The position numbers and the translations under genes were made by a program. Below, in pieces: positions 1 through 64,000 of a DNA stretch of 64,000 bases (positions are counted from its first letter, which is position 1; each line of letters starts with the position of its first letter). The notes under the pieces are model-generated. The model did no database searches and was not told the DNA's origin. It saw only the letters and a list, made by a program, of their open reading frames with translations. This stretch comes from a virus. Taxonomy: Duplodnaviria > Heunggongvirae > Uroviricota > Caudoviricetes. Location of the stretch: positions 35,384-99,383 of the IMG/VR virus record IMGVR_UViG_3300028888_000051. The stretch is one strand, 5' to 3'.

Positions 1-364
1 TACCTTGTTTATCAATAAATTTACCTGTTTCTTCCATTTTTACACTCATAGTCCACATATTAATTCCTAATTCTTTAGCAATTGCTCCAATACTAGGATA
101 AATCTTACCAGTTTCTAAACATTTTACTTGAACTGCAGCTTTTGGACCTCTAGTTATTTTTTGAATAGGCTTTACTTCAGATTTATATAAATTATAAGAA
201 TTTTTTCCAAGTTTTTGTATAACGTAACCTTTAACATAAGATTGATTTTTACTTAAAGCATTATATAATGCACCTTTAGACATATCACATAGATTAGCTG
301 CATCTCTAACTGAATCAAAATGAACATTATCGACACTAATTTCAATAAAAGGTTTTTTACTCAT
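1..364 (-). CDS. NUMOD1-like DNA-binding protein, partial (runs off the window edge)
   Basis: Not in the ORF track. ATG at 364 has a GGAG SD. Translation MSKKPFIEISVDNVHFDSVRDAANL...VKCLETGKIYPSIGAIAKELGIN has two NUMOD1-like HTH motifs. Confidence 0.6.
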   Translation of the reverse strand, partial: MSKKPFIEISVDNVHFDSVRDAANLCDMSKGALYNALSKNQSYVKGYVIQKLGKNSYNLYKSEVKPIQKITRGPKAAVQVKCLETGKIYPSIGAIAKELGINMWTMSVKMEETGKFIDKQG

Positions 365-444
365 TTTTATAAATCTCCAAAAATTGTTAAAATTAATCAT
401 TAAACATTTATTTTATATAGTAAAATTTTTATTTTGTAAAGCCA

Positions 445-807
445 TCATTTTAAATTATTTATCATATTTATAACACTACTTATCGGTATTAATTTATTTG
501 CCCAAAATACAATATTCTTATCTAATTTTTTATTTTTAATTATTTCATAATTTTCTTCATTTCCAGAATACATAATAACTTTTGTTTTAAGATTATTATC
601 ATCTAAATATTTTAACATTTCTAATGCAGTTTCATTTTGCATATCATAATCTGAAATTATAACACGTGCTTTTTTATATAATTCTTTTTCTACAAGAGAA
701 GGCATTTCAAATTGTTTTAAAATATAATTAGAAAATTTAGAAAAAGCTAATTTAAAACTCTCTCTAACTATATAATCATCCTCTAAATGTATAATTATTT
801 TATTCAT
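445..807 (-). CDS. Stand-alone CheY-like response regulator receiver domain
   Basis: HLEDD acidic pocket, ISDYDM phosphoacceptor Asp, MYSG switch Ser, conserved Lys (ANKL); 120 aa. Confidence 0.75.
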   Translation of the reverse strand: MNKIIIHLEDDYIVRESFKLAFSKFSNYILKQFEMPSLVEKELYKKARVIISDYDMQNETALEMLKYLDDNNLKTKVIMYSGNEENYEIIKNKKLDKNIVFWANKLIPISSVINMINNLK

Positions 808-1019
808 AATTTTTTCTCTTTATTAATATTTCTATGAAATAGTTTTGTTTCTGGATATAAAATAATTTTTCCCTTAGTTGAATGTATAATTACAGACATA
901 GCACAAAGAGAAGTATTTAAATTAGATAAAATTCGAATATCTTGCGTTTCATCATATTTTTCTAAAACACGTAATAATTCTCCAACTGTTTTAATATGTG
1001 CTTTAATTAATTCAGCCAT
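804..1019 (-). CDS. Hypothetical phage protein
   Basis: ORF coupled to its neighbours (4-bp overlap). Confidence 0.6.
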   Translation of the reverse strand: MAELIKAHIKTVGELLRVLEKYDETQDIRILSNLNTSLCAMSVIIHSTKGKIILYPETKLFHRNINKEKKL

Positions 1020-1023
1020 AATA

Positions 1024-1629
1024 TTATTCCTTTGTTTTAATCTTTGTTAAATTTTCTAATATTTCAGCTCCTCTTTTTTTTCTATCTTCGGGATTACCAA
1101 AAAAGCTTAATTCCCAAAATAAACCGTATATAACATGCATTAAAGTAGGATGTACATGTACTTTTTTGATTAGATTGCCTTTTTCATCATAAAATGGAGC
1201 TTCACAATCAAAAGTTAACTCTAAATTTTTAATATCATTAGCACCTAAAAAATCTATACCAAAAATTTCACCTTTTTCATCAATACCATCTACTTCCATT
1301 TTAATCGGAGCTGTTTCAAAATATTCTTTATTAAATTCTAAACCATACCAATAAAAACGTAATTTACCATTTACGTCTTTTGCTTCTGATTTTTGTTCAG
1401 CTTCAGCTAAAAATTCATCAGCATAAAATAAAATCGGTTTAATTTGTTCATTTTTCTTAACTAAATTAAAAATAGTTTGTACAGTTGATCCTTTAGCAAA
1501 TACTACAGGAGTAGATGCTAATGTATATGGATTAATATTACATTTTTCTTTTTTTTCAGAATATCTTTTATAATACATATCTCCATTTATATCTACATAT
1601 ACATATTCCATTGGAAAATCTTTTTTCAT
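1024..1629 (-). CDS. Hypothetical phage protein
   Basis: AAGGA SD, upstream promoter; C-terminal FWELSFFGNPEDR. Confidence 0.7.
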   Translation of the reverse strand: MKKDFPMEYVYVDINGDMYYKRYSEKKEKCNINPYTLASTPVVFAKGSTVQTIFNLVKKNEQIKPILFYADEFLAEAEQKSEAKDVNGKLRFYWYGLEFNKEYFETAPIKMEVDGIDEKGEIFGIDFLGANDIKNLELTFDCEAPFYDEKGNLIKKVHVHPTLMHVIYGLFWELSFFGNPEDRKKRGAEILENLTKIKTKE

Positions 1630-1663
1630 AACTAATTCCTTTCTTTTTTACTATTTATTTTAT

Positions 1664-1693
1664 ATTAGTATATAATTAACTATTTGTAAAACC
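1664..1693 (-). promoter_or_regulatory. Representative sigma70-like promoter GGY-TTTACW-N17-TAWWWT (about 20 copies in the window)
   Basis: Minus strand GGT TTTACA-17 nt-TAATAT. The core (GTAAARCC or a 1-base variant on +) also occurs at 436, 3223, 4887, 6699, 8591, 10407, 11663, 12578, 13614, 16429, 28129, 32729, 40694, 42529, 42884, 43871, 44685, 45174, 50952, 57842. Confidence 0.75.
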
Positions 1694-1712
1694 ATTTATT
1701 TTTGTCAATTTT

Positions 1713-2084
1713 TTATATTTTATGTATATTTCCTACAACTGACCATGTTTGCCAAGTAATATCTAAAGACTCTAATGTTTCATCTGGATTATCTGTTCTT
1801 AAAACAAATCCTAATTTTTCTTGACACCATTCAACTAAATATTTTTTACCTTTAGTATTTTCAACATAATCATTTTGAAATATCATTTTTTGTGATTTAT
1901 CTAACATTCCAGTACTTCTATCTAATTGAATATTGTAAGTACCAGGTTTATCTTTATCTGTCAAGCCAGTAATAATATTAGAATAATTAAATGCATTAGC
2001 ATATGCAACGTGTACCGGAATAGATTTTTTATTCTCTGTCTTATAAGTTACATATCTATATAAATCACCTCGCATTTTACACAT
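1713..2084 (-). CDS. YopX-family protein
   Basis: STGMLDKSQKMIFQNDYV...VVGNIH resembles the YopX signature; GGAGG SD. Confidence 0.7.
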   Translation of the reverse strand: MCKMRGDLYRYVTYKTENKKSIPVHVAYANAFNYSNIITGLTDKDKPGTYNIQLDRSTGMLDKSQKMIFQNDYVENTKGKKYLVEWCQEKLGFVLRTDNPDETLESLDITWQTWSVVGNIHKI

Positions 2085-2129
2085 TTATTAACCTCCAATA
2101 TTTAAATTATATTTAATTTATAATTTAAA

Positions 2130-2822
2130 CTATTTAATTTGTAAAGCCTTTTTACATTCTTTTAAAATTTTATTGATCCAACCTTTATTCATTTCTATTA
2201 TATTAACATTTGGATTATTTATCATTGTATAAGCTGCTAAAGAATGTGTTGCAACAATTATTTGTACATTTTTATTTAAAATACATAAATTTTCAAACCA
2301 TTTAAATAATCCAAATTGCATATTTAATGCCATATTATTATCTGGTTCATCTGCAATAATTATACAATTATTATCATATTCTATCTTATTATCAACTAAT
2401 TCTTTAATTTGTTCATCATTTAATTTATGGGTTTTTTTAAGATTTTCTGAAAACCAAGTATGATAATCATAATTACTTTCTCCTCTACTAGAAAAATGAC
2501 CAGAAATAGCAGTAAATATATCACAACTCATACTATTAAAATCAGGGGCCTCAAAAATTTCATTTGGATTATATTTGATTATTTTACTAACTTTACCTTT
2601 TGCTCTAGCATCAAGATATTTTTGAAAATTTAAAAAATCATTTTGCTTAGGACCATTATAACATTTTCTATAACCATTATATTGTTCAATTAATGCTAAT
2701 AATGATGATTTACCACTAGTATTTGCTCCAACAATTATATTAAGTCCTGGTTTAAATATAAATTCACGAAAATCAGAATTCTTGAATCTTTCATTTCTTC
2801 TAACTTCTAAATATTCAATCAT
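2130..2822 (-). CDS. ABC/AAA-type ATPase
   Basis: Walker A GANTSGKS, signature-like SSRGE, Walker B IIADEPD, H-loop ATHS. Confidence 0.8.
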   Translation of the reverse strand: MIEYLEVRRNERFKNSDFREFIFKPGLNIIVGANTSGKSSLLALIEQYNGYRKCYNGPKQNDFLNFQKYLDARAKGKVSKIIKYNPNEIFEAPDFNSMSCDIFTAISGHFSSRGESNYDYHTWFSENLKKTHKLNDEQIKELVDNKIEYDNNCIIIADEPDNNMALNMQFGLFKWFENLCILNKNVQIIVATHSLAAYTMINNPNVNIIEMNKGWINKILKECKKALQIK

Positions 2823-2827
2823 AGCTA

Positions 2828-3217
2828 TTATTTCCTTAAAAGTAAAAGACTTAATAAATCTTTTTTATGTCTTTCGCCATTTTTTGTAAGTTTAACTTTA
2901 AGTGTAGTTTGAAAATATTTTTGAGCCTTTATATGTAAAATATCTAGTATTTCTAAATACTTGTTTAATTGATAAAAATTAATAAAATCATTTATTAATT
3001 TTTCATTTAATTTGTAATCTTCTGTATTTATCATAAATGCTATACCAAACTCATCAGTTTTATTATTATAATCTATATAATCTATAGTAACACAATAAGG
3101 TTTTATATATTTCACAAAAGTACCATATATAACCTTAAAAAGTTTCGATGTTACTGTATATTTCATATCTTTTGCCCATTTATTTATTTTATATAAATAT
3201 TGTATACTATTTTTCAT
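2828..3217 (-). CDS. Hypothetical phage protein
   Basis: 129-aa ORF in the minus-strand gene run. Confidence 0.55.
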   Translation of the reverse strand: MKNSIQYLYKINKWAKDMKYTVTSKLFKVIYGTFVKYIKPYCVTIDYIDYNNKTDEFGIAFMINTEDYKLNEKLINDFINFYQLNKYLEILDILHIKAQKYFQTTLKVKLTKNGERHKKDLLSLLLLRK

Positions 3218-3233
3218 ATAAAGTAAAGCCTTT

Positions 3234-3617
3234 TCAATCTATACTATTTAAAGTTTCTGTATATCCAAATAAAGCTAATAAACCTATTATAAATTCTATG
3301 TCATCTTTTGTTATGTTATTTTTTAAACTTATTTTTGCAGCATAACTATTAGGATTTTTACCATATTCAATATCTATAAATTTACGAATACCGTCTTGAC
3401 TTAATTTATATTCAAAAGAAGTTTGTAAATTATTATTATCATAAAAAGTATTATAATATAGATTAAGCTCTATTGTATAATATAAAGTAGATGAACTACC
3501 TACTACAACTTTATTCTTTTTAGTCGTAAATTTTTGCATTGTAGCTTTTAAATAATCTATAAGCATCCACCAACATTTTATTTTTGGTTCAACATTTTCT
3601 AACCAATTAATTGACAT
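3234..3617 (-). CDS. Hypothetical protein, possible distant member of the C-terminal-motif family
   Basis: GAGG SD; ends DIEFIIGLLALFG. Confidence 0.6.
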   Translation of the reverse strand: MSINWLENVEPKIKCWWMLIDYLKATMQKFTTKKNKVVVGSSSTLYYTIELNLYYNTFYDNNNLQTSFEYKLSQDGIRKFIDIEYGKNPNSYAAKISLKNNITKDDIEFIIGLLALFGYTETLNSID

Positions 3618-3621
3618 TATA

Positions 3622-4083
3622 TTACCTCATAGTATTTTCTATTAAAATTAAATTTTTCGTAATATCTAAATATCTAATATCTCGATCTACAAAAATAATT
3701 AAATTTTTTTGTGTAATATTACTAGCTCTTGGAAATAAAGCGGTATTAGCATCAAAATATTTTTTAAAAAATTCAATTAATACTTCTCTATATGATTTAT
3801 GCTTTTCTTTAATTATAGAAAAATAAATCAATGTAGCTAAATCATTTGAAATTTTAAATTCTATATACACAGGAAAAGAATTTTTCATAACTGTAAATAA
3901 TTTTTTATCAGAATATCTATTTTTATCATAATATTTACCGTATCTGCCATTTTTACATAAATAATTTTTGCTAAAATGCCAAATTTTATATTCTGGACAT
4001 ATTTTGGTTAACCATTTTATAAATTTATCACGCCTATTACCCTCTATAATTAACCAATGTGTTTTTCCAATTTCTTCTAACAT
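3622..4083 (-). CDS. Hypothetical phage protein
   Basis: Coupled ORF, 153 aa. Confidence 0.6.
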   Translation of the reverse strand: MLEEIGKTHWLIIEGNRRDKFIKWLTKICPEYKIWHFSKNYLCKNGRYGKYYDKNRYSDKKLFTVMKNSFPVYIEFKISNDLATLIYFSIIKEKHKSYREVLIEFFKKYFDANTALFPRASNITQKNLIIFVDRDIRYLDITKNLILIENTMR

Positions 4084-4829
4084 TTATTATTTTTCCTATA
4101 ACTATATGCATATTCTAAGGCTTCTTCAAGTGTATCATCAAAATATTTTTTTATATCTTTCGATGGCATAAAACTAAAAGCAGCATTTAAATAAAGACTA
4201 GTTAAATTTATATAAAGTTGAGATGCATTTTTACCTTGTTTATATAAATCATATGCATATTCTTTTTCTAATTTACATTTTTTCATAAGGTAAACAATAA
4301 ATAATTTATAGTCATTTGGTTTTAGATGACAGAAATATGTATGATCTTTTTTATCAATAAAATCATGTTTACTATAATTAGTTAAATTTACTTTATATAT
4401 TATTATTTCTTTATGTTGATTATCATATGTATTTTTTAATTGTTTAATTCTAGCTTTTCCTTCTTTTTGTCCACACGAAATAGCTGTTTTGACTATTCTT
4501 TTTAACCAATGGCTTTTTTCTTCATTATGATATTTAGTTTCTAAAATATCTTTTGATAAATTCTCTATATTAAACCAAACTGTATCAGCATATTGTTTAA
4601 ATATAGAAAAAGGATTATTATAATTTTTAAGTGAATTGTCTATATAATTACTAATTTCATTTTTTTCATACATATCTCTTTCTACAATCCAATCAAAGCA
4701 TATATCATTTAAATCTTTTCCAACTAAATTTTTTAAATAGACAAGATTAAAAAAGATAGTACGATAAGAAAAATAAATTTTATCGCCTTCATAAAAATTA
4801 ATAGTTATCATATCCTTTTCTTCAGTCAT
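4077..4829 (-). CDS. Hypothetical phage protein
   Basis: AAGGA SD, promoter at 4887; 250 aa. Confidence 0.7.
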   Translation of the reverse strand: MTEEKDMITINFYEGDKIYFSYRTIFFNLVYLKNLVGKDLNDICFDWIVERDMYEKNEISNYIDNSLKNYNNPFSIFKQYADTVWFNIENLSKDILETKYHNEEKSHWLKRIVKTAISCGQKEGKARIKQLKNTYDNQHKEIIIYKVNLTNYSKHDFIDKKDHTYFCHLKPNDYKLFIVYLMKKCKLEKEYAYDLYKQGKNASQLYINLTSLYLNAAFSFMPSKDIKKYFDDTLEEALEYAYSYRKNNKC

Positions 4830-4900
4830 TTTAATTTCCTTAATGTGGATAATATATTAATATTTATACTATATATAATTACAGATGTAAAGCCGTTAAT

Positions 4901-5236
4901 TCATAAAAGGTTTTTGATTTTTAATAAAACATACATTTCTTCTATTGTAATTTGTTTATATTCTAATTCTTCTATTTCAGTTGACATAAATTCATTTATA
5001 GATTTAAAAATTATTTTGCTTTTACTTTTTTCTAATCCTAATTTTTCTAAAAATAATTTCCGTATATCAGAAGCAATAGAATAACCAGAATCAAATATTT
5101 TATATTTAATATTCATAGTTTTACGATATTTATTAAAATATACATAATCTAAACACCACATAGCAGCTGGTATATTATTATCAATTAATTTAAAGATTGT
5201 TTCACATACTATATCATTATCAAAATACAAATCCAA
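4901..5236 (-). CDS. Small protein, C-terminal ELYTLxK-like motif family
   Basis: Ends IEEMYVLLKIKNLL; TTG start with GGAG SD. Confidence 0.6.
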   Translation of the reverse strand: MDLYFDNDIVCETIFKLIDNNIPAAMWCLDYVYFNKYRKTMNIKYKIFDSGYSIASDIRKLFLEKLGLEKSKSKIIFKSINEFMSTEIEELEYKQITIEEMYVLLKIKNLL

Positions 5237-5327
5237 AGCACTCCATTAAATATATACCGCTATATATTATTAAAAAACTTAATAACAATATAATTAATAA
5301 ATCTAAAGTATCAAATTCCATATTATA

Positions 5328-5684
5328 TTAATCTCCAAAAACCATCTTTAAATACACATAAAAATAATTTATATCATCTTTTATTTCAAAGCATAAATAT
5401 TCTTTACGATAATCTTTTTCTAAATATTTTAAATTATATTTTTCACATATTTCTTTTACTATGTTTTTTCTATTTTTACAAATTTTAAAATATATTATTT
5501 TGAAATTTGAATGAATTAAATGTCTATAATATTTTCCATATCCATCACTATATGCTAATATATGTCTTTTTAATACTCGACAATTTAAAGAATAATTAAA
5601 AGAATATCTAACATGACGTTCAATTATCTCTAAGCATTCATCATACTTCTCTAAATATTCTTTAGTTATATCTAAATTATTCAT
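5328..5684 (-). CDS. Small protein, C-terminal-motif family (KRK..FGL subfamily)
   Basis: KNRKNIVKEICEKYNL...DYRKEYLCFEI...INYFYVYLKM. Confidence 0.65.
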   Translation of the reverse strand: MNNLDITKEYLEKYDECLEIIERHVRYSFNYSLNCRVLKRHILAYSDGYGKYYRHLIHSNFKIIYFKICKNRKNIVKEICEKYNLKYLEKDYRKEYLCFEIKDDINYFYVYLKMVFGD

Positions 5685-6006
5685 ATTTTTCCCTATATGA
5701 TAGTTTATATAAAGTAACTATATTAAATACTTCATTTAAATATTCTTCTTTAAAACTTAGTTGTAAATAAGTAATTAGTTCACTATTTGTATATTGAAAA
5801 TCAAAATATTTATCTATATTAAAATATTTCAAATAAAAATTTATTCGATCTATTGGGTTTATTATTAAAAATGATATATACCAATTACTTAAACTAAGTT
5901 TATAAGTAAAAAGTTCATCATTTGAATATGATAATGATGAAACATTACATGTATTGTATATTATCTTATTTGTTAACCAATTTGCTAATTCTATTTCTTT
6001 ACTCAT
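5677..6006 (-). CDS. Small protein, C-terminal-motif family
   Basis: Ends VFNIVTLYKL. Confidence 0.6.
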   Translation of the reverse strand: MSKEIELANWLTNKIIYNTCNVSSLSYSNDELFTYKLSLSNWYISFLIINPIDRINFYLKYFNIDKYFDFQYTNSELITYLQLSFKEEYLNEVFNIVTLYKLSYREKYE

Positions 6007-6349
6007 TTTGTTCCATTAATTTATAACTAATAATTATCTCTTCTGTTTGATTTAAATATTTTTTATTAAATTGAAGTGTAATAGCTGATCCAGGTTCATA
6101 TATACTTGTTGGATTGGTATAATCTGCATCTAAATATTTATTTAATAATTTTTTATTAATATAATCTTGTAAAGTTCCACAAATTTCTCTTGCATCCCTA
6201 TATTCAACTTCTAAATATACAATCATTATTCCTGATTCTATTACAGATAAAGGAGCATTTAAAGCCTTATGCATAACATATATAAGAAAATCATTAATCA
6301 AATCAATTCTTTTTTGATATAAATCTTCTTTTTTTAATAAATTATTCAT
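5999..6349 (-). CDS. Small protein, C-terminal-motif family
   Basis: Ends TEEIIISYKLM. Confidence 0.6.
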   Translation of the reverse strand: MNNLLKKEDLYQKRIDLINDFLIYVMHKALNAPLSVIESGIMIVYLEVEYRDAREICGTLQDYINKKLLNKYLDADYTNPTSIYEPGSAITLQFNKKYLNQTEEIIISYKLMEQNE

Positions 6350-6646
6350 TTATACTTCCTTTAATTTCATTAATGTATATAAATCTGCAAAAGAACTACC
6401 ACTGTTAAACGGAGCTCCACACATTACTACAAATTGTTCATCTTCATCAATTTTTTTACCTTTAGCTGCTCCAATATAATATTTTATTTCTTTTGTTAAG
6501 GTATCTAATACTTTAACGATACCAATAGTATTAAGTTCACCTTTATCCATATAATGATATGTTGTTAAAGGAAACCAAATACTATCAATTATAACAAAAT
6601 TAGTCATACCATAACATTTAACTCTACGCTTATTTGTATCAGTCAT
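6350..6646 (-). CDS. Small protein, unrelated core with the shared C-terminal motif
   Basis: Core IGIVKVLD..T.E.KYYIG...DEQ; ends FADLYTLMKLKEV. Confidence 0.7.
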   Translation of the reverse strand: MTDTNKRRVKCYGMTNFVIIDSIWFPLTTYHYMDKGELNTIGIVKVLDTLTKEIKYYIGAAKGKKIDEDEQFVVMCGAPFNSGSSFADLYTLMKLKEV

Positions 6647-6713
6647 ATTTTTTATCCTTTAATTTTTAACTATATAGTATTATATAAATTTATATAATGT
6701 AAAACCATCTAAA

Positions 6714-7070
6714 TCATATTAATCCCATTAATTTTATCAATGTCAAAAATTCATTAAATTCTATTTCAGTTAAGTTATTTTTTAATTTTATTTTAATTGA
6801 ATAGTTTGATATATTTACTTTAATATAATTATCAAAATTTTTATTTTTTAAATATTGTTCAATACTATGTTTTATCATATATAAAGCATTATTTAATCCA
6901 ATTTTATCATAATTTGGATTATCTATTAATTTGAATTTTACTTTTGCAGAACCATCATAATTATGCCAAATATTTCCAAACAAAGTTTTATCATACTTAA
7001 TTATGTGTGAAACAAGTATTTCATATAAAATCATTGAAATTTTAGTTAGTTCTTGATTATTAATAATCAT
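6714..7070 (-). CDS. Small protein, C-terminal-motif family
   Basis: Ends FNEFLTLIKLMGLI. Confidence 0.65.
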   Translation of the reverse strand: MIINNQELTKISMILYEILVSHIIKYDKTLFGNIWHNYDGSAKVKFKLIDNPNYDKIGLNNALYMIKHSIEQYLKNKNFDNYIKVNISNYSIKIKLKNNLTEIEFNEFLTLIKLMGLI

Positions 7071-7074
7071 ATTT

Positions 7075-7518
7075 TTATTCCTTATTACTTATAAATTTAC
7101 ATAATGTATACAATTCATTAAATTTATCATTAGATATATAAAAACTTAAATGTTTCAATCTATAATTTTCATTTTCTAAACAAAGACCAAAATTTTTCAT
7201 GATATTTTCACTTTTCTTTCTACGATTTGTTTTACTCCACACATTAAATTTAATTAAATTATTTGGTATATTATTAAATTGTATATGTACAAACCCTTCT
7301 GAATAAATATAACAACCATCTGTAATCCTATCACCATTAGATTCCCAATGATCATTTAAAGTATTAATAATAAAATTATATTTTTTATTAAATTCATTAA
7401 TATCTTTAATAAATTTTACACGCTCAATTAATTGCATTTCAACAGCTTTTATAATTTTATTTTCTTTCATGATACATTTCCTTTTTATTGATATATTTTT
7501 ATTATCATTTATATGCAT
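7075..7518 (-). CDS. Small protein, C-terminal-motif family (KRK..FGL subfamily)
   Basis: RRKKSENIMKNFGL...NYR...FYI...FNELYTLCKF; true start may be the second Met. Confidence 0.65.
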   Translation of the reverse strand: MHINDNKNISIKRKCIMKENKIIKAVEMQLIERVKFIKDINEFNKKYNFIINTLNDHWESNGDRITDGCYIYSEGFVHIQFNNIPNNLIKFNVWSKTNRRKKSENIMKNFGLCLENENYRLKHLSFYISNDKFNELYTLCKFISNKE

Positions 7519-7521
7519 AAA

Positions 7522-7953
7522 TCATTTAATTAACATTTTTGATAAAGTATATAAATCGTTAAACATATTTGATTGTATTTTAAATATATAATATTGACTT
7601 CTATAATTAATAATATCAATTGGAATTAAATCAAAAACATTCGTTAATTCTTCAACTAAAATTTTTCTTTTATTACCAAATGTAAATATAAATGTAATAT
7701 AATCATCTTGAAGATTTGCTTTTTTTGATAATCTAAATAGATTATTTTTACTATTATTATCTATTTCAAATCCATTATGTATAATAAAAGATATATGACG
7801 TAAAAAAGATTTTGAACTTTTACCATTATAAGCTAATTCAGTAGTTTTAAATTTATTACTTAAATACATAATAATATTACGATTTATATCATTATATATT
7901 TGTTCATATTCTGTGATGTTTTTTGCTATAATTTCAAATTCATCTATAGTCAT
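7522..7953 (-). CDS. Small protein, C-terminal-motif family; paralog of 11743-12153
   Basis: NKRKILVEELTNVFDLIP...NYRSQYYIFKI...FNDLYTLSKM. Confidence 0.7.
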   Translation of the reverse strand: MTIDEFEIIAKNITEYEQIYNDINRNIIMYLSNKFKTTELAYNGKSSKSFLRHISFIIHNGFEIDNNSKNNLFRLSKKANLQDDYITFIFTFGNKRKILVEELTNVFDLIPIDIINYRSQYYIFKIQSNMFNDLYTLSKMLIK

Positions 7954-8544
7954 TTAGATAATTCCTAACAATTTTATTGTGGTTAATGTATTATCAGAAT
8001 CAATTATTTTATATATCACACATTGTTTTTCAAAAGATCTCTCAATTTCTTGAATATCTAAAAGTTTAAATGTATTTTCTAAAGAATCTGTTAATTTACA
8101 AAATGGAATAAATAAGATATTATTTAATTTATACTGATTTATATTTATGTAATTTTCAAAAAAATTAGTATGAATAAGTTTAAAATATATTATTTCTTTA
8201 ACTAATTGATCTTTAAATTTTTTTGGTAAAACTACATCATTGATAAATTCTGAAATTTTATCTTTATAAATAAATATTTGCTTTTTATTTAAAAATCCAA
8301 AACTATTTAATGCAAATATATCAGGATATTCTCTTTCTAATTGATCTACAATTTTAATAAATCTAGACTCATTAAAATGTCTACTTTTCATATAACCTAT
8401 TTCATATCCATTTATTTCAGAATATGGAGATTCATTTACAAGAATAAGTCCTTGTTTATTTTGTATTCTGTCTGTAATTTTAATTAGTCTATTTAATTTA
8501 TATTCAATTTTTGCTGTTGTTAAAAAATCTATACTTTTCAACAT
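7954..8544 (-). CDS. Hypothetical protein, C-terminal-motif family
   Basis: GAAAGGA SD; ends NTLTTIKLLGII. Confidence 0.6.
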   Translation of the reverse strand: MLKSIDFLTTAKIEYKLNRLIKITDRIQNKQGLILVNESPYSEINGYEIGYMKSRHFNESRFIKIVDQLEREYPDIFALNSFGFLNKKQIFIYKDKISEFINDVVLPKKFKDQLVKEIIYFKLIHTNFFENYININQYKLNNILFIPFCKLTDSLENTFKLLDIQEIERSFEKQCVIYKIIDSDNTLTTIKLLGII

Positions 8545-8626
8545 CTTTTTTTCCTTTCTATATAAAATTATAGGCTTTACTTAGTTAAAAGTAAAGCCGT
8601 TTATAAAAATAAATAAAATAAATTAT

Positions 8627-9052
8627 TTATAGATTACCATTAAATCCATATATATTATTAAATTTATATAACATTTTAATCATAGCTATTGTATTAGAGT
8701 CATTAGAATAGAGAGAGGCTTTTAATTTATTAAATTCTGGTATAAGATTATGATTATTTAATTCACGTAAATTAATATCAGCTAATTTTCTTAAACCACT
8801 ATCTGTCCACATACCAATATTTGCATGTGCTAAATTAGACCTATTTTCTAAAGCTGCTTCATTATGTTTATTTGTCAAAATACTTATAAATTGATCATTA
8901 GTTATACCATAATCAGCAAACTTTTTCTGTTTTTCTTTCCAATCACGATTATGAGCTTGTTTACTTAAAGTATCTATATTATAGATTTTTTCTTCTAATT
9001 TATGACAAGCTTCTCTAAACAATATTAAGTATTTATTCATATGATTAAACAT
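8627..9052 (-). CDS. Putative late/virion protein; tandem paralog of 9045-9491
   Basis: N-terminal MNKYLILFREACHKLEE; shares W..Q..KF..Y.I...F.S and A.IG.W.D.GL.KL with its neighbour. Confidence 0.6.
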   Translation of the reverse strand: MFNHMNKYLILFREACHKLEEKIYNIDTLSKQAHNRDWKEKQKKFADYGITNDQFISILTNKHNEAALENRSNLAHANIGMWTDSGLRKLADINLRELNNHNLIPEFNKLKASLYSNDSNTIAMIKMLYKFNNIYGFNGNL

Positions 9053-9491
9053 GTATATTATCTAAATCTGGATCATCACTAAATCTATAAAGCATTTTTA
9101 CCATGGCTGTTGCATTTTTGTCAGCTGGATATAATATTTCTTTAAGTTTATTAAATGAATCAATACAACCTTTTTCTTTAACTATATCTAGCATTTTATT
9201 TCCTAATTTTTGTAACCCCAAATCTTGCCAATTACCAATTCTTGCTTGTGACATAAGATTACGATCTTGGATACCTCTTTCTGCTGCATTACCTACAACA
9301 GTACTAATAAATCTACCATCAGCAATATCATATTTTTCAAATTTTTCTTTTTGCTGTTTCCAATTTGTAGTGTTAAATTGATTTGTATTTCTAAATGGAT
9401 TTATATGAGATTTTAATTTATTTGAACTATAAATATCTTCTTCTAATTTAGTAACAGCTTCTTTAAAAAGTTGTACATATTTATTTATCAT
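9045..9491 (-). CDS. Putative late/virion protein; tandem paralog of 8627-9052
   Basis: N-terminal MINKYVQLFKEAVTKLEE; GTTCTAA motif upstream (9537-9543). Confidence 0.6.
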   Translation of the reverse strand: MINKYVQLFKEAVTKLEEDIYSSNKLKSHINPFRNTNQFNTTNWKQQKEKFEKYDIADGRFISTVVGNAAERGIQDRNLMSQARIGNWQDLGLQKLGNKMLDIVKEKGCIDSFNKLKEILYPADKNATAMVKMLYRFSDDPDLDNIHV

Positions 9492-9582
9492 TTTATATTA
9501 TATCCTTAATTTATATATAAATTAAATATCTAAAAATTAGAACTTACACAACTAATAAAAAATAATATATATTTAATGGTTT

Positions 9583-9915
9583 TTATCTCAATATTTTCCA
9601 TAATGTATAAACTTCATCTAAAAATTCGGATTTATTTGAAAGAGGGTAGAGTTTAAGAATATAAAATTCACCACCTGTACCTTGTAGTTTTACACCTAAA
9701 TAATTTTCAAAACCTAGTTTATTTATATATTGTTGCAAACCAAAATAATATCGATTGGGCTTTTGTTGATAATGAATATAACGCATAATACAAGGTTGAT
9801 CTAGATTAGTTTTTACAATTACTTTTTTACGTAATGTTTGTTTATTAAGACTATCAAACCAAGACAAATAGATATCTTTTAATAATTCAATAACTTGTTC
9901 TGAATCTAACATCAT
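9583..9915 (-). CDS. Small protein, C-terminal-motif family
   Basis: Ends LDEVYTLWKILR. Confidence 0.65.
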   Translation of the reverse strand: MMLDSEQVIELLKDIYLSWFDSLNKQTLRKKVIVKTNLDQPCIMRYIHYQQKPNRYYFGLQQYINKLGFENYLGVKLQGTGGEFYILKLYPLSNKSEFLDEVYTLWKILR

Positions 9916-10355
9916 ATTTTTCCTTCCAGCTTTAATAATGTATAAAGATTGTCAAAAGCCTCTCTGAGTATAAATAAACTTTTTTCAGATTTACGATAGT
10001 ATTCTGGTTGAATTATAGAAAGTCCAAATGTATCTTGTAAAGTTTTACAAATTTGTCTACGTTTACGTGGTATCTGAAAGGTAAATTTAACGATAGTTTT
10101 ATTATTTTCAACAAATCTATATAATTTTTCTAATTTTTTACTTATACTATCAGATCTACATGGATCATCTAAATTATTATCTAAAAAAGCGATTAAACGC
10201 GGAATAGGAAGATCATAGGCATAAATAGTATAATGCAGTTTATTTCTTCGTATAGAATCACATATATATTCGAGAACTGCATAATATTCTTTGTTAAAAT
10301 TAACAGCTACCTTACGTAATTCTTTATATTCTTTTTGCTTATCGTTAATATCCAT
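9912..10355 (-). CDS. Small protein, C-terminal-motif family (KRK..FGL subfamily)
   Basis: RKRRQICKTLQDTFGL...YYRK...FDNLYTLLKL. Confidence 0.7.
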   Translation of the reverse strand: MDINDKQKEYKELRKVAVNFNKEYYAVLEYICDSIRRNKLHYTIYAYDLPIPRLIAFLDNNLDDPCRSDSISKKLEKLYRFVENNKTIVKFTFQIPRKRRQICKTLQDTFGLSIIQPEYYRKSEKSLFILREAFDNLYTLLKLEGKI

Positions 10356-10374
10356 TTATCAATTCCTTATATTT

Positions 10375-10443
10375 ATAAATATAATTTAACCTATATTATA
10401 TCTAAAGTAAAACCATCTTTAAACCATATTAAAATAATTTATG
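10375..10443. repeat. 69-bp imperfect direct repeat, copy 1 (contains a promoter)
   Basis: ATAAATATAATTTAACCTATATTATATC[T/C]AAAGTAAAACC... nearly identical to 11631-11699. Confidence 0.85.
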
Positions 10444-10506
10444 AAAAATGCATCTTAAAAAGGTTTATTTAATCTCATATAGTTTAAATGATATTCGAAA
10501 AGTTCT

Positions 10507-10860
10507 TTACTGATTATTGATATTTTTATTTTCCCAAAAATCTTGTAATTTAAGTACAGTTTCTAAATCTTCCATTTGATCTATGTATTCTTTTTTAAGA
10601 ATAATATGTATAGAAGACTTATATCTTTTTATATTAAAATAACCGTCTATGTTTTTATCTCTAAAACTTTTTCTTATTTCTGCATAATGCGATTCACTAG
10701 CCCAATTTTCTGTATAAAAAATAACTCCTGGTTCTTTATTGTTATATTCAACAAGATTAAATCCATCAAGTGTAATACAATTTTTTAAAACTTCTAGACA
10801 AAAATGATTTGCATTTTCATGTCTAAATCTCGCTTCTTCTGAAATACCGATGGCTATCAT
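10507..10860 (-). CDS. Small protein, C-terminal-motif family; close paralog of 14339-14665
   Basis: HE.ANHFC...EYNN..PG.I...F.IK.Y..SI.I.LKKEY..Q...LET..K.Q shared with 14339-14665. Confidence 0.7.
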   Translation of the reverse strand: MIAIGISEEARFRHENANHFCLEVLKNCITLDGFNLVEYNNKEPGVIFYTENWASESHYAEIRKSFRDKNIDGYFNIKRYKSSIHIILKKEYIDQMEDLETVLKLQDFWENKNINNQ

Positions 10861-10876
10861 GATTATTCTCTTTTTA

Positions 10877-11260
10877 TTAATTTACATATATACAAAGCAA
10901 AGTATAAAGCATATTTATATCATTAGTTTCTAAAACATAATATGTATTTGCATAATTTTTGGCATATACATCTATACGCTTTATATTAAAATTTGTTTCA
11001 AGATAATTTATAAGTTTTTTTCTATTTTTCCATACTCTTAAAATAAATCTTACTCCAGTATTTTTATCATAGGTATATGACACAGCATCATATGGAGCTG
11101 AATCAAATATATCTCCGCGAAAAGTATAAGCGTAATTTTTGTATAAAAAAGTACTATAGTGATAAAAATAATCTGTTGTTGGATTAACCTTCATAAATTC
11201 ATACAAAATGTCATTTAATTTATTAATAGTTTCTGTATATAATCTTTCTTCACAAATCAT
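10877..11260 (-). CDS. Small protein, C-terminal-motif family
   Basis: KNRKKLINYLETNFNI...INMLYTLLCI. Confidence 0.65.
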   Translation of the reverse strand: MICEERLYTETINKLNDILYEFMKVNPTTDYFYHYSTFLYKNYAYTFRGDIFDSAPYDAVSYTYDKNTGVRFILRVWKNRKKLINYLETNFNIKRIDVYAKNYANTYYVLETNDINMLYTLLCIYVN

Positions 11261-11628
11261 TATATTTCCTCTAATAAATATAACAAATCAAACATCTTCA
11301 TATAAACATATAAATAATTTAAACCCTCATCATTTTTATAATTATTTTTGAAGTTAAGAATAAATTGATTTTCATCAGATATAATTTTAAGGTCTATAAA
11401 ATATTCCAAACCAGTAGTATAAAGAAAATCCCTTGTATTTTTACTAAAAGATACTTGTCCAGTTATAGAAGGATCAATTTTATACATAACCAAATATACT
11501 GTTAAATCAGGTGTTTTTGCATTATGAGCATATTCAAATTGGACTACTTTATCACCATTACATGTCAAAATTATATTCTTCAAAAGATGTGTGATTTCAT
11601 TTAATTGAATCATGATTATCCCTTTCAT
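11260..11628 (-). CDS. Small protein, C-terminal-motif family
   Basis: Ends LNYLYVYMKMF. Confidence 0.6.
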   Translation of the reverse strand: MKGIIMIQLNEITHLLKNIILTCNGDKVVQFEYAHNAKTPDLTVYLVMYKIDPSITGQVSFSKNTRDFLYTTGLEYFIDLKIISDENQFILNFKNNYKNDEGLNYLYVYMKMFDLLYLLEEI

Positions 11629-11630
11629 TC

Positions 11631-11699
11631 ATAAATATAATTTAACCTATATTATATCCAAAGTAAAACCGTTTTTAAGCCACATTAAAATAATCTATG
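11631..11699. repeat. 69-bp imperfect direct repeat, copy 2 (contains a promoter)
   Basis: Matches 10375-10443. Confidence 0.85.
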
Positions 11700-11742
11700 G
11701 TGCATCAAGTTATTGAGGTTATATTACAATATAAAAGATATC

Positions 11743-12153
11743 TTAGTTAGCCATTATTTTAGCTAATGTACAAAGCTCATCAAAATTTTCTCGTGGAATC
11801 TTAAAGCTAAAAGTCTGCATCCTATAGTCATGTGTATAACTAGGAATTAAACCAAAGATTTCTACAAGTCTTTGACATATTTGTTTACGTTTATTGAACA
11901 TATAAAAAGTTATGTTAAAATATTGATTTGGTGTATTATTTTTATAACCAATTTTAGCAGCTAAATTATTTAATCTTTCATTATCATCTGTGTGCATAGT
12001 ATATAACATAGATTTATAATTTATACCACTAAATGCTGGTTTTATACCGAATTCATTTTTAACATATTGCTGTATATTACGCATCATTTCATTATATCTA
12101 TCTTGATGGTTTATAGCATAATTATAAAAATCTTCAAATTCTTTACTTGTCAT
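11743..12153 (-). CDS. Small protein, C-terminal-motif family; paralog of 7522-7953
   Basis: NKRKQICQRLVEIFGLIP...DYRMQTFSFKI...FDELCTLAKI. Confidence 0.7.
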   Translation of the reverse strand: MTSKEFEDFYNYAINHQDRYNEMMRNIQQYVKNEFGIKPAFSGINYKSMLYTMHTDDNERLNNLAAKIGYKNNTPNQYFNITFYMFNKRKQICQRLVEIFGLIPSYTHDYRMQTFSFKIPRENFDELCTLAKIMAN

Positions 12154-12154
12154 G

Positions 12155-12529
12155 TTATATCTCCGTCATTTTACAAATCATATATAAATCATTGAAATCA
12201 TCAAAATCTATATAAAATATATAATGCGATTCATAGATATAAGTTCCATCATCTGGTTTAAGACCGAATGTATTTTTAAGATAAATTTCTACTTCATCAC
12301 TTCTATCATCTACAGCAAACCAAAGTTTTCTTAATTTTACAAAATAATTATCCAACGATCCAATGCCAGCTAATTTAAAGCCAGAAGAATCTAAGTATCC
12401 AGGTACTATACGTATATCTCTACTAAATCTTTTTTGTAAATTTTCAGATATAATACTAGTTACTAAAATAAATTTATCCCAATGTGGATATAATTCTGGC
12501 ATATATACTGATATTTCATCATTGATCAT
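12155..12529 (-). CDS. Small protein, C-terminal-motif family
   Basis: EVEIYLKNTFGLKP...YIFYI...FNDLYMICKM. Confidence 0.65.
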   Translation of the reverse strand: MINDEISVYMPELYPHWDKFILVTSIISENLQKRFSRDIRIVPGYLDSSGFKLAGIGSLDNYFVKLRKLWFAVDDRSDEVEIYLKNTFGLKPDDGTYIYESHYIFYIDFDDFNDLYMICKMTEI

Positions 12530-12587
12530 GATTTATTCCTTTCGTTAACTATATATAATAATATATAAATGGCTATTGTAAAACTGT

Positions 12588-13553
12588 TTAATTCATTAAC
12601 TTTATTAAAGTATTTATTTCATCATAAGGAAAATCATTAGTTATTTTTATATAATCAAAATTTGTTTTATAATAGTTTTTGCTATCTATTTCACTTGGTT
12701 TAAATGAACCTAATTCAAAGTACTTTTCTAAATTAAACTGTTTTACACCAGCTTTAAATCTATCTACAAAATTACTATTATTTTCTTTATATATAAATAT
12801 ATTATTTCCAAAATAGGTAATCTCAGGACTATATTCGTTTCTTTTATGAATATTCTCTAATGTATTAATTATTCTATTTATCTTTTTATCCTCTTCTATT
12901 TTTATCTTTCTATTTAATTCATACATATCAAATTCTAATCCAAGTAAATGTAAATGTTTTTGTAATTCGCCTATATGGCTTTTACTACAATAGAAATTAA
13001 AAATTCTGAATTGTCTCATTGTAACTAAATCATAATATGTATATATACCATAAAACATTAAACCTAAAATAGTATTAGTCGATAAAGTTTCAAATGCGAT
13101 TCTATGTTTTAATTTCTCTTCAAAAGATAATTTATTTAAATTATTAAAAACTTCCATTAAATTATTTTTGAGTATCTTTTCCATATACTTTTCTTGATCT
13201 TTTTCAGCTAGACCTGGATATATAGGTTTTGCATATTTTCTATTTAAAGCATAACCATTTACTGGATTAGTATTAGCGTATCCTGTTGATTTCACTTTGA
13301 ACAAAACTTTTTCTTCACATAATTTATTCATTATTTCTTTTAAATTATCAGGACACAGTGGCTTATATTTTCTATATTCATCTATATATTTTTTTGACCT
13401 ACATTTAGCTAATATATCATTTTCAAATATTAATACATGCTCTAATATTTGTCCTTCATATTCAGCTAATATAGCATTATTATATTCAGAAAAGCATTCC
13501 ATAACTACTCTTTTTATTAACATATATAAATCATTCCATTTGGCTGAATCCAT
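12588..13553 (-). CDS. Protein with an internal RNA polymerase alpha-CTD-like domain and the shared C-terminal motif
   Basis: LSTNTILGLMFYGIYTYYDLVTM...SKSHIGELQKHLHLLGLEF follows the alpha-CTD pattern; ends YDEINTLIKLMN. Confidence 0.5.
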   Translation of the reverse strand: MDSAKWNDLYMLIKRVVMECFSEYNNAILAEYEGQILEHVLIFENDILAKCRSKKYIDEYRKYKPLCPDNLKEIMNKLCEEKVLFKVKSTGYANTNPVNGYALNRKYAKPIYPGLAEKDQEKYMEKILKNNLMEVFNNLNKLSFEEKLKHRIAFETLSTNTILGLMFYGIYTYYDLVTMRQFRIFNFYCSKSHIGELQKHLHLLGLEFDMYELNRKIKIEEDKKINRIINTLENIHKRNEYSPEITYFGNNIFIYKENNSNFVDRFKAGVKQFNLEKYFELGSFKPSEIDSKNYYKTNFDYIKITNDFPYDEINTLIKLMN

Positions 13554-13667
13554 AATATTATTCCTTTTACTAATGTTAACTATACATATATAATAGTATA
13601 TAAAGAAAGAAAAGTAAAGCCATAGAAGCTAAAATTAAGTTCTAATTAAAAGATTATTTTTTATAAA

Positions 13668-14342
13668 ATGGATAAAGCTATGAATAAATATATACAAAAA
13701 TTTAGAGAATCTATAGCTAAATTAAATGAAGAACAAATTATATATCGTACTTATGCAGATAAGCCATATTTAAATAATATAGATGGTAGTTTTATGAATA
13801 AACCATCTAAAGGTTTGTGGGGTTGTAGAGATAATGGTTGGAAAGAATGGTGTGAAGAGAATGATTTTGGTTATGACTCACATTATTTTGAATGGACATT
13901 AAAACCAGAATCTAAATTATATACTGTTAGCAATAAAAATGATTTTATATATTTATTAAAAAATTATCAATTAGAAGAATCTGATGGTAATGTATTTATA
14001 GATTATTCAAAATTAGCTAAAGATTATGATGCCATTGAATTAACTAAAAATGGTAACATGGATCTTCATTATGGTATAGAAACAGATGATCCTGAATTGC
14101 AAGATCCTAAATATAGAATAGCCTTAACAATGGCTATGAATACATGGGATGTACCTAGTATATGTGTATTTAATCCAAGTAAAACTGTAAACGTTATTAA
14201 TAAACCTATTGAAGAAGATACAGTTAAGCAAGGTAATTCATGGACAAATAAAGGAAAAGAAGGCACACATGGTACCTTCAAGACTAAAAAACAAGCTGAT
14301 GCTCAAAGAAAAGCTATGTTTGCAAATGGATATAAAGGTTAA
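13668..14342 (+). CDS. Putative late/virion-associated protein, possible ADP-ribosyltransferase-like fold
   Basis: GTTCTAA at 13639; N-terminal MNKYIQKFRESIAKLNEE; core KPSKGLW...W.EWC...DY..LAKDYDAI...WDVPS. The fold is an inference. Confidence 0.45.
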   Translation: MDKAMNKYIQKFRESIAKLNEEQIIYRTYADKPYLNNIDGSFMNKPSKGLWGCRDNGWKEWCEENDFGYDSHYFEWTLKPESKLYTVSNKNDFIYLLKNYQLEESDGNVFIDYSKLAKDYDAIELTKNGNMDLHYGIETDDPELQDPKYRIALTMAMNTWDVPSICVFNPSKTVNVINKPIEEDTVKQGNSWTNKGKEGTHGTFKTKKQADAQRKAMFANGYKG

Positions 14343-14665
14343 ATTATTCCTTGTATTTTAAATAAGGTTTCTAATTCTTGTATTTGATTTACATATTCTT
14401 TTTTAAGATTAATTTGTATTGAATACTGATATTCTTTAATGTCAAAATATATATCTATTGTATAATTTTTTAAAATTTTTTCAATCATACGCATATAATT
14501 AAAGCTAGTATTATTACATTTAACTATAATTCCAGGAACAAAATTATTATATTCAATATCTTCAAAAGAAGACCACATAATAAATTTACTTAAAAGATTA
14601 AAGCAAAAGTGATTAGCTTGCTCATGTTGCCATTGTAATTCTTCAGCTATATTTGATGAAATCAT
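14339..14665 (-). CDS. Small protein, C-terminal-motif family; close paralog of 10507-10860
   Basis: Ends IQELETLFKIQGII. Confidence 0.7.
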   Translation of the reverse strand: MISSNIAEELQWQHEQANHFCFNLLSKFIMWSSFEDIEYNNFVPGIIVKCNNTSFNYMRMIEKILKNYTIDIYFDIKEYQYSIQINLKKEYVNQIQELETLFKIQGII

Positions 14666-14683
14666 AATTTTAATTCCTTTTAA

Positions 14684-15652
14684 TTATATTTCAAGTTCTG
14701 GTGATCCCATTTTAATATAGTTACCATAGGTAATATGTTCACCAGTTTTTTGATAATGACGAGCCAACATTTTTAAAGCAGGTAAAGCACTAAGACATGC
14801 ATCCATATCTTGACTATCATATTCAAAACTTTTACGTATATTATTATACCTAGCTTGTACACGTGCACAAAAACCCCAAGCATTCCATTTCTTAGATGGA
14901 TTTCTATAATGTATATTTTTTGGTAAATTAACAGTACGTAATCCACTTGGTGTTTCTCTAGTTATTTGTTTTTCGGCTAAAATAACACCTTGTTTACATT
15001 TACAAGCACTATATTTAGGATAGGATATATGTCCAATTACTAATTCACCACAATCAAGACATTTCCATGTACAATTACTACCTTCAATTTTAATTAATTG
15101 ACGATTATTAACAATATCTCCAATATTATACTTTCTTTTATGTTCACATCTACATTTTCTTTCACTTAATTCATCTGATCTTCTTTTTGTAATTTTACCA
15201 CATTTTAAACATTTTACATTATAAGGATATCTATAATCATTAGTAATCTCTACTATTTCATAATTATTTATAATATCTCCAACACTATATTTTAATTTAG
15301 GCAAATTTCCTTTTGTTAAACTTTTAGACCATTCTATTGTATATTCTGAAAAGTCATTATGATGAAATTTTGCCCACATTGCAATACTTCTTTTACTTAC
15401 GCCTAATTTTTTTGCCATATCAGTTTGATTATAGAATAATTGTCCATTCCATTCTATTGCAAATTTACATTTTTCGCATTTTGCAAGACGTAATCTATTA
15501 ACGTTAGACTCTTTAAATATATTACCACAACGTAAGCATTTAGTGACATATACCCTACCTACTTTTCCACCTCTAGAAATCAAAGGTTCATATACAATAT
15601 CAATAACTTGACGAGTACCTATGATATCACCAATTTTTAAATCAATAGACAT
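14684..15652 (-). CDS. Repeated zinc-ribbon plus HTH protein, homing-endonuclease-associated type
   Basis: Three IGDI...KCL.CG...C.C modules; HTH QTDMAKKLGVSKRSI. Confidence 0.55.
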   Translation of the reverse strand: MSIDLKIGDIIGTRQVIDIVYEPLISRGGKVGRVYVTKCLRCGNIFKESNVNRLRLAKCEKCKFAIEWNGQLFYNQTDMAKKLGVSKRSIAMWAKFHHNDFSEYTIEWSKSLTKGNLPKLKYSVGDIINNYEIVEITNDYRYPYNVKCLKCGKITKRRSDELSERKCRCEHKRKYNIGDIVNNRQLIKIEGSNCTWKCLDCGELVIGHISYPKYSACKCKQGVILAEKQITRETPSGLRTVNLPKNIHYRNPSKKWNAWGFCARVQARYNNIRKSFEYDSQDMDACLSALPALKMLARHYQKTGEHITYGNYIKMGSPELEI

Positions 15653-15681
15653 AAAATATCTCCTTTCATGAGTAATATTTC

Positions 15682-16368
15682 TTATTTATCTAACATATGA
15701 CTAGCAAATAAACTTTTTGCATGCTCTATCATTTCTTTATAATTTTCATCTGTAAAATATCTTACGTATAAATTTGTTTTCTGGTCACTACGTTCCTTAT
15801 CTCTATTTTCTATAAATTTATTTTGTAAATTTAAACGTTGAAGAATATTCATTTTATTCCATCTATTAAGTAACATATCTTCTTCTGCTAAAGCTAATAA
15901 TTCTTGTAAATAAGCATGATATTCCATTTTATCATTAATATAATCTTTCATATTATCAGATTTAGAAGACATATCTTCTGTAATTAAACCACAACAAGCA
16001 TCATTATAATGAATTAATTCATGAAATACCGCAAGATTATGCTCTGTAAGTAAATAAAGATATAATTCTGCTATTTGTTTTTTATTTGATAAATCTACAG
16101 AATCATCTAATATAGCAAAACTAATTTGATATTTATTATTTTCTCTAAAGCCAAAAGCTCCTGCAGAATTATATGATTTACTAAATAATTCAAAATATAA
16201 ATCACCAAAAAGAATAGATACGTAATCTAAGCCTTCTATATCTTTTCCTACATAAATATAATTATAATCATTAGATTTAATCATATTTATTAAATGATCT
16301 TTTAAAGTTTCCATTAAAAAATAAACTGCTTTACGCTGACTATTTAATTCAAAATCTGTATACTTCAT
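15682..16368 (-). CDS. Putative zincin metallopeptidase
   Basis: VFHELIH (HExxH) with downstream EYHAY; start moved to the ATG after the AAAAGGA SD. Confidence 0.6.
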   Translation of the reverse strand: MKYTDFELNSQRKAVYFLMETLKDHLINMIKSNDYNYIYVGKDIEGLDYVSILFGDLYFELFSKSYNSAGAFGFRENNKYQISFAILDDSVDLSNKKQIAELYLYLLTEHNLAVFHELIHYNDACCGLITEDMSSKSDNMKDYINDKMEYHAYLQELLALAEEDMLLNRWNKMNILQRLNLQNKFIENRDKERSDQKTNLYVRYFTDENYKEMIEHAKSLFASHMLDK

Positions 16369-16438
16369 GATATTATTCCTTTTATTATCATTAACTATAT
16401 ATATAATATAGTATATATAATAACAAAAGTAAAACCGT

Positions 16439-17365
16439 TTATTCATCTTTCCATTCTTGTATTGCATATTTTGTTAAATTATTATCTATTATATACTTAT
16501 TCCTAGCCTCAACAGCTTCTTTAAGATCAGAATAAAAACCAACATATTTACATTCATTATTTACAATTAATCTTACACTCCATTTTTTTCTTTGTTTATT
16601 CCAATTTATTCCAGTATATCCACTAGTATTAGTAACTTTAATAACAGGATCAGTATTAAGTACACTAAATTCACCTTTATATTTTTGTATATGATACTCT
16701 AGATTATTATCAATTATATATTTATTTCTAACTTCTAATGCCTCTTTTTGTGTTTTATATGTACCTAAATATATAGTTTTATAATCTGAATAAATATCAG
16801 CTTCCCACATTTGTCTATTATTTTTCATATTTTTAATATGAATACCTACATATCCACTTGTATTATTTAATGGTTTATTTCGATTAATAGATTGAATTTT
16901 ACTTGTTGTCCATCTGCAATTTTCTGGACAATAATCACCGTTTACATTTATTCTATCTATACTTAATCCTTGTTTATATCCATTATTTATAGCCCAATTA
17001 TAAAAACATTCAAAACTATTAAACCATTTATCACATATTGTTATATTTCGTTTACCATAATATTTATAATGATCTCTATTTTGATTATAACATCTTTGTT
17101 TCATATCATTCCATACTAAATATAAAGGATGATCTGATAATCCGTGAGTAGTATTTATTTCATTTAAATATTTTAAAGCACAATTTCGACATTGTGTAGT
17201 ATTACCATTAATCAAATTACTTAAAGCATGAATACTTTCTGTTCCACATTCACATCTACATTTTACAATTTTATGACCATCTTTACTTTTACCAGCATTT
17301 TCTAATATAGTCCATTTACCAAATTTTTTACCAATATAATCTTCTACTTTATATATTTTAGGCAT
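16439..17365 (-). CDS. HNH homing endonuclease with two AP2-like domains
   Basis: MKQRCYN...YGKRNITIC..W...SIDRINVNGDYCPENCRW; two NTSGY.GI...W...Y.G.Y....EA..AR repeats. Confidence 0.85.
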   Translation of the reverse strand: MPKIYKVEDYIGKKFGKWTILENAGKSKDGHKIVKCRCECGTESIHALSNLINGNTTQCRNCALKYLNEINTTHGLSDHPLYLVWNDMKQRCYNQNRDHYKYYGKRNITICDKWFNSFECFYNWAINNGYKQGLSIDRINVNGDYCPENCRWTTSKIQSINRNKPLNNTSGYVGIHIKNMKNNRQMWEADIYSDYKTIYLGTYKTQKEALEVRNKYIIDNNLEYHIQKYKGEFSVLNTDPVIKVTNTSGYTGINWNKQRKKWSVRLIVNNECKYVGFYSDLKEAVEARNKYIIDNNLTKYAIQEWKDE

Positions 17366-17498
17366 TAATACTTATACTCCTATTAACAATTCTAATTTTA
17401 TTACAATAGAATACATTTATATATACAATTCTACTAAAATAAATTACTAAAAAAAGAATAATAATTAGAATAAAACAATAAACTATCTAAATTGAACA

Positions 17499-17505
17499 GT
17501 TCTAT
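17499..17505 (+). promoter_or_regulatory. Putative late promoter (GTTCTAW) for the major capsid gene
   Basis: The same motif precedes other late-type genes (13639, 21510, 61100 on +; 9543, 44639, 51113 on -). Confidence 0.6.
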
Positions 17506-17769
17506 AAAATACAATAACAATAATAAAAACACGTCAATATAAAATAACTTTTTTATAAAGACATATATAAAAGCATATTTATATCTATTCTGGACATAGT
17601 GATTAATAGTAGAATAAAGTATATATAAGACAGGTCATATACACATGCGTATAGAAACATTCTACCACATAACAGACGATGAAAAAAACACGTCTCTAAA
17701 TAAACTAAAATATAAACAACCTTGAAAAACTTAAAACAAAAATATTTTATAGAAGGAATGATAACTACT

Positions 17770-19323
17770 ATGTCTATATTAAACAAAATTAATGACGCTA
17801 ACGTAGCAGCTAAAGCTAGAAGCGCAAAAATCAACGAAGGCATTGCTCACGCAGCTAAGGTTTTACACGAGTCTGTACTCGGTACTCGTTGCCCTAACCT
17901 CGTAAAAGGCATTGAGTCTGACTCCAAGGAAGCTAAATACCAAGCAGCTACCTTGACACAGATCCTTGAGAACACAGCAGCATATGTACAAAAGATGGAT
18001 GGCATTAACTTGCTTACAGAAGATGCATATGCTTCTACTAATGCTGTATCTTTGCTGAGCCCTGGAGTTGCAACTTTAACTCCTCAAGTGCTTGATATTG
18101 TTAACGTTTTTTACCCACAGATGGTAGCAAACTACATTGCTGATATTCAAGCTCTTGATCGTCAGACTGGTCAAATCTTCACCATTAAGACACGTTACAG
18201 CCAAAAAGCCGCTGGTGTTGAAGCTGGTGACATTGTTTTTGAAGAAGCAACAGACGGTACATATTCTTCTGAGTATGTTGGTTATGCTCCTGTAGCTATT
18301 GCTGCTGAAGTTGAAGCTGAGCCTTCTTCTGAATTAGATGGTGCTACAGTTAAGATTCGTGCTGGTTCTTTCATTGTTCGTTTGGCTGGTAAAGAAGTTG
18401 CACGTGACTATGGCAATGGTTCTGCTAAGTTAGATGGTGTTAACGAAGGTAAATACAACGTAATTGGTCGTGGTGTTTCTGGTACATTAGATGCTCAGAC
18501 TGGTAAAGCCGAATTAAAGTTTGATGAAGAGATGTTTGCTGAAGCTATTGCTGCTCATGCTATGTTGTCTTTCGAAGCTGCTTTCGATACAGAAACTGAT
18601 GTTGACTTAATCCGTAAGATTCAGTTTGATATTCCTAACCAACCAGTTACTGCTAAAGAGCACCCATTAATGAGCTCTTACTCTGTAGCTGCTTCTTTGG
18701 TTATGAATGCTCACTTAGCAGTTGATACTGATGAATTGATTAGCAATCAAATTGCTGGTACAATTCGTTGGGAACGTGACTTAACTTTGATCCAAACTGT
18801 TTCTAATGCTGCTCAGTTAGTTGAAGACTTAACATTTGACTGTGCTGCAAATGGTACTAACTTGACATTACAACAAAGATATAGCTCATACACAACTACA
18901 ATTTCTAGTGCTCGTGGATATATCCAAGAAGTTGCTGGTCGTGGTACTGTTGAGTTCATTATCTGCTCTGCACGTGTTGGTTTGCCAGTTATTGAACAAA
19001 TCGAAGGCTTTAAGGCTGCTCCTGAAGCTAAGAAACCAATTGGTCCGTATTTAGCAGGTACATTGCGTGAAGGTACAATTGCTGTTATTGCAGTTCCTTA
19101 TAGCAAGACCTTACAAGAAGACCATGTAATCTTTGGTTTCAAAGGATTCCAATTAGGAGACTCTAGCATTGTGCTCGCTGAGTGGGTAAGTTTATATTTC
19201 ACACCTACTTTCCAAGCTCCTAATTTGAAAAACCATAAAGGTGCTTTGTCTTTCTACGATTTATTCGTTAATAAACCTGAATATCTTTGCAAAGGTGTTA
19301 TTTCTAACTTTAACGTTGCTTAA
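17770..19323 (+). CDS. Major capsid protein, T4 gp23-like (HK97 fold)
   Basis: About 517 aa; LTQILEN, DIQALDRQTGQIF, VTAKEHPL...YSVAAS...L, PYLAGTL, VIFGFKG...LAEW. Strong high-expression codon bias. Start placed at the ATG after AGAAGGA. Confidence 0.85.
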   Translation: MSILNKINDANVAAKARSAKINEGIAHAAKVLHESVLGTRCPNLVKGIESDSKEAKYQAATLTQILENTAAYVQKMDGINLLTEDAYASTNAVSLLSPGVATLTPQVLDIVNVFYPQMVANYIADIQALDRQTGQIFTIKTRYSQKAAGVEAGDIVFEEATDGTYSSEYVGYAPVAIAAEVEAEPSSELDGATVKIRAGSFIVRLAGKEVARDYGNGSAKLDGVNEGKYNVIGRGVSGTLDAQTGKAELKFDEEMFAEAIAAHAMLSFEAAFDTETDVDLIRKIQFDIPNQPVTAKEHPLMSSYSVAASLVMNAHLAVDTDELISNQIAGTIRWERDLTLIQTVSNAAQLVEDLTFDCAANGTNLTLQQRYSSYTTTISSARGYIQEVAGRGTVEFIICSARVGLPVIEQIEGFKAAPEAKKPIGPYLAGTLREGTIAVIAVPYSKTLQEDHVIFGFKGFQLGDSSIVLAEWVSLYFTPTFQAPNLKNHKGALSFYDLFVNKPEYLCKGVISNFNVA

Positions 19324-19355
19324 TCCTAAAGCATTGATATTACTGCACTTTGGAA

Positions 19356-19388
19356 GGGTCCTAGAGAAATCTGGGGCCTTTCTTTATT
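19356..19388 (+). terminator. Intrinsic terminator after the capsid gene
   Basis: AGGGTCCTAGA-GAAA-TCTGGGGCCTT followed by a T-rich tail. Confidence 0.75.
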
Positions 19389-19558
19389 CTAAAAATTAGA
19401 CTCATATATTCTATTCATTAGTGATAGAAAAATTTATATTTACTTTATAAAAAATTCATGTTAATATAATGACAAAATAAAAGTTCCATATAATTAATAT
19501 GATGACAGAATCATCGTTTTAGCTAATTAATATAATGACGAAATAAAGGATAGTTAAT

Positions 19559-20254
19559 ATGAATAAAGAGTTTTGTAAAGAAATAGAAGAAATGTTTGCA
19601 GATATAGATGATCCTTTTGAAAGAGCTCGATTAATAAAAAATGAAAAAACACGACGCTGGAAATTAGCTAATAAAGAAAAAGTCTTAACTGCACGTAAAA
19701 GATATTGTCTAAAGTATCCTGAAAAAATAAAACAAGAAAATGCAAAATTTAGAAATAATAATCCAGATTATAAAAAAGAATATTATCAAGCTCATAAGAA
19801 AGAAGCTTCTGAATGGTGGGATAATAGAAGCAAAGAACAAAAAGAAGCAAAAGCTGAATACAATCGTAAATGGAAGAATGATAGATATGCCAATAATATA
19901 GGATATAAGTTAAGATGTATTATATCTACAGCCGTAAGAAGATCTTTAATAAGTGAAAAAGATGATAGTATACGTAATATATTAGGATATAGTATTCAAG
20001 AGCTCAAAGAACATTTAGAAAGTCAATTTGAAGATTGGATGACTTGGGATAATATTGGCTTAACTGCTAAAGCTTTAAAAGAAACTTGGCAAATAGATCA
20101 TATAAGACCTATAAATACTTTTAACATTACTGATGTATATTGTGAAGATTTTAAAAAATGCTGGGCATTAGAGAACTTAAGACCTTTAGATTCATATATA
20201 AATGCAACTAGACCAAGTGATGGTTCAGATATTAAAGGAGATTGTCATGCGTAA
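19559..20254 (+). CDS. HNH-family endonuclease
   Basis: LGYSIQELKEHLESQF...MTWDN.G...WQIDHIRP...CWALENLRPL...N; basic repeat N-terminus. Confidence 0.75.
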   Translation: MNKEFCKEIEEMFADIDDPFERARLIKNEKTRRWKLANKEKVLTARKRYCLKYPEKIKQENAKFRNNNPDYKKEYYQAHKKEASEWWDNRSKEQKEAKAEYNRKWKNDRYANNIGYKLRCIISTAVRRSLISEKDDSIRNILGYSIQELKEHLESQFEDWMTWDNIGLTAKALKETWQIDHIRPINTFNITDVYCEDFKKCWALENLRPLDSYINATRPSDGSDIKGDCHA

Positions 20255-21266
20255 AATAGAAGATAAGTTGTGTTTATATTGTGGTAAATTATTTCATCCT
20301 GCTAGAAAGACTAGAGAATTTTGTTCACGTGAATGTAATATTGCATACCGAAAAGAACATGAAGGATATGTTGTCTCACCAGAAACTAGACAGAAGATGA
20401 GCAATAGTCATACTGGAAAAACACGTATACCTAAGCAATTAAAATGTTTAACTAGAGAAAGAATAACACAATTAAAGAATACTAAAATGTTTGGTATATC
20501 TAAATATCGTCTATTAGAATTCTGTGTTTTATCTGATTTTCCTGGTACAAAGAAATGGCCTGCAGATCATCCAATATGGGACTGTAATGTAGCAGGTAAA
20601 TTATCACCAAAAGAAGCTTGGAATGATCCTAATTATCTTATTAAAGCTATAGATAATCTTTACTATATGTTAAATAAAGATCTATTCAATGATTCTAACT
20701 GGGTAATGAAAGTACAAGAAGCTCTTCTTAATATGGATAATAAGATATTAGAAGTTGTTTTATATCGTTTTACTATAGCTAAGATAGCTCCAAAAGTAAC
20801 AGCTTTTATGCCTTCAGCTTTTGAAAGGATACTCAAAGAAAGTGGTAAAGATATTTCTAAAGGTATATATTGTCCTATGGCTGGATTTGGTGGAATAGTG
20901 GAAGGAGCCAAAAGATATTACGAAAAGAATAATATACATGCTGATATAGAGGCGTATGATATAAATCCTATATTTTGTAAATATTATGGTTGGGCTCAGC
21001 GGGATGTATTAGCACAGCATATAAAAACAGATAAAATTGTATTTGTATGTCCACCTTTTGGTCCTAATACAGAAAGATGGAAGGGTACACCGGATACTAT
21101 GTATTATGACTTTGAAGAATGGGTAGAGCTCATTAAGAAATATATAGATGCTCCAGATTATATATTTGTTGGTCCAGAAATAACAGAAGAAGAAAGTAAA
21201 AAGAAAAATGGATTATTTGCTAAAAAATATGGCATTCAATATTACGATACTTATTTCAGTGCTTAG
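20247..21266 (+). CDS. Zinc-finger/NUMOD3 domain fused to an amino-DNA methyltransferase-like domain
   Basis: CLYCGK.F...FCSREC, SPETRQKMSNSHTGK; SAM motif CPMAGFGG, AYDIN, catalytic-like CPPF; start after AAGGAG. Confidence 0.65.
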   Translation: MRKIEDKLCLYCGKLFHPARKTREFCSRECNIAYRKEHEGYVVSPETRQKMSNSHTGKTRIPKQLKCLTRERITQLKNTKMFGISKYRLLEFCVLSDFPGTKKWPADHPIWDCNVAGKLSPKEAWNDPNYLIKAIDNLYYMLNKDLFNDSNWVMKVQEALLNMDNKILEVVLYRFTIAKIAPKVTAFMPSAFERILKESGKDISKGIYCPMAGFGGIVEGAKRYYEKNNIHADIEAYDINPIFCKYYGWAQRDVLAQHIKTDKIVFVCPPFGPNTERWKGTPDTMYYDFEEWVELIKKYIDAPDYIFVGPEITEEESKKKNGLFAKKYGIQYYDTYFSA

Positions 21267-21603
21267 TTTGTTTTTTTTTGTCTATAGCCATTTATACTTA
21301 CCCCTTATAAAAACAGAGACCAAATGACGTAAAATCAATAGCTTATAAATTTACTAATTTTTAGACAAAAACTTCTTGAGTAAATAAAAAAAGAGCTAGA
21401 CTATTTAATTAATCTAACTCTTGGACTTTAAATCATAAAATATTCAATTATATTTATATAGTATGTTTTTGTATTTGTAAAATCATTTTCTTTTAGTCTA
21501 AAAATTAGAGTTCTATATATACATATATATTAGCACACAGACGCTAGTTAATATATATGTTCCTTGTGTTAGCGTCTAATAAATTTTATAAGGAATGATT
21601 ACT

Positions 21604-21963
21604 ATGACAACTAAAATTGTTGCTTCTGGTAAAGTAGTTGATACAGAAGATTTGAAAATTGTTGCTGAAGTTGCTGCTGTTTATGCAGATGATGAGTCTG
21701 GTTCTAATTCTGGATCAGGTGTAGCTGAAAAGCACATTGTTTCTTTACGCGTTAAGCAATTTAATGCAGACGAAATGCCAGCTGATGTTATGAATTATGC
21801 AGCTATTGCAGAATTAGCTGGTGGTGATATGGTTGTTCCTGGTGTAGCTGGAAATGATGATGTTACATTGGAAGAGCCTGTTGCAGTTAAAGCTAATAAA
21901 ATGAAAGCTTTTATGTATAAAGGTGCTGCTAATATAATTTGTAACTTACGTTATGAATTTTAG
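21604..21963 (+). CDS. Small acidic late protein, putative virion (head decoration-type) protein
   Basis: GTTCTAT at 21510; RBS context AAGGAATGAT..CTATG shared with the capsid gene; capsid-like codon bias. Confidence 0.5.
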   Translation: MTTKIVASGKVVDTEDLKIVAEVAAVYADDESGSNSGSGVAEKHIVSLRVKQFNADEMPADVMNYAAIAELAGGDMVVPGVAGNDDVTLEEPVAVKANKMKAFMYKGAANIICNLRYEF

Positions 21964-22008
21964 TAGTTCTATAATTAGTTAGTTTAATCTAACATATATT
22001 ATTATAAA

Positions 22009-22055
22009 AAAGACGTACTGCTTTATTTCCTTTCACAGTACGTCTTTATTTTTTT
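22009..22055. terminator. Bidirectional terminator with a 15-nt loop
   Basis: 12-bp stem AAAGACGTACTG/CAGTACGTCTTT flanked by A and T tracts between convergent genes. Confidence 0.8.
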
Positions 22056-22068
22056 GGAGATTTATAAA

Positions 22069-22413
22069 TTAATTATAACCATCATTTTCTATATCATAAG
22101 TATTAAATGGATCATCATCGTCATATGAATCATAGTCTTCTTCTTCATCATCATCTTCATCATATTTATATCCATCTAAATCATCAAGATCAATGCGTTC
22201 TGAAGAAGGATATAAAATAAGTATACCACCTTCACAGCCATATGAGGTATCACCTGTTGGATCGAAAGTATTAAAGTTATTTCCTTCTTCGTCACTAGAC
22301 ATTACTACGGGAATATCTCCTTCTTTTTCTAGTAAATCCTGCAGGTTTTCGATTAATGTAGAAAGTTTAGCTGTTTTAATAGTAACACTCATTTTATATT
22401 TCTCCAAAAGCAA
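22069..22413 (-). CDS. Hypothetical protein with an acidic tail
   Basis: LIENLQ....EGDIPVVMSSDEEGN; D/E-rich C-terminus. Confidence 0.65.
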   Translation of the reverse strand: MLLEKYKMSVTIKTAKLSTLIENLQDLLEKEGDIPVVMSSDEEGNNFNTFDPTGDTSYGCEGGILILYPSSERIDLDDLDGYKYDEDDDEEEDYDSYDDDDPFNTYDIENDGYN

Positions 22414-22508
22414 GGTTATATAACATATTAAAATTTAAAAGTAAATAACTTTTTGTAATAACATTGAACTATTTTTGTTTTAAATTCTACTAAAATAATT
22501 TTCCATTT

Positions 22509-22874
22509 CTATACATTAACTTTTATTTTTCTATCTACCGTTATATTAACTATACCTTTTGGATAGTCTTTGCCATAAGCTTCGTATAAGTCAGTATATA
22601 GATGTTGTATGAGTCTTACATGATCTTTAGTTAAATGCATATATTGTTCTTTTTCTATATCAACGCCAGTATATATAATAAATTTATAATATGCTTTAGT
22701 CATAGCTTCTAGCATTTCATCTGGGTCTGAATGATTATAATAGCGTCCAATAGGATGTACACACATCATATTCCAAATACCAGACTGCTGAACAGCCATA
22801 TAAGCCCAAAACATTTCTTTTGGAATAGCTGACATGTATATGAGATTTTTAAATTTATCATCTACTTCACTCAT
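22509..22874 (-). CDS. Hypothetical phage protein
   Basis: AYMAVQQSGIWNM motif; GTG start with GGAG SD. Confidence 0.65.
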   Translation of the reverse strand: MSEVDDKFKNLIYMSAIPKEMFWAYMAVQQSGIWNMMCVHPIGRYYNHSDPDEMLEAMTKAYYKFIIYTGVDIEKEQYMHLTKDHVRLIQHLYTDLYEAYGKDYPKGIVNITVDRKIKVNV

Positions 22875-23224
22875 CTCTGTTCTCCTTCGACTAATTTATT
22901 CATTACAAAATATGTTTCTATTTCATTTTCAGTCATATAGAATAAAGTATTTTCATCATATAGACAATCATTAGGGAATCTATGTAATGCTAAACCTCTG
23001 CTTTCAAATACTTTTTGCATATCTCTAAGTATATCTAGAGCTAATTCTTTAAATGCATATGGAAAGTGAAATTGCCAATGACCTTTATTATCATATAAAG
23101 GCTGAGCTACTTCACCTGTTTCAGCAATTATATTTTCTAAAAGAATACTCAAAGTCTTTTTTAATTTAGGCTTTTGCCGAAGTCTTGCCATTGCATCTAA
23201 TCTTCTTTTAGTTAAATCAGTCAT
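22871..23224 (-). CDS. Small protein, C-terminal-motif family (distant)
   Basis: Ends IETYFVMNKLVEG. Confidence 0.6.
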   Translation of the reverse strand: MTDLTKRRLDAMARLRQKPKLKKTLSILLENIIAETGEVAQPLYDNKGHWQFHFPYAFKELALDILRDMQKVFESRGLALHRFPNDCLYDENTLFYMTENEIETYFVMNKLVEGEQR

Positions 23225-23244
23225 TGTTATTCACCCCCTTTATG

Positions 23245-23520
23245 TTAATTTGATAGTTTATTACATATATAGAAATCAGTAAAGTCTTTATGACTCATTT
23301 TAAATATGTGTTTAGTTTCTTCATATGGAATACCATATAAATCAGCATTAGTTTTAATAAGAGTAATAAAAAGATTTTGTGGATCTTTCTCATTAATACT
23401 TTTATATATAATAAGTTCTTTATCTGTTACACGTAGTATTCCACCTTCTTCTAAATTTTGTGCAATACTAGTTGTCAGATTGGCTATTTGTTCCATCTCT
23501 TGAGTTGTTAATCGTGTCAT
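23245..23520 (-). CDS. Small protein, C-terminal-motif family (distant)
   Basis: GGAGG SD; ends FTDFYICNKLSN. Confidence 0.6.
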   Translation of the reverse strand: MTRLTTQEMEQIANLTTSIAQNLEEGGILRVTDKELIIYKSINEKDPQNLFITLIKTNADLYGIPYEETKHIFKMSHKDFTDFYICNKLSN

Positions 23521-23800
23521 TGTTAACCTCCTTTTGAGTCATTGCATGAAGAATGTATGGAATTAATTCCACAGTATAATCGGTTATATGAGGAGCAAAG
23601 AGTTCAAATTCCTCTTTTGTTACACCTCTTTCTGGTAATCTATTCTTAAACTTTTGAAGGAGAACCTGAAATTTCTGAGCACTATCTGAAGTCTTATTAA
23701 GACAAGCATTAGCTAAATCAGAAAATTCAGTATAATTATTATCAATTATATTTCTAGCTTCTTCAATAAAAATATTACCAATTTCTTCTATAGTCTTCAT
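23468..23800 (-). CDS. Hypothetical phage protein
   Basis: AAGGAG SD. Confidence 0.6.
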   Translation of the reverse strand: MKTIEEIGNIFIEEARNIIDNNYTEFSDLANACLNKTSDSAQKFQVLLQKFKNRLPERGVTKEEFELFAPHITDYTVELIPYILHAMTQKEVNNDTINNSRDGTNSQSDN

Positions 23801-23810
23801 TTATATCTCC

Positions 23811-24053
23811 TTATACATTTGTAGCTATAATTTCTGTTTCTGTTTCTCCATTCTTATAGTTAGGATAGAGTTTTACAAAAACAATTTTATGTGTTTTATA
23901 TTCTTTGATTAATTCATCATATTTGGTTTTACCTTCTTTTAAACCATCTATAATTGTTTTTACTGTATTACTATTAGTATCGATTTTAGATACCGTATAG
24001 AATTCAAATTTTTTATTAGTATTTAGATCTTCAACTATATATTTACAAGTCAT
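23811..24053 (-). CDS. Hypothetical phage protein
   Basis: AAGGAG SD. Confidence 0.6.
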   Translation of the reverse strand: MTCKYIVEDLNTNKKFEFYTVSKIDTNSNTVKTIIDGLKEGKTKYDELIKEYKTHKIVFVKLYPNYKNGETETEIIATNV

Positions 24054-24125
24054 TATGAATCTCCTTACTAAAAAGATTAGATAGAGTAGAGAGGATAACT
24101 ATTATTACCCTCTCTATATTATATA

Positions 24126-24257
24126 TTATTCATAGATGATATCAAAAATACTTGGACCATTAGCCGCACGTAATTGATTCATAGCTTTAATTGCATCTTC
24201 CATTGTTAAATATGGTTGAGGTAATTTAACACCATTCATTACTATATAACACATCAT
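24126..24257 (-). CDS. Small hypothetical protein (43 aa, not in the ORF track)
   Basis: AAAGGAG SD then MMCYIVMNGVKLPQPYLTMEDAIKAMNQLRAANGPSIFDIIYE. Confidence 0.55.
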   Translation of the reverse strand: MMCYIVMNGVKLPQPYLTMEDAIKAMNQLRAANGPSIFDIIYE

Positions 24258-24403
24258 GATTAATCTCCTTTACTAAAATATTGAAACAAAAGATAAAATT
24301 TAATTTTATTTACGCTTTCCACCATTTTTAATTTTCTTTAAGCCTGCTAAAAAAGATGTACGTGTTGATTTTGCCATAGTTGTTACTCCTTTCTGTTAAT
24401 AAA

Positions 24404-24688
24404 TTAATCTAAATGATCTTCGACATATTCATGATTTGGATCATATTCACAATAATCAAAAGCCTTTTTAGAACATCTAACAAGTTCAGAATCAGGTAAA
24501 CCCATATCAATAGGTTTAACTATTGGATGAAAATTATCATGCTTTTCATCATAATATACATTTTTCATCATAGGCATAAGAATCATTTGGGTTTTAGTAA
24601 TACGTAAGATTTTATAAAATTCATATATAATCATACTCCATCCTACTTGTTTAACTACTATATCACCAACATTAACAGACTGTAACAT
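24404..24688 (-). CDS. Hypothetical phage protein
   Basis: GGAGG SD; VGDI....GWSM...EFYKI. Confidence 0.65.
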   Translation of the reverse strand: MLQSVNVGDIVVKQVGWSMIIYEFYKILRITKTQMILMPMMKNVYYDEKHDNFHPIVKPIDMGLPDSELVRCSKKAFDYCEYDPNHEYVEDHLD

Positions 24689-25228
24689 TTATACCTCCTC
24701 TACTATAGGTTGATATGTTTGATAACCTTCAAAAAGTTTTTCAACTTCTTCTTTGGTTTCTGCTGTAAATCTTTTTGCTAAAAATTTATCATAAACAGGC
24801 CAAACATGTCTTGATGATTTCTTTTTAATATAATTTCTTGATCCACAAAATAACATAGATACAACAAATGTCTTTTTAACTACTTTAGTTTGAGTCTTTT
24901 TATATTCAATAAACTCACGTGCATACTGTAACCATAAATCTTTATCTTTACTATGTGTCCACCAGTCATAATTTCTTTCTTTCATAAACTTGTTAGCAAG
25001 TGTAACATTTTTTCTCCAAGATGCTGAATAGAATCTATCACCAGAACCTGTAGAATATAATTCAAATACAGCTCTTAATTCATCATTATTTGCTGTTGGA
25101 AATTCTTTACTAAAATAAGTCATATGATAACGTGACCAATCTTTAGGAAAAACATTACTTGATGCACATATACAATCGAATGTACCATCAGGTAATTGTT
25201 TAATAGATTTATAAATTTCGTAACTCAT
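24689..25228 (-). CDS. Hypothetical phage protein
   Basis: Start moved to MSYEIY after the GAAAGGA SD. Confidence 0.65.
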   Translation of the reverse strand: MSYEIYKSIKQLPDGTFDCICASSNVFPKDWSRYHMTYFSKEFPTANNDELRAVFELYSTGSGDRFYSASWRKNVTLANKFMKERNYDWWTHSKDKDLWLQYAREFIEYKKTQTKVVKKTFVVSMLFCGSRNYIKKKSSRHVWPVYDKFLAKRFTAETKEEVEKLFEGYQTYQPIVEEV

Positions 25229-25274
25229 ATTTCTGTTCCTTTCATTCTGTTGTGGTTGTGAGGGAGAACCAGGC

Positions 25275-25553
25275 TTACTCATATATAGTTGAGATTACCC
25301 AGTTCTTTGTATATTTGTTTGGGTTATATAAAAGAAAGCATATCCATTCATGTGTATCCTTATTTGTTAAATTTAAGGTGTCACTAGCATCTGCTTTATT
25401 TCCATATTCCCATTGATTAACAATATACTGACCTTTCTTTATAATCAATCCTTTTGGATATATGTCTTTGCCAGGCTTTACATCTTTAGGTATTGTAACT
25501 ATAGCACGTATTTCTGTCATAGCTTTATTCCTTTTAGATACATGTTGATTCAA
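25275..25553 (-). CDS. Hypothetical phage protein
   Basis: Part of the coupled early-type run; likely internal start. Confidence 0.5.
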   Translation of the reverse strand: MNQHVSKRNKAMTEIRAIVTIPKDVKPGKDIYPKGLIIKKGQYIVNQWEYGNKADASDTLNLTNKDTHEWICFLLYNPNKYTKNWVISTIYE

Positions 25554-25761
25554 TTAGTTTATAATCTATTTGTCTTACTACAAAACCTCGTGGACCAAAC
25601 TTATCAGTAATTCTTTTAAGTTCAGCTTCAGCTTGTTTCTTTGTAGTATAACCACCATAGATATTATTTAAGTCTATTTGACAAAAATTATCTTCATAAC
25701 ATAAGACCCATACTTTTTTAGACATCATTAGATTCCTTTCATTATCTATTAATAAAATCAA
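25534..25761 (-). CDS. Hypothetical phage protein
   Basis: GAAAGGA SD before MMSKKVW. Confidence 0.55.
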   Translation of the reverse strand: MILLIDNERNLMMSKKVWVLCYEDNFCQIDLNNIYGGYTTKKQAEAELKRITDKFGPRGFVVRQIDYKLIESTCI

Positions 25762-25963
25762 ATACTTCTTCTTTAGCTTTATCTAAAGTATTACAGAAAT
25801 ATTCATCTGTACTGATTTCAAAATTATCTTCGATAGTTAACGTATCTATATAATCTAGAAATTTTTGTTGATCATCTGCATTAGAAAATGTCCAAGTTGC
25901 ATCATTATCTGGATTACCATTACAATCTAATTCAGTAACAGTAACTGTAAAGATTTTATTCAT
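25742..25963 (-). CDS. Hypothetical phage protein
   Basis: AAGGAG SD. Confidence 0.6.
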   Translation of the reverse strand: MNKIFTVTVTELDCNGNPDNDATWTFSNADDQQKFLDYIDTLTIEDNFEISTDEYFCNTLDKAKEEVFDFINR

Positions 25964-26375
25964 GTCCTAACTCCTTCCAATGTTTAATTACCCAAGAAGC
26001 ATTTTGATTAATGTCTTTAGCTAATGCTTCAAAATTAGTTGTTTCATATATGCAGTATTCACAATCATCACATACATCTCCATTATCAGGATTATATGGA
26101 AGATTAAAATCTACATCATAATCACATTGCATCATACTATTAGATGGTTGATAACCTACTTTAACAGCAAGTCTCCAAGTATCATCTTGATATTTATCTT
26201 TATCAGGATCATTCTTATCAAAACCATCTGTCCAACCTAAGACAATACTTATGTCTTTATTGTCATCAGTATTAGCATATACTTTCCAATGATAACAACC
26301 ACCTTGTTCTTTAGTAGAAGCAAGATAGTCTGCAGCTTTTTTAAGTTCAGTTGCTGTTACATATAATTTAGTCAT
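25956..26375 (-). CDS. Hypothetical phage protein
   Basis: AAGGAGG SD; MQCDYDVDFNLPY motif. Confidence 0.7.
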   Translation of the reverse strand: MTKLYVTATELKKAADYLASTKEQGGCYHWKVYANTDDNKDISIVLGWTDGFDKNDPDKDKYQDDTWRLAVKVGYQPSNSMMQCDYDVDFNLPYNPDNGDVCDDCEYCIYETTNFEALAKDINQNASWVIKHWKELGHE

Positions 26376-26385
26376 TATTACCTCC

Positions 26386-27231
26386 TTACAAAATATCTTT
26401 AGTTTGGATTTTAAATTCTAATGGATTACAACAATTTTCATTAAGTTTGTTTGTAATGGCATCAAATACAGTATCTATAGATAATCTATTTGCATTTAAT
26501 ATTTCTCTAAATTTACCATCAAACATTTCATTAAAAATTTCTTCTTTAAATTTAACTAATGTTTTTAATAATTCAGATCTAAATTTATCTTCTGCTTTAA
26601 GAGTCAGAGCAATTGTATTACCTCCATCACTAAGTGTTGCTAAATCACTAAAAGAATATTTATTTAGTCCAACAAACTTTAAATCATTTTCTAAAGATGC
26701 TGCATACATTGTATTAAATACTTTTAGCTTATAATCATTTCTCAAAGCAGGTTCAGGATATTTTTCTGTAGGAATATATTTTACAGAATCTTTTAGAATA
26801 GCAAATGTTTTAAAATGTTTACGTTTATTTCTTTCATTATTAAATGATGATGTACCAAGACCAAATCTTTTGGTATTATAAAAATTAAGTACTTCTGGAT
26901 AATCATTTCTAGCTAAATAAATATTTGCATATTTTACAAAACTATCTATTGTACCTGTATTATTTTGATAGCAAGCATTAGTAACTGCTTCCCAACAATA
27001 AGAAAACAAATTAACTTCAACTACTTCATATTCGAAAACATCACATTCATCTCTATTTACTTTTTCAATATCCTCTTTATCAATAACAAAAGCTCTTTTT
27101 GAATATGATATATCATTACTAAATACTTGTGATACTGTACCTTCTAAAGTATATAGACTACCAATATCATTACATAAAGCATCTTTACGTATATTTACAT
27201 AATATTTTTTTCTAGTATTCATATCTAACAT
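26386..27231 (-). CDS. Hypothetical phage protein
   Basis: 281 aa, AAAGGAG SD. Confidence 0.7.
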   Translation of the reverse strand: MLDMNTRKKYYVNIRKDALCNDIGSLYTLEGTVSQVFSNDISYSKRAFVIDKEDIEKVNRDECDVFEYEVVEVNLFSYCWEAVTNACYQNNTGTIDSFVKYANIYLARNDYPEVLNFYNTKRFGLGTSSFNNERNKRKHFKTFAILKDSVKYIPTEKYPEPALRNDYKLKVFNTMYAASLENDLKFVGLNKYSFSDLATLSDGGNTIALTLKAEDKFRSELLKTLVKFKEEIFNEMFDGKFREILNANRLSIDTVFDAITNKLNENCCNPLEFKIQTKDIL

Positions 27232-27542
27232 ATTATATCTCCTTTCAATTTATAAAAAGTCACAAGTGATTCAAGTTGTTCATCAGTAATAACAATAACA
27301 TTACTTCCATATAAAGGAAGAAGTAAGCCACAATCATTTTTTATCACAGCTCTAAGCTCTCGTGTTTTAAGATCTTGATAAGCTCGACTACCACAATAAC
27401 CAGCACAAATCCAATTGATATCATCATTGGCATTTATTATATATCTGGTTTTAGGTGTAAAGATATCAGCTGTTACAAAAATACGTTTATAAATTATTTT
27501 TTTCATATTTTTATAAAGTAATGCTCTTTGATATTCTTTCAT
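27225..27542 (-). CDS. Small protein carrying the shared C-terminal motif
   Basis: Ends LESLVTFYKLKGDII. Confidence 0.6.
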   Translation of the reverse strand: MKEYQRALLYKNMKKIIYKRIFVTADIFTPKTRYIINANDDINWICAGYCGSRAYQDLKTRELRAVIKNDCGLLLPLYGSNVIVITDEQLESLVTFYKLKGDIIC

Positions 27543-27668
27543 GACTTAATCACCATCCTTTCTATAAAGTAGACTTTTTTTGACCGTAGAATAACATCTT
27601 TTAATTTCTTAGATAAACTATAAGGAAAATTAAATTCAGCTATTCTACGGTCATTTAATGAGATTTAT

Positions 27669-28073
27669 TTATGATTTTAGAGGTTGTTCTTTAAACATTA
27701 AAATGTCACCACCATCAATATTAAAATCATAAGACTGATTATATTTAGCGCAATTAACATAATTACTAAAGACTTTACCCATATTAGTAGTTTTACCAGT
27801 ATGTAATAACTTACCATTTGGACTAAAGACTTTAATTAAACCTTCTTTTTTATAGAAGAATTTAACATTCTGACGCGTAATTCTTATTGCTCCAGCAAAA
27901 TCATCTTGCTGAAGATCCTGGTCAACAGTTTGTGGTTGTACCGTATCTTCAACAAATTCAATTTTAAAGAAGTTACGTTGTGGTCCCATATTAGCTAAAC
28001 ATTCTTTAGCATCCTCTTCTTTATGGAAAGAAGCTTTAACAACTGAACCGTTTTTACGAATGACTTTATACAT
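27669..28073 (-). CDS. Hypothetical phage protein
   Basis: GAAAGGA SD, promoter at 28129. Confidence 0.7.
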   Translation of the reverse strand: MYKVIRKNGSVVKASFHKEEDAKECLANMGPQRNFFKIEFVEDTVQPQTVDQDLQQDDFAGAIRITRQNVKFFYKKEGLIKVFSPNGKLLHTGKTTNMGKVFSNYVNCAKYNQSYDFNIDGGDILMFKEQPLKS

Positions 28074-28137
28074 GATATTTTCCTTTCAAAAGTTAATGTT
28101 AAATTAAATAAACTATTTATTAGATAAAGTAAAACCA

Positions 28138-28641
28138 TTAATTGTTATCTTCAACAATCTCTGCTTCACTAAAATCTATAAGGGTTGTAGCCATAATACT
28201 TGCATTTTTAGTGGGTTTAACTCCTGTCAAATGCATATGTTTTTCAATTCTTGGTATCATAGTATCTAGTAGATACAGAGCTGCTTGACGTGCATCTACT
28301 ATTCTAATTGCTTTACCTCTGACACCAAGACCAGCTTCTTTTAATAAAGCTTTTAGACTAGGATCATTAACAAAGTTAAGATAAAAGTCTGCAGCTTTTT
28401 CTCTTTTTTCTTTCTTTAAAGCATTACGTATATTACTATACATATTCTTATAAATTTGTTTGGTTGTTTCAGAACATTGAGCTAAACGTTTGTTATGTTT
28501 AACATAATCATCCCAAGCTTCATTCAATATTCTTCTACACACTTCTCTACCATTATAATAAGTCATAAACCTATCATAATATTCTTCAGCATATTGCATA
28601 TAGTATTCAATATGTTCTTTAATTGACTTTCCTTCACTCAT
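28138..28641 (-). CDS. Hypothetical phage protein
   Basis: GAGGAG SD. Confidence 0.65.
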   Translation of the reverse strand: MSEGKSIKEHIEYYMQYAEEYYDRFMTYYNGREVCRRILNEAWDDYVKHNKRLAQCSETTKQIYKNMYSNIRNALKKEKREKAADFYLNFVNDPSLKALLKEAGLGVRGKAIRIVDARQAALYLLDTMIPRIEKHMHLTGVKPTKNASIMATTLIDFSEAEIVEDNN

Positions 28642-29488
28642 TGTTTATCTCCTCATTTAAAGCAGTTAAATCACAAGCTTTAATAATATTTATTTCAGTA
28701 GGTTCGATTTTCATGCATCTAACATTAATCAAATCTCCAATCTGTAAACAATTAATATTATTTTCATTTAGCTTTTTAACAATTATTTCATTAATAGCTG
28801 TTACTAAGAAATTTCTAAAGTCTTTAACAGATTTAAATCTAAAAGCTTTAGAGTAATCATTATAGTATAAGCCAAACTCATCCATAATTGTTTCAAGTGA
28901 TTGTTTTAAAAAGGTATCAAATATAGCTTGATTATTATCTTCAGTCTTATATTTTGCTAAACTTTTCTTTTCAGCATCTGTGTAATCAGTAATAAGACTA
29001 AAGTTTTCTTTTTGATAGACTTCTATTGAAGTAGTCCAATCATCAGGTAATTCATTTATTTTACTAAAATCTTTACTAGAGATTGCACTAAATGTAAGAT
29101 CTGATTTATATTTATTGTATTCTTTACCATAAGAAGTATATCTAATATATGTATTATTTTCTTTATTATATTTATCAATAAATATATCTTCTTTAATAAT
29201 TAGACAATTATTAAAGCTAAAATAGTTATACTGATTATTTTTGAGTGCATCTAATAAATCATTTTTAGTAATAACTAATTTTGTTACTACATTAGACATC
29301 CAATAAAACATTTCTACTTTAGATTTATGTGCATGGTCAACTATGTTTAATCTGCTTTTGAAAATATTCCAAAGATTATCAGTTGTTGGCCAATGTGCAT
29401 CTATTGAAGAATTATTATCACATGAACTATACGCTTTGTGTACAGTATCATAGTAAATTCGTTTACCTTTTTTAGTTTCAATATACAT
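28634..29488 (-). CDS. Hypothetical phage protein
   Basis: GAAAGGA SD; 284 aa. Confidence 0.7.
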   Translation of the reverse strand: MYIETKKGKRIYYDTVHKAYSSCDNNSSIDAHWPTTDNLWNIFKSRLNIVDHAHKSKVEMFYWMSNVVTKLVITKNDLLDALKNNQYNYFSFNNCLIIKEDIFIDKYNKENNTYIRYTSYGKEYNKYKSDLTFSAISSKDFSKINELPDDWTTSIEVYQKENFSLITDYTDAEKKSLAKYKTEDNNQAIFDTFLKQSLETIMDEFGLYYNDYSKAFRFKSVKDFRNFLVTAINEIIVKKLNENNINCLQIGDLINVRCMKIEPTEINIIKACDLTALNEEINNE

Positions 29489-29563
29489 AACTTATTCCTT
29501 TCATATCATGGTTAGTTTCTTGAAGGAGAACCGGCATACTTTTACATACGCCGGTTTTGTTAT

Positions 29564-30982
29564 TTATATTCCAGTGCTGAATTCATATACAGCACCAGGC
29601 ATTCTAGTTGGTTTCTTAAAGTTTTTATTATCAACTATCAACCATACTACTGGATAAGGTGTCTTGGTTTCAGTATCACCATTAAGATTATCATATCCAT
29701 CAGTAAATATCATAACTACATCAGGTAGTTTCTTTTGATATTTCTTTTTAATAAATGGTAAATTAGCTGACATATCAGTACCACCAGTTGTTGCAATCTT
29801 AAAGTTTTTAATCTCAGATTTATTTGCAGCTGTATATGTTCTGAATGTTTCTTCATGTACTTTTGTACTGCAACACCAAACATCTACTGTGAATGCTTTA
29901 AATTGAGATAAGATTGTGAAGACATGGTTTAATAATAATTCTAATTCAATATTACCAATTGAACCAGAAGTATCAATTGCAACAGCAACATTAATCTTTG
30001 GTGTCTGACTAGATGATGGAAGAATCAAACCATTTGCAATACCAGCACGTGATGGTTTATTCCAAGTATAATTATCTTTCATAAATGATTTCATATACTT
30101 AGTTAATGCACGTCTCCAGTTAAATGGTTGTGGTTTGAATGCAACTTCTAAAGCTCTATCAAAAGCACTCATACCAGTACCTTGTGTTTTACCACCCATA
30201 ACTTCAGCAACTTTAGCCATAACTTCAGCTTTAGTTTCTTCATCAATGAATGGTAAATGCTTATCAAGACCAAAAGATAAACCGTTACCTTGTTTACCAT
30301 TCTTACCTTGATTTTGTTTATTACTGTTGTTGTTGCCATCACTGTCACTATCTTGACCTTGACCATTACCATCATTATTATCAAAGGTAAATTGCATATC
30401 TCCAATCTGGAAATTCATTCCACCTTGACCATCCATGTTACTGTTTTCTAACAGATCTTCATAAATCTTTTCTGCTGGCATACCAGAATATTTAGGATCC
30501 CAACATACCCAATCAGGTTTATTACCAATTGGTTTAGATTTATTATCAGAGCTACTACGATTACTATATAGCAAATCATTGATTTCATAATCAGTTGCCA
30601 TATTCCATAATTCATTTTTAGCTTTACCTTTAGGTGAGAAGTCATCTGCAAGAATACCAATATGCTCACCACGTTCATATGTATTATTTAATAAGTGCAT
30701 AAGTTCATGAGCAAGTATAAAGACTAATTCTTGTTTACCAATCTCAACATTATATACTTTACCATTTTTATCAGTTTCTGTTTTCATCTCATTCATTTTG
30801 GCAATAGCATACTTATTAATATAAATGCTTTTACCATTTGTATAAGCAGCAGCTGGTACAGAAGGATTATCAACAACTTCAATACCAATTTTAGATATCA
30901 TATAAGCTAAAGTATGAAATTCAACAACCATAACAATCATAGCTTGTTCAATGATTTTTTCTAAATCTGTTTCTTTAGTCAT
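29564..30982 (-). CDS. HExxH metallopeptidase plus VWA domain protein (DUF2201-like)
   Basis: AYTNG, LAHELMH, WNMATDYEIN, Q/G/N linker, MIDAS DTSGS, GGTD, FTDG. Confidence 0.85.
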   Translation of the reverse strand: MTKETDLEKIIEQAMIVMVVEFHTLAYMISKIGIEVVDNPSVPAAAYTNGKSIYINKYAIAKMNEMKTETDKNGKVYNVEIGKQELVFILAHELMHLLNNTYERGEHIGILADDFSPKGKAKNELWNMATDYEINDLLYSNRSSSDNKSKPIGNKPDWVCWDPKYSGMPAEKIYEDLLENSNMDGQGGMNFQIGDMQFTFDNNDGNGQGQDSDSDGNNNSNKQNQGKNGKQGNGLSFGLDKHLPFIDEETKAEVMAKVAEVMGGKTQGTGMSAFDRALEVAFKPQPFNWRRALTKYMKSFMKDNYTWNKPSRAGIANGLILPSSSQTPKINVAVAIDTSGSIGNIELELLLNHVFTILSQFKAFTVDVWCCSTKVHEETFRTYTAANKSEIKNFKIATTGGTDMSANLPFIKKKYQKKLPDVVMIFTDGYDNLNGDTETKTPYPVVWLIVDNKNFKKPTRMPGAVYEFSTGI

Positions 30983-31382
30983 TGTTATCACTCCTTTCAT
31001 ATTTGTTTAACCAATCTTGAACTGCTTGCTCACCACCATTTTTTCTGATTTCATCAAGCATTTCTTTTTTACGTTCTTCAGATGTATTAGACCAAGCATT
31101 ACGCATAATAGCATCCGAATCTTCATCTACACGTTTCTTTTCTCTATCATTTATTTCTTGTAATTGAATTGGTTTATATATTGCTGTAGGCTCATCAGCT
31201 GTTATTTGATTTATTGCTTCTTGAGCTTTTTCTTTGGAATCAAATTGTGTAGCTCTTGCAGGTTGAGCAGTAGGCTTTGTGTATACACAAATTTCAAATG
31301 GATTCAAATCATTTATATAATCATTAAAGATTTTATAATGATCATCACAAGCTACAACCCATTTTGTTAAATCGATAGACAT
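30975..31382 (-). CDS. Hypothetical phage protein
   Basis: GAAAGGA SD; lies between the ATPase and VWA genes. Confidence 0.65.
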   Translation of the reverse strand: MSIDLTKWVVACDDHYKIFNDYINDLNPFEICVYTKPTAQPARATQFDSKEKAQEAINQITADEPTAIYKPIQLQEINDREKKRVDEDSDAIMRNAWSNTSEERKKEMLDEIRKNGGEQAVQDWLNKYERSDNND

Positions 31383-31454
31383 AGTTTGTTCCTTTCTTAG
31401 ATTGTGGTTAGAAAGATTGAGGGAGCCAGAAGTATGACTCCCTCTATACTATAT

Positions 31455-32666
31455 TTACAAGATAGCTTTAGAAGCTAATTTAATCAAGTCATTACAATCT
31501 TGCATTGGCATAAATATACCAGGCTTGCTCATAATTCTTGGTGTTTTAGCTATGGCTGAAGTATTGATTATCTTTAAATCATCACGTGATAGATTACGTG
31601 TTGCTTTGATAAAGTTCAAAACATATTCACGACATTTCTTATCATCTGGCTCATTAATCATAGCAGCTAAGCAAGCCATGTGAACAGCCCAGAAGACATT
31701 AGCATCTTCAGATTTAAAGTTCTTACCATCAACTAATATCTCATGCCAATCTTGATATTTAGCTTTTTCTTTAATATAGTTAAAAAGTTTTGCTGTTAAT
31801 ATTAAACCAAGACGTCCAGAAATATATCTTTGCTTTTCATCAATGGTAAACTCATTATCAGGTAAAGCTAAGACTTTTTCAACAACTTCCCAAGACCTTG
31901 GCGTAATAACAATATCTGTATACATGGTATCAGCTTCAGAACCAACACGTTTTTCCATAGTATCTTTATCATATAGCATCTGTTCTCCTTGAGTCTTCAA
32001 GAATGCCATAACATCAAGATTACCACCATTATTCATTCTGTAGTTTAACCATGAATCAAAGTTAGCTACAATATTAAAGTGGCTAAATCTATTAGATAAA
32101 GGAACAGATAATTCTGTCACAGTTGTATTGAATGCTGGAGGATTAGAAGATGCGATGATAAGATAACCATCAGGCACTTTATATTCACCAAGTTGTCTGT
32201 CTTGAATCAATTGAAAAGCTGCATTTAATATTGCTGCTTGACCTTGATTCATTTCATCTAAGTGAATTACACCACCAGAGAATTCGTTACCTTGAGGCCA
32301 TACAGAAGGTGTTGCCCAAACTGTTGTAGGTTTACCTTTACCATCAATTGTTTCAACTTGAATTGTTGGAACACCAATCATATCAACAGGTTCTTTCATT
32401 GATAATCTTACATCACAAACTTTTGGATTCCAAGGTTTAATATTTTCACCATTAGCAATACGTTCATTTATTTCAGCAACCTTTTGTTGGTTCCATTGTT
32501 GAACTGCTTGTGATTTACCAATACCAGGACCACCCCATTGCATAATAGAATCTTGAATTCTTAAAGCAATTTCATACATTCTTTTAATACCAGGAATGGT
32601 ATGACCATCTTCTGTAACAGTATCGATAAAGAATTTAGGCATTTTGAATTCGTTTAAATTTGACAT
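31455..32666 (-). CDS. MoxR-like AAA+ ATPase
   Basis: Walker A GGPGIGKS, DVRLS...D..G.P, Walker B IHLDEMN, SNP, LSNRF, TPRSWE. Confidence 0.85.
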   Translation of the reverse strand: MSNLNEFKMPKFFIDTVTEDGHTIPGIKRMYEIALRIQDSIMQWGGPGIGKSQAVQQWNQQKVAEINERIANGENIKPWNPKVCDVRLSMKEPVDMIGVPTIQVETIDGKGKPTTVWATPSVWPQGNEFSGGVIHLDEMNQGQAAILNAAFQLIQDRQLGEYKVPDGYLIIASSNPPAFNTTVTELSVPLSNRFSHFNIVANFDSWLNYRMNNGGNLDVMAFLKTQGEQMLYDKDTMEKRVGSEADTMYTDIVITPRSWEVVEKVLALPDNEFTIDEKQRYISGRLGLILTAKLFNYIKEKAKYQDWHEILVDGKNFKSEDANVFWAVHMACLAAMINEPDDKKCREYVLNFIKATRNLSRDDLKIINTSAIAKTPRIMSKPGIFMPMQDCNDLIKLASKAIL

Positions 32667-32740
32667 AGTATTTTCCTTTCTAAAAAATGTGGTTAGATTA
32701 AAATTAAATAACATAATAATTTGTTAATGTAAAACCGTTT

Positions 32741-33844
32741 CTAACAATCAGAATGACCATAAACAGCATTAAATACTTGATCATAGTTAAAGTCATACAT
32801 TTTAAGTAAACATAAAGCATCTCCGATTATAGATGCTTTAGACTTAGGATATGATTTAGTAGCACAAGCTCTAACAATCATAGCCATTTGTCTTATTTGT
32901 TTACAATATCTATATTGATTACGCTCAATTGATTCATACCAGCTTTCACTATTTCTTTCCTCTTGAGTACTTCTATCACCTTTACGCATATTGATTACGC
33001 TATTCATTTCTTCAATAATAGCTTTACCATTATAGTGTTTAGCTTTATATAATAATGGTATCAATCTACCATATCGTATGTCAATTGGAAGTATCTCTTG
33101 AATAAAATCGTGTATGCTTCTATTACAATAAATATGAATTATAGCTAAATCTCTATCTGTTTCAGATAAACCATCTTCACAGAAAACTAATTCACGAATT
33201 TGTTTGAGATAATTATCTTTGAGTTCTTGCTCTTGTATATCATTACGTATATACTGTAATAAGTCTGGTATACGAGATACATCTTTACGAATTAGTTTTA
33301 ACGCTTCATCAAATGGCATAAATCTAAACCATTTATAATCAAAGTATCCATTCTTATCTTGTATATTAGTAACAAGTAAAGACCAATCAGGATGTTCAAT
33401 ATCATCAGCTGCAAGCAAACAACCAATAAGTCTATCATTACTACCATTTAAAGCTATTTGACGCATGACTGGTTTAAAATCATCTTTAGTTATGAAATTA
33501 CATAATTCATCAATACTAAACCTATCAATTGATTCTCTAATTGCTGCATAATACTCAGAATCACTAATTAAATTTACTGTCCTAAGTCTTGAAGCATATA
33601 ACATTCGTATAGCTATTTCTTCTTTCCAAGATTTATGAGCTTTATCAAATGTTGAGAAAAAGTTATTTTCATTATGAGATGGTATGCATTCATATTTTAA
33701 TTTATAAGCAACTATATCAGAACAATAATGTGTTTCTTTACCATCTTTATCATAACTTTTTATAGCACTTCTACTATTTTCTGCAAGATATTTTTGATTT
33801 GACCAGTCTAATGTATCAAACCATTCTTGAAATGTTTTTGTCAT
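32741..33844 (-). CDS. Hypothetical phage protein
   Basis: 367 aa, GAAAGGA SD. Confidence 0.7.
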   Translation of the reverse strand: MTKTFQEWFDTLDWSNQKYLAENSRSAIKSYDKDGKETHYCSDIVAYKLKYECIPSHNENNFFSTFDKAHKSWKEEIAIRMLYASRLRTVNLISDSEYYAAIRESIDRFSIDELCNFITKDDFKPVMRQIALNGSNDRLIGCLLAADDIEHPDWSLLVTNIQDKNGYFDYKWFRFMPFDEALKLIRKDVSRIPDLLQYIRNDIQEQELKDNYLKQIRELVFCEDGLSETDRDLAIIHIYCNRSIHDFIQEILPIDIRYGRLIPLLYKAKHYNGKAIIEEMNSVINMRKGDRSTQEERNSESWYESIERNQYRYCKQIRQMAMIVRACATKSYPKSKASIIGDALCLLKMYDFNYDQVFNAVYGHSDC

Positions 33845-33927
33845 AACTGTTTCCTTTCAATCTAAAGAATAGAGGAAGCTAATATTAAAGCTTTACTAAC
33901 TTCCTCTATCTTATTTAACACTAAGTC

Positions 33928-34236
33928 TTATAAATTCAACAAAGACTTTTTAACTGTGAGTGGTTGAACTGTTATAGTAACAACCTCTTTATCCGTGGTA
34001 TAATCAGATACATCAATATTATTGTCTTCACAAGCTTTCTTATAATCAACTGTTGTTCTAACACTTGTTACTTTATTGACAATGGCATACTTGGCAATGT
34101 GTTTTCCTTCTGTCAAGTCTTTTGTTAATGTATCTTTAAGCAACTTGAACTTAGCTTCAGCTGCTTTATATTCAGAATAAGCTTCAGCTAATACTTTGCT
34201 TTCGTTATCACTCAATGTTTTTACTTCATTTGTCAT
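33928..34236 (-). CDS. Hypothetical phage protein
   Basis: GAAAGGA SD. Confidence 0.7.
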   Translation of the reverse strand: MTNEVKTLSDNESKVLAEAYSEYKAAEAKFKLLKDTLTKDLTEGKHIAKYAIVNKVTSVRTTVDYKKACEDNNIDVSDYTTDKEVVTITVQPLTVKKSLLNL

Positions 34237-34271
34237 AATTTTATCCTTTCATAAATGAGGTTCGATATTAT

Positions 34272-34392
34272 ACAGTGGAAGTAGATAAGAGACTGAAATA
34301 ATATAAGACCAATTAAATCAGTCTCTTATCACTGTGAGATTGCAGTTTATAGTCATGCAGGACTTCCCTCTAACCACGGAAGGAAACGTGTT
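34272..34392 (-). ncRNA. Candidate structured intergenic RNA (anti-RBS hairpin, mini-pseudoknot, long hairpin)
   Basis: Minus strand: TTCCTTC-CGTGGTTA-GAGGGAA; AGTC-CTGCAT-GACT-ATAAAC-TGCA; GATAAGAGACTGA...TCAGTCTCTTATC. Confidence 0.45.
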
Positions 34393-34409
34393 ATGTTTGA
34401 ATCTCTCTA

Positions 34410-34892
34410 TTAATATATATCTCCTGTTTCTATACAATGCTTATAATTTGCATCAGCTTTTTCTTTTGTTATCCGTGGTGTAGGAATCAATCCAGTTCTT
34501 TCTTGTAGTTGATAAATTTGGAATAACTTTAATCCAGTCATTCTTTGAATATATTCAACTGGAACTGGAGCACCAATATAACCAGATTTGAACTTAGCTC
34601 TATATCTACGTTCATCTTTTGGTGATATTCCATATTCATCTTCATCTTGACAAATATTTAATATTTCATTATAACTTTTGTCTTGATGTTGTTGAAGAGT
34701 TTTTCTAGCCAATCTTGATCTTCTTGATACAAGATTATTCCAAAGACGTCTCTTTTCTTTTTCTGGATCACTAAACTTTTGACCTTCACGACCATGTTGA
34801 CGACCAAGCTGTTCATCAAGTTTAGCAATTTCAGCTTGAAGCTCTTCTAAAGTATAATCTTTATAAGACTTCGTTCTTTTTTCTTTTGTCAT
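34410..34892 (-). CDS. Hypothetical phage protein
   Basis: AGGAGG SD. Confidence 0.7.
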   Translation of the reverse strand: MTKEKRTKSYKDYTLEELQAEIAKLDEQLGRQHGREGQKFSDPEKEKRRLWNNLVSRRSRLARKTLQQHQDKSYNEILNICQDEDEYGISPKDERRYRAKFKSGYIGAPVPVEYIQRMTGLKLFQIYQLQERTGLIPTPRITKEKADANYKHCIETGDIY

Positions 34893-34941
34893 ATTATATA
34901 CCTCCTAATTGTGGTTACAGAGAAATAATATTATAAAATAG

Positions 34942-35325
34942 TTAATTAAATACTAATAAATTATATTTTTTAACAAATTTTTTTGCTTCATCCCAAGATT
35001 TATCTGTATCATCATAACTATCATCACATGATAGATTATAAACATAATCATATTTTTTAGCAATTAAAAGTATTGCTTTGACAATTAAAGTATAAGGTTG
35101 ACGTGCTGTTTTACAGAATTGACTCATTGCTCCAGAATTAGTAATCAGACAATCTTCACAACCTTGATTGTGACTATTAACTTTTACCACATCTATATCA
35201 GCAATCACATCAAGTTTATCTCCAGTCTCAGCAACATATTTTTCACATGCTGTTTTTACGTCATCTAAAAACTGTTGTTTCAGTTTATTATAAGATGATT
35301 GATTCCAATATACTGTGTATCCCAT
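34942..35325 (-). CDS. Hypothetical phage protein (MGYTxYW...FCKTARxPY type)
   Basis: MGYTVYW...FCKTARQPY...V.AIL motif. Confidence 0.7.
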   Translation of the reverse strand: MGYTVYWNQSSYNKLKQQFLDDVKTACEKYVAETGDKLDVIADIDVVKVNSHNQGCEDCLITNSGAMSQFCKTARQPYTLIVKAILLIAKKYDYVYNLSCDDSYDDTDKSWDEAKKFVKKYNLLVFN

Positions 35326-35339
35326 AGTTATTGTTCTCC

Positions 35340-35570
35340 TTAATTTTGATATTCATGTTTATCTACTAATAAGTAGTGAACTGCACCACTTACCATTGTT
35401 ACTTTGCGAAATCTATATCTGATATTATCATCATCGATAAAGACTTCTTTTTCAGATTCAATATGATTTTCATTAATAGTAATCTCACCAATCTCTTTAA
35501 GATATTTTGTTACTTTAATGTTATCAAAATCACATTCTAACTCAAAACCATACTCGGTATATTTAGCCAT
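35340..35570 (-). CDS. Hypothetical phage protein
   Basis: AAGGAG SD. Confidence 0.6.
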   Translation of the reverse strand: MAKYTEYGFELECDFDNIKVTKYLKEIGEITINENHIESEKEVFIDDDNIRYRFRKVTMVSGAVHYLLVDKHEYQN

Positions 35571-35581
35571 TATTTAACTCC

Positions 35582-35788
35582 TTATCCTTCGAGATACATT
35601 ACACAATCAACAGCATCATTCCATTGAGGAAGATTGTTGAATTCAGTTTTAATCTGTTCTTTTTGTTCATTAGACATTTCATCTAATTGAGCAGCTATTC
35701 TACTATAAAATCCTTGTGAATGTTTAAGTGAATTTACAGTATCAATAAAGATTTCATAATTAGTTTTAACAGCAGTTGTAGTAGTCAT
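35582..35788 (-). CDS. Hypothetical phage protein
   Basis: AAGGAG SD; L.HSQGFYSR motif. Confidence 0.65.
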   Translation of the reverse strand: MTTTTAVKTNYEIFIDTVNSLKHSQGFYSRIAAQLDEMSNEQKEQIKTEFNNLPQWNDAVDCVMYLEG

Positions 35789-35799
35789 GTTACATCTCC

Positions 35800-36015
35800 T
35801 TAAAACATTCTGGTTTCGTTATATGAAAGAAAATAATCAATATACTTTTTGAATTCTTCTAAAGTCATATCATATTCTCTAGCATAATCTTCTAATTCTT
35901 CTTCACTAACATAAGGCTGGTCACATATAAAATCAGGAAAATGTCCACATTCGTAACAATCTTTCCATTCTTTTATAGCTTGTTTTTTTAGTTTAGCATC
36001 AGTCCATTTAGTCAT
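35800..36015 (-). CDS. Hypothetical phage protein
   Basis: GGAGG SD. Confidence 0.6.
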   Translation of the reverse strand: MTKWTDAKLKKQAIKEWKDCYECGHFPDFICDQPYVSEEELEDYAREYDMTLEEFKKYIDYFLSYNETRMF

Positions 36016-36016
36016 A

Positions 36017-36388
36017 TTACACCTCCATCATTCTTTGTTCACGTGCATTATTGTTATCAACAATATCATCTAACCATCTTGCTCCAAACTGAAGTTTAAA
36101 CATTGCAAGCTTACCAATATCTAATCCATCTAGTTTAAAACATAAAAATGTAAAGTCATCAGGATAGCGATTACTTCCAGTTAGTTTATACAGATCATTC
36201 ATTAGTTTACCAGAAAATGTATAAAAGGTATCTACTTGACCGATATTTTTTTCAGCAAGCATTTCATTTATACCTTTTATCCAATCATTCAGATCACCAC
36301 CAGCACCTTCAACAGTAAAGGCACTATTGTTTTCAAGTGTTTTTAATATGACAAAATCTGTATCTTTTAATTCTATAAGTTTAGTCAT
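36017..36388 (-). CDS. Hypothetical phage protein
   Basis: GAGGDL.DW..G...G..MN..Y.LTG.N.YP...RWLDDIVDNN. Confidence 0.7.
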   Translation of the reverse strand: MTKLIELKDTDFVILKTLENNSAFTVEGAGGDLNDWIKGINEMLAEKNIGQVDTFYTFSGKLMNDLYKLTGSNRYPDDFTFLCFKLDGLDIGKLAMFKLQFGARWLDDIVDNNNAREQRMMEV

Positions 36389-36393
36389 AGTCT

Positions 36394-36609
36394 TTACTCC
36401 TCTTCTTCATCATTTTTAACTGCTTCTTCAATATGATTAAGATCAAGATAACCTCCATCATAACCAGATATTCCTAAGAAAGTATTAGCACCGTGCAAAA
36501 AATATGTATTAGGTTCAAGATAAATTTCATCATTATCATCTAAATCTTCTAGTTGACTTATTGCACGTTCTAATTTTTCTTTTAAATATTTTACTTTAAT
36601 GCTACTCAT
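36394..36609 (-). CDS. Hypothetical phage protein
   Basis: GAAAGGA SD. Confidence 0.6.
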   Translation of the reverse strand: MSSIKVKYLKEKLERAISQLEDLDDNDEIYLEPNTYFLHGANTFLGISGYDGGYLDLNHIEEAVKNDEEEE

Positions 36610-36660
36610 TTTTAATTCCTTTCAAATGTGGTTAGATAAAAACATAATAATTTCAATTAG

Positions 36661-37068
36661 TTAACAATTACATTTATCAAATTCTTTCTGTAATTTATTA
36701 AGCAATTTTCTTGTTGGTATATACTTTGGAAAGTATGCTTTAGTTATTTTTAAAGCTTCTGACCAATCACCTGTATATCCGCATTCGTGATTCCAATATT
36801 CATATTCGAATATATCATCAGGATTGCATTCTTCAGAAATTTTCTTTGCGATTGAATCAAAATATTCATCTCTTGCTTTAAAAGCTTCTTTTGTTCCGAT
36901 TCCACCAAAACCGTCACCAACAAGTGTTGCTTTAGCTTGTTCTTCAGTAAGATTATGACGTTTTAAATAATCACGCCATTGATCATTACCAAAAACATAC
37001 TCAATACCATCACAATGATATTTGGAGTATTCATCCTTAAGTTCTGTATATCTATTTTGTCTAGTCAT
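36661..37068 (-). CDS. Hypothetical phage protein
   Basis: GAAAGGA SD; FEYEYWNHECGYTGD motif. Confidence 0.7.
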   Translation of the reverse strand: MTRQNRYTELKDEYSKYHCDGIEYVFGNDQWRDYLKRHNLTEEQAKATLVGDGFGGIGTKEAFKARDEYFDSIAKKISEECNPDDIFEYEYWNHECGYTGDWSEALKITKAYFPKYIPTRKLLNKLQKEFDKCNC

Positions 37069-37585
37069 TGTATTTTCCTTTCATATTTTAATGATTATTC
37101 AAGATTATTGATTATACCGATTGTTCCAGCATCTGGACCCTTTGTAATCACAAGCAATCCAATTGCAATATTTGTTTCTTTGATTGTATTAGACATTGTT
37201 AATCTCCTTTCACAAAGTTAGAGTTATAGTAAGCGTCGCTCGTCCAATATTTCCAAGCATTTGTATAATTACCAGAATTAGTTTTATCTGGTGTCATTAT
37301 AAGAATTATTAACATAAATCCAATTAACAATCCTATTATAAACATTAAAATATTTTTTAACATTATTATTCGCAACATTCAATTTTACGTTTTAAAAGCA
37401 ACATTTCTTTATGAGTGCCATTCGCAATTGGCCAATCAAATTCATTATCAACTAAATTATAAGTACCATTTTCTTGTAATTGTATAGACATTTTTTAATC
37501 CTTTCAATAGGTTAGAGTTAAAACAAGCGGCATTCAGAATCTCACAACTGAGTGTCGCTCGGTATATAGGGCCGGGGGTGGGCGG

Positions 37586-37924
37586 CTAGCCTTGAGTGTC
37601 ACTTACTACACTATAAGCGCCGCTCTCGTCTTTAGATAAGATGTGTTTCTTTTCCATTGCCCACATTTTATTAGTTATCTGTTTATTTGTATATTCAGAA
37701 GGATAATTAGCATTCAATTCTTTATATACTCCAACAGGTTTAGCTTTTTCTATTAGATTCAATACGTTAATAATTCTTTGCTCAAGCTCTGACAAATTAG
37801 TCTTTGCTTGTGTCTGTTTTACTTCAGTTTTTGATTTAGTCTCAATAACTTGATTCAAAATAACTGGTTTATTTTTAGCAATTTTAGCATCAAGCTCTTC
37901 AACTGTTTTAAAAGTATTAGTCAT
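37586..37924 (-). CDS. Putative winged-helix DNA-binding protein, first gene of the early-type run
   Basis: LSELEQRIINVL...PVGVYKEL...QITNKMWAMEKKHIL.K...G.Y. Confidence 0.5.
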   Translation of the reverse strand: MTNTFKTVEELDAKIAKNKPVILNQVIETKSKTEVKQTQAKTNLSELEQRIINVLNLIEKAKPVGVYKELNANYPSEYTNKQITNKMWAMEKKHILSKDESGAYSVVSDTQG

Positions 37925-38002
37925 TATATTTCCTTTCAGTTAATGTTAATATTTATAAAATATCTAATTATTAGAGATTATATAAGTATTAAGTTTTTTA
38001 TT

Positions 38003-38548
38003 TAATAAAGTGATAAAGATCGTTTATTAAATTTATCATTTATTATAGTTTTATTATATACACATTTTGTTGACAATTAAAATGATTATTATCAACAATT
38101 ATTTTTTATTTTATTAAAGCAATTAAAAATTTGTTATAAGCAATTATTTTTAAGCTTTATACTTAATAAATAAAAAAGATAGTTTATTAAATTTTTTATT
38201 TATTATAATTTAATTATAAATATTTTTATCAACAATTAAAATATAAATTTATAACAATTATTTTTTTATTCTTTATTATAAATATAAATTTTAATTTTAT
38301 TCTAAATAAACAAATAAGATATTTAATTAAATTATTTATTTATTTTATATTTATATTATATATAAAAAGTATAACAATTAAAATATCAAAGACTGACAAT
38401 TATTTTTTATATTTATATATAATATAAAGAGTTTTATTTTTTTCTAATTAAATAAATATGATCGTTTATTAAAATATTTATTTAATTTATAATTTAATTA
38501 TAAGCATTTTTATAGCAATTAATATATTAAACTTCAACAATTATTTTT
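38003..38548. repeat. Four degenerate 140-160 bp AT-rich units with paired CAATTA boxes
   Basis: GATNNTTWATTAAA at 38018, 38178, 38318, 38460; CAATTA pairs at 38074/38096, 38120/38141, 38233/38255, 38375/38397, 38516/38538. Confidence 0.8.
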
Positions 38549-38838
38549 AAATTTTATATTATAAACAACTAATGAAATATTAGTTTTGGACAAAAATAAT
38601 TTTGGACTGACATTTTTGAGATATTTTTGTCTATTTTTTAATAGTCAGGTTTTATTTTCCTATATAGGAAAAAGTAATCCGAAAAAAACTAAAATACAAT
38701 AAAATCAATATCTTAATAAAAACTATTTGTTAAATATAGTAAATATAATTTTTGTCCAAAATTTTCACAAAGTATATTCAAAAACCATCCTGGGACCCGG
38801 TATAAAGGCCCTTATGTATATATTTATTTTAAGGCTTA

Positions 38839-39261
38839 TTAATTTTTAGTAGGAATGTTTTCAAAAGTCTTTAAGCAATAATATAATTCACTTATTTGTT
38901 CATAAGACAAAGTAATAAAATATTCCTCGGTATCTCTATATATACTAGGTTTACGTGAATATTTAAACTTTTGTTTTATATTATACCTTTTTAATAGTTT
39001 AGATAGTTCATTAAATAAATTACATCTATAGTTTTTCCATAACTTTATATCAAAGGAATATTTATTCAAAAGAAGATATATAGAGACTTGTTTATATTCT
39101 CTATCAACAAAGGTTGTAAACTTTATTCTAGATCCATAAAATCCAAATCCATTTACTAAATAATCTAAGATTATATCTTCAATAGACTCAGCTTGATCCC
39201 ATATAGAATTGACACAACTCATATCATCTACTCCAATGCTAAACTTAAAATAACTATACAT
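38839..39261 (-). CDS. Small protein, C-terminal-motif family
   Basis: YFITLSYEQISELYYCLKT. Confidence 0.6.
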   Translation of the reverse strand: MYSYFKFSIGVDDMSCVNSIWDQAESIEDIILDYLVNGFGFYGSRIKFTTFVDREYKQVSIYLLLNKYSFDIKLWKNYRCNLFNELSKLLKRYNIKQKFKYSRKPSIYRDTEEYFITLSYEQISELYYCLKTFENIPTKN

Positions 39262-39671
39262 TATTTCTTAAACAATTAATATAGTCTATATCAGCAATTA
39301 ACCATACATAATCAATAAAGCTTGTTTTTTTGACCATACAATCACTATATTCTAATAAATAGATAAATTATATATCTAACCTATTTCCTATAGTCCAGAA
39401 GTCAAAAAATAAGGAACTAGTCAATAACTAATCCCTTATATGTTTTCAAGTCAATATAAAATACAAAAACGTATCTATATTAAAACTAAAGAACCTTGAT
39501 CATCACATACCTCTCAGTCTTTTTGTTTACTCACAATGTACATATATCTATATACATCTATTAAATAACAATTAAAAACCATGACTTTAACAATTATACC
39601 GAGTCTATAAAGCATAAAAAGACCAATATAAACCAGTTACTGGGCTAAAATAAGGCCAAAACTAGGCATAT

Positions 39672-39698
39672 GGGGCCAGGGGTACCCCGGGGCAGGGG
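39672..39698 (+). other. Four-run G-tract (G-quadruplex-type) motif containing the palindrome GGGGTACCCC
   Basis: GGGG-CCA-GGGG-TACCCC-GGGG-CA-GGGG in an otherwise very AT-rich sequence. Confidence 0.6.
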
Positions 39699-39745
39699 CC
39701 TTTACGTATAGGGTATTTTGGACTGGGGTCGATTTCAGTAGGTCC

Positions 39746-39813
39746 TTCCTAATTCCTGATTCCAGTCATGAGTCATAAGTCATGATCTATGATCAATAGT
39801 CCATGACTCTATG
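39746..39813. repeat. Degenerate 7-bp tandem array
   Basis: TTCCTAA TTCCTGA ... AGTCATG AGTCATA AGTCATG ATCTATG ATCAATA GTCCATG. Confidence 0.7.
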
Positions 39814-39913
39814 CGTCTGTATCTAGTCTATGTCTAGTTAATTACTGATATTATCCTAGGTATTATCTTATTTGTATTATATTATGTTTTTTTTTTATTC
39901 ACGTAGTTTTTAT

Positions 39914-40222
39914 TTAGCTATAGATTAGATTTAGATATGTATATAATTGTAAAAGCTCTTCATAAGATAATGTTATAATTAATTGATTTTCAGTTAATTC
40001 ATGAATATCTTTTTTAAATATGTCTTTATATAGATTATTTATTGTATTAGTTATGCCTTTATCCGGTGTATATAATATAATTATAAACGTATCTTGATTT
40101 ACTTGGTCTATTTGTATTGTTGATTCTGGATAAGTATAAAAATATCCATTATGTATTTTTATATGATGTTTAAGTAATTCTATAATTCTATTTATTGTAT
40201 TTGATAATATTGTTTTATTCAT
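39914..40222 (-). CDS. Small protein, C-terminal-motif family
   Basis: LIITLSYEELLQLYTYLNL. Confidence 0.6.
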   Translation of the reverse strand: MNKTILSNTINRIIELLKHHIKIHNGYFYTYPESTIQIDQVNQDTFIIILYTPDKGITNTINNLYKDIFKKDIHELTENQLIITLSYEELLQLYTYLNLIYS

Positions 40223-40242
40223 TGACGTATTAATCCCCCTTT

Positions 40243-40638
40243 TTAATATTCTACCACTCTATTTGTAAGTTTAAATAATGTATATAAAGATTCTGCCTCT
40301 GACCTAGTTATATTTATTATATATGATTTAGTTAATTCACCTGGGCTATTATGAGCTGGTATATCCCCATTGTCTATGAATTGTTTTGGTAAAGGAAAAT
40401 ATTGATTTATAATTTGAGTTGTAAAAGGTAAAAATATTTTATGAATGTTTTCTGGCTCATATATGATTTGTAATTCCAATTGAAGGTTAGAAGATCCTTT
40501 TTGCCTATTTATTTTAAATAAATGATTTACACTAGGCATAATTTTATTATCGTATGCTGTATTATTTTTATGTATTATTTCAAACCTTAATATATTCCAA
40601 AGATAATTCCTTATAGTCCTAATATTTGTTTTTGCCAT
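40243..40638 (-). CDS. Small protein, C-terminal-motif family
   Basis: GGAGG SD; AESLYTLFKL. Confidence 0.65.
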   Translation of the reverse strand: MAKTNIRTIRNYLWNILRFEIIHKNNTAYDNKIMPSVNHLFKINRQKGSSNLQLELQIIYEPENIHKIFLPFTTQIINQYFPLPKQFIDNGDIPAHNSPGELTKSYIINITRSEAESLYTLFKLTNRVVEY

Positions 40639-40754
40639 TATATACCTCCAAGTATATTATATTAATATAAATATATGCTTATAAAATTAAATTGTAAAAC
40701 CGTTTATAAAACCATTGGTTTCTTTATTAAAATTTGAAATTATATAATAACATA

Positions 40755-41144
40755 CTATATTATCCAATTAATAAAATTATCATTTAAAATAATAGATTCT
40801 TGATATTTATTTTCTAATTTTAATAATGTCTTTATATCTGATAATATATTTTTATTATTTTCTAATAAATTCAAATTAAAATAAATATGTATTGTTGTAC
40901 ATGTATCAATAGTTTCTAATTTAACCTCTAAATTAATTTTTTCCTGTAATGTCTTTATAATATGTTCATTAAAAAATATAATGTAATCATAAGTATAACA
41001 TGAAACATATGAATTTTCATTTAACATTAACATTATATTTTCTAAACTTATTTCTTGTATATCAAAACAATTAATAACTGTAATTATTAACTCTTTTACT
41101 ATAAAAGGTATATTATTTTTATTTTGAAGAGATAAGGTTTTCAA
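40755..41144 (-). CDS. Small protein, C-terminal-motif family (distant)
   Basis: LSDIKTLLKLENK. Confidence 0.55.
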   Translation of the reverse strand: MKTLSLQNKNNIPFIVKELIITVINCFDIQEISLENIMLMLNENSYVSCYTYDYIIFFNEHIIKTLQEKINLEVKLETIDTCTTIHIYFNLNLLENNKNILSDIKTLLKLENKYQESIILNDNFINWII

Positions 41145-41589
41145 TAGTATACTCCGGATTTTTTAAAATGTAACTTATCATATATAATATATCATCATAC
41201 AATTCTTTTGAAAATTCATATGATGTATAGGCATATAATTTAGATACTAGTTGAAAATAATCATAAATATCTACGCTAAATTCTTTTAAAGGTCCATTAG
41301 ATATATCATTATATGTATGGATCATAAATATATTTTTATCATTATAATATGTTAAATCTATAAAATGATGTCTAGTATTAAATTTGTCAAGAACAGCTAT
41401 AAATATATATAAATGTCCATATGGATACATTAATTCAGTATCTATACCATACGAATACCCGTCTTTTTCTACTCTCAACTTATTGCGTCTATACTTATAC
41501 CAATTATAATTCATATTCTTATCCCCCAAAGTGAGATACGAGCCATAAAATTGTAAAAAATACAATAATCCATCTAAAAGCATATGCAA
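41119..41589 (-). CDS. Hypothetical phage protein
   Basis: Likely start MNYNWY after GGGGGA. Confidence 0.55.
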   Translation of the reverse strand: MHMLLDGLLYFLQFYGSYLTLGDKNMNYNWYKYRRNKLRVEKDGYSYGIDTELMYPYGHLYIFIAVLDKFNTRHHFIDLTYYNDKNIFMIHTYNDISNGPLKEFSVDIYDYFQLVSKLYAYTSYEFSKELYDDILYMISYILKNPEYTIENLISSK

Positions 41590-42472
41590 CAGGAAAGATA
41601 AAGTATTTTATAATTCTATCAAATATCCAATATAAACAATATCCACAAAAAGCAAATATTTTACTTATAATCAGTATATTCAATAAAGTAGTCCAACCTA
41701 GTGTTTCTAAAAAATTATTTTTACTTACAATATATACGAAATACTTTAACCATTTAATTGTATAATTAGTATTTTTCATAGCATTAGTTGGTTTTAATTT
41801 TTTTATTAATTTGTTACGTAAAATTAAAGGTAACGTTAGCAAATATACTAGCATTGTTCCAAAAAGTGATAAAATATTTCTATTCCAAATACTTTTTATA
41901 CAAGATTCGAATTTGTAATTCTGAAATTCTTCTAAAATTTTAAATATAGGTTCAGAATCAACATTTTTATAATATTGATTATCTTCATACCAATCAAAAG
42001 GAAAATCTTCATTATTAACTATTTCATCATCATATTTTTCTTCTTCTTTTTTAGCATTAACAAAGGCTGTTGTAAATTGACTAATTATACTATCAGTGAT
42101 ATTTAATTGGTTGAGTATAATATCAGTTAATTCATCTTTATTTAAATTTTTGTTTTTTAATTTATTATAGATATCATTTATTTGTACTGATATGTCATCA
42201 TCTATTGTTTCTGAATATTTAGCTGTCTTAGTTAAATTATCATAAACTAAACTAGATTTTATACCATGAGCCAAATCATATTCTTTTCTTTTAATTGGAT
42301 CAGATAATGTTTGATAAGCATTAGTAATTTCTTTAAATAAATTACCTGTTTTTGGATTTATATCTGGATGATATGTTTTAGCTAAAAAATAATAAGCACG
42401 TTTCAAATCCTCTTTTGATACGTCATAAGAAACTTCTAATATAGCATAGTAATCTTTAGCTTTTTTGACCAT
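41519..42472 (-). CDS. DnaJ (J-domain) protein with C-terminal hydrophobic helices
   Basis: DYYAILEV...LKRAY..LAK.YHPD.N...FKEITNAYQTLSDP..R.EYD. Confidence 0.85.
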   Translation of the reverse strand: MVKKAKDYYAILEVSYDVSKEDLKRAYYFLAKTYHPDINPKTGNLFKEITNAYQTLSDPIKRKEYDLAHGIKSSLVYDNLTKTAKYSETIDDDISVQINDIYNKLKNKNLNKDELTDIILNQLNITDSIISQFTTAFVNAKKEEEKYDDEIVNNEDFPFDWYEDNQYYKNVDSEPIFKILEEFQNYKFESCIKSIWNRNILSLFGTMLVYLLTLPLILRNKLIKKLKPTNAMKNTNYTIKWLKYFVYIVSKNNFLETLGWTTLLNILIISKIFAFCGYCLYWIFDRIIKYFIFPVAYAFRWIIVFFTILWLVSHFGG

Positions 42473-42548
42473 TTTTCTAATCCTTTCTTTAATTTACTAT
42501 ATATAATATATAATAAAATAGGAAAAAAGTAAAGCCGTTTAAAACGAT

Positions 42549-42638
42549 TGGGGAAAGGCCAGGAATCTCACCTGGGCAGTCAAAATATTGACAACATAAA
42601 TAAATTATGCTACTTTTGTTTATCTCAGTCACCTTTCC
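42549..42638 (-). ncRNA. Non-canonical tRNA-like RNA (long variable arm; loop ATTTATT)
   Basis: Acceptor GGAAAGG/CCTTTCC then CCA, T-arm CCAGG-TGAGATT-CCTGG, variable stem GTCAA/TTGAC. Confidence 0.55.
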
Positions 42639-42647
42639 ATAAAATAT

Positions 42648-42851
42648 TTATTTTTTTGATTTTTTTCTAATATAACTATCTATTGTAGAAGAAATTATAA
42701 AAATCCCAAAAATGATATCTATTGTTAGTAATGCATACATAATCCAGCCTGAAAAATTTAAAAAATCATATATACCTAAACCAACAAATATTAAAAAATA
42801 AAGTATTAATGTCAACACTAACATGATATTTTCCTTTCTAATTTTATACAA
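42648..42851 (-). CDS. Small two-TM membrane protein
   Basis: Two hydrophobic segments and a basic tail. Confidence 0.6.
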   Translation of the reverse strand: MYKIRKENIMLVLTLILYFLIFVGLGIYDFLNFSGWIMYALLTIDIIFGIFIISSTIDSYIRKKSKK

Positions 42852-42896
42852 TTTATAATATTATATAGCATATAATTTAAAAAGTAAAGTCATAAA

Positions 42897-42926
42897 ATAA
42901 AAAAGCTGGATTTTACGTATCCAGCT
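42897..42926 (-). terminator. Intrinsic terminator downstream of the tRNA region
   Basis: AGCTGGAT-ACGTAAA-ATCCAGCT-TTTTT on the minus strand. Confidence 0.75.
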
Positions 42927-43163
42927 AAAGTTTGTCTAACAACGAAGAGTTAAATAAATTTTTTATCGTTATATATATTTCGCATGCTATACTTTATATA
43001 TAACAATACCGATTCTCTTATACCGAACAGTTTTTTAGTGTAGCATAAAGCAATAAACTGTAAAACTAATTATTTTATTAAATAGCAAAAATAATCAAAA
43101 TGCTAATGGAATTTACCATCATAGTCGTTACTTTTGACAATGGGATACGACACCCCCAAAAAC

Positions 43164-43239
43164 TGGTGGAGAATAGGAGACTTGAACTCCTTACCTACTG
43201 AATGCAAATCAGTCGCTCTCCCAGATGAGCTAATTCCCC
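43164..43239 (-). tRNA. tRNA-Ala(TGC)
   Basis: Cloverleaf, G3:U70 pair, loop TT-TGC-AT, encoded CCA. Confidence 0.93.
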
Positions 43240-43726
43240 TCCAAATTAAAAATAACCAATTCTTTAAGCGTGTTAGGTATGCCGTCTTGATACTGACTAC
43301 TCCTTACATCATCATTCTTAGTTGTATGATGACAGCCTAATAATCTCATAATTGACATTTTGCACATAGAGGCATCTTGGTATTCCTTTTGCCAATACTG
43401 GCAACTTTATAATCTAGCTGAGAGACTCCTGACTACTCTCAAGTTATTAATAAGCGTATTATTCAGTCACTTCCGCGTAAATTAGCTATTTTTACGTTAT
43501 ATAGGAAGGTAGGATTGATTACCTACAAACGGATACAGATGTCAGTAATATTCAACTACGATTTGTCCGTTTCTTACGTCACTACAGGTTGGCCGACCTG
43601 CGCTATTTTAACCTTATACTTCTTATTACATCCAACCACAAATAAATCTTTTCAGAATTTATTTATGTACTCTTATTAGCCATCAACTAATTATTCGAGT
43701 AAAGCCTGATAATAATTAAAATAGAT

Positions 43727-43802
43727 TGGTAGCGGGGGTGGGAATTGCACACCACGACCTTCAGGTTATGAGCCTGACAAGCTACTACTGCTCTACCCCG
43801 CA
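43727..43802 (-). tRNA. tRNA-fMet(CAT), initiator-like
   Basis: TGCGGGG acceptor with a 1:72 mismatch, TCAGG-CTCATAA-CCTGA, CCA. Confidence 0.85.
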
Positions 43803-43884
43803 ACAAATAAGTAATTGTTTAGAACTATTTTATTTTTATTTAATTATAATATAATGGTAAAAATTTATTTGTAAAACCTTTTTA

Positions 43885-43960
43885 TGGGGTGATCGATGGG
43901 ACTTGAACCCATATCCTCCAGAACCACAATCTAGCGCTTTACCAATTAAGCTACGAACAC
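43885..43960 (-). tRNA. tRNA-His(GTG)
   Basis: Loop TT-GTG-GT, C73, CCA. Confidence 0.92.
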
Positions 43961-44004
43961 AAGAATAGACCAGATATACTGATATATACTTCTATTCGTA
44001 AAAT

Positions 44005-44078
44005 TGGCAAGGGTTGACTGAATCGAACAATCATCTTTACTTTTGGAGAGTAAGGTTTTACCATTAAACTAAACCCCT
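44005..44078 (-). tRNA. tRNA-Trp(CCA)
   Basis: TTACT-CTCCAAA-AGTAA, G73, CCA. Confidence 0.92.
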
Positions 44079-44083
44079 ATTTT

Positions 44084-44158
44084 TGGAGCGATTCATGAGA
44101 ATTGAACTCATATCTTTAGTTTGGAAGACTAACATAATAACCATTATACGAGAATCGC
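44084..44158 (-). tRNA. tRNA-Gly(TCC)
   Basis: GCG acceptor, loop CT-TCC-AA, U73, CCA. Confidence 0.93.
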
Positions 44159-44160
44159 AT

Positions 44161-44234
44161 TGGAGAACCGTAAGGGAGTCTAACCCCTCTAATTCGGGTT
44201 GCAGCCGAATGCATAAACGCTCTGCCAACGGTCC
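44161..44234 (-). tRNA. tRNA-Cys(GCA)
   Basis: TTCGG-CTGCAAC-CCGAA, U73, CCA. Confidence 0.9.
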
Positions 44235-44236
44235 AT

Positions 44237-44312
44237 TGGTGGCAACAACTTGACTTGAACAAGTAACTACATCCTTATGAGAGATGCTTTCTACCAATTG
44301 AAATATGTTGCC
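44237..44312 (-). tRNA. tRNA-Met(CAT), elongator-like
   Basis: GGC acceptor, loop CT-CAT-AA, A73; Ile2 not excluded. Confidence 0.8.
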
Positions 44313-44313
44313 A

Positions 44314-44389
44314 TGGTGTGTGCAGTAGGGCTCGAACCTACGACTCACGGCTTAAAAGGCCGTTACTCTACCAACTGAGTTATACACAC
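44314..44389 (-). tRNA. tRNA-Lys(TTT)
   Basis: ACGGC-CTTTTAA-GCCGT, CCA. Confidence 0.93.
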
Positions 44390-44391
44390 AT

Positions 44392-44467
44392 TGGTGGATC
44401 CTCAGAGAATCGAACTCCATCCTTCTGTTCTTCAGACAGACGTACGCACCAGCTATACCAAAGATCC
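44392..44467 (-). tRNA. tRNA-Phe(GAA)
   Basis: TCTGT-CTGAAGA-ACAGA, CCA. Confidence 0.92.
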
Positions 44468-44481
44468 AAATTTATAATAAT

Positions 44482-44514
44482 AAAAAAACCTCTGAACTTT
44501 TTATTTTCAGAGGT
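44482..44514 (-). terminator. Attenuator terminator upstream of the Phe-Lys-Met-Cys-Gly-Trp-His tRNA array
   Basis: ACCTCTGAA-AATAAAAAG-TTCAGAGGT-TTTTTT; the 5' arm can alternatively pair with GGAGGTA in the leader ORF. Confidence 0.85.
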
Positions 44515-44552
44515 ATGCCTTTAATCTTAATTTTATTTATTAATAAGGTTAA

Positions 44553-44627
44553 TTAAACATTACCTCCGCTAGTTTTACCGGCGAAGCCAAACATATGCCA
44601 ACATTTTTTAACCATATTAATCATCAT
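44553..44627 (-). CDS. Putative attenuator leader peptide 1: MMINMVKKCWHMFGFAGKTSGGNV
   Basis: ATG 4 nt after GTTCTATA; core KKCWHMFGF covers all 7 amino acids of the downstream tRNAs. Confidence 0.8.
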   Translation of the reverse strand: MMINMVKKCWHMFGFAGKTSGGNV

Positions 44628-44812
44628 ATTATATAGAACCTTTCTTTATTTTATATTTTATATATAATTTAAATTTTTTTATTTGTAAAACTGTTTTAAA
44701 TAAGAAATAATATTAAATTGAAAAACTTTACGTATTTTTCTTGAGTACTTCCCAACAACGGTTAACACTTAAAGGAGTTAAAGTCAGCATTATATTGGAA
44801 GTAATTGTATTA

Positions 44813-45106
44813 TTAATAACACAAATCAGAATTTGTACAAGAATTATATGGCTTACGACTATATGATACTTCTTCATATGTCTTAGGCTCATATACTGTT
44901 GTGTATGTAATATCTTTATAAATTACTTCTACAGGTTTTGAAACTGTATAAGATGTAGAACAAGTATTACATTCATTATAATAAGATACATTATGTGTTA
45001 CAACTGGTTTGGTTTCTTGTACTTTTTGTACAGGCTGAATTTCTTCTGTTTCACAACATGTACAACCACTTAATAACATTAAACTCAATATTAAAAATTT
45101 TTTCAT
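44813..45106 (-). CDS. Putative lipoprotein
   Basis: MKKFLILSLMLLSGC lipobox; GGAGG SD. Confidence 0.75.
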   Translation of the reverse strand: MKKFLILSLMLLSGCTCCETEEIQPVQKVQETKPVVTHNVSYYNECNTCSTSYTVSKPVEVIYKDITYTTVYEPKTYEEVSYSRKPYNSCTNSDLCY

Positions 45107-45166
45107 TTTATTCCCTCCAAAAAGGCATCAATATTTTTAAAACAATTGTTATATAACAAGAACTTT

Positions 45167-45388
45167 TTATTTTGTAAAACCTTTATTATTTTCATAATCT
45201 AAAAAATTATTTATTGAATTATATGTCATATTTATTAATGTACTACTAGATTCTTCATTAAATTTATTTTTACCATCATAAAAATTTAACATATATAGTA
45301 ATTGACAAAAATTCATATTTGGATATTTTTTGACATAGTATTCTAAAGTTTTTAGAATTTCTTCATTGTATTCTAATTTTGATTTCAT
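45167..45388 (-). CDS. Hypothetical protein; paralog of the N-terminus of 52137-52601
   Basis: KKYPNMNFCQLL vs KKYPELRFQQLL; F.EES..T vs FYENS..T. Confidence 0.6.
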   Translation of the reverse strand: MKSKLEYNEEILKTLEYYVKKYPNMNFCQLLYMLNFYDGKNKFNEESSSTLINMTYNSINNFLDYENNKGFTK

Positions 45389-45417
45389 ATTAAAATATTC
45401 CTTTCTTTTATAGTAGA

Positions 45418-45612
45418 TTATTTAAGTACTAACATACAATTTTTAATATTTAAATAATCTACTATATCTTTTTTCCAATTAAACTTTTTAAACTTCTTCT
45501 TTTTGTTTGGTATAATTTTTGTTCTTAACATACCGCTTTGCCACATATTCATCAATTGTAAATTACGAATTTTTGGCTTTTTTAATTTAATAGTTATAAT
45601 TTCTTTTTTCAT
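45418..45612 (-). CDS. Small basic protein
   Basis: AGGAG SD; Lys-rich. Confidence 0.55.
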   Translation of the reverse strand: MKKEIITIKLKKPKIRNLQLMNMWQSGMLRTKIIPNKKKKFKKFNWKKDIVDYLNIKNCMLVLK

Positions 45613-45634
45613 AAATTTTCTCCTAATAAAAAAT

Positions 45635-45727
45635 TGGCGGATACTGTAGGGCTCGAACCTACGCGAGATGTTACCATCCCCTAACGGTTTAGCAAACCGT
45701 CCTCTTCACCAACTTGAGTAAGTATCC
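45635..45727 (-). tRNA. tRNA-Ser(GCT)
   Basis: ACGGT-TTGCTAA-ACCGT, long variable arm, G73, CCA. Confidence 0.92.
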
Positions 45728-45757
45728 AAAAAAGGAGGAAATTAATCCTCCATAAAA

Positions 45758-46063
45758 TTATTTTTTCTTTTTAAATTTAGATTTAATCCAATTATATAAA
45801 CAAACTAAACTTTTCCAAATCATTTTTAATGTCGACGTAATAAAATCAATTAAAAAAGATTTGATAATTTTATATAAGCCACTAAAAATTGCTTTTAACC
45901 AAGCCCACAAAGCTTTTAAAAAAGACACAATAGGTTCTTTAATTAAATGCCAAGAAGTTGAAAATAAACTTCTTATTGCTTTCCAAGCTTCAGTAGAAAA
46001 AGATTTTAAACTTTTCCACCACTCTTTTATAATTTCTTTAAATGTCATTTGAGTTATCTCCAT
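45758..46063 (-). CDS. Amphipathic Trp/Lys-rich helical repeat protein
   Basis: W..(L/I)K.. repeats with about 11-residue periodicity. Confidence 0.55.
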   Translation of the reverse strand: MEITQMTFKEIIKEWWKSLKSFSTEAWKAIRSLFSTSWHLIKEPIVSFLKALWAWLKAIFSGLYKIIKSFLIDFITSTLKMIWKSLVCLYNWIKSKFKKKK

Positions 46064-46074
46064 AAATTACATAT

Positions 46075-46177
46075 TGGTGGGAAGTTGTGGAATCGAACCA
46101 TCCGTCTCTTTAACTAGTACTTACGAGGACAAGGGTACTAGTCCTTGTCATAGTCTCCATAGCTATATAAGCTTCCC
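46075..46177 (-). ncRNA. tRNA-like RNA with a pseudoknot in place of the anticodon arm
   Basis: GGGAAG/CTTCCC-A-CCA acceptor, TGG-TTCGATT-CCA T-arm; interlocked GACAAGG/CCTTGTC and ACTAGTAC/GTACTAGT stems. Confidence 0.6.
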
Positions 46178-46439
46178 TTAAATGATTGATTATTACTTTA
46201 TTTGTCGTGAAAGCGTTAGGCAAGGTTAGGTCAACAAAGTCTTTCGGTTATCACAGCTTCCCTAAGAAAATTCCTATTAGCCTTTTCGATGGTTGCCTCT
46301 ATCATCTGTGTATTAGATTTACATAATCAATCTTCTGCACGACCAGAATAATTTTACTCCCATTATTAAAATACTGGTGGTTAATTCCACGAACAGAGAA
46401 TTGTGCTGTGTTAAACCTGAAGCCTCTGGAGTTCAATAT

Positions 46440-46667
46440 TTATTTTTGTAAATAATTTATAATATCTTTAACAGTTATAAATTTTTCCATTGCTGCATCT
46501 GGAATATCTTTTCCAAAGTTTTCTTCTAATAAAACAGTAATTTCTACTAAATCGAGACTATCCATATATAAATCATCTGATAATTTTGAATTTTCAGTTA
46601 TAGTTTCTTTTGAAATTCCTAAATTTTCAGACAAGATAGACTTAACTTTTTCTAGAGTTTTATCCAT
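46440..46667 (-). CDS. acpP: Acyl carrier protein
   Basis: DDLYMDSLDLVEI...LEE.FG..IPD...EK..TV.DII.Y with the phosphopantetheine Ser. Confidence 0.9.
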   Translation of the reverse strand: MDKTLEKVKSILSENLGISKETITENSKLSDDLYMDSLDLVEITVLLEENFGKDIPDAAMEKFITVKDIINYLQK

Positions 46668-46676
46668 GTTATACCT

Positions 46677-46871
46677 TTATTTTTTCTTTTTCTTTGTTTC
46701 AATTACAACAGATGTTTCTTTTTTTGGACCTTTTGTATTACATTTTGGAGCTTTACCAATATTTGGATTTAATTTATTATTATAAATAATAGGACTTAAC
46801 TTTAAATATTTTCCCCATTTCTTTTTAAATTGTTGTTCTTCGAAATTCTTCTTTTTTTCTTCATCTGTCAT
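46677..46871 (-). CDS. Small basic hypothetical protein
   Basis: AAGGAGG SD. Confidence 0.6.
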   Translation of the reverse strand: MTDEEKKKNFEEQQFKKKWGKYLKLSPIIYNNKLNPNIGKAPKCNTKGPKKETSVVIETKKKKK

Positions 46872-46886
46872 AATTATCCTCCTTAA

Positions 46887-47261
46887 TTAATGTGAAAAAT
46901 TTTTAAAATGTTGTTTTGTTTGTATAAATATATTATTATCCATACTTTTTGCTTTTTCTTCAGCTAATCTGTCATAATAAGCATATCTATCTTTCGTTAA
47001 TGGATAATAATATAATGCTTTCGAATCTAAAATAACATATTTTTTAATTTCTTGCTCTGATTTATTTGCATATACATCACATAGCATATCAAAAAACTGT
47101 TGCTGTAACTCTTCATCTTGCATAGACTTTTTATAATATCGTGACATTTTATGAGCTTCTAATGCAATATTAGCTTGAGTTTCTATAGCTCTTTGTTTAT
47201 CACCAGACAATTTAATAAATTTAGACTCCTTTTTTAAAAATGAAAAATGTCTATAATTCAT
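46887..47261 (-). CDS. Hypothetical phage protein
   Basis: GTTCTAA motif upstream (47309-47315). Confidence 0.65.
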   Translation of the reverse strand: MNYRHFSFLKKESKFIKLSGDKQRAIETQANIALEAHKMSRYYKKSMQDEELQQQFFDMLCDVYANKSEQEIKKYVILDSKALYYYPLTKDRYAYYDRLAEEKAKSMDNNIFIQTKQHFKNFSH

Positions 47262-47441
47262 TTTAATTGTATCCTATAAAAATTTATAAAATTAATCAAA
47301 CATTATCATTAGAACTAAAATATCATTTGTCCATTTTAAAAATAAGACCTAGGAATTTTTAAAACTCTATGTCATTTCATAGGACAGATCATAACATTAC
47401 TAAGATGTCATAGGATTACTGGGACAATTCTTTATATAAAT

Positions 47442-47517
47442 TGGCTAGGGAAGGTGGGATCGAACCACCAGTCTTCCGAGTCAAAGTCGGAAATTTTACC
47501 AATTAAACTATTCCCTA
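47442..47517 (-). tRNA. tRNA-Gln(TTG)
   Basis: U1:A72, loop CT-TTG-AC, G73, CCA. Confidence 0.92.
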
Positions 47518-47578
47518 AATAAAAAAAAAGAAGGGAACAGGGACCATATGATGTAATCTCAGTGTATTGTTCCCATAA

Positions 47579-47710
47579 TGACAGTTGGAGGAGGAGTCGA
47601 ACCTCACACTATATAACTTTGCAGAGCTATATATTTCCCTCTACTTCCCGTTTTCTTAATCAAACTTTCTTACTGCAATAGTACTTATTTGACATAGTAG
47701 AGCCCCAACC
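47579..47710 (-). ncRNA. tRNA-like RNA with a greatly expanded D-arm
   Basis: GGTTGGG/TCCAACT acceptor, GAGG-TTCGACT-CCTC T-arm, CTCTACT...AGTAGAG closing a long insert, stem with loop CTGCAA; 3' end TCA. Confidence 0.5.
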
Positions 47711-47792
47711 ATAAAAATAGTGACTTTTTGATCATATAGTTTATCACTATTGAACCTAAACGGAGAAGTCACTAAAGAAACTCCCTAAAACT

Positions 47793-47886
47793 TGGCACCT
47801 CGTAAACTGATTCGAACAGCATTCCCGTACTAATTGACTGGAGCTATAGACTATTCAATTAGCGGTCACCATGACTACAACGAGGT
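47793..47886 (-). ncRNA. tRNA-like RNA with an extended anticodon arm
   Basis: ACCTCGT/ACGAGGT-G-CCA, D-arm GTC-ATGGT-GAC, 9-bp stem with a 17-nt loop, T-loop TTCGAAT. Confidence 0.6.
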
Positions 47887-47891
47887 ATAAT

Positions 47892-47970
47892 TGGCGCCCT
47901 CACATGATTTTCACACGTTATCTTGGACCTACATCCTAAGCTATCTATTCGCGACTAGATATAACAGGGC
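47892..47970 (-). ncRNA. Degenerate tRNA-like RNA
   Basis: GCCCT/AGGGC-G-CCA with three internal hairpins in cloverleaf order and non-canonical loops. Confidence 0.45.
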
Positions 47971-48191
47971 ATAAAAATGTCACCAGTTTTTACCCTTTAT
48001 CCACTCACTGTTCGAACATCTTAGTGTTGGAGGATCAAGTTACCATTTTCGACAGCACATAGTTACTTAGGCGATCAATTCTAAGTACTAACAACTGATA
48101 AACTTGTCTAATTATATAAACATCAACTTAATACTTATTCAGCGTACTTTCATATTAAATTGTACTAGTCTATATAATCATGAATTAGAAT

Positions 48192-48277
48192 TGGTGGAAG
48201 GTGATAGAGTCGCACTACCCGAGCCCGAAGGCAACAGATTTACAGTCTGTCCCGCTACTCCTACGGTATAACCTTCC
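48192..48277 (-). tRNA. tRNA-Tyr(GTA)
   Basis: ACAGA-CTGTAAA-TCTGT, variable arm, A73, CCA. Confidence 0.92.
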
Positions 48278-48538
48278 ATAAAAAACAACAGTCTTAACGT
48301 AACTGTTATGATGGGTAAAACGAAATAATATCAAGATATCTACTATATGTGCACCTATTAAATATCTTACTAGTCATTATTTTAACTAACTTTATCTCAA
48401 GTAATAAAGCATACAATAGCATTAACGATTCTATTAAACGGAAAGGGTTTTTTCTCTAAATCCTTTCGAAACGGAAACCGTTTTTACCGAGGTAGGTTTC
48501 ATACCTATTCTACAAAAAATCCTTTAAAATCAAAGACT

Positions 48539-48616
48539 TGGTCGGGGCGAGAGGATTCTAACCTCCGACATCTTGCTCCCAAAGCAAGCGCTCTAAACAG
48601 GCTGAGCTACGCCCCG
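48539..48616 (-). tRNA. tRNA-Pro(TGG)
   Basis: CGG acceptor start, loop TT-TGG-GA, CCA. Confidence 0.93.
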
Positions 48617-48796
48617 AATAAACGATTGAAATTTTACTCATTAAAATCTTTTTGTAAAGAGTTGCCAATGTTTTCAATTTTCGGAAACATTAAAAGGAAG
48701 TCATTATATGCAGTTTTATCATCGGGGTTGTATATAATACTCGTAACAACTCTTTGCAAAAGGACTCTAATCAAATATTCATCCTACTAGAAAAAT

Positions 48797-48872
48797 TGGT
48801 CCACTGGCTTGGACTTGAACCAAGAATAGAGGTTTATAAGACCCCCGTTATAACCACTTTAACTACCTGTGG
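48797..48872 (-). tRNA. tRNA-Ile(TAT)
   Basis: GGGGT-CTTATAA-ACCTC, A73, CCA. Confidence 0.85.
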
Positions 48873-48876
48873 ATAT

Positions 48877-48951
48877 TGGTGATCCCAGCGGTATTCGAAA
48901 CCACATTACCAGAATGAAAATCTGATGTCCTAACCATTAGACGATGGGACC
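48877..48951 (-). tRNA. tRNA-Glu(TTC)
   Basis: TCAGA-TTTTCAT-TCTGG, CCA. Confidence 0.9.
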
Positions 48952-49057
48952 TCGAAAAAGTTTTATATTAGCATACCTACTACACAATCATAATGCTAAT
49001 AAAGGTATATAGTTTATTAGATAGTAGGTTCCATAAACCAAACTTTTTAACCTTAAA

Positions 49058-49136
49058 TGGCGGTGCTTACGGGGCTCGAACCCGTGAATCTTCGCCGTGA
49101 CAGGGCGATGTCCTAGACCAACTGAACGAAAGCACC
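49058..49136 (-). tRNA. tRNA-Asp(GTC)
   Basis: TCGCC-CTGTCAC-GGCGA, G73, CCA. Confidence 0.93.
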
Positions 49137-49141
49137 TTAAT

Positions 49142-49228
49142 TGGTGCGCTAGACCAGAGTCGAACTGGTACGCCATTACTGGCAACAGATTTTAAGTCTG
49201 CAGCGTCTACCTATTCCGCCACAAGCGC
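49142..49228 (-). tRNA. tRNA-Leu(TAA)
   Basis: GCAGA-CTTAAAA-TCTGT, variable arm, A73, CCA. Confidence 0.93.
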
Positions 49229-49236
49229 ATAAATTA

Positions 49237-49599
49237 TTATAAATTATTTCGTATTTTATGGTGTAATTCTCTATGACAATTTGCACATAACATAATACAT
49301 TTATCTAATTCTTTTTTAATTTTTTCAAAAGATTTTGTACTTCCATCTCCTCCAATTCCAAAATCTTTTTCTTCAGGATTTAAATGATGAAATTCTAAAG
49401 CATCTATACAGGTATCATAACCACAAATTTCACATTTGCCACCTTTATATTCAACAGCTTTTTTCTTTAATACTTGTCTTCTTTTTATAACAGCTTCAGA
49501 TCCACATTTTTTACAACGCCATCTTTTTTCTGAATCTCTAAGTACAAAATCTGTTAAACCATGTTTATTGCATATTCTTTTTTCAATTTTAGATACCAT
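49237..49599 (-). CDS. HNH endonuclease inserted in the tRNA array
   Basis: YKGGKCEICGY...ALEFHH..P..KDF...ELDKCIMLCANCHRELH. Confidence 0.85.
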   Translation of the reverse strand: MVSKIEKRICNKHGLTDFVLRDSEKRWRCKKCGSEAVIKRRQVLKKKAVEYKGGKCEICGYDTCIDALEFHHLNPEEKDFGIGGDGSTKSFEKIKKELDKCIMLCANCHRELHHKIRNNL

Positions 49600-49618
49600 A
49601 TAAATAATCCTTTAAATT

Positions 49619-49694
49619 TGGCTGGCCCGGAGGGTCACGATCCCCCGACATCGAAATTAACAGTTTCGCGTTCTTCCAACTGAACTACGGGCCA
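49619..49694 (-). tRNA. tRNA-Asn(GTT)
   Basis: CGAAA-CTGTTAA-TTTCG, G73, CCA. Confidence 0.9.
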
Positions 49695-49700
49695 ATATAA

Positions 49701-49776
49701 TGGTGCCGACGGAGAGACTTGAACTCCCGACCCACTGATTACAAATCAGTAGCTCTACCAACTGAGCTACGTCGGC
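49701..49776 (-). tRNA. tRNA-Thr(TGT)
   Basis: GCC acceptor, loop TT-TGT-AA, CCA. Confidence 0.94.
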
Positions 49777-49832
49777 TTTAAGGCTACCTTCTATTTAACC
49801 TTGAAAGGTAGTAGCAAGGTGTTAAAGATAGT

Positions 49833-49913
49833 TTGGAATGTGGAAGCGAATCCATCTTCCTTTTTGTACCCTAGGCCTGACCGATATACACTTTACAATG
49901 TATAACATCCCAA
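49833..49913 (-). ncRNA. Candidate structured RNA, copy A of a two-copy motif
   Basis: TTGGGATGTTATA...GGTCAGGCC...GGTACAAAA...ACATTCCAA. Confidence 0.45.
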
Positions 49914-50033
49914 GACTTGTAGTTTTCATAACGGTCCATTTAGAGATTCTACTGAGCACTGTCCGTTATGGGAATCTGCTTTGTTAAGGAGCTCTAAATC
50001 TCTTAACTGCAGTTACTACAACCCTCTCAGCAG

Positions 50034-50438
50034 CTAATCCTTAATATTTACTAACTCATAAACATTGATTGGATATTTCCTTTGTTCACAAGCAGCAATT
50101 TTATAAATTCTATGTTTATCTATACCTAAGATATATTTTACAATTCTACCGATATCTTTACCAGCTTCGGCTTCTGGGTTATTAATGTTTCTTTTTAGAT
50201 GGTACTGATATACATAATCTAATGGTGTATAAGACCAATCTCTGAATCTACCACCAACAATATCAGAAGTAGTGAATTGTTTTTTATAAGTCAAAGCTCC
50301 TTGAATCATACCATTTATAAAAGTGGTCAATTCAGCTTGTTGCATATAAGATAGTGATTCAAAAGCACTCGACTTTTGTGTATTAGAATTGATAATCATA
50401 GCTCTTTTCCTTTCATGTATGATTATAATGTTAAACAA
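50034..50438 (-). CDS. Hypothetical phage protein
   Basis: GAAAGGA SD before MIINSN; F...DIVGG...DW..TPL. Confidence 0.65.
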   Translation of the reverse strand: MFNIIIIHERKRAMIINSNTQKSSAFESLSYMQQAELTTFINGMIQGALTYKKQFTTSDIVGGRFRDWSYTPLDYVYQYHLKRNINNPEAEAGKDIGRIVKYILGIDKHRIYKIAACEQRKYPINVYELVNIKD

Positions 50439-50492
50439 AATTTATTAAATGAGAAATAAATTATTTAATGACTCCTATTTCAAAAAGTCAGT

Positions 50493-50569
50493 TGGCAGAC
50501 CGTACAGGACTCAAACCTGTGACACCAAGCTTAGAAGGCTTGTGCTCTTTTCAACTGAGCTAACGGTCT
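50493..50569 (-). tRNA. tRNA-Arg(TCT)
   Basis: CAAGC-CTTCTAA-GCTTG, CCA. Confidence 0.92.
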
Positions 50570-50580
50570 ATAAAAAATGT

Positions 50581-50699
50581 TTTGGGATAGGTAGTGGTAC
50601 ACATCTACGTACGTGACTCTTTTGTGCCTGAAAGACTTACGGTATAAAACCTACTAGTTCGGTCTGACCATCATAGCATTACTGATATGACATCCCAAA
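50581..50699 (-). ncRNA. Candidate structured RNA, copy B of a two-copy motif
   Basis: TTGGGATGTCATA...GGTCAGACC...GGCACAAAA...ATCCCAAA. Confidence 0.45.
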
Positions 50700-50719
50700 A
50701 AAATTTTGTAGCTTTTTAT

Positions 50720-50806
50720 TGGCGGAAGATTGAGGTGTCGATCCCCATACCTCTCGGTACTCACTGTTTTCAAGACAGGATTCTAGGCCGCTAGAATTAA
50801 TCTTCC
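50720..50806 (-). tRNA. tRNA-Ser(TGA) with an extended D-stem
   Basis: Loop CT-TGA-AA, variable arm, G73, CCA; D-stem ATTCTAG-CGGC-CTAGAAT. Confidence 0.85.
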
Positions 50807-50965
50807 ATAAATTGTACAGGATTAACTATCAAAACAATAAGACGCTCTTCTGATTAAGCTAATCCTGTATATTTAATATTATTTCTTATTCACAATGTCT
50901 TTATAACTCTTACGAAAAACAAAATTATATATAGCGTATAATTTTTTATTTGTAAAGCTGTTTAT

Positions 50966-51000
50966 AAAAAACCCGCTAATTTTTTATTTTTAGCGGGTTT
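50966..51000 (-). terminator. Attenuator terminator upstream of the Ser-Arg-Thr-Asn-Leu-Asp-Glu-Ile-Pro-Tyr-Gln tRNA array
   Basis: AAACCCGCTAA-AAATAAAAAA-TTAGCGGGTTT-TTT; the 5' arm can alternatively pair with GGGTTTAGTTTTA at the leader stop. Confidence 0.85.
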
Positions 51001-51031
51001 AATCTTATTTTTATGATAATTTTGAGTAAAA

Positions 51032-51100
51032 CTAAACCCTCAGCCTAACTATTCTAGGTTGATTATATGAATTTAAGTATGTTTCTATCATTATCATCAT
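51032..51100 (-). CDS. Putative attenuator leader peptide 2: MMIMIETYLNSYNQPRIVRLRV
   Basis: ATG 5 nt after GTTCTATA; 13 consecutive codons (IETYLNSYNQPRI) all correspond to downstream tRNAs. Confidence 0.8.
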   Translation of the reverse strand: MMIMIETYLNSYNQPRIVRLRV

Positions 51101-51121
51101 GTTTTTATAGAACTATTTAAT

Positions 51122-52135
51122 TTATCTAAAATCATCAATTATTTCTGATAATGCTTCAATTAAATCTTCTGCTTCTTCTAAACCAATTGATAATCTAAAA
51201 AAATTTGTATTTTCGAAACCTGTAATTACACTAAAATTTACTCCAAAAGTATCTGCTTTTTGAAAAAGCTTAACTTTTTTTATTGTTTCTATCTTTTGTA
51301 TACTTTTTATTGATTCAATAAGTATTATTCCAGTTTCAGTTATCGAATAATAATTTATATTTTCTTGTTTTAAATATTTACAGATTTTTTCAGTTGTATC
51401 TTTTATTTTATTTAATCTTAGTCTTAATGTTTGTAAACCTAAAATAGTAAAATAACAATCAATTGGATGTGGATAAAAACTAAAAATTTTAGATATATCT
51501 TTCATTTTGGAAAATTTATCTTTTGTTTTTTCGTTAGTCATTAATACACCTAACATAGAAGTATTATATCCACAACTACATTTACTTAAACTTTCAATAA
51601 CAAAATCTACATTATACTCAAATGGATTAAATACTAAACCTGTATAACATGAATTATCTACTAATACATATGCTCCAATAGAATGAGCTTTTTCAACTAA
51701 ATTTTTTATATATTCTTTGTTATCTATACAATATGGAATACTACACGATTCTAAACATATTATATCATTTTTAGATATTTTATTTAAATCTGTTAATTCT
51801 ATAGCTTTGCCTTTAAGATTATATGCATCTATCATTTCAGGATATGTATTTTGCAAATAATAAATTTTATTAAACTCATCTGAAATACTAATTAATGTTG
51901 CAGAGGCAACTCCACTATTCAAAACCAAAATTTCTTTTATGTCTCTATTATATATTTTACTTACTATTGTAGCTAAAGCTAACCTGTTGTTAATAGAATC
52001 ACCACGTTTATACTTAAAAAATCTACCATGTTTGATATCTAATTCATCTGAAAAAGAATTGTTTAAATCAATTGTATTTGGTTTAATAATATCTTTATAT
52101 ACATCAGGACTAATTAATAAAGTATCTTTTTTCAT
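51122..52135 (-). CDS. PLP-dependent Cys/Met metabolism enzyme (cystathionine gamma-lyase/synthase family)
   Basis: NSGVAS, LES..IP, VLVDNS...FNPF....DFVIESLSK (PLP Lys), GLQTLRLR, FRLSIGLE..EDLI. Confidence 0.8.
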   Translation of the reverse strand: MKKDTLLISPDVYKDIIKPNTIDLNNSFSDELDIKHGRFFKYKRGDSINNRLALATIVSKIYNRDIKEILVLNSGVASATLISISDEFNKIYYLQNTYPEMIDAYNLKGKAIELTDLNKISKNDIICLESCSIPYCIDNKEYIKNLVEKAHSIGAYVLVDNSCYTGLVFNPFEYNVDFVIESLSKCSCGYNTSMLGVLMTNEKTKDKFSKMKDISKIFSFYPHPIDCYFTILGLQTLRLRLNKIKDTTEKICKYLKQENINYYSITETGIILIESIKSIQKIETIKKVKLFQKADTFGVNFSVITGFENTNFFRLSIGLEEAEDLIEALSEIIDDFR

Positions 52136-52136
52136 G

Positions 52137-52601
52137 TTATTTAACTTTAAAATATTTTTTATATAAATTTTCTAATTGTTTTTTGTTTTTAATTAAAGAT
52201 TTGTTTATAACTGTATCTAATCCACAACATGGACATAAAGCAGTGGTATTATTATCTATCCAATCTTTTATTTTATCATATGTAAATTCAGCATTACAAT
52301 AAATACAAATACATTTTTCAGCAGTTTCTAACTCTATTTTATTATTCATAGAATGTTTATGTATATTTTTTAATTCTGTTTCTTCTTGCTCTTCAATTAC
52401 TTTATTTACTTTTTCAAATGTGGCTTTTGAATTTTCATAAAATCTATCTTCTATTTCTAATTCGTCATGATCATTATAGTTTCTACCAATTATTCCACAT
52501 TTCCATAACAATTGCTGAAAACGTAATTCTGGATATTTTTTTATTTCATGCGTTAGTAATTTTATAATTTTTAAATTTATAGATAAATTAGAGTTTTTCA
52601 T
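52137..52601 (-). CDS. Two-domain hypothetical protein with a C-terminal Cys cluster
   Basis: YPELRFQQLL N-domain; C.C.YC...I.DW.D...TALCPCCG.D.VI. Confidence 0.65.
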   Translation of the reverse strand: MKNSNLSINLKIIKLLTHEIKKYPELRFQQLLWKCGIIGRNYNDHDELEIEDRFYENSKATFEKVNKVIEEQEETELKNIHKHSMNNKIELETAEKCICIYCNAEFTYDKIKDWIDNNTTALCPCCGLDTVINKSLIKNKKQLENLYKKYFKVK

Positions 52602-52605
52602 ATAA

Positions 52606-52821
52606 TTAATCCTTTTTGGTAATATGTATCATTAATTGAATATCAATATCATAAATTTTTCCATTTACATCAATATCTAATTGTTTATAATTTTCATTTA
52701 ATATATTTAAAAGCCAATAATCTTTATGTTTTAGTAACCAATCATTTAAAGCTAAATTAATATCATCAGCTTCTATAAACTCATATTCAATATCATTTTC
52801 TAATTTTACTTTAAATAACAT
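52606..52821 (-). CDS. Hypothetical phage protein
   Basis: AAGGAG SD. Confidence 0.55.
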   Translation of the reverse strand: MLFKVKLENDIEYEFIEADDINLALNDWLLKHKDYWLLNILNENYKQLDIDVNGKIYDIDIQLMIHITKKD

Positions 52822-52867
52822 TATACTCCTTTTTTATATAATTTAATATATTTATAATTTATAATTT

Positions 52868-53356
52868 TTAATATGTAAAATCATTATCAATATTTTGAAT
52901 AACTTTTTTTCTATTCTTTTCTCTTTTTATCTTTTTCTGTTCTTTTTCATATTGTTTTCTAATAACTTTTGACATTTTATCTGCTCTTTTATTAAAATAT
53001 GATAATACAGTACCATCTTGACAATGACCTTTAACCCAAAATAAAAAACTATCGGTACATTCTAAAATATTTTGTATTTTTTTAACTAATGGTTCATCTT
53101 TTGGTCTATAACTATTATTTTTTATTGCATTAATGGCATATGTAGAATCACTAAATATAATAAGTTTTTCATTAACTTGTAATAAATACTGAGTATCTTC
53201 TATTGCATATAAAATAGCAGATAATTCTGCAGAGTTATTGTCAGCTTGATTTATAACCATACCTGATTTACCTATTTCAGTATGTTTATTAGTAGTAATA
53301 ATATATCCTAAACCTGATATATTATTATGTGTACTAGCATCTGTATAAACGTGCAT
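52868..53356 (-). CDS. rnhA: Ribonuclease HI
   Basis: VYTDAS, NNSAELSAI, IFSDS.YA, WVKGH, N.RAD. Confidence 0.9.
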   Translation of the reverse strand: MHVYTDASTHNNISGLGYIITTNKHTEIGKSGMVINQADNNSAELSAILYAIEDTQYLLQVNEKLIIFSDSTYAINAIKNNSYRPKDEPLVKKIQNILECTDSFLFWVKGHCQDGTVLSYFNKRADKMSKVIRKQYEKEQKKIKREKNRKKVIQNIDNDFTY

Positions 53357-53407
53357 TATAAGTTTTACTCCTAATTTAAATAATGCAATGTTTATAAATT
53401 AGTAAAA

Positions 53408-53629
53408 TTATTTTTTTATATAAAAAAATTTTGTATATATTTTGATAGTATCTTTATACTCTAATAATAACGGTTTCCATTGTACTTTTTGACATTTTAA
53501 AATAAATTCACATTTTTTATTTAATGCTTCTTCTGTACATTCTGATATTTGAAAAATCAAATAATTCCAAGATTCATTTAATACTGTTTGTGCAAAATTT
53601 TTATCTGTATAATATGTTATTTCACTCAT
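53408..53629 (-). CDS. Hypothetical phage protein
   Basis: GTTCTAT motif upstream (53661-53667). Confidence 0.5.
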   Translation of the reverse strand: MSEITYYTDKNFAQTVLNESWNYLIFQISECTEEALNKKCEFILKCQKVQWKPLLLEYKDTIKIYTKFFYIKK

Positions 53630-53898
53630 AATTTAGCCAAAAAATAAATAACCATAAAGTATAGAACTTCATGGTTATTTTTAAATAAGTTATAAGTTTA
53701 AAATTTATTTATTTTTATTAGATATTACTTCATTCCAAGAAATAATTTTACCATCTTCATTTAAAACTTTCTTTGCTTCATCTTCTGTGTTAAATACTTT
53801 AGCGTTTAATAAACCACTCCATGTATTATTTTCAGTCAAATAGCAATCATAACTTCTTTTTATGTTTTTTATTACAAACATAATTACTCTCCTTTATT

Positions 53899-54261
53899 TT
53901 AACGTCCGTTTGATGTTTCTCTATCAATATGAATTTCTGATTTAGAACTAGAAGATTCATTTTGATGTTTAGCTAAATATTTTTCTATTGTATGATCTAA
54001 TCTACGCAATTTATAATCTTGTACCTCTTCAATTTCATTTGGTTTAATGTTAAAAATTTCTTTTAATTGGGCCAACATTACTTCTACATCAGCAATTTCT
54101 TCTATAATATTTTTACGATTATCTGTTTCTCTGTGAACGTTTTCAAATAATGCAGCTTGTAATTCCATTAATTCTTCTAAACTTTGCATTTTTTGATTTT
54201 TTGCACCAAAAACACTTATTACTCTATGAATAGTTTTGTTATTTTCTGGTTTCATTTTCAT
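53899..54261 (-). CDS. MazG-like nucleotide pyrophosphohydrolase
   Basis: EELMEL..AL...IIEEIADV. Confidence 0.75.
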   Translation of the reverse strand: MKMKPENNKTIHRVISVFGAKNQKMQSLEELMELQAALFENVHRETDNRKNIIEEIADVEVMLAQLKEIFNIKPNEIEEVQDYKLRRLDHTIEKYLAKHQNESSSSKSEIHIDRETSNGR

Positions 54262-54580
54262 TTCCTTTCAAAAGTTTTTCTAACTCTTTAGCATATGTTT
54301 TAATTAAATCTAATTTAGTTTCAGTTTGAATTGCTTCAGCTAATGTTAATAATTTTTTATCTCTTTCTCTTTGATTTATTAAAAATTTTATATTTTGTAA
54401 ACGCTTTTTATGAATTTCTTGTGCATCTTTTTTCTTTTCATCAAAAATAGAAAAAGTATTAGCATTTTTATCTATATTATGAATTAATTTATTTTCATTA
54501 CCTTCAAATCCAATAATAAAATCATATTTATCAGATGTTAATAAAGTATCATTTACTAGGACTAACATCGCTTTCTCCAT
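54239..54580 (-). CDS. Hypothetical phage protein
   Basis: Coupled ORF. Confidence 0.55.
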   Translation of the reverse strand: MEKAMLVLVNDTLLTSDKYDFIIGFEGNENKLIHNIDKNANTFSIFDEKKKDAQEIHKKRLQNIKFLINQRERDKKLLTLAEAIQTETKLDLIKTYAKELEKLLKGNENETRK

Positions 54581-54731
54581 TTAAATTAATAGTTACACAA
54601 TCTCCAGCAGTTTTTGCTTCTAAATAAATATGTTGTGTAGTATCTATTTTAGCAATACACATCAATAAGCTATATATTGCAATACAAATAACAATGCATT
54701 TACAAATATATTGTATAATTTCTAATTTCAT
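54549..54731 (-). CDS. Small membrane-anchored protein
   Basis: One hydrophobic N-terminal helix; AAGGA SD. Confidence 0.5.
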   Translation of the reverse strand: MKLEIIQYICKCIVICIAIYSLLMCIAKIDTTQHIYLEAKTAGDCVTINLNGESDVSPSK

Positions 54732-54806
54732 AATATAATCCTTTTATATTTCATATAACATAAAATATAATATGTAACTTTTTTAAAAAATAAAGCCTTT
54801 ATTTAG

Positions 54807-56006
54807 TTATATACCTTTACCATCATTATTAAGAATGCGGTTTGCCCTATAAAAAGTACAACATTTTGGAATATCTTTTAAACGTCTAGCTGAAATATAT
54901 GTCATACAGCTTCTAAGACCACCTAAATATTCATTGATAATGTTTTGAACAGGTCCAGAATATGGTTTTAATGTGACAATACCTTCTGAAGCTCTATATT
55001 TTGCCATACCATTCCAATGTTTATCTTGAGCATATTTACTAGACATTCCATATGCAAGTTTAAATTTTTTTATCTCATATTTTGGTTCAGTTTCATTAAT
55101 ATCATATTCATCATAATCATTATCTATAGGATTAAAATTTTCATTATTTCGATTACATGATATAACTTCTACTTCATTGGTTTTATATACCTTTTTAATA
55201 ATTTCACCTTCTGCTTCATCACTTCCAGCAACCAATGAACCGACCATTATAAAATCGGCTCCTGCACCATAAGCTTTATTGATGTCACCTATACAAGTAA
55301 CTCCTCCATCTGCACAAATCATTCCATTTACAGCATGAGCTGCTTCTGCACATTCTATTACTGCTGATAACTGTGGTCTTCCTACTCCAGTCTGTTTACG
55401 AGTAGTACAATTTGCTCCCGGTCCAATTCCGATTTTAACAATATCTGCACCATTTAATATGATATCTTGGACCATATCACCAGTTACTACATTACCTACC
55501 ATAATTATTAAGTCAGGATATTGTTTACGAATTTTCTTTACAAAATCTAATAATTTAGAAATATAGCCATTTGCGATGTCAACACAAAGATTTTTACAAA
55601 GACCTAAATCAAGAATTTTACAAATTTTTTCATAATCGCCTTCTTTAATACCAGTAGAAACAAAAATATATTCATTAAAATAAGCAATACAATTTTCATT
55701 ATCTATTTTAAATTCAATTTCTTCATTTTTATGTTTTTCAAGAAAAGCTTTTACCTCTTCAAATGTATAATGTTTATGAAGACACGTAAACATAAGATTT
55801 TTAGCCATGACCTCTGCCATAGAAAATGTTCCTGTTGTTGCCATATTTGCTATTATTAAACCATTACCATATAACGCCCTAGTAGAGTATTTCATCTTAT
55901 ACATACGATAAATATCTGGTTCATTTCTTGAATTAAGTGTTGATCTTTTTGGTTTAATCATTACATCACAATAATCAAGCTGTACTTCTTCTATAATATT
56001 AGTCAT
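54807..56006 (-). CDS. guaC: GMP reductase
   Basis: DVMIKPKRSTL.SR, ANM...GTF.MA, DIANGY, GNVVTG, KIGIGPG..CTTR..TGVG.PQLSAVIECA, ADGG, YGMSS, YRASEG, LGGLRS.MTY. Confidence 0.92.
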   Translation of the reverse strand: MTNIIEEVQLDYCDVMIKPKRSTLNSRNEPDIYRMYKMKYSTRALYGNGLIIANMATTGTFSMAEVMAKNLMFTCLHKHYTFEEVKAFLEKHKNEEIEFKIDNENCIAYFNEYIFVSTGIKEGDYEKICKILDLGLCKNLCVDIANGYISKLLDFVKKIRKQYPDLIIMVGNVVTGDMVQDIILNGADIVKIGIGPGANCTTRKQTGVGRPQLSAVIECAEAAHAVNGMICADGGVTCIGDINKAYGAGADFIMVGSLVAGSDEAEGEIIKKVYKTNEVEVISCNRNNENFNPIDNDYDEYDINETEPKYEIKKFKLAYGMSSKYAQDKHWNGMAKYRASEGIVTLKPYSGPVQNIINEYLGGLRSCMTYISARRLKDIPKCCTFYRANRILNNDGKGI

Positions 56007-56009
56007 TTA

Positions 56010-56270
56010 TTAACCTTTCTCATGTAAAATTTTATGAATTTTTTCTTTTAATTTAGTATCTTTGCAATAAGCTTCTAAATTTATACCACTTATTAATCTA
56101 ATTATTCGTTTTACTCTTTCTTTATCCCAAGTATTTTTATATAACTCAATCAAATCTTCTAATATTCGAGATAATGTACAATAATATAAATGATCCCAAA
56201 TTTTATCTTGTCTTTTCTTTTTTAATTTTTTAAACCAATTAAACATTATTTTCTTTCCTATAGTCATCAA
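56010..56270 (-). CDS. Hypothetical phage protein
   Basis: Likely start MFNWFKK. Confidence 0.5.
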   Translation of the reverse strand: MMTIGKKIMFNWFKKLKKKRQDKIWDHLYYCTLSRILEDLIELYKNTWDKERVKRIIRLISGINLEAYCKDTKLKEKIHKILHEKG

Positions 56271-56601
56271 TAAGTTTACAAACTTTTTCTAATTGTATAA
56301 CATATTTTTCATCTAAATCAACTTGACCTTTATTATACAATTCTAAATCCTTTTTCCATAAATTAATCATACCATCATCAATAAGATCAATTAATTCAAC
56401 CATATTTTTTTGTATTTCTTCAGACCCATTAAAAAGATAAAACATACAATGATTTAAAGCGGCTACCCATTTCTCATCACAATATGACCAATCTTTTTCT
56501 AAAGCTAAGCCAAAAAAATTAAGAAAATGTCTAAACCACTTACCTAATTTAGACCAATTATAATTATAATTGTATTTTTCATTAAAATTATCGTGTTTCA
56601 C
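56239..56601 (-). CDS. Hypothetical phage protein
   Basis: GTG start with AAGGAG SD. Confidence 0.6.
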   Translation of the reverse strand: MKHDNFNEKYNYNYNWSKLGKWFRHFLNFFGLALEKDWSYCDEKWVAALNHCMFYLFNGSEEIQKNMVELIDLIDDGMINLWKKDLELYNKGQVDLDEKYVIQLEKVCKLIDDYRKENNV

Positions 56602-56757
56602 TTATAGACTCCTTTTGTTTTAGAATAATTTTTTGTTTATAATATTTATTACGTATTTTTTCTAATTTTTTTCTTTTTTCTTCATTTTCTTGATTATAGA
56701 ATTCATTTAATTGTTGAGCCTCATATTCATTTTCAATTTTTTGTAAAGTACTTATCA

Positions 56758-57795
56758 TTATTCACTCGCTAAATTATTAAAATATCTTTTAATATATACA
56801 ATAGGTGTACCTTTATCACCACTACCAGATGTTAAATCCATTAATGAACCTAATAAATCAATATATCTTCTTGGTGTTGTACCTTGAGATGTCATGTTAC
56901 CTTTAAGATTATTATTTTTTTGTCTAATTTCTTGTTTAATAGCATTTGTTAAATTTTCACCAGATAAATCTTTATATTTGTCATCTGCAAAATTTTTAAT
57001 TTTAATTTCATTTGGTGTTCCTTCTAAACCATCAGTATAAGCTGGAGAAACTACAGGATCAGCAAATTCCCAAATGCCTCCAACAGGATCTTTAAAACAA
57101 CCATCACCATATATCATTACTTCAACTTTTTTACCTGTTTTTTCATAAATATAAGTTTGTATACCATCAACTAATTCTTGCGCTTTTTTAGTGTCTGGAA
57201 ATAGTTTTAACACTTCTTCTGAAGATTTGTTTGAACCATAGAGACCGTATTCACATTTATCTTCACAAATTCTAGCGAGATTCATTGTAAAATCTTGTCT
57301 ATGAATTTGACAATCTAAAACATCATCAAAAGAATGAGGTAAATCATTAATATATTCAATTACACATTTTTTACACTCTGCTTCAATAATACTCTTGTAG
57401 TATTCATCATAATTAAGTCCTGTAAATGGATGATTTTTTAATACATTACCAACTTCATCAATATCAGGCATAACAATAAATACAGTATCTTTAACAGCAC
57501 GAGCAATTGCTTTCAGAATCATCGCAAATCTATTACGAGAATAAATTGGTTTATAAACATGGATATTTTCTGGATTGTTAAACTTTTTCTTTATATCTTC
57601 TGCTACTTCATCAACAGTAACATAATTACCTTGTGCTCTTGCTACAATAGATTCTGTAATACCAATAATATCTTTATCTTCAATATTATCAATAGCATTC
57701 AAAACAGTATCACAAACAATTTGACATAAATTATCTCCTTCTCTAATGATAGGAGCAATTAATCCAGTAGAACTTACACCATATTTTTTAGTCAT
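56758..57795 (-). CDS. Coenzyme F420-0:gamma-glutamyl ligase (CofE)-like protein
   Basis: APIIREGDNL, DIIGITESIVARAQGN, VMIYGDG.FKDP...IWE.ADP, DLLGSL.DLTSGSGDKGTPIV. Confidence 0.75.
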   Translation of the reverse strand: MTKKYGVSSTGLIAPIIREGDNLCQIVCDTVLNAIDNIEDKDIIGITESIVARAQGNYVTVDEVAEDIKKKFNNPENIHVYKPIYSRNRFAMILKAIARAVKDTVFIVMPDIDEVGNVLKNHPFTGLNYDEYYKSIIEAECKKCVIEYINDLPHSFDDVLDCQIHRQDFTMNLARICEDKCEYGLYGSNKSSEEVLKLFPDTKKAQELVDGIQTYIYEKTGKKVEVMIYGDGCFKDPVGGIWEFADPVVSPAYTDGLEGTPNEIKIKNFADDKYKDLSGENLTNAIKQEIRQKNNNLKGNMTSQGTTPRRYIDLLGSLMDLTSGSGDKGTPIVYIKRYFNNLASE

Positions 57796-57981
57796 TATTT
57801 TTCCTTTCCAAAATTAAATTTATAATTTATTTTTTAACAAAGTAAAGCCATATATGTTCTAATAATAAGGTTATACTAACCTCTATTGTGATTCAATTTA
57901 ACGAAATCATGGGAAAAGTTTTAGAGTATCCCAAATTGAAAATAGATAATAGTATTAAGGGAAATATTAATTTCCCTTATT

Positions 57982-59415
57982 TTATTTTGATTGTCCTCCT
58001 GCAGATTTAATATTATAGCCAACATTTTCATTTATAGTTTTTGGATCCCATTGTTCAATCTCTCTTACTGAACATTTGCCGAGATTATTTTCAACCCATA
58101 CTATTGAATTAGCTAAACCTGTACGAGATTTTGCTAAAAATAATCTTGCACGAGATAGAGCTTTTTCTCCAGGATTTGAATTTATTGTAGTCATTGAATG
58201 AGCTAAATGTATTTTTTGAGCGGATTCACTAATACTATCCATACTAACCACATCATCTGCTTTAGTATTCCAAGAATATTTACCTAATTGTGATCCACTT
58301 AAAACAGGACAATCAAAACTAATAGCTAAATTTTTTAAATCGTTAGCTACTGCTCCCATATCTTCATAACTTCTTCCTATCATTTTTTGTATAGGTAAAA
58401 GTTTATCCATATAATCAATGATTATAAAGTCTGGTTTCCATTCAACACCACCCAATTCTTCTTTTCTTTCAATCATAACTTTTCTAATATAATTATGAAT
58501 TGTATCAGTGTTTATAGTTCCAGGTCTAAAAAATTTTATAAATAAATCAGCACCAAAAGTATTTATAAAATTATTTTTCTTTCTATCGTATTCTTCTCTA
58601 TTTTCTGGTTTTAATAAATCATAAATATTAAAGCCTGTAACTGATGTATTTATAAGAGCTTCTGTTTCTTCTGCTGTTAATTCTAAAGTAATTAAAATTA
58701 CTCTTTTTCCCATCATTAAAGCTTGTTTAGCCAAAAAAGCCATAATACGACTTTTACCACCTCCAGGAGGAGCAGCTATAATATGCAAATTGTTTCTTGT
58801 AAAACCGCCACCGAGGGCTTTATCCCAACCATCTATTCCAGTTTTTATCATATTTGATTTATCATAAATATTACTCATAGCTGTTATAAATTCATCAGTT
58901 GTTCTTTTAGAAAAATCAATACCTAAATCTTTTTCCATACCAATATCTAAAACTTCTTTAAATTTAGCTAAAGCTTCTTCATAATTATGAATTTTTAGAC
59001 AATTAGTAGCATTATATAATGCAGCTTTCCAAGTTGCTGTTTTTGCAAATTCTACGGCTTTTTCTTTAAAAAATTCATAATCATCTGATTCAGATACATC
59101 AAAAATTTCTTCCAATAATTGTTGATATTTATAATATTCTTTTGTCGATAGTGATAATTTATTAATTAAATCTTCAGCTTTTTGCTTTAATACAAGTTGT
59201 GTAGGAACATGTTTATGTTTTTTACAATAATCTCTAATCCATTTACAAATATTCTGCAAATAATGATTTTCAAAATATTCTGGTTTAATAACTTCTATTC
59301 CATTTAATTTAGTCCATGATTCATCATGAACCATTACGCTTAGAAACTTTTTTTGAACAGAAAGTGTAAATTCAGTTTCAAATGATTGTGTAATATTTGT
59401 ATCTAATTGTTCCAT
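57982..59415 (-). CDS. Replicative DnaB/T4 gp41-like helicase
   Basis: D.ALGGG, Walker A APPGGGKS, ITLEL, IIIDYMD, LKNLA....CPV...SQ, ISES, KSR.G. Confidence 0.88.
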   Translation of the reverse strand: MEQLDTNITQSFETEFTLSVQKKFLSVMVHDESWTKLNGIEVIKPEYFENHYLQNICKWIRDYCKKHKHVPTQLVLKQKAEDLINKLSLSTKEYYKYQQLLEEIFDVSESDDYEFFKEKAVEFAKTATWKAALYNATNCLKIHNYEEALAKFKEVLDIGMEKDLGIDFSKRTTDEFITAMSNIYDKSNMIKTGIDGWDKALGGGFTRNNLHIIAAPPGGGKSRIMAFLAKQALMMGKRVILITLELTAEETEALINTSVTGFNIYDLLKPENREEYDRKKNNFINTFGADLFIKFFRPGTINTDTIHNYIRKVMIERKEELGGVEWKPDFIIIDYMDKLLPIQKMIGRSYEDMGAVANDLKNLAISFDCPVLSGSQLGKYSWNTKADDVVSMDSISESAQKIHLAHSMTTINSNPGEKALSRARLFLAKSRTGLANSIVWVENNLGKCSVREIEQWDPKTINENVGYNIKSAGGQSK

Positions 59416-59493
59416 ATTAACTCCATATTGCTCTTATCAAAAATATAGAATATAATTTTTAACTTAAAAAAATAAATTAATTTTCTAAATAGT

Positions 59494-61047
59494 TTATTTT
59501 TTTAAATCTTTAATTAATTGTATAAAATCTAAGACATTATTAAAAATTTTTACTCCAGAATCAATCATAAGTTTTTTTCTTTTTTCATATTGTGTCGCAA
59601 AAATATAATTTCCACCTACATCTTTAAAATCTATGACAAATGATACGTTTTGTCCATCTTTCTTTTTACGACTAGCTCTTCCAATTCTTTGTATTCCAGA
59701 TATTGGAGTTTTACCTGCTGACCATAAAACTACTGCTTGAAAAATATCAATATCTACTCCTTCATCCATTACTGTTGATCCAAATATAATATTATAATCT
59801 TCTTCAGACATAGCTTTCTTTATAGTTTCAGTATCACCTTTTCTTTTGTCTAATTTTAAACCTCCTCGTGGACCATTAATCCATTCATAAATAGTTTCAT
59901 CACCACATATAAATAAAGATTTTATACCAGCTTCTTTTAATTCTTTCATACGAGCTTGTCCTGGTTTAATATTATTAACTGAAGCTAATGTTTTAATATT
60001 ATATTTATCTAAAAATTTTAACATTTCTATTCCTGCTTTATTACGTTCTTTATTATATGTTATATTTGCTCTATATATCATATAATAATTGTCTTTAAAT
60101 TGAGGTAAAACAAAAGCATCTTTATTTTTATAATTTATAAAATATCCATAAGGTTGAGCAATATTTTTTTCTTCTATACTTGTTTTCATTTCATATGTAA
60201 AAGTCGGTTCTCCGAGTATAGCTATTGTACAAAAATCATCAAAATCTTTAAATGGCTCTTTATGATTTCTAAATGGACTTCCACTATATCCAATTATATG
60301 TTTTAAATTATCAGGATTTATATAAAATATAGGTTCAAAAAAAGTTAAACTTTGAACATGTTGACATTCATCATAACATATTGTATTTACTTCATTTTTT
60401 AAAAAATTTATATATTTTTCATCTTGTCGATTAAGACGTGAATCTGATCCAGCGGTATTAAGTATTACTATTTGTTTTGTATAATCTGGTTCTTCACCTT
60501 TTTCCCAACTTATGTTATTCAGACCTACTGATTTTAATCTATCATAAATTTGTTGTAATATAAAATTATTATTATTTAATATTAAAATTTTACTATTATT
60601 TAATACTTTACATACAATAGACATAATACTAGTCTTTCCACTTCCCACCCCGGAGTAAATTAAACTTCTAAAATTATTTAATGAGGCTAAAGCAGCTTCG
60701 ACTTGATAATCTCTTGTTTCAAATTTTGAATTAATTTTTTCTATTTTTTCGCATACTGTTCTAACTTCATCTTCATCGTATTCATATTCATGCCATGGTT
60801 TATATTCGATACTAATACTTAAAATATTCGATAACCAAAAAGATAATCCACCTGGAAATCTTATTGTCTCATAAATAATATTTTCTATTTCAATTTTAGA
60901 AATAGTTTGCCAGTATATTGCAAATTTTTTTTCTTTTGTTTGATAATCATAATCTTCTTTAGTTAAAAGTTCTTTTACTTTATTTATAATAACTAAAGGT
61001 TCATTTATTATATAATCCCAGAATTGATTAGTATGTATTATAGGCAT
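59494..61047 (-). CDS. SF2 DNA helicase (UvsW-like)
   Basis: RDYQVEA, GVGSGKT, DECQH, GYSGSP, MDEGVDI, QRIGRASR. Confidence 0.85.
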   Translation of the reverse strand: MPIIHTNQFWDYIINEPLVIINKVKELLTKEDYDYQTKEKKFAIYWQTISKIEIENIIYETIRFPGGLSFWLSNILSISIEYKPWHEYEYDEDEVRTVCEKIEKINSKFETRDYQVEAALASLNNFRSLIYSGVGSGKTSIMSIVCKVLNNSKILILNNNNFILQQIYDRLKSVGLNNISWEKGEEPDYTKQIVILNTAGSDSRLNRQDEKYINFLKNEVNTICYDECQHVQSLTFFEPIFYINPDNLKHIIGYSGSPFRNHKEPFKDFDDFCTIAILGEPTFTYEMKTSIEEKNIAQPYGYFINYKNKDAFVLPQFKDNYYMIYRANITYNKERNKAGIEMLKFLDKYNIKTLASVNNIKPGQARMKELKEAGIKSLFICGDETIYEWINGPRGGLKLDKRKGDTETIKKAMSEEDYNIIFGSTVMDEGVDIDIFQAVVLWSAGKTPISGIQRIGRASRKKKDGQNVSFVIDFKDVGGNYIFATQYEKRKKLMIDSGVKIFNNVLDFIQLIKDLKK

Positions 61048-61113
61048 GATTTTTCTTCCATTTATTTATATTATTTCTATAGAATACTCATAAATCTCGG
61101 TTCTAATAAATAA

Positions 61114-61413
61114 TTGTTAAAAAGGAGTAATAAAATGTTCCAAAAGTTGAAAAAGCTTTTTTCTAAAAAAGAAAAAACAGATAATTTAATCTATACTAAT
61201 CAAGTAGTAAATTTTAAAGATTTAGCTTTACAAGATATTGAAATCTCTATTCAACCTGATGGTAACGGTACAGCTTTTGTTATTAGAGAATTAAAAAATA
61301 ATTATAAGATAGTATTAGATAAAGAAACATGCTTATTATTAAGTTTAATTTTAAGTCAATATTATAAAAAAGAAAATATCAGTTCATTAATGAATTTATT
61401 TGAAAAGGATTAA
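61114..61413 (+). CDS. Hypothetical late-operon protein
   Basis: GTTCTAA at 61100; AAGGAG SD before MFQKLK. Confidence 0.6.
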   Translation: MLKRSNKMFQKLKKLFSKKEKTDNLIYTNQVVNFKDLALQDIEISIQPDGNGTAFVIRELKNNYKIVLDKETCLLLSLILSQYYKKENISSLMNLFEKD

Positions 61414-61780
61414 TTTTATGGAAAAAGCAGTACAATTATCTGATAAAATTATAAAAGAAATTGAAGAATATTCAATAAATTATACTACAAATGAAGGAAA
61501 AATTGCTACAACAAACGTAGCTCTTCAAAAATTGAATACTATAATTGAAGATGGTTTTGTTTTATATAAATATATTGTAGAAAAGAAATTATATGAAAAA
61601 TATTCTTCTCTGACTCCATTATTAAATAGTTTAGCTGATACAATTAAAAAATTACAGATAAATGAACAAAATGCAAAAAAATTAAATTTGTCTTCTGCAA
61701 CACAAATTTGGCAACAAGCTAAGATTTCAATAGCTCTTTTAGCCTGTGAAATATTAGATTTAAGTGATGAGGATAAATAA
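61400..61780 (+). CDS. Hypothetical protein
   Basis: Coupled ORF; AAAGGA SD before MEKAVQ. Confidence 0.6.
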   Translation: MKRINFMEKAVQLSDKIIKEIEEYSINYTTNEGKIATTNVALQKLNTIIEDGFVLYKYIVEKKLYEKYSSLTPLLNSLADTIKKLQINEQNAKKLNLSSATQIWQQAKISIALLACEILDLSDEDK

Positions 61781-62184
61781 TGTTAAGAGTTGGAAATAGA
61801 ATAAGTTCACCTGTTTTAAAAGAACAAGCATATAGTGAAGATATTTTACAAAGACAAATAGTTGCTAAATTTAGAGCACATGGCGCTTTTGTAATTATGA
61901 CAGATGCAGTTGGTCCAGCTTTAAAATTTATTGCTGATCCAAAAAAGCGTATGGGTTTTATTTCTTGGTCGAAAGCTAGAGGTTGGGAAAAAGGTGTACC
62001 AGATTTATTAATAGTTTGGAAAGGAAAAGTCTTATTTTTAGAATTAAAATTTGGTAAGCAGGGTAGATTAAGTAATGAACAAAAATTATGGCAAAAGAAA
62101 ATCATAGATGCTGGTTATGAATATGCTTGTTGGCGCACATTAGAAGAATGTGAAGATTGGCTTGTAAAACAATTAGAGGAATAA
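61780..62184 (+). CDS. VRR-NUC (PD-(D/E)XK) nuclease
   Basis: SED.LQ..IV, G..KGVPDL......V.FLELK....GRLS.EQ..W. Confidence 0.85.
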   Translation: MLRVGNRISSPVLKEQAYSEDILQRQIVAKFRAHGAFVIMTDAVGPALKFIADPKKRMGFISWSKARGWEKGVPDLLIVWKGKVLFLELKFGKQGRLSNEQKLWQKKIIDAGYEYACWRTLEECEDWLVKQLEE

Positions 62185-62187
62185 TTT

Positions 62188-62664
62188 ATGGCTATTTATA
62201 GGGCAGTATTAAGATCTACACCAAAAGTAAGTCCAAAAACACCAACTACTGTATTGATTAATCCAACAATAAGTAATTTAGATGTACAATATTATGCTGG
62301 TACTCGCACTATTACTTTTTATGGAAGTGTTAAATCACATAATCAGTTCGGTAGTTATAATGTAATGTTAACTTTTAAAAACGTTAAACCTCACGATGGA
62401 CTTACCAATGAAGAAATAGCTCAAGGTTTTAAACCGAAACCAACTTTAGGCGAAAATGAAATTATGGGACGTTGTAGTTGTCCAAATTATAGGTTTAGAT
62501 TTGATAAAGCTAATAGAATGCATGGAGTTGGTACAGGTGCTAGATTTGGTTTTTATAGAAGAAAAACTAATCGAAAACCATATAATCCAAAAAATTTAAT
62601 TGGTTTTTGTGCGCATTTAATAGAATTTGTAAATTATCTTCAAGAAAATGGATTTGTATTATAA
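62188..62664 (+). CDS. SWIM zinc-finger-like protein
   Basis: RCSCPNY.FRF...NP.N..G.CAHL (CxC...CxH). Confidence 0.7.
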   Translation: MAIYRAVLRSTPKVSPKTPTTVLINPTISNLDVQYYAGTRTITFYGSVKSHNQFGSYNVMLTFKNVKPHDGLTNEEIAQGFKPKPTLGENEIMGRCSCPNYRFRFDKANRMHGVGTGARFGFYRRKTNRKPYNPKNLIGFCAHLIEFVNYLQENGFVL

Positions 62665-63269
62665 TGATAAAAGTATCTATAATAGTACCTGTATATAATA
62701 CAGAAAAATATTTATCAAGATGTTTAGATTCAATCATTAATCAAACTTTGAAAGAAATAGAAATTATTTGCATTAATGACGGCTCAATTGATAAATCTTT
62801 TGAAATATTAACAGAATATGCTAAAAAAGATAAAAGAATAGTTATTATAAATTTTAAGCAAAATCATGGTGTAAGTTTTGCTAGAAATAAAGCTTTAGAA
62901 ATAGCAAAAGGTCAATATATAGGATTTGTTGATAGTGATGATTATGTGGATTTGAAATATTATGAAGAATTATATAGTTATTCTAAAAATTATGATATAG
63001 TTAGAGGTATAAGAGTAATAGATAAAGATAGTAAAAGAGGTAAAAATCCATATGGTTGTATTATACCGTCGATTATAAGAAAAGCTGTTATAACAAATAA
63101 TAAATTGAAATTTCCATTAAATAAAAAATTAGGTGAAGATAGTACATTTAAAAGATGGTTATATAAAAAGACAAATAGTATTTTTGAATGCCCAGATAAT
63201 GGAATATATTATCATTACATGAGAAGAGAAGGATCGCTTTCAAATTATGATTCGAAGGTTTTATTATGA
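62664..63269 (+). CDS. Glycosyltransferase family 2
   Basis: KVSIIVPVYNTEKYL.RCLDS, INDGS.D, ARN..L..A.G.YI.FVDSDD, GED. Confidence 0.9.
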   Translation: MIKVSIIVPVYNTEKYLSRCLDSIINQTLKEIEIICINDGSIDKSFEILTEYAKKDKRIVIINFKQNHGVSFARNKALEIAKGQYIGFVDSDDYVDLKYYEELYSYSKNYDIVRGIRVIDKDSKRGKNPYGCIIPSIIRKAVITNNKLKFPLNKKLGEDSTFKRWLYKKTNSIFECPDNGIYYHYMRREGSLSNYDSKVLL

Positions 63270-63970
63270 AAAAATGTTTTATTTTTGCACATTATGATAA
63301 AAATAATGAAATAAAATCGTACATAATAAATGAAATAAATTTATTAAATGAGTTAGGTGATGTTTTATTCATATCTGATTGTGAATATATTTCTAATATC
63401 AAGGATTTACCGAAAGTTAAATATTTACAAATTTCTAGACACTCATTATATGATGCTCATTCTTATATTTGCGGATATAACTTTTTAAGATTTTCTAAAC
63501 AATTAGATTATTATGATAGTATTACTTTTGTTAATAGTTCAATTATATTTCCAACATGTGATAAAGAATCATTCATTAATAGTTTGATAAAAATAGATTT
63601 AGAAAAAGAAAGTGTATATGGCATGTGTAAATCTAGATATTTATTACAAAGTTATTGGATAACTTGTAAACAAAAAACTTATGAATATATAAATACGTTT
63701 TTTGATAATTATATTCCAGCAACTTTTGAATACGTAAACGAGTGGTGGAAAGAAAATGAAAATAAACATAAGATATTGATAAGATTTAAAAACAGTTTTG
63801 AAAAAAGAAAAATTGAAGTTGGAGAAGAATTAGCGAAAAAGTGGATGTATACAGTTGTTAATTTTGAGCATGGATTTAGTATATATTTATATAGAAAAGG
63901 ATTTAATTTAATAGCTTTAGATTATTGTAATTGGCCAAAGTCTAGATTTATCACGAAAGCTCCAAGATAG
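63266..63970 (+). CDS. RgpF-like (rhamnan synthesis) glycosyltransferase-related protein
   Basis: IFAHYDK, R...YD..SY..G, VNSS...P, LQSYW, FE.G.S..L...GF. Confidence 0.6.
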   Translation: MKKCFIFAHYDKNNEIKSYIINEINLLNELGDVLFISDCEYISNIKDLPKVKYLQISRHSLYDAHSYICGYNFLRFSKQLDYYDSITFVNSSIIFPTCDKESFINSLIKIDLEKESVYGMCKSRYLLQSYWITCKQKTYEYINTFFDNYIPATFEYVNEWWKENENKHKILIRFKNSFEKRKIEVGEELAKKWMYTVVNFEHGFSIYLYRKGFNLIALDYCNWPKSRFITKAPR

Positions 63971-64000
63971 AAAGTTCTATTACTACATAATATAAATAGT

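Follow-up and report, generated by a model that had tools for sequence, protein, structure and literature searches.

The textbook reference class for control of genes by a translated leader is provided by the attenuators of amino acid operons, which include trpL, hisL, leuL and pheL and the multivalent leaders of ilvGMEDA (Ile/Leu/Val) and thr (Thr/Ile). In these enterobacterial systems, a short ORF near the promoter carries many regulatory codons and is combined with three pairings, 1:2 (hairpin), 2:3 (antiterminator) and 3:4 (intrinsic terminator), such that ribosome stalling leads to read-through, and several amino acids can be sensed. In the E. coli pheST attenuator, Phe-tRNA synthetase is placed under a leader peptide (pheM) rich in the cognate codon, and the decoding capacity served by this translation-apparatus gene thereby feeds back on itself. 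T-box riboswitches also sense the tRNA pool through a terminator/antiterminator switch ahead of translation-related genes, using direct binding of one uncharged tRNA and a conserved T-box sequence, with no ORF. Barth et al. (2021) are said to have found that Cys-codon small ORFs of M. tuberculosis respond to cleavage of tRNA-Cys by VapC4, stalling on the upstream ORF reportedly signalling tRNA loss and activating downstream genes. The tRNA clusters of phages such as T4, T5, mycobacteriophage C1 and phiCbK contain interspersed small ORFs and homing endonucleases and have been proposed to supply codons or replace lost host tRNAs; neither PMC10264068 nor PMC3556154 describes an attenuator or leader peptide for them. 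The phiCbK genome paper reports tRNAs as the only RNA elements, and terminators are annotated immediately before its tRNA blocks.

We analyzed a 64,000-nt stretch of DNA (the window) from the 227-kb record of an uncultured phage, in which two minus-strand tRNA arrays are preceded by the same module (Table 1). All elements lay where a preliminary description had placed them, and coordinates and folds bore out its account of ORFs of 22 to 24 codons, a late hairpin and a terminator with an A-rich loop. The module is real and far beyond chance. We consider it likely that each module gates a block of phage tRNA genes by ribosome-mediated, leader-peptide transcription attenuation; the leader ORF is written in codons that these tRNAs read, and the phage probably raises tRNA output only while decoding of the leader codons is slow. 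This would be a known attenuation logic acting on phage tRNA genes; in agreement with the preliminary description, which knew of no such system, a literature search found no published account of leader-peptide attenuation controlling tRNA genes. In contrast to the enterobacterial leaders, with which they share no sequence homology, the phage modules precede tRNAs rather than biosynthetic enzymes, list up to 12 amino acids once or twice each rather than runs of one to three, add a helix between the ORF start and the post-stop spacer (P0), and have terminator loops of 8 to 17 nt that are A-rich in 10 of 11 modules. Whereas pheST couples a single amino acid to a protein-coding target on a bacterial chromosome, multi-tRNA phage blocks are found here; the M. 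tuberculosis ORFs reportedly sense one tRNA and act on protein-coding targets, and gating of tRNA genes is not described for them.

Table 1. Features of the two modules and their tRNA arrays (window positions)
Feature	Position	Strand	Details	Basis
tRNA array 1	43164..44467	-	Phe, Lys, Met, Cys, Gly, Trp, His, second CAT-anticodon tRNA (43730-43802), Ala	ARAGORN, Rfam
Intrinsic terminator 1	44482..44517	-	Arms 44514-44506 / 44496-44488, 9-nt A-rich loop, T-tract to 44482	
TAAGATTAAA, module 1	44529-44520	-		
Long-range helix P0, module 1	44539..44621	-	ORF 5' end 44621-44608 x post-stop spacer 44552-44539	MFE folds
Leader ORF 1	44553..44627	-	24 codons + stop; core listing amino acids, codons 7-18 (44609-44574), KKCWHMFGFAGK	
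Region 2, module 1 (predicted antiterminator 5' strand)	44560..44569	-	Contains GGAGGT; 4 nt short of stop codon	
Local hairpin 1:2, late in leader 1	44564..44586	-	44586-44581 / 44569-44564	
SD-like AAAGG adjoining GTTCTATA	44632..44643	-	GTTCTATA at 44639-44632; 4 nt to leader 1 ATG	
Sigma-70-like promoter 5' of leader 1	44661..44689	-	-35 TTTACA 44689-44684, 17-nt spacer, -10 TATATA 44666-44661	Read from sequence
tRNA array 2	45635..50806	-	Ser(tga), Arg, Thr, Asn, Leu, Asp, Glu, Ile(tat), Pro, Tyr, Gln, Ser(gct)	ARAGORN default + relaxed, Rfam, BLAST
Conserved 27-nt element, head of array 2 transcript	50882..50908	-	Kept in L119, L139, L153, L159, L169	
Sigma-70-like promoter 3' of terminator 2	50928..50956	-	-35 50956-50951, -10 50933-50928	Read from sequence
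Intrinsic terminator 2	50966..51000	-	Arms 51000-50990 / 50979-50969, 10-nt A-rich loop, T-tract to 50966	
TAAGATTAAA, module 2	51007-50998	-		
Helix P0, module 2	51013..51100	-	51100-51093 / 51020-51013 + inner segments; encloses entire ORF	
Region 2, module 2 (predicted antiterminator 5' strand)	51030..51046	-	Covers last codons + stop	
Leader ORF 2	51032..51100	-	22 codons + stop; core listing amino acids, codons 5-17 (51088-51050), IETYLNSYNQPRI	
Local hairpin, module 2	51058-51054 / 51048-51044	-		Fold prediction
GTTCTATA, module 2	51106..51113	-	5 nt ahead of leader 2 ATG	

Small ORFs and structured RNA lie between the tRNAs of array 2. ARAGORN at default settings overlooked Ser(tga) and Tyr(gta) of array 2 and the second CAT-anticodon tRNA of array 1; these were recovered by relaxed settings, Rfam or BLAST, by which 48189-48272 matches an annotated phage tRNA-Tyr. 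The reported split of amino acids between the two leaders proved exact. The core of leader 1 draws on no amino acids other than the 8 of array 1 and includes every one of them; a 12-residue run of array residues as in leader 1 was obtained in 0 of 200,000 samples of windows from the phage's own proteome. Leader 2 names 10 of the 11 array 2 amino acid types within a 13-codon run, and its codons are mostly cognate to phage anticodons (ATA, GAA, ACA, TTA, AAT, TCA, CAA and AGA). Leader 2 alone gave a weaker statistic against proteome windows (P = 0.015 to 0.02), because the array 2 tRNA set covers 65% of residues. The listing is imperfect: I, N, V, T and S also occur in leader 1, and leader 2 contains neither Asp nor an AGY Ser codon.

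The module was found 9 further times in five related phages, giving 11 modules in six genomes whose major capsid proteins are 57 to 89% identical where measured. All 11 lie directly upstream of tRNA blocks, and all retain the ATG and in-frame stop of an ORF of 19 to 26 codons. Leader content follows the tRNA set: the core CFWPCFP in G003 precedes Pro, Phe, Cys, Trp and Met tRNAs, KMMFKYIRFYK in G006 precedes Tyr, Ile(gat), Phe, Lys, Met and Arg, HCWCHH in the same phage precedes Cys, His and Trp, and FWHHFP in G009 precedes His, Pro, Phe and Trp. The Ile codon tracks the anticodon (ATA with tat, ATT with gat), and Val(tac) with GTA and Arg with AGA are jointly present in L159 and jointly absent in L119. 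Among 40,320 permutations of leaders over arrays, the true pairing came within the top 3, and for six modules not one of 200,000 proteome windows contained such a run of array residues. Within each phage the leader is enriched for residues of its own array and depleted of those of other arrays, with the exception of G006 leader a (own z 0.6, others 0.3 and -0.1). At the codon level, enrichment was significant for small tRNA sets (P = 1.5e-5 to 0.005). For large type-2 sets, enrichment by itself was weak (P = 0.02 to 0.3), and the G003 leader retains K and G although its array has no tRNA for either. Among the window, L119 and L159, a 14-codon core of leader 1 has undergone 4 synonymous and 0 nonsynonymous changes, while the flanks outside it are replaced freely. 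Arrays without a leader also exist among the relatives (G010, one array of G009 and two of G003).

A scan of the 227-kb genome for short ORFs combined with terminators returned 10 combinations, of which the two modules ranked top by complementarity. In the relatives every match lay upstream of tRNA genes, and all were modules but one weak unconfirmed match in L153; 306 kb of unrelated phage DNA gave 5 matches, with no tRNAs. These data support, at the level of sequence, the specificity of the module for tRNA arrays. Structural criteria alone yield about 1 match per 100 kb in unrelated phage DNA, which would suit a reading in which the elements are ordinary terminators of upstream units, each with a chance short ORF before it. 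Such a reading could also draw on the chance-level frequency of GTTCTATA (25 copies found, about 20 expected) and TAAGATTAAA (7 found, about 7 expected, and loosely conserved among relatives) across the genome, and on the protein gene before leader 2 and the promoter after its terminator. However, the comparative data (recurrence, co-variation with the tRNA set, permutations and proteome windows, and solely synonymous change in the leader 1 core) already contradict it, and terminator 1 sits between leader 1's predicted promoter and the array 1 tRNAs; we regard an absence of regulation as barely credible. Only 14 nt separate terminator 1 from tRNA-Phe, and since no promoter fits in this gap, array 1 would be expressible only via read-through.

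L119 and L159 carry the promoter-like block of leader 1 ahead of their homologous leaders as well, and the GTTCTATA of leader 2 is preserved in the homologous modules of these two phages despite a different upstream gene. As originally described, GTTCTATA is present in both modules, but 20 of its 25 sites lie outside ORFs (P = 1e-12); judging by these positions, it is a general intergenic, promoter-like motif of the phage and not module-specific. The leaderless start without an SD that had been proposed for both ORFs holds for leader 2, in which no SD-like purine run was read ahead of the ATG, but not clearly for leader 1, where SD-like AAGG lies 11 nt from the ATG, within the 5- to 12-nt SD range of this phage's genes.

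The claim that the last leader codons are complementary to the 5' arm of the terminator was upheld in both modules: against random genome windows, region 2 of module 1 pairs with 44517-44508 (8 bp, -12.3 kcal/mol, P = 0.002) and region 2 of module 2 with its terminator arm (-12.2 kcal/mol, P = 0.002). In all 11 modules, pairing is possible between the leader's 3' end and the 5' arm of the terminator, and it was significant in all 9 modules tested (P < 0.0005 to 0.011). Bases flanking the GAGG of region 2 co-vary with the arm across relatives, the base before GAGG changing between G, C and A in step with the base it pairs with (G opposite U or C, C opposite G, A opposite U). The P0 duplex was significant in module 1 (P = 0.009 against shuffled spacer, P = 0.03 against genome windows) and module 2 (P = 0.003), the fold of module 2 as a whole had z = -4.5, and an equivalent helix of ORF start and spacer was significant in 8 of 11 modules. 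In ribosome-masked folding with the A site in the core, upstream pairing of the 5' arm gained 4 to 9 kcal/mol; with the ribosome at the last codons or stop, the gain fell to 0 to 2 in 10 of 11 modules and only to 3 to 5 in G006 leader a. The antiterminator helices are short (6 to 10 bp), and the model separates the states less sharply for module 1.

Recurrence, leader-tRNA co-variation, co-varying alternative pairing, array specificity and the dependence of folding on ribosome position all came out, in silico, in support of the proposal that trp/his-type attenuators sample the tRNAs encoded downstream, and from them we infer leader translation, stalling, read-through and a physiological trigger. 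Transcription would start shortly 5' of the ORF, and a ribosome would load while the RNA 5' end is still free. Fast decoding of all listed codons would bring it to the last codons or stop, covering the GGAGGT-like or stop-proximal region 2, so that the terminator hairpin forms and RNA polymerase halts before the tRNAs. If any listed codon is slow, the matching charged tRNA being scarce, the ribosome would stall within the core and disrupt P0 and hairpin 1:2, and region 2 would pair with the terminator 5' arm, permitting read-through into the tRNA genes. With no ribosome, P0, 1:2 and the terminator should all form, giving termination. The predicted net logic is a multi-input OR gate with negative feedback, in which a tRNA block is on when its own codons limit decoding and off once supply returns.

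A reverse polarity, in which efficient leader translation aids read-through by coupling or polymerase protection while stalling terminates, giving positive feedback, appears very improbable: untranslated tRNA arrays are potential Rho targets whose 5' end a translated leader could shield, but the stop codon lies 45 to 60 nt upstream of the terminator stem, too far for a terminating ribosome to block the hairpin, and region 2 would be under a ribosome at the stop and free with one in the core. We give equally little credence to a translation-independent RNA switch, whether in-frame triplets pair free tRNA anticodons as in a T-box or the structure binds a protein. The strong conserved structure (P0, 1:2 and terminator), the unusually large, A-rich terminator loops and the lack of an SD at leader 2 would be compatible with it. 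However, an Rfam search matched the modules to neither the T-box nor any other family, the frame is conserved in contrast to T-boxes and the listing is readable in that single frame only, amino acid identity is preserved through synonymous change, and a triplet and an anticodon on their own pair too weakly unless a T-box-like scaffold supports them.

For the favored attenuator, candidate triggers are early-infection shortage, phage- or defence-induced loss of host tRNAs, and starvation. The same device might serve counter-defence, the specific trigger put forward in the preliminary description: it would sense cleavage of any listed tRNA by anticodon nucleases (PrrC, PARIS and retron systems being plausible candidates) or other tRNA-targeting defences and induce the phage tRNA genes. 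We consider this purpose possible but rather unlikely: the OR-gate anatomy would react to loss of any one tRNA, and phage tRNAs have been proposed to replace nuclease-cleaved host tRNAs (PMC10264068), but no defence or counter-defence gene was linked to the modules in the window or the relatives, the arrays cover 19 amino acids, far beyond known nuclease targets, and plain supply feedback explains the same features.

The predicted array 2 promoter lies past terminator 2, so attenuator 2 would gate only transcription arriving from upstream, and its control of array 2 is, on this reading of the sequence, partial. L119 and L139a retain this promoter, and L159 has it upstream of the leader instead. 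Within the conserved 27-nt element (50882-50908), a 22-mer is also present in bacterial rRNA spacers after tRNA-Ala.

The proposal that ribosome-mediated attenuators control the two tRNA arrays of the window phage was supported in silico by the anatomy of the modules, by co-variation of leader and array content and by behavior in a folding model, with corrections concerning GTTCTATA, the Shine-Dalgarno (SD) sequence and the promoter of array 2. In the mechanism proposed, a leader-peptide attenuator would gauge the decoding speed of the codons listed in its leader and, by feedback, set how strongly the matching tRNA genes are transcribed. Every element attributed to the two modules was found in place on the minus strand. 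A short ORF of 19 to 26 codons, with start and stop, lies between promoter and terminator in all 11 modules analyzed here, and an intrinsic terminator separates the leader from the regulated genes. The end of terminator 1 is 14 nt upstream of tRNA-Phe, the first gene of array 1, and therefore array 1 would be expressible by read-through only. The terminator loops of the attenuators, in the window and in all relatives, are unusually long (8 to 17 nt), and they are A-rich (AATAAAA-like) in 10 of the 11 modules; loops of the remaining terminators of the window phage are varied, mostly shorter and without an AATAAAA-like word. Such long A-rich loops may delay closing of the hairpin or serve as a binding site for a factor.

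The window spans bases 35384-99383 of one virus record (227,383 bp, 26.6% G+C), and helicases and a major head protein are among the phage proteins encoded. ARAGORN called 18 tRNA genes, and all tRNA genes of the window phage are on the minus strand. Rfam detected a second CAT-anticodon tRNA, missed by default ARAGORN; it may be an Ile tRNA that reads ATA, or else a further tRNA-Met. Relaxed ARAGORN added Ser(tga) and called a weak Rfam match Tyr(gta), and BLAST, which matched the latter to tRNA-Tyr genes annotated in phages, supports the Tyr identity. The tRNAs cover 19 amino acids, Val alone being without one. A UAA-suppressor-like tRNA from relaxed ARAGORN was without Rfam support and was taken as spurious.

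Features of the tRNA region of the window phage (a minus sign denotes the minus strand)
Feature	Position	Strand	Remark
Module 1, GTTCTATA	44639-44632	-	
Module 1, leader ORF	44627-44553	-	24 codons
Module 1, hairpin	44586-44581 / 44569-44564	-	
Module 1, TAAGATTAAA	44529-44520	-	
Module 1, terminator arms	44514-44506 / 44496-44488	-	T-tract to 44482
Module 1, terminator loop	44497-44505		
Module 1, sigma-70-like promoter	44689-44661		
Module 2, GTTCTATA	51113-51106	-	
Module 2, leader ORF	51100-51032	-	22 codons
Module 2, hairpin	51058-51054 / 51048-51044	-	
Module 2, TAAGATTAAA	51007-50998	-	
Module 2, terminator arms	51000-50990 / 50979-50969	-	T-tract to 50966
Module 2, terminator loop	50980-50989		
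Array 2, sigma-70-like promoter	50956-50928		between terminator 2 and tRNAs
Conserved 27-nt element	50882-50908	-	head of array 2 transcript
tRNA genes	43164-50806	-	
Second CAT-anticodon tRNA	43730-43802	-	array 1; Rfam 48.9 bits
tRNA-Tyr(gta)	48197-48275	-	
tRNA-Ser(tga)	50720-50806	-	
UAA-suppressor-like tRNA	~42550-42638		taken as spurious
tRNA-like RNA	46075-46177	-	~100 nt
HNH endonuclease ORF	49237-49599	-	
DnaJ-domain, acyl-carrier-protein-like and PLP-enzyme proteins	41519-42472, 46440-46667, 51122-52135	-	positions given jointly
G+C-richer non-coding stretches	~47560-48190, 49800-50030, 50570-50740		between tRNAs

Relatives were reached via the major head protein in IMG/VR contigs and via a metagenome scan for a conserved element. 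Module-bearing tRNA arrays were found in the related phages G001, G006, G003 and G009, with head-protein identities of 89%, 77%, 71% and 57%, and the metagenome scan added L159, a 246-kb rumen contig, and L169, a near-copy of G001. A search ahead of tRNA arrays in related phages, as the preliminary description had proposed, thus recovered nine more modules of like build, and a tRNA block follows each of them directly. A leader is not present at every tRNA array of the phage group; G010 (head protein 58%) has tRNA arrays, and the module was not found there. Megablast of the region against GenBank phages gave tRNA-sized matches only, the neighboring PLP enzyme as anchor yielded no relatives, and an IMG/VR scan for GTTCTATA plus ATGATGAT returned 109 chance matches and zero modules. 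The DnaJ-domain neighbor was rejected as an anchor for relatives; it retrieved unrelated J-domain phages, which served as negative-control DNA. Scanning the 227-kb genome for a 15- to 35-codon ORF followed by a perfect-stem terminator gave ten combinations, among which the two modules ranked first and second by complementarity of leader and terminator arm. The same scan of the relatives' tRNA regions returned the modules and one weak candidate (L153), likewise upstream of tRNA genes, while 306 kb of unrelated phage DNA gave five matches, three of them distinct, without nearby tRNAs.

The leaders are enriched in the amino acids and codons of the tRNAs encoded downstream, and this correspondence co-varies across phages. 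In leader 1, the 12-codon run KKCWHMFGFAGK uses all eight amino acids of array 1 and no others; none of 200,000 samples of windows from the phage's own proteome matched it. The 13-codon run IETYLNSYNQPRI of leader 2 covers 10 of the 11 amino-acid types of array 2, with codons mostly cognate to the phage anticodon. Taken alone, the enrichment in leader 2 is suggestive only (P about 0.015-0.02 against proteome windows), because the array 2 set covers 65% of residues. The leaders of three relatives are as follows.

Leader content and downstream tRNAs in related phages
Leader	Listing core or residues	Array
G003	core CFWPCFP	Pro, Phe, Cys, Trp, Met
G006 leader a	T, E, N, S, L, A, D, K, P	Met, Leu, Pro, Glu, Ala, Thr, Asn, Asp
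G006 leader b	core KMMFKYIRFYK	Tyr, Ile(gat), Phe, Lys, Met, Arg
G006 leader c	core HCWCHH	Cys, His, Trp
G009	core FWHHFP	His, Pro, Phe, Trp

In L159, V (GTA) and R (AGA) are additions to the second leader, and Val(tac) and Arg(tct) are present in the array behind it; G001 has no Arg tRNA and no R in its leader. The Ile codon tracks the anticodon, ATA occurring with tat and ATT with gat. The true leader-to-array pairing was in the best 3 of 40,320 permutations based on whole-leader composition. Within every phage, each leader was more enriched for its own array than for the other arrays, and the others were depleted except in G006 leader a. Own-array codon enrichment for small sets under strict wobble rules gave P values of 1.5e-5 to 0.005. 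Leader content thus co-varied with array content in the test that the preliminary description had proposed. Among the copies of leader 1 in the window, L119 and L159, the 14-codon core carries four synonymous and no non-synonymous changes and the flanking codons are freely replaced. Such synonymous-only change argues that the frame is read, and together with conservation of the frame it suggests that the leaders are translated. We also considered whether the peptides themselves might be functional micro-proteins; this was rejected because the leader sequence follows the tRNA set and is without conservation.

In all nine modules tested, the 3' end of the leader (last codons or stop-proximal segment) is complementary to the 5' arm of the terminator, with duplex energies of -11.9 to -16.9 kcal/mol and P values of <0.0005 to 0.011 against random genome windows. 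We relied on these per-module duplex tests because a MAFFT alignment of the modules placed the terminator arms out of register. In modules like module 1 (type 1), region 2, the 5' strand of the antiterminator near the leader end, is a GGAGGT-like word, which explains the recurrent G-G or R-G near the leader C terminus. The base 5' of GAGG is G, C or A depending on the module, and the arm base opposite it changes accordingly (U or C opposite G, G opposite C, U opposite A); the next base outward also co-varies (C:G or U:A). In modules like module 2 (type 2), the terminator stems are wholly different in sequence and region 2 has changed along with them. Folding predicts that the local hairpin hides region 2 in the free RNA. 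We also observed a helix absent from the preliminary description, P0, in which the first 10-20 nt of the ORF, including the start codon, pair with the spacer just 3' of the stop. This helix was significant in 8 of 11 modules, with sequences that differ in each, and would close off the leader as soon as transcription has passed the spacer.

The effect of ribosome position was modeled by masking a 27-nt footprint at each A-site codon and computing the energy gained when the terminator 5' arm pairs upstream. With the masked ribosome in the N-terminal part or the listing core, that is, the codons matching the downstream tRNAs, the gain was 4-9 kcal/mol or more. In 10 of 11 modules, moving the ribosome to the last 4-9 codons or to the stop cut the gain to 0-2 kcal/mol; in G006 leader a it dropped only to 3-5 kcal/mol. 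Module 1 of the window discriminated least sharply. In the model, the listing core thus ends at about the point where a stalled ribosome could no longer antiterminate, as a trp-type attenuator requires, and the 5' arm and the ribosome-covered segment would form, in silico, a mutually exclusive antiterminator. We infer stalling and read-through, as we do the natural trigger of the attenuators; anticodon nucleases, suggested earlier for that role, are possibly one trigger among several.

The start signals were less uniform than first described. GTTCTATA occurs 25 times genome-wide, about the number expected by chance, and 20 of these copies lie outside ORFs (P=1e-12); the motif is not confined to the modules. 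Fourteen copies are located ≤150 nt upstream of a co-directional gene, and the motif also precedes genes in relatives; we read it as a putative promoter-type motif of this phage group. It lies 4-5 nt ahead of the ATG in both window modules, and most modules of the relatives carry the six-base core GTTCTA 6-7 nt ahead of the ATG. The leaders had been described as lacking an SD and effectively leaderless. The lack of an SD held for module 2, but not clearly for module 1, which has an upstream sigma-70-like promoter and an SD-like AAGG 11 nt 5' of the ATG; SD-like words precede 70% of the genes of the window phage, 5-12 nt from the ATG. Start-site geometry is ambiguous in both window modules. In G009, the position of a canonical TTGACT-17-TATAGT promoter would make the A of the ATG the +1 nucleotide, so the leader mRNA there would be leaderless. 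A sigma-70-like promoter also follows terminator 2, an arrangement shared by G001 and G006, and L159 has the corresponding promoter upstream of the leader instead. Given this position, transcription of array 2 in the window phage probably has a basal, unattenuated component.

The reason why phages carry tRNAs has been disputed for decades, and to our knowledge the regulation of phage tRNA genes has hardly been addressed so far. Classical leader-peptide attenuators regulate amino-acid biosynthetic enzymes or synthetases. The genes downstream of the phage modules are tRNAs, which places the modules outside every classical attenuator family. Their logic is common to the multivalent attenuators of amino-acid operons and pheST; however, they differ from these in their tRNA-gene targets, in listing one codon per tRNA and in the start-sequestering helix. 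T-box riboswitches have a Stem I with a specifier loop and a conserved T-box sequence, and no ORF. The modules, in contrast, have a conserved ORF, and no T-box match was found in Rfam at E≤1 (42000-52500) or, in the relatives, at E≤0.1; the Rfam search of the region and relatives returned no other cis-regulatory family. A full-text literature search turned up no account of tRNA genes controlled by a leader peptide, in line with the earlier impression that none had been reported, and neither the eLife paper on phage tRNAs nor the phiCbK genome paper mentions it (PMC10264068, PMC3556154).

In the cultured Caulobacter phage phiCbK (JX100813, 47000-53000; L182), terminators are annotated immediately before three tRNA blocks. 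Ahead of the Pro, Lys, Leu, Ser block, gp083 (45 codons) is rich in S, L, P and K, and a short frame with the core QFVRQIQVVRNI precedes the Phe, Val, Ile, Gln block; the leader match at the third block (Glu, Asp) was not convincing. As this partly checked recurrence is in a cultured phage on tractable Caulobacter, the idea is testable now. If it is true, phages would measure decoding capacity directly and tune tRNA supply by feedback, classical attenuation would reach from amino-acid metabolism to the tRNA pool itself, and the leaders would be natural multi-input sensors that cover as many as 12 amino acids with some 20 codons. The modules would also give a handle on the rival hypotheses for phage tRNAs, namely codon compensation, replacement of degraded host tRNAs and counter-defense, and the inducer of read-through would reveal their purpose.

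A conserved 27-nt element lies at the head of the array 2 transcript, just past the terminator or promoter, and is also present in the compared stretches L119, L139, L153, L159 and L169. A 22-mer of it recurs in the spacers of bacterial rRNA operons, some 50 nt beyond tRNA-Ala; the sources are contigs from gut metagenomes and one contig of a Segatella copri MAG. The element may be an antitermination or processing signal of the rRNA type, and it may hint at the host. A bolder proposal, which we regard as speculative and rather improbable as a whole, is that the modules represent a class of phage decoding-capacity sensors that is widespread and so far undescribed. Every tRNA block would then be independently inducible by loss of any cognate tRNA, host tRNA depletion, including anticodon nuclease attack, would be detected and repaired block by block, and the 27-nt rRNA-spacer-like element would make the read-through polymerase processive. 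Separately, a 52-kb contig (L179) carrying a near-copy of the G006 module and array was binned into a rumen Succinivibrionaceae MAG; the binning may weakly hint at the host, or the phage contig may have been mis-binned.

Several further features were observed among the tRNA genes. The tRNA-like RNA, called by neither ARAGORN nor Rfam, has a 7-bp acceptor stem, a T arm and an encoded CCA end, and a long insert replaces its D and anticodon arms; it is kept in L119 at ~5650-5755. Other G+C-richer non-coding stretches also lie among the tRNAs. Three proteins are encoded in the region as well: a DnaJ-domain protein whose C-terminal half is hydrophobic, a protein resembling acyl carrier proteins, and a PLP enzyme of Cys/Met metabolism that is missing from the closest relative. 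The HNH endonuclease ORF is flanked by tRNA-Asn and tRNA-Leu. In G003 (L121, 4250-5045), a group I intron (Rfam 65 bits) splits tRNA-Leu, and its HNH ORF is preceded by the GTTCTATA motif.

Follow-up and report, generated by a model that had tools for sequence, protein, structure and literature searches.

The short open reading frame (ORF) situated ahead of the Phe-Lys-Met-Cys-Gly-Trp-His tRNA operon of this phage, together with its flanking signals (module L1), is best read as a ribosome-mediated, leader-peptide transcription attenuator gating the operon by means of a multi-amino-acid roster peptide, a reading that is given a probability of about 0.78. With such a device, the phage probably makes these tRNAs only upon slow reading of the roster codons. 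A leader-peptide attenuator had been put forward in an original prediction from the window, i.e., the whole analysed stretch of 64,000 nucleotides, and the sequence-level predictions of such an attenuator all hold, namely the architecture, the conservation, and the replication in a paralogous module, L2.

The window belongs to one virus record of 227,383 bp, whose G+C content is 26.6%. Among the phage genes of this record are those for a gp23 capsid protein of the T4 type and for a helicase resembling DnaB. An alternative genetic code was considered for the record and rejected, since under the standard code, ORFs of at least 100 aa already bring the coding fraction to 84%. All tRNA genes of the record are located on the minus strand, in window positions 43164–50806. 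Default ARAGORN detects 18 of them, and Rfam or a lowered threshold adds three, Ser(UGA) at 50806–50720, Tyr(GUA) at 48276–48192, and a CAU tRNA at 43801–43731. Array 1 is composed of seven tRNAs with no protein gene, and its order in all relatives is (Ala)-Phe-Lys-Met-Cys-Gly-Trp-His; the tRNA-Ala heads the array in most relatives and is located further downstream in the window, at 43239–43164. In addition, a plain terminator adjoins tRNA-Ser at 45751–45734 without any leader; hence, a terminator ahead of a tRNA is not unique to the leader modules. The coordinates of the features are collected in Table 1.

Table 1. Features of the L1 and L2 modules and of the two tRNA arrays, in window coordinates.
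Feature	Position	Strand	Description
Sigma-70-like promoter	44661..44689	minus	TTTACA (44689-44684), 17 nt, TATATA (44666-44661); predicted
SD-like AAAGAAAGG and GTTCTATA (44639-44632)	44632..44647	minus	AAAGAAAGG 11 nt and GTTCTATA 4 nt before the ATG
Leader ORF L1	44553..44627	minus	24 codons + TAA, MMINMVKKCWHMFGFAGKTSGGNV; kept in seven phage contigs
Roster codons 7-18	44574..44609	minus	K K C W H M F G F A G K; codons 8-14 list the seven array-1 identities
Region 1 (CTTCGC, codons 14-16)	44581..44586	minus	Possible pairing partner of region 2 (GCGGAG) in a candidate hairpin, for pausing or as an anti-antiterminator
Region 2 (CGGAGGTA, codons 20-23)	44561..44568	minus	5' strand of the antiterminator; CGGAGGT invariant in 7/7 homologs
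Antiterminator hairpin	44508..44568	minus	Region 2, spacer hairpin, and region 3; 61 nt
Intrinsic terminator	44482..44514	minus	ACCTCTGAA (44514-44506), 9-nt loop, TTCAGAGGT (44496-44488), six T after the closing T of the stem (44487-44482)
Array 1	43885..44467	minus	Phe(GAA) Lys(UUU) Met(CAU) Cys(GCA) Gly(UCC) Trp(CCA) His(GUG); ARAGORN and Rfam tRNA matches
L2 module	50966..51113	minus	Paralog of L1, ahead of array 2
L2 GTTCTATA	51113-51106	minus	5 nt ahead of the ATGATG start
L2 ORF	51100-51032	minus	22 codons, MMIMIETYLNSYNQPRIVRLRV
L2 region 2	51042-51034	minus	TGAGGGTTT; complementary to the 5' arm of the L2 terminator
L2 terminator	51000-50990 / 50979-50969	minus	AAACCCGCTAA / TTAGCGGGTTT; after a spacer containing AAGATTAAA
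Array 2	50806->45635	minus	Ser(UGA), Arg(UCU), Thr(UGU), Asn, Leu(UAA), Asp, Glu, Ile(UAU), Pro, Tyr, Gln, Ser(GCU)

The L1 ORF lies between the promoter and the intrinsic terminator, with its ATG 34 nt past the -10 hexamer and an SD-like AAAGG 11 nt upstream of the ATG. Codons 7–15 read AAA AAA TGT TGG CAT ATG TTT GGC TTC. The original prediction had placed the ORF on the minus strand from 44627 to 44553, had taken these nine codons to cover all seven tRNA identities, and had placed the seven tRNAs directly downstream, from 44467 to 43885. All three claims were borne out, the tRNAs by ARAGORN on the same strand, and codons 8–14 alone (KCWHMFG, 44606–44586) form an exact permutation of the seven array-1 identities. 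A window of this type occurs once among the 454,762 seven-codon windows of the genome in six frames, and the chance expectation, derived from six-frame residue frequencies, is 0.037 genome-wide and 2.5e-5 in the 300 nt upstream of array 1. Codons 7–18 of the L1 homologs all map to array-1 tRNAs in every phage, the GCC/GCA at codon 16 being explained by the tRNA-Ala that heads array 1 in most relatives. The caveat attached earlier to GGC and tRNA-Gly(TCC) also holds, as the GGC codon of the window is not cognate to its Gly(UCC) tRNA. GGC accompanies Gly(GCC) in the closest relatives, L046 and G001, and GGA accompanies Gly(UCC) in more distant ones, G002, G003, and L041, leaving the window (GGC with UCC) as the sole mismatch of Gly codon and anticodon among these phages. 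The apparent tracking of the array anticodon by the synonymous Gly codon is suggestive only, and could stem from a single co-change.

Exact and degenerate DNA patterns place the L1 module in seven related phage contigs: the window, L046, L001 (= G001), L042, L041, L002 (= G002), and L013 (= G003). Within codons 6–18 (VKKCWHMFGFAGK), all four variable codons are synonymous across the seven homologs (AAA/AAG, CAT/CAC, GGC/GGA, and GCC/GCT/GCA), whereas the seven variable codons among codons 3–5, 19–20, and 23–24 are all non-synonymous. The region-2 codons GGA GGT are unchanged in 7/7 homologs, third positions included. Such a synonymous-only core indicates that the frame is real and that either the identity of the decoded tRNAs or the peptide core itself is under purifying selection; the strictly kept core would fit a functional peptide equally well. 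Because the homologs are related, the conservation of L1 is not fully independent. The L1 and L2 modules each head a tRNA block in every phage, and the pattern GTTCTAWW, 3–6 nt, and an ATG ORF of 12–40 codons selects only L1 and L2 in the 13–20 kb tRNA region of each phage. A search for relatives via the neighbouring PLP-enzyme gene found none, and a search via the 124-aa gene returned nothing beyond a contig already known. Two looser DNA patterns (the 3' part of L2 and region 2 of L1) gave, among the matches listed, only chance ones outside the known family. A Lak megaphage tRNA region sharing a 270-nt element was also inspected and set aside, as it carries an HNH gene there and no leader module.

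The 3' end of the leader ORF and the terminator downstream share a strand that can be paired in two ways. The terminator stem comprises 9 bp with a stability of -11.4 kcal/mol, and tRNA-Phe begins at 44467. One pair of the stem is compensatory among the L1 homologs, C-G having become U-A: the C-to-T change of the window's 5' arm is matched by a change in the 3' arm, and the altered base can still pair with region 2 as G-U. All 13 elements (L1 and L2) have a GC-rich stem followed by 4–7 U, and are canonical intrinsic terminators. Meanwhile, CGGAGGT of region 2 faces ACCTC(C/T)G of the terminator 5' arm, and 49/49 alignment cells are pairable, as compared with 29–51% in slid controls. The antiterminator hairpin of the window reaches -15.8 kcal/mol (z = -4.4, with 0/300 shuffles as stable), against -11.4 for the terminator; the corresponding ranges in the L1 homologs are -12.5 to -22 kcal/mol for the antiterminator and -11.4 to -14.1 for the terminator. 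The original prediction had proposed a pairing of GGAGGTA-ATGTTTAAT with ATTAAAGGCAT-ACCTCT and a terminator made of two arms and T6; the former is recovered as the minimum-energy fold of the segment, and the latter is found exactly where it had been placed.

In 13/13 elements, region 2 to region 3 forms one long hairpin, with z-scores from -1.7 to -5.2 and spacers that are not alignable. Across the seven L1 homologs, the changes in the antiterminator are all one-sided and compatible with pairing; as region 2 does not vary, none of them is a double compensatory change. In a composition-preserving shuffle test of mean region-3 pairing, the L1 of the window is not significant (31/200), and most other elements are significant or borderline. 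In addition, region 1 and region 2 form a hairpin (CUUCGC/GCGGAG) in the minimum-energy fold of the free RNA, with 6 bp in the clade of the window and, as read from the alignment, 4–5 bp in L041, G002, and G003; other 5' pairings exist in G002 and G003. With the exception of L041, whose +1 insertion shifts it downstream, the in-frame stop is located inside or just ahead of region 2. Owing to this location of the stop codon, a terminating ribosome would occlude region 2.

The paralogous module L2 repeats this architecture ahead of array 2. Its codons 3–17 (Met omitted) are ATA, GAA, ACA, TAC, TTA, AAT, TCA, TAT, AAT, CAA, CCT, AGA, and ATA, all cognate to array-2 tRNAs, and of the array-2 amino acids only Asp is unlisted. 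The sensing window of L1 holds nine array-1 and two array-2 codons, and that of L2 holds 0 and 14, respectively (Fisher p = 2.7e-5). L2 alone is less extreme, with 14 of 454,690 thirteen-codon genome windows being equally roster-like. The module is present in six phages (the window, G001, G002, G003, G004, and L041), and its peptides vary freely in sequence and are still roster-like. The Val codon GTA is used only where tRNA-Val(UAC) is present (G001, G002, and G004), and the Arg codon AGA only where tRNA-Arg(UCU) is present, with the converse not always true in either case. Furthermore, the terminator stems of the six phages are of three unrelated types, and region 2 matches the stem in each of them. 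The L2 antiterminator is 98% paired with two compensatory pairs, changed on both sides, and the L2 terminator is 100% paired, with 4/6 pairs compensatory.

Regarding the promoters, the unit TTTACAAATAA-N-TATATA recurs in the tRNA region at 50956 and 43875, and upstream of the homologous leaders. The motif GTTCTAWW stands 4–5 nt ahead of every L1 and L2 leader. It has 88 copies in the genome, of which 29 precede an ORF of 100 aa or more by 17–69 nt, compared with 3.4 expected. The motif (GTTCTATA at the leaders) is probably a phage promoter. As it lies only 4–5 nt from the leader ATG, transcripts starting there could be leaderless. An SD-like AGG/GGAG is found directly 5' of GTTCTAWW exactly where a sigma-70-like promoter stands upstream. 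GTTCTAWW also precedes a short ORF at genome positions 193722 and 110654. Both sites lack a terminator and a roster, and neither is an attenuator. Between the T-tract and tRNA-Phe, the gap is 15–20 nt, and the sole -10-like hexamer in it would initiate inside the tRNA. The window therefore offers no room for a working promoter before tRNA-Phe, and array 1 must be read through the terminator. In the relatives of L1, a conserved TATGTATATATTA follows the terminator, and could be a constitutive extended -10 promoter; the L1 of the window is without such an element. The L2 terminator is followed by a TTTACA promoter in 4/5 phages. Because of these promoter elements after the terminators, the attenuator may gate only part of the transcription, and attenuated and unattenuated inputs may coexist.

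These observations also bear on a different reading, in which the 24-residue product of the ORF is functional in its own right and has a dedicated promoter and terminator, the array is transcribed by leaky read-through or from other promoters, and the match to the tRNAs is incidental. The invariance of the core VKKCWHMFGFAGK at the amino-acid level, with synonymous changes only, is what a selected peptide would display; the possible extended -10 element after the terminator in relatives and the leaderless terminator beside tRNA-Ser point in the same direction. However, a functional peptide leaves unexplained the exact permutation of the array identities, the second, unrelated-looking peptide listing the other array, the conserved or covarying pairing of each ORF 3' end with its terminator, and the L2 peptides, which vary freely yet stay roster-like. 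Moreover, the window has no space in which a promoter could serve tRNA-Phe directly. The functional peptide is consequently an unlikely explanation, and the attenuator accounts better for the module.

Folding with a ribosome mask was carried out for eight elements, on RNA truncated before region 4 (the terminator 3' arm) and on full-length RNA. In the truncated RNA of the window's L1, the terminator 5' arm is sequestered with the A site at codons 1–16 and freed from codon 17 to the stop; in that of the window's L2, region 3 is paired with the A site at codons 1–17. In both leaders, the roster codons occupy the positions that leave region 2 free, and the trailing codons constitute region 2 itself. 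The Lys codons 7–8 of L1 are too far upstream in one respect: a ribosome stalled there would leave region 1 unmasked. Over the eight elements, region 3 of the truncated RNA is paired with the A site at codons up to 16, and it is unpaired at the last codons of the ORF in 7/8; in the exception, L1_L013, its pairing drops at codons 17–22 and is back up to 0.55 at the stop. When the full-length RNA is folded to equilibrium, the terminator prevails (P about 0.95) at any ribosome position in 6/8 elements, the exceptions being L018 and L019. The fold check with a ribosome mask, as originally proposed, therefore has a mixed outcome: the truncated RNA behaves as predicted in 7/8 elements, but the full-length equilibrium favours the terminator. 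A purely thermodynamic switch is rejected on these grounds, and the switch must be kinetic, as in the trp leader.

The dominance of the terminator hairpin in most states at equilibrium would also suit another possibility, that the leader senses decoding speed while the output is RNA processing or stability (RNase access, 3'-end protection, or a pause for tRNA processing) instead of termination. The hairpin lies directly against the tRNA 5' end, the RNase P cut site, and constitutive promoters exist downstream of the L2 terminator, both of which agree with such an output. Against it, the hairpins in 13/13 elements are canonical intrinsic terminators with 4–7 U, the mutually exclusive pairing with the 5' arm is a signature of termination control, and no separate processing motif was identified; this output is likewise unlikely, and is rated slightly below the functional peptide. 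A chance origin, with a small ORF and its complementarity arising in an AT-rich promoter–terminator spacer and kept by common descent only, is highly improbable, for although short ORFs are plentiful in AT-rich DNA, the homologs are not fully independent, and one L1 shuffle test is weak, it has to contend with the local roster expectation of 2.5e-5, the synonymous-only core between non-synonymous flanks, the covarying paralog L2, and the antiterminator z-scores in 13 elements.

The architecture, the composition statistics, the conservation, the alternative pairings, and the covariation of the paralog point to an attenuation mechanism in which the ORF would be translated, ribosomes would stall, the two hairpins would compete kinetically, and a physiological trigger would be sensed. 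The TTTACA/TATATA promoter, probably together with GTTCTATA, would initiate transcription, and a ribosome would translate the 24-codon leader as RNA polymerase nears the terminator. Prompt decoding of K K C W H M F G F A (codons 7–16) would bring the ribosome to codons 17–25 and cover region 2 (CGGAGGTA), so that the terminator hairpin would form and transcription would end ahead of tRNA-Phe. Upon scarcity of any matching charged tRNA, the ribosome would stall within codons 7–16 and leave region 2 free. The free region 2 and the terminator 5' arm would then form the 61-nt antiterminator hairpin, allowing the polymerase to enter the seven tRNA genes. The newly made tRNAs would in turn relieve the stall, constituting a negative feedback on the tRNA pool. 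L2 would act likewise on transcripts entering the larger array 2. Candidate triggers include a codon-usage mismatch, decay of host tRNAs, and cleavage of host tRNAs by defence nucleases.

In enterobacteria, the ilvGMEDA/ilvBN leaders contain Ile, Leu, and Val codons and the thr leader contains Thr and Ile codons; trpL, hisL, and pheL belong to the same group. The terminator of such attenuators is not less stable than the antiterminator, hence the kinetic control; termination is promoted when the ribosome reaches the stop codon, and read-through when it stalls. To our knowledge, the described leader-peptide attenuators all control genes for amino-acid biosynthesis or aminoacyl-tRNA synthetases. 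The present module resembles the ilv, thr, trpL, hisL, and pheL leaders (pheL is treated in PMC3082878) in its short leader ORF with regulatory codons, an antiterminator over the 3' end of the ORF, and a competing intrinsic terminator, here predicted. It differs in being encoded by a phage and in controlling tRNA genes rather than biosynthetic enzymes. Furthermore, the enterobacterial leaders repeat one to three amino acids, whereas L1 lists seven to eight, mostly once each, and L2 lists twelve or more, and these rosters match the gene content of the operon. In the Escherichia coli pheST operon, the pheM leader mediates tRNA(Phe)-dependent attenuation, according to PMC4082710, which cites Fayat 1983, Springer 1985, and Mechulam 1987. 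As in pheST, a gene of the translation apparatus would be under leader-peptide attenuation; pheST, however, involves a single amino acid, a synthetase target, and a chromosomal location.

T-box riboswitches share with the module a terminator/antiterminator choice reporting the tRNA state and translation-related targets. In contrast, translation plays no part in the T-box, which binds uncharged tRNA directly through its specifier codon and T-box sequence, whereas the sensor here would be an ORF. An Rfam scan of 42000–52000 at E <= 0.1 gave no match to the T-box (RF00230) or to the Trp, His, Leu, or Thr leaders; it returned the tRNA matches and a weak Plastid-ycf2 match on the opposite strand, which at 28 bits is far below the cut-off. 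The clustering of tRNA genes in a T4-like genome (gp23 capsid) is a feature shared with the tRNA clusters of T4-like and jumbo phages. The roles of phage tRNAs given in PMC11025619, PMC11555353, and PMC11464382 are compensation of codon usage and substitution for host tRNAs that decay or defence nucleases have removed, and these papers do not describe a demand-dependent transcriptional control of tRNA genes. In a term search of PMC11025619, an opinion paper on phage tRNAs, neither attenuation nor promoters came up. Likewise, no account of tRNA genes under leader-peptide control, whether in phages or outside them, emerged from a full-text literature search. As assigned from the sequence, the mechanism class is classical leader-peptide attenuation, and what is new is the tRNA genes as the target and the roster with one codon of each.

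In a broader context, the chances are about even that large phages carry a tRNA-pool surveillance circuit of this design, widespread in jumbo phages, in which roster leaders would switch on tRNA operons when any cognate host tRNA becomes limiting, from codon mismatch, infection-induced decay, or cleavage by host anticodon nucleases, so that exactly the depleted species would be replaced on demand. The roster leader would be a compact sensor, gauging for many codons at once how well the infected cell can decode them, with the sensed capacity fed back on the transcription of tRNA genes. Classical attenuation would be extended to new target genes and to a new leader logic, with one codon each instead of runs. 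As a natural multi-tRNA sensor, the leader might also be used as an engineering part. Simultaneously, it would allow direct access to the timing of, and the reasons for, the need for phage tRNAs, and would make the sensing of tRNA-cleaving defences testable.

The motif GTTCTAWW lies 17–69 nt upstream of long ORFs at 29 sites genome-wide, where 3.4 would be expected, an 8.6-fold enrichment; it is probably a phage-specific promoter, possibly of the late type. The CAU tRNA, one of three divergent tRNAs missed by default ARAGORN, carries TTTACA and GTTCTAAA motifs of its own. In two related phage contigs, G002 and L041, the slot occupied in the window by tRNA-Ile(UAU) holds a CAU-anticodon tRNA, and an ATA codon is retained in the leaders of the module preceding their second tRNA array (L2). 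The tRNA now in that slot is probably a lysidine-type tRNA-Ile2.

Features in and around the tRNA region (window positions unless a locus is named)
Feature	Position	Remark
GTTCTAWW, example copies	44639, 51113, 43825	
tRNA-Ser(UGA)	50806-50720	divergent, missed by default ARAGORN
tRNA-Tyr(GUA)	48276-48192	divergent, missed by default ARAGORN
CAU tRNA	43801-43731	divergent, missed by default ARAGORN
'tRNA-Stop(UUA)'	42638-42550	89 nt; doubtful call, lowered threshold only
CAU-anticodon tRNA in tRNA-Ile(UAU) slot	L034 (G002) 4569-4645	
CAU-anticodon tRNA in tRNA-Ile(UAU) slot	L041 3934-4011	
Plain terminator GGAGGATTAATTTCCTCC + T6	45751-45734	at end of 101-aa ORF
Conserved element GTTATAAAGACATTGTGAATAAGAAA	about 50913-50885	also in other phages' loci L018, L019, L020, L032
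ORF-free stretches	46075-46183, 47520-48190, 49780-50040	within tRNA region
HNH endonuclease gene	49599-49237	between tRNA-Asn and tRNA-Leu
Acyl-carrier-protein-like gene (PP-binding)	46667-46440	embedded in tRNA region

The plain terminator has no leader ORF and adjoins tRNA-Ser(GCU) (45727), which apparently relies on read-through. In all five phages, the conserved element follows the L2 terminator and the promoter there, precedes the first tRNA, and could be a processing site or a promoter. The three ORF-free stretches, labelled non-canonical tRNA-like RNAs in the original prediction, bear tRNA-like 3' halves, including the T-arm, acceptor strand, and CCA; they contain no canonical cloverleaf and have no Rfam match.

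Between the CAU tRNA and tRNA-Ala lies a further stretch of about 270 nt without an ORF (43424-43696, minus strand). It shares approximately 70% identity with a stretch in Prevotella Lak megaphage tRNA regions (L048:1501-1771), and one hairpin appears compensatory (CAGGT..ACCTG versus CACAGTT..AACTGTG). Its fold z-score is only -0.65, and it has no Rfam match. The element may be an undescribed structured RNA common to distant large phages.

Follow-up and report, generated by a model that had tools for sequence, protein, structure and literature searches.

Upstream of a large tRNA gene array in an uncultured phage lies a short open reading frame (ORF) whose codons list the amino acids of the tRNAs encoded downstream, with an intrinsic terminator between the two and an alternative RNA helix that, in silico, a translating ribosome could block. 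We consider it likely that a phage tRNA operon is gated here by a ribosome-mediated transcription attenuator composed of ORF, antiterminator and terminator, and the tRNAs of the array are probably made only when the listed codons are read slowly. An initial annotation of this DNA had proposed that the leader lists the downstream tRNAs and contains an overlapping antiterminator, and the parts of that proposal accessible in silico hold – a paralogous unit precedes a second tRNA array, similar units recur in related phages, the lists track the arrays, the leaders covary with their own terminator arms, and folding around a modelled ribosome agrees with the scheme.

To our knowledge, essentially nothing is known of how phage tRNA genes are regulated. 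The role of these genes has long been debated, with codon compensation set against the replacement of host tRNAs destroyed by defence nucleases (PMC10264068, PMC11555353, PMC12409363). A key phage-tRNA paper does not mention regulation, and a full-text literature search found no published leader peptide or attenuator before tRNA genes. Here, we describe two leader units in a 64,000-nucleotide stretch of the phage genome, referred to as the window, together with their counterparts in related contigs.

The phage and its tRNA arrays

The window is part of a 227,383-bp record of an uncultured virus with 26.6% GC, and because both ends of that record overlap, a circular assembly is indicated. Its neighbouring genes are phage-like and include those for a major head protein, a DnaB-type helicase, RNase H, and HNH endonucleases. 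No close relative was found among cultured phages, whose nearest capsids are at most 33% identical, and near and distant DNA searches of the cultured-phage collection, together with a search using the pyridoxal phosphate (PLP)-enzyme protein described below, gave only generic tRNA matches or distant enzyme matches. No model phage carrying a leader unit was found among the cultured phages searched; five were checked, of which three lack tRNAs, a fourth has only one, and the fifth has four but no leader.

All of the tRNA genes in the window lie within one minus-strand region (43164-50806), where they form two arrays (Table 1). With default settings, ARAGORN and Rfam identify Arg(tct), Thr(tgt), Asn(gtt), Leu(taa), Asp(gtc), Glu(ttc), Ile(tat), Pro(tgg), and Gln(ttg) genes in array 2, and Ser(tga) (50806-50720) and Tyr(gta) (48276-48192) are called only at relaxed ARAGORN thresholds. 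The Tyr gene scores 26.6 bits in Rfam, under the 29-bit cut-off; it is near-identical to the Tyr genes of the relatives, and its anticodon loop is GTA. Apart from a doubtful tRNA-Val(gac) (45990-46076, minus strand) called by relaxed ARAGORN, the window phage has no tRNA-Val; in two relatives (G011 and G012) a Val(tac) gene heads array 2.

Several other elements are present among the tRNA genes. Small ORFs at 49237-49599 and 50034-50438 (minus strand) interrupt array 2, one with a weak HNH endonuclease match, and their homologues occupy other positions in the arrays of related phages, which suggests that they are mobile, array-shuffling endonuclease genes. An element of about 54 nt (50813-50866, minus strand) lies between a sigma-70-like promoter and tRNA-Ser, and has a 9-bp closing stem (ACAGGATTA / TAATCCTGT) that encloses a D-arm-like segment, with no T arm. 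The closest relative, L040, lacks it at the corresponding place, and the element may represent a tRNA-like RNA that is truncated or armless. Another structured element, about 90-115 nt long and repeated, follows tRNA genes at 50582-50696 and 49830-49910 (minus strand) and at 3893-3985 in L040; it begins GGGATGT.ATA, includes GGTCAG.CC, has a tRNA-like acceptor at its end, and matches no Rfam family. This element adjoins a longer conserved non-coding block (49800-50030 in the window, 3770-3890 in L040).

Table 1. Features of the two window units and arrays, and leader units of related phages
Feature	Record	Coordinates	Strand	Codon list or remark	tRNA array
GTTCTATA motif, promoter-like	Window	51106-51113	-	5 nt before leader ATG	
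Leader ORF 2	Window	51032-51100	-	22 codons + TAG	
List codons 5-17, proposed sensing codons	Window	51050-51088	-	Ile Glu Thr Tyr Leu Asn Ser Tyr Asn Gln Pro Arg Ile	
Small hairpin inside ORF (CCTAG..TTAGG)	Window	51044-51058	-	Present in all folds	
Antiterminator 5′ strand, across stop codon	Window	51027-51039	-	RNAduplex -16.8 kcal/mol with partner; 9/10 arm bases covered	
Antiterminator 3′ strand	Window	50995-51007	-	Overlaps terminator 5′ arm	
Intrinsic terminator	Window	50965-51000	-	11-bp G+C-cored stem (51000-50990 / 50979-50969), 10-nt A-rich loop, T run to 50965	
Sigma-70-like promoter (TTTACA, 17 nt, TATATA)	Window	50928-50956	-	Downstream of unit 2 terminator	
tRNA array 2	Window	47442-50806	-	Interrupted by small ORFs	Ser(tga), Arg, Thr, Asn, Leu, Asp, Glu, Ile, Pro, Tyr(gta), Gln
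Unit 1	Window	44480-44639	-	GTTCTATA, leader ORF 44627-44553, terminator 44514-44488 + T run	
tRNA array 1	Window	43164-44467	-		Phe, Lys, Met, Cys, Gly, Trp, His, (CAT), Ala
Leader unit	L040 (G001)	3449-3511		Glu Ile Thr Tyr Ser Asp Ser Tyr Asn Gln Pro Glu Ser	Ser Thr Asn Asp Glu Ile Pro Tyr Gln; 9/9
Leader unit	L040 (G001)	6451-6528		12-residue list equal to that of window unit 1	Ala Phe Lys Met Cys Gly Trp His
Leader unit	L042 (G003); same unit in L041 (G002)	7007-7069; L041 reverse complement 7096-7158		Cys Phe Trp Pro Cys Phe Pro	Pro Phe Cys Trp
Leader unit	L060 (G006)	16374-16294	-	Thr Glu Asn Ser Leu Ala Asp Pro + others	Met Leu Pro Glu Tyr Ala Thr Asn Asp
Leader unit	L060 (G006)	6910-6851	-	Met Phe Lys Tyr Ile Arg	Tyr Ile Phe Lys Met Arg; 6/6
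Leader unit	L060 (G006)	1455-1390	-	His Cys Trp Cys His His	Cys His Trp; 3/3
Leader unit	L062 (G009)	1765-1827		Phe Trp His His Phe Pro	His Pro Phe Trp; 4/4
Leader unit	L287 (G011)	1942-2004		Starts Ile Val Thr Tyr Ser	With tRNA-Val(tac)
Leader unit	L288 (G012)	3923-3976		Starts Ile Val Thr Tyr Ser	With tRNA-Val(tac)
Leader unit	L182			Unit-2-type list	Cut by contig end

A leader ORF listing the tRNAs of array 2

The ORF that the initial annotation placed before array 2 is real, on the minus strand and with the translation given there. Its codons 5-17 are also as described, and all 13 fall within the amino-acid set of array 2, which lies downstream on the same strand; 10 of the 11 amino acids are covered, and only one or two list codons sample each tRNA. 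Eight distinct codons indeed match an encoded anticodon by exact complementarity; G:U wobble is needed for AAT and TAT (three positions), and CCT with Pro(tgg) needs extended reading by U34. Asp is, as had been pointed out, the sole array-2 amino acid missing from the list, although a tRNA-Asp is present. The annotation had advised looking for an Asp codon in relatives; it is present in all five relatives of unit 2, so its absence in the window is a local exception. The annotation had also cautioned that most of these codons are the commonest in an AT-rich genome, and most of the list codons are in fact the commonest synonymous codons of this one.

For comparison, a null set was assembled from the whole genome, consisting of 1719 ATG-started ORFs of 15-35 codons, with a run of at least 13 and a coverage of at least 10 as the criteria for equalling unit 2. 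Three of the matches are nested starts of leader ORF 2 itself and only one other ORF matches; a run of 13 within the large amino-acid set of array 2 is reached by about 1% of the null small ORFs. Unit 2 by itself is therefore only suggestive, because one unrelated null ORF equals it and its list codons are mostly those preferred by the genome, and it is the paralogue and the relatives that make the case.

The location of the ORF bears on a simpler explanation. A gene for a PLP-dependent enzyme of Cys/Met metabolism (51122-52135, minus strand; 337 aa; Pfam PF01053, E = 4e-25) lies directly upstream, and the ORF falls between its stop at 51122 and the only terminator after it. The ORF could accordingly have arisen by chance in an AT-rich 3′ untranslated region, with the terminator merely ending the PLP-enzyme gene, and both the genome-common list codons and the frequency of runs of 13 in the null set would agree with this. 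We nonetheless find such an origin scarcely credible. The PLP gene is missing at the corresponding place in L040 and the unit is conserved there after a different upstream gene, which shows that it belongs to the array and not to the 3′ end of the PLP gene. A paralogue stands before another array, the lists follow their arrays in eight records, and changes in list codons are synonymous only, as described below; divergent flanks and terminators exclude the related units being assembly copies. The PLP gene, of which no kin were found in viral contigs, looks like a recently inserted auxiliary metabolic gene.

A paralogous unit precedes array 1

Array 1 is preceded by a leader of its own, in which codons 7-18 read Lys Lys Cys Trp His Met Phe Gly Phe Ala Gly Lys. 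All 12 residues match array 1 and its eight amino acids are all represented, giving an exact set that includes the four rarest amino acids of the proteome (1.3-1.8% each). Common to units 1 and 2 are a GTTCTATA..ATGATGAT start, an A-rich terminator loop, and TAAGATTAAA ahead of the stem; the central codons are different, and the two lists have no overlap. The succession of GTTCTATA and ATGATGAT occurs genome-wide only at these two units, and a comparison of own-array with other-array residues over the whole peptides gives p = 3e-5 (Fisher).

Four orthologues of unit 1 have many replacements in their flanking codons, and the 12 list codons vary at four sites, all synonymously. This restriction of change to synonymous positions would imply that the list is read in the frame of the ORF.

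Units in related phages follow their arrays

Seven contigs of related phages were collected by capsid-protein searches (57-89% identity) and by searches with a neighbouring gene and a back-translated list, which gave three of them. They contain 12 further units, bringing the total to 14 units of the same architecture in eight records (Table 1). All of these relatives belong to one clade, so that the 14 units cannot be counted as separate events, although the lists have followed tRNAs through at least six reassortments between arrays.

The lists track the arrays, in that Val, Arg, Leu, Pro, Ala, and His shift with their tRNA genes. Val is listed only in the two records with a tRNA-Val in the array, the window and L040 having no tRNA-Val in these arrays and any Val of the leader outside the list, and the L040 array behind the 3449-3511 unit has no Arg or Leu tRNA and its list has no Arg. 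In a leader-by-array matrix, the top score falls on a leader's own or the orthologous array. When nine units were compared with the null set, five had no equal among the 1719 ORFs (seven if the nested starts of the window leaders are set aside); one ORF equals window unit 2, and 38 equal the weakest unit, L060 A.

The identity of the 12-residue unit 1 core in four genomes would also be expected if the small ORFs encoded functional micro-peptides, with the resemblance to the tRNA set being secondary. We regard this as very improbable: no motif is common across units except the start and the antiterminator-encoding part, the composition shifts with the array, and runs such as His Cys Trp Cys His His, implausible as folds, fit the tRNA set exactly.

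Searches beyond these contigs added little. The pattern GTTCTATA-N4-5-ATGATGA gave mostly chance sites, with only known units and a doubtful one in L141 among the matches listed. Using a MazG-like neighbour gene as anchor identified 80 mostly unrelated phages and one new related contig, L182, and a DnaJ-like gene used in the same way gave only J-domain matches without tRNAs. A scan of small ORFs against arrays in about 2.2 Mb of unrelated MazG-anchored loci yielded nothing new, because few of these loci carry arrays.

Lists match arrays by amino acid

The initial annotation had emphasized exact complementarity between list codons and encoded anticodons. The correspondence of list and tRNAs stands by amino acid, but exact codon-anticodon complementarity is not conserved in the relatives: the list codons of nine units include 50 exact complements, 32 that need G:U wobble, 14 that are extended or unreadable by the encoded isoacceptor, and one without a cognate tRNA. 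Strict isoacceptor matching was rejected, with ATT found alongside Ile(tat) in L040 and ATA alongside Ile(gat) in L287. The conserved rule, as judged from these comparisons, is the amino acid.

An enrichment of C-ending codons in the lists (6/37, vs 8% in genes) is unconvincing. Gly codons of the unit-1 leaders vary with the isoacceptor in some phages, with GGC and Gly(gcc) in L288 (leader 11216-11290; tRNA 11773), and GGA and Gly(tcc) in L287 and L040 (leader 6451-6528; tRNA 7020). Window unit 1 has GGC with Gly(tcc), and a Gly isoacceptor rule is thus partial and not strict.

Putative promoters and translation start

In all leader units the GTTCTATA motif is located 4-5 nt before the ATG (8 nt in one unit). 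Genome-wide, 29 of the 88 GTTCTAWW sites are found at a distance of 17-57 nt in front of ORFs of at least 80 aa, compared with 0-3 for controls of like composition, and an AGGAG-like site is usually found between GTTCTAWW and these long ORFs. GTTCTAWW is probably a phage-specific promoter. A-rich sequence often lies ahead of it, and it differs from the sigma-70-like TTTACAAATAAA motif; the CAT tRNA (43802) has GTTCTAWW (43818-43825) and the sigma-70-like TTTACAAATAAA motif upstream, with no leader.

No Shine-Dalgarno sequence was found before the leader ATG, which is part of an ATG ATG start; 62% of long ORFs have an SD-like core upstream. With the ATG only 4-5 nt after the motif and no Shine-Dalgarno sequence, a leaderless or nearly leaderless mRNA is plausible.

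A sigma-70-like motif, ACAGYTTTACAAATAAA with a TATA-rich hexamer, has three occurrences in the tRNA region. It is upstream of unit 1, yet downstream of the unit 2 terminator, and its placement after the terminator is kept in the unit-2 homologues of L040, L060, and L288. A promoter at this position means that the gate acts only on transcripts begun upstream and that part of array-2 expression bypasses it, such that array 2 seems to have one gated and one ungated entry. Some arrays in the related phages have no leader, and one in G009 has the promoter motif only.

Terminator, antiterminator, and a modelled ribosome

A hairpin and T run are present 24-38 nt past the stop codon in every unit, and the hairpin of unit 2 alone has a folding energy of -13.1 kcal/mol. 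The 13-bp helix that the initial annotation described across the stop codon, with two G:U pairs and an overlap with the terminator arm, is correct to the base. The 3′ end of the ORF can pair with the 5′ arm of the terminator in each of the 10 units examined, with a duplex energy of -13 to -18 kcal/mol and 8-12 arm bases covered. Terminator stems vary among the units, and the 3′ zone of each leader has its own arm as its best or second-best partner; pairing averages -14.1 kcal/mol with own arms vs -8.5 with foreign arms, and none of 20,000 permutations matches this.

Translation was represented by folding nascent transcripts with a 28-nt mask stepped along the ORF, a crude model of the ribosome footprint. 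With the modelled A site on list codons, the probability that the terminator arm is sequestered is 0.5-0.99 in nine of nine units, and it drops to about 0-0.5 over the last five to eight codons, again in all nine. In unit 2 it is 0.5-0.7 to codon 16, 0.5 and 0.4 at codons 17 and 18, and 0 from codon 19. In the model, then, antiterminator loss begins where the list ends, at codons 18-19 for unit 2. Shuffle controls support the sequestering pairing in most units; that of unit 2 is weak and is equalled by 24 of 150 shuffles.

The 141-nt leader transcript of unit 2 has a fold z-score of -5.5. When four of the related units are left untranslated, the list region pairs with the antiterminator strand – the classical 1:2 pairing, with termination as the default – and the full-length fold of unit 2 also shows this pairing. 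The small hairpin inside the ORF is a possible pause or region-1 element. Thermodynamic folds of complete transcripts always favour the terminator, and the switch must therefore be kinetic.

The persistence of the terminator in all thermodynamic folds, the only marginal advantage of the unit 2 antiterminator over shuffles, and the downstream promoter that already supplies the array would be compatible with a leader that senses decoding and has another output – RNA processing or stability, Rho access to an untranslated tRNA precursor, or a switch of the opposite sign. Such an output is unlikely, in our estimation, given that a canonical hairpin and T run directly follow the ORF in every unit, that the leader 3′ end covaries with its own terminator arm, and that the end of the list coincides with modelled antiterminator loss in nine of nine units.

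A model for tRNA supply on demand

We propose that transcription begins at the GTTCTATA motif or further upstream, and that the transcripts carry the 22-codon ORF, whose middle 13 codons would sample the amino acids of the array. If decoding is fast, the ribosome would arrive at the last five codons and the stop, covering 51039-51027, and the terminator would form, with transcription stopping at about 50966. If the aminoacyl-tRNA for any of these codons is scarce, decoding would slow and the ribosome would wait upstream and the free strand would pair with 51007-50995, sequestering the terminator arm and permitting read-through into the tRNA genes. Because array 1 has its own unit and its own list, each tRNA block may be made on demand. 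We infer translation of the leader ORF, possibly leaderless, as well as the direction of the switch and its physiological signal.

Classical attenuators, when modelled, need several codons for sensitivity (PMC1183508). By comparison with that modelling, one or two codons per amino acid would be expected to sense a severe shortage and not a mild one (PMC1183508), and one may speculate that a severe-shortage response fits the loss of host tRNAs in infection or defence (PMC10264068, PMC11555353, PMC12409363). More tentatively, the units could amount to surveillance of the tRNA pool, in which leaderless mini-ORFs on a phage-specific promoter test the decoding of each amino acid, e.g. after the action of host anticodon nucleases, and then switch on the matching tRNA block. 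This would be a sensor-coupled counter-defence and not simple codon-usage compensation; we consider it possible, though short of probable.

If the model is true, the phage gauges decoding capacity and provides tRNAs one block at a time, as they are needed, and its lists are a direct read-out of the shortages that it expects. Leader-peptide attenuation would then reach RNA genes and lists of up to 12 amino acids, and the units would provide a compact natural sensor of tRNA availability. The list-to-array rule also serves as an annotation aid for divergent phage tRNAs, and predicted the weakly scoring Ser and Tyr genes here.

Comparison with known attenuators

The closest logic is that of the thr leader, with Thr and Ile codons, and the ilvGMEDA leader, with Leu, Ile, and Val codons, which are multivalent attenuators of enterobacterial amino-acid operons. 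As in those leaders, the proposed regulatory codons of a phage unit lie in a short ORF and stand for several amino acids, an intrinsic terminator has an overlapping antiterminator that would be set by ribosome position and, in some of the related units, a 1:2 pairing would give termination without translation. Unlike them, the phage units precede tRNA genes and not biosynthetic enzymes, are phage-encoded, and have no Shine-Dalgarno sequence; they list up to 12 amino acids, mostly once or twice each, whereas the thr and ilv leaders have runs of one to three. In a permissive Rfam scan of 50963-51065 (minus strand), the best cis-regulatory scores, far below the cut-offs, were 22.9 bits for His_leader (cut-off 49) and 18.1 for Trp_leader (cut-off 41).

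The pheST (pheM) leader of E. coli is a leader-peptide attenuator of an aminoacyl-tRNA synthetase, and resembles the phage units in that attenuation controls a translation-apparatus gene serving the amino acid of the regulatory codons; it is, unlike them, cellular, with one amino acid and a synthetase as target. T-boxes bind uncharged tRNA directly, without a ribosome, and control synthetase and amino-acid genes. The phage units share with these riboswitches a choice between terminator and antiterminator that reports a specific tRNA, and no T-box or other riboswitch family was matched at Rfam gathering or permissive thresholds.

A further parallel is found in mycobacteria, in which leaderless polycysteine short ORFs are reported to act as cysteine-responsive attenuators (bioRxiv 10.1101/834739). 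Both systems would have a short ORF, perhaps at the transcript 5′ end, with no Shine-Dalgarno sequence, and with a codon content that sets the downstream operon. The mycobacterial ORFs are cellular, with one amino acid and protein-gene targets (bioRxiv 10.1101/834739), unlike the phage units, for which a leaderless start is suggested by the 4-5 nt spacing from GTTCTAWW.
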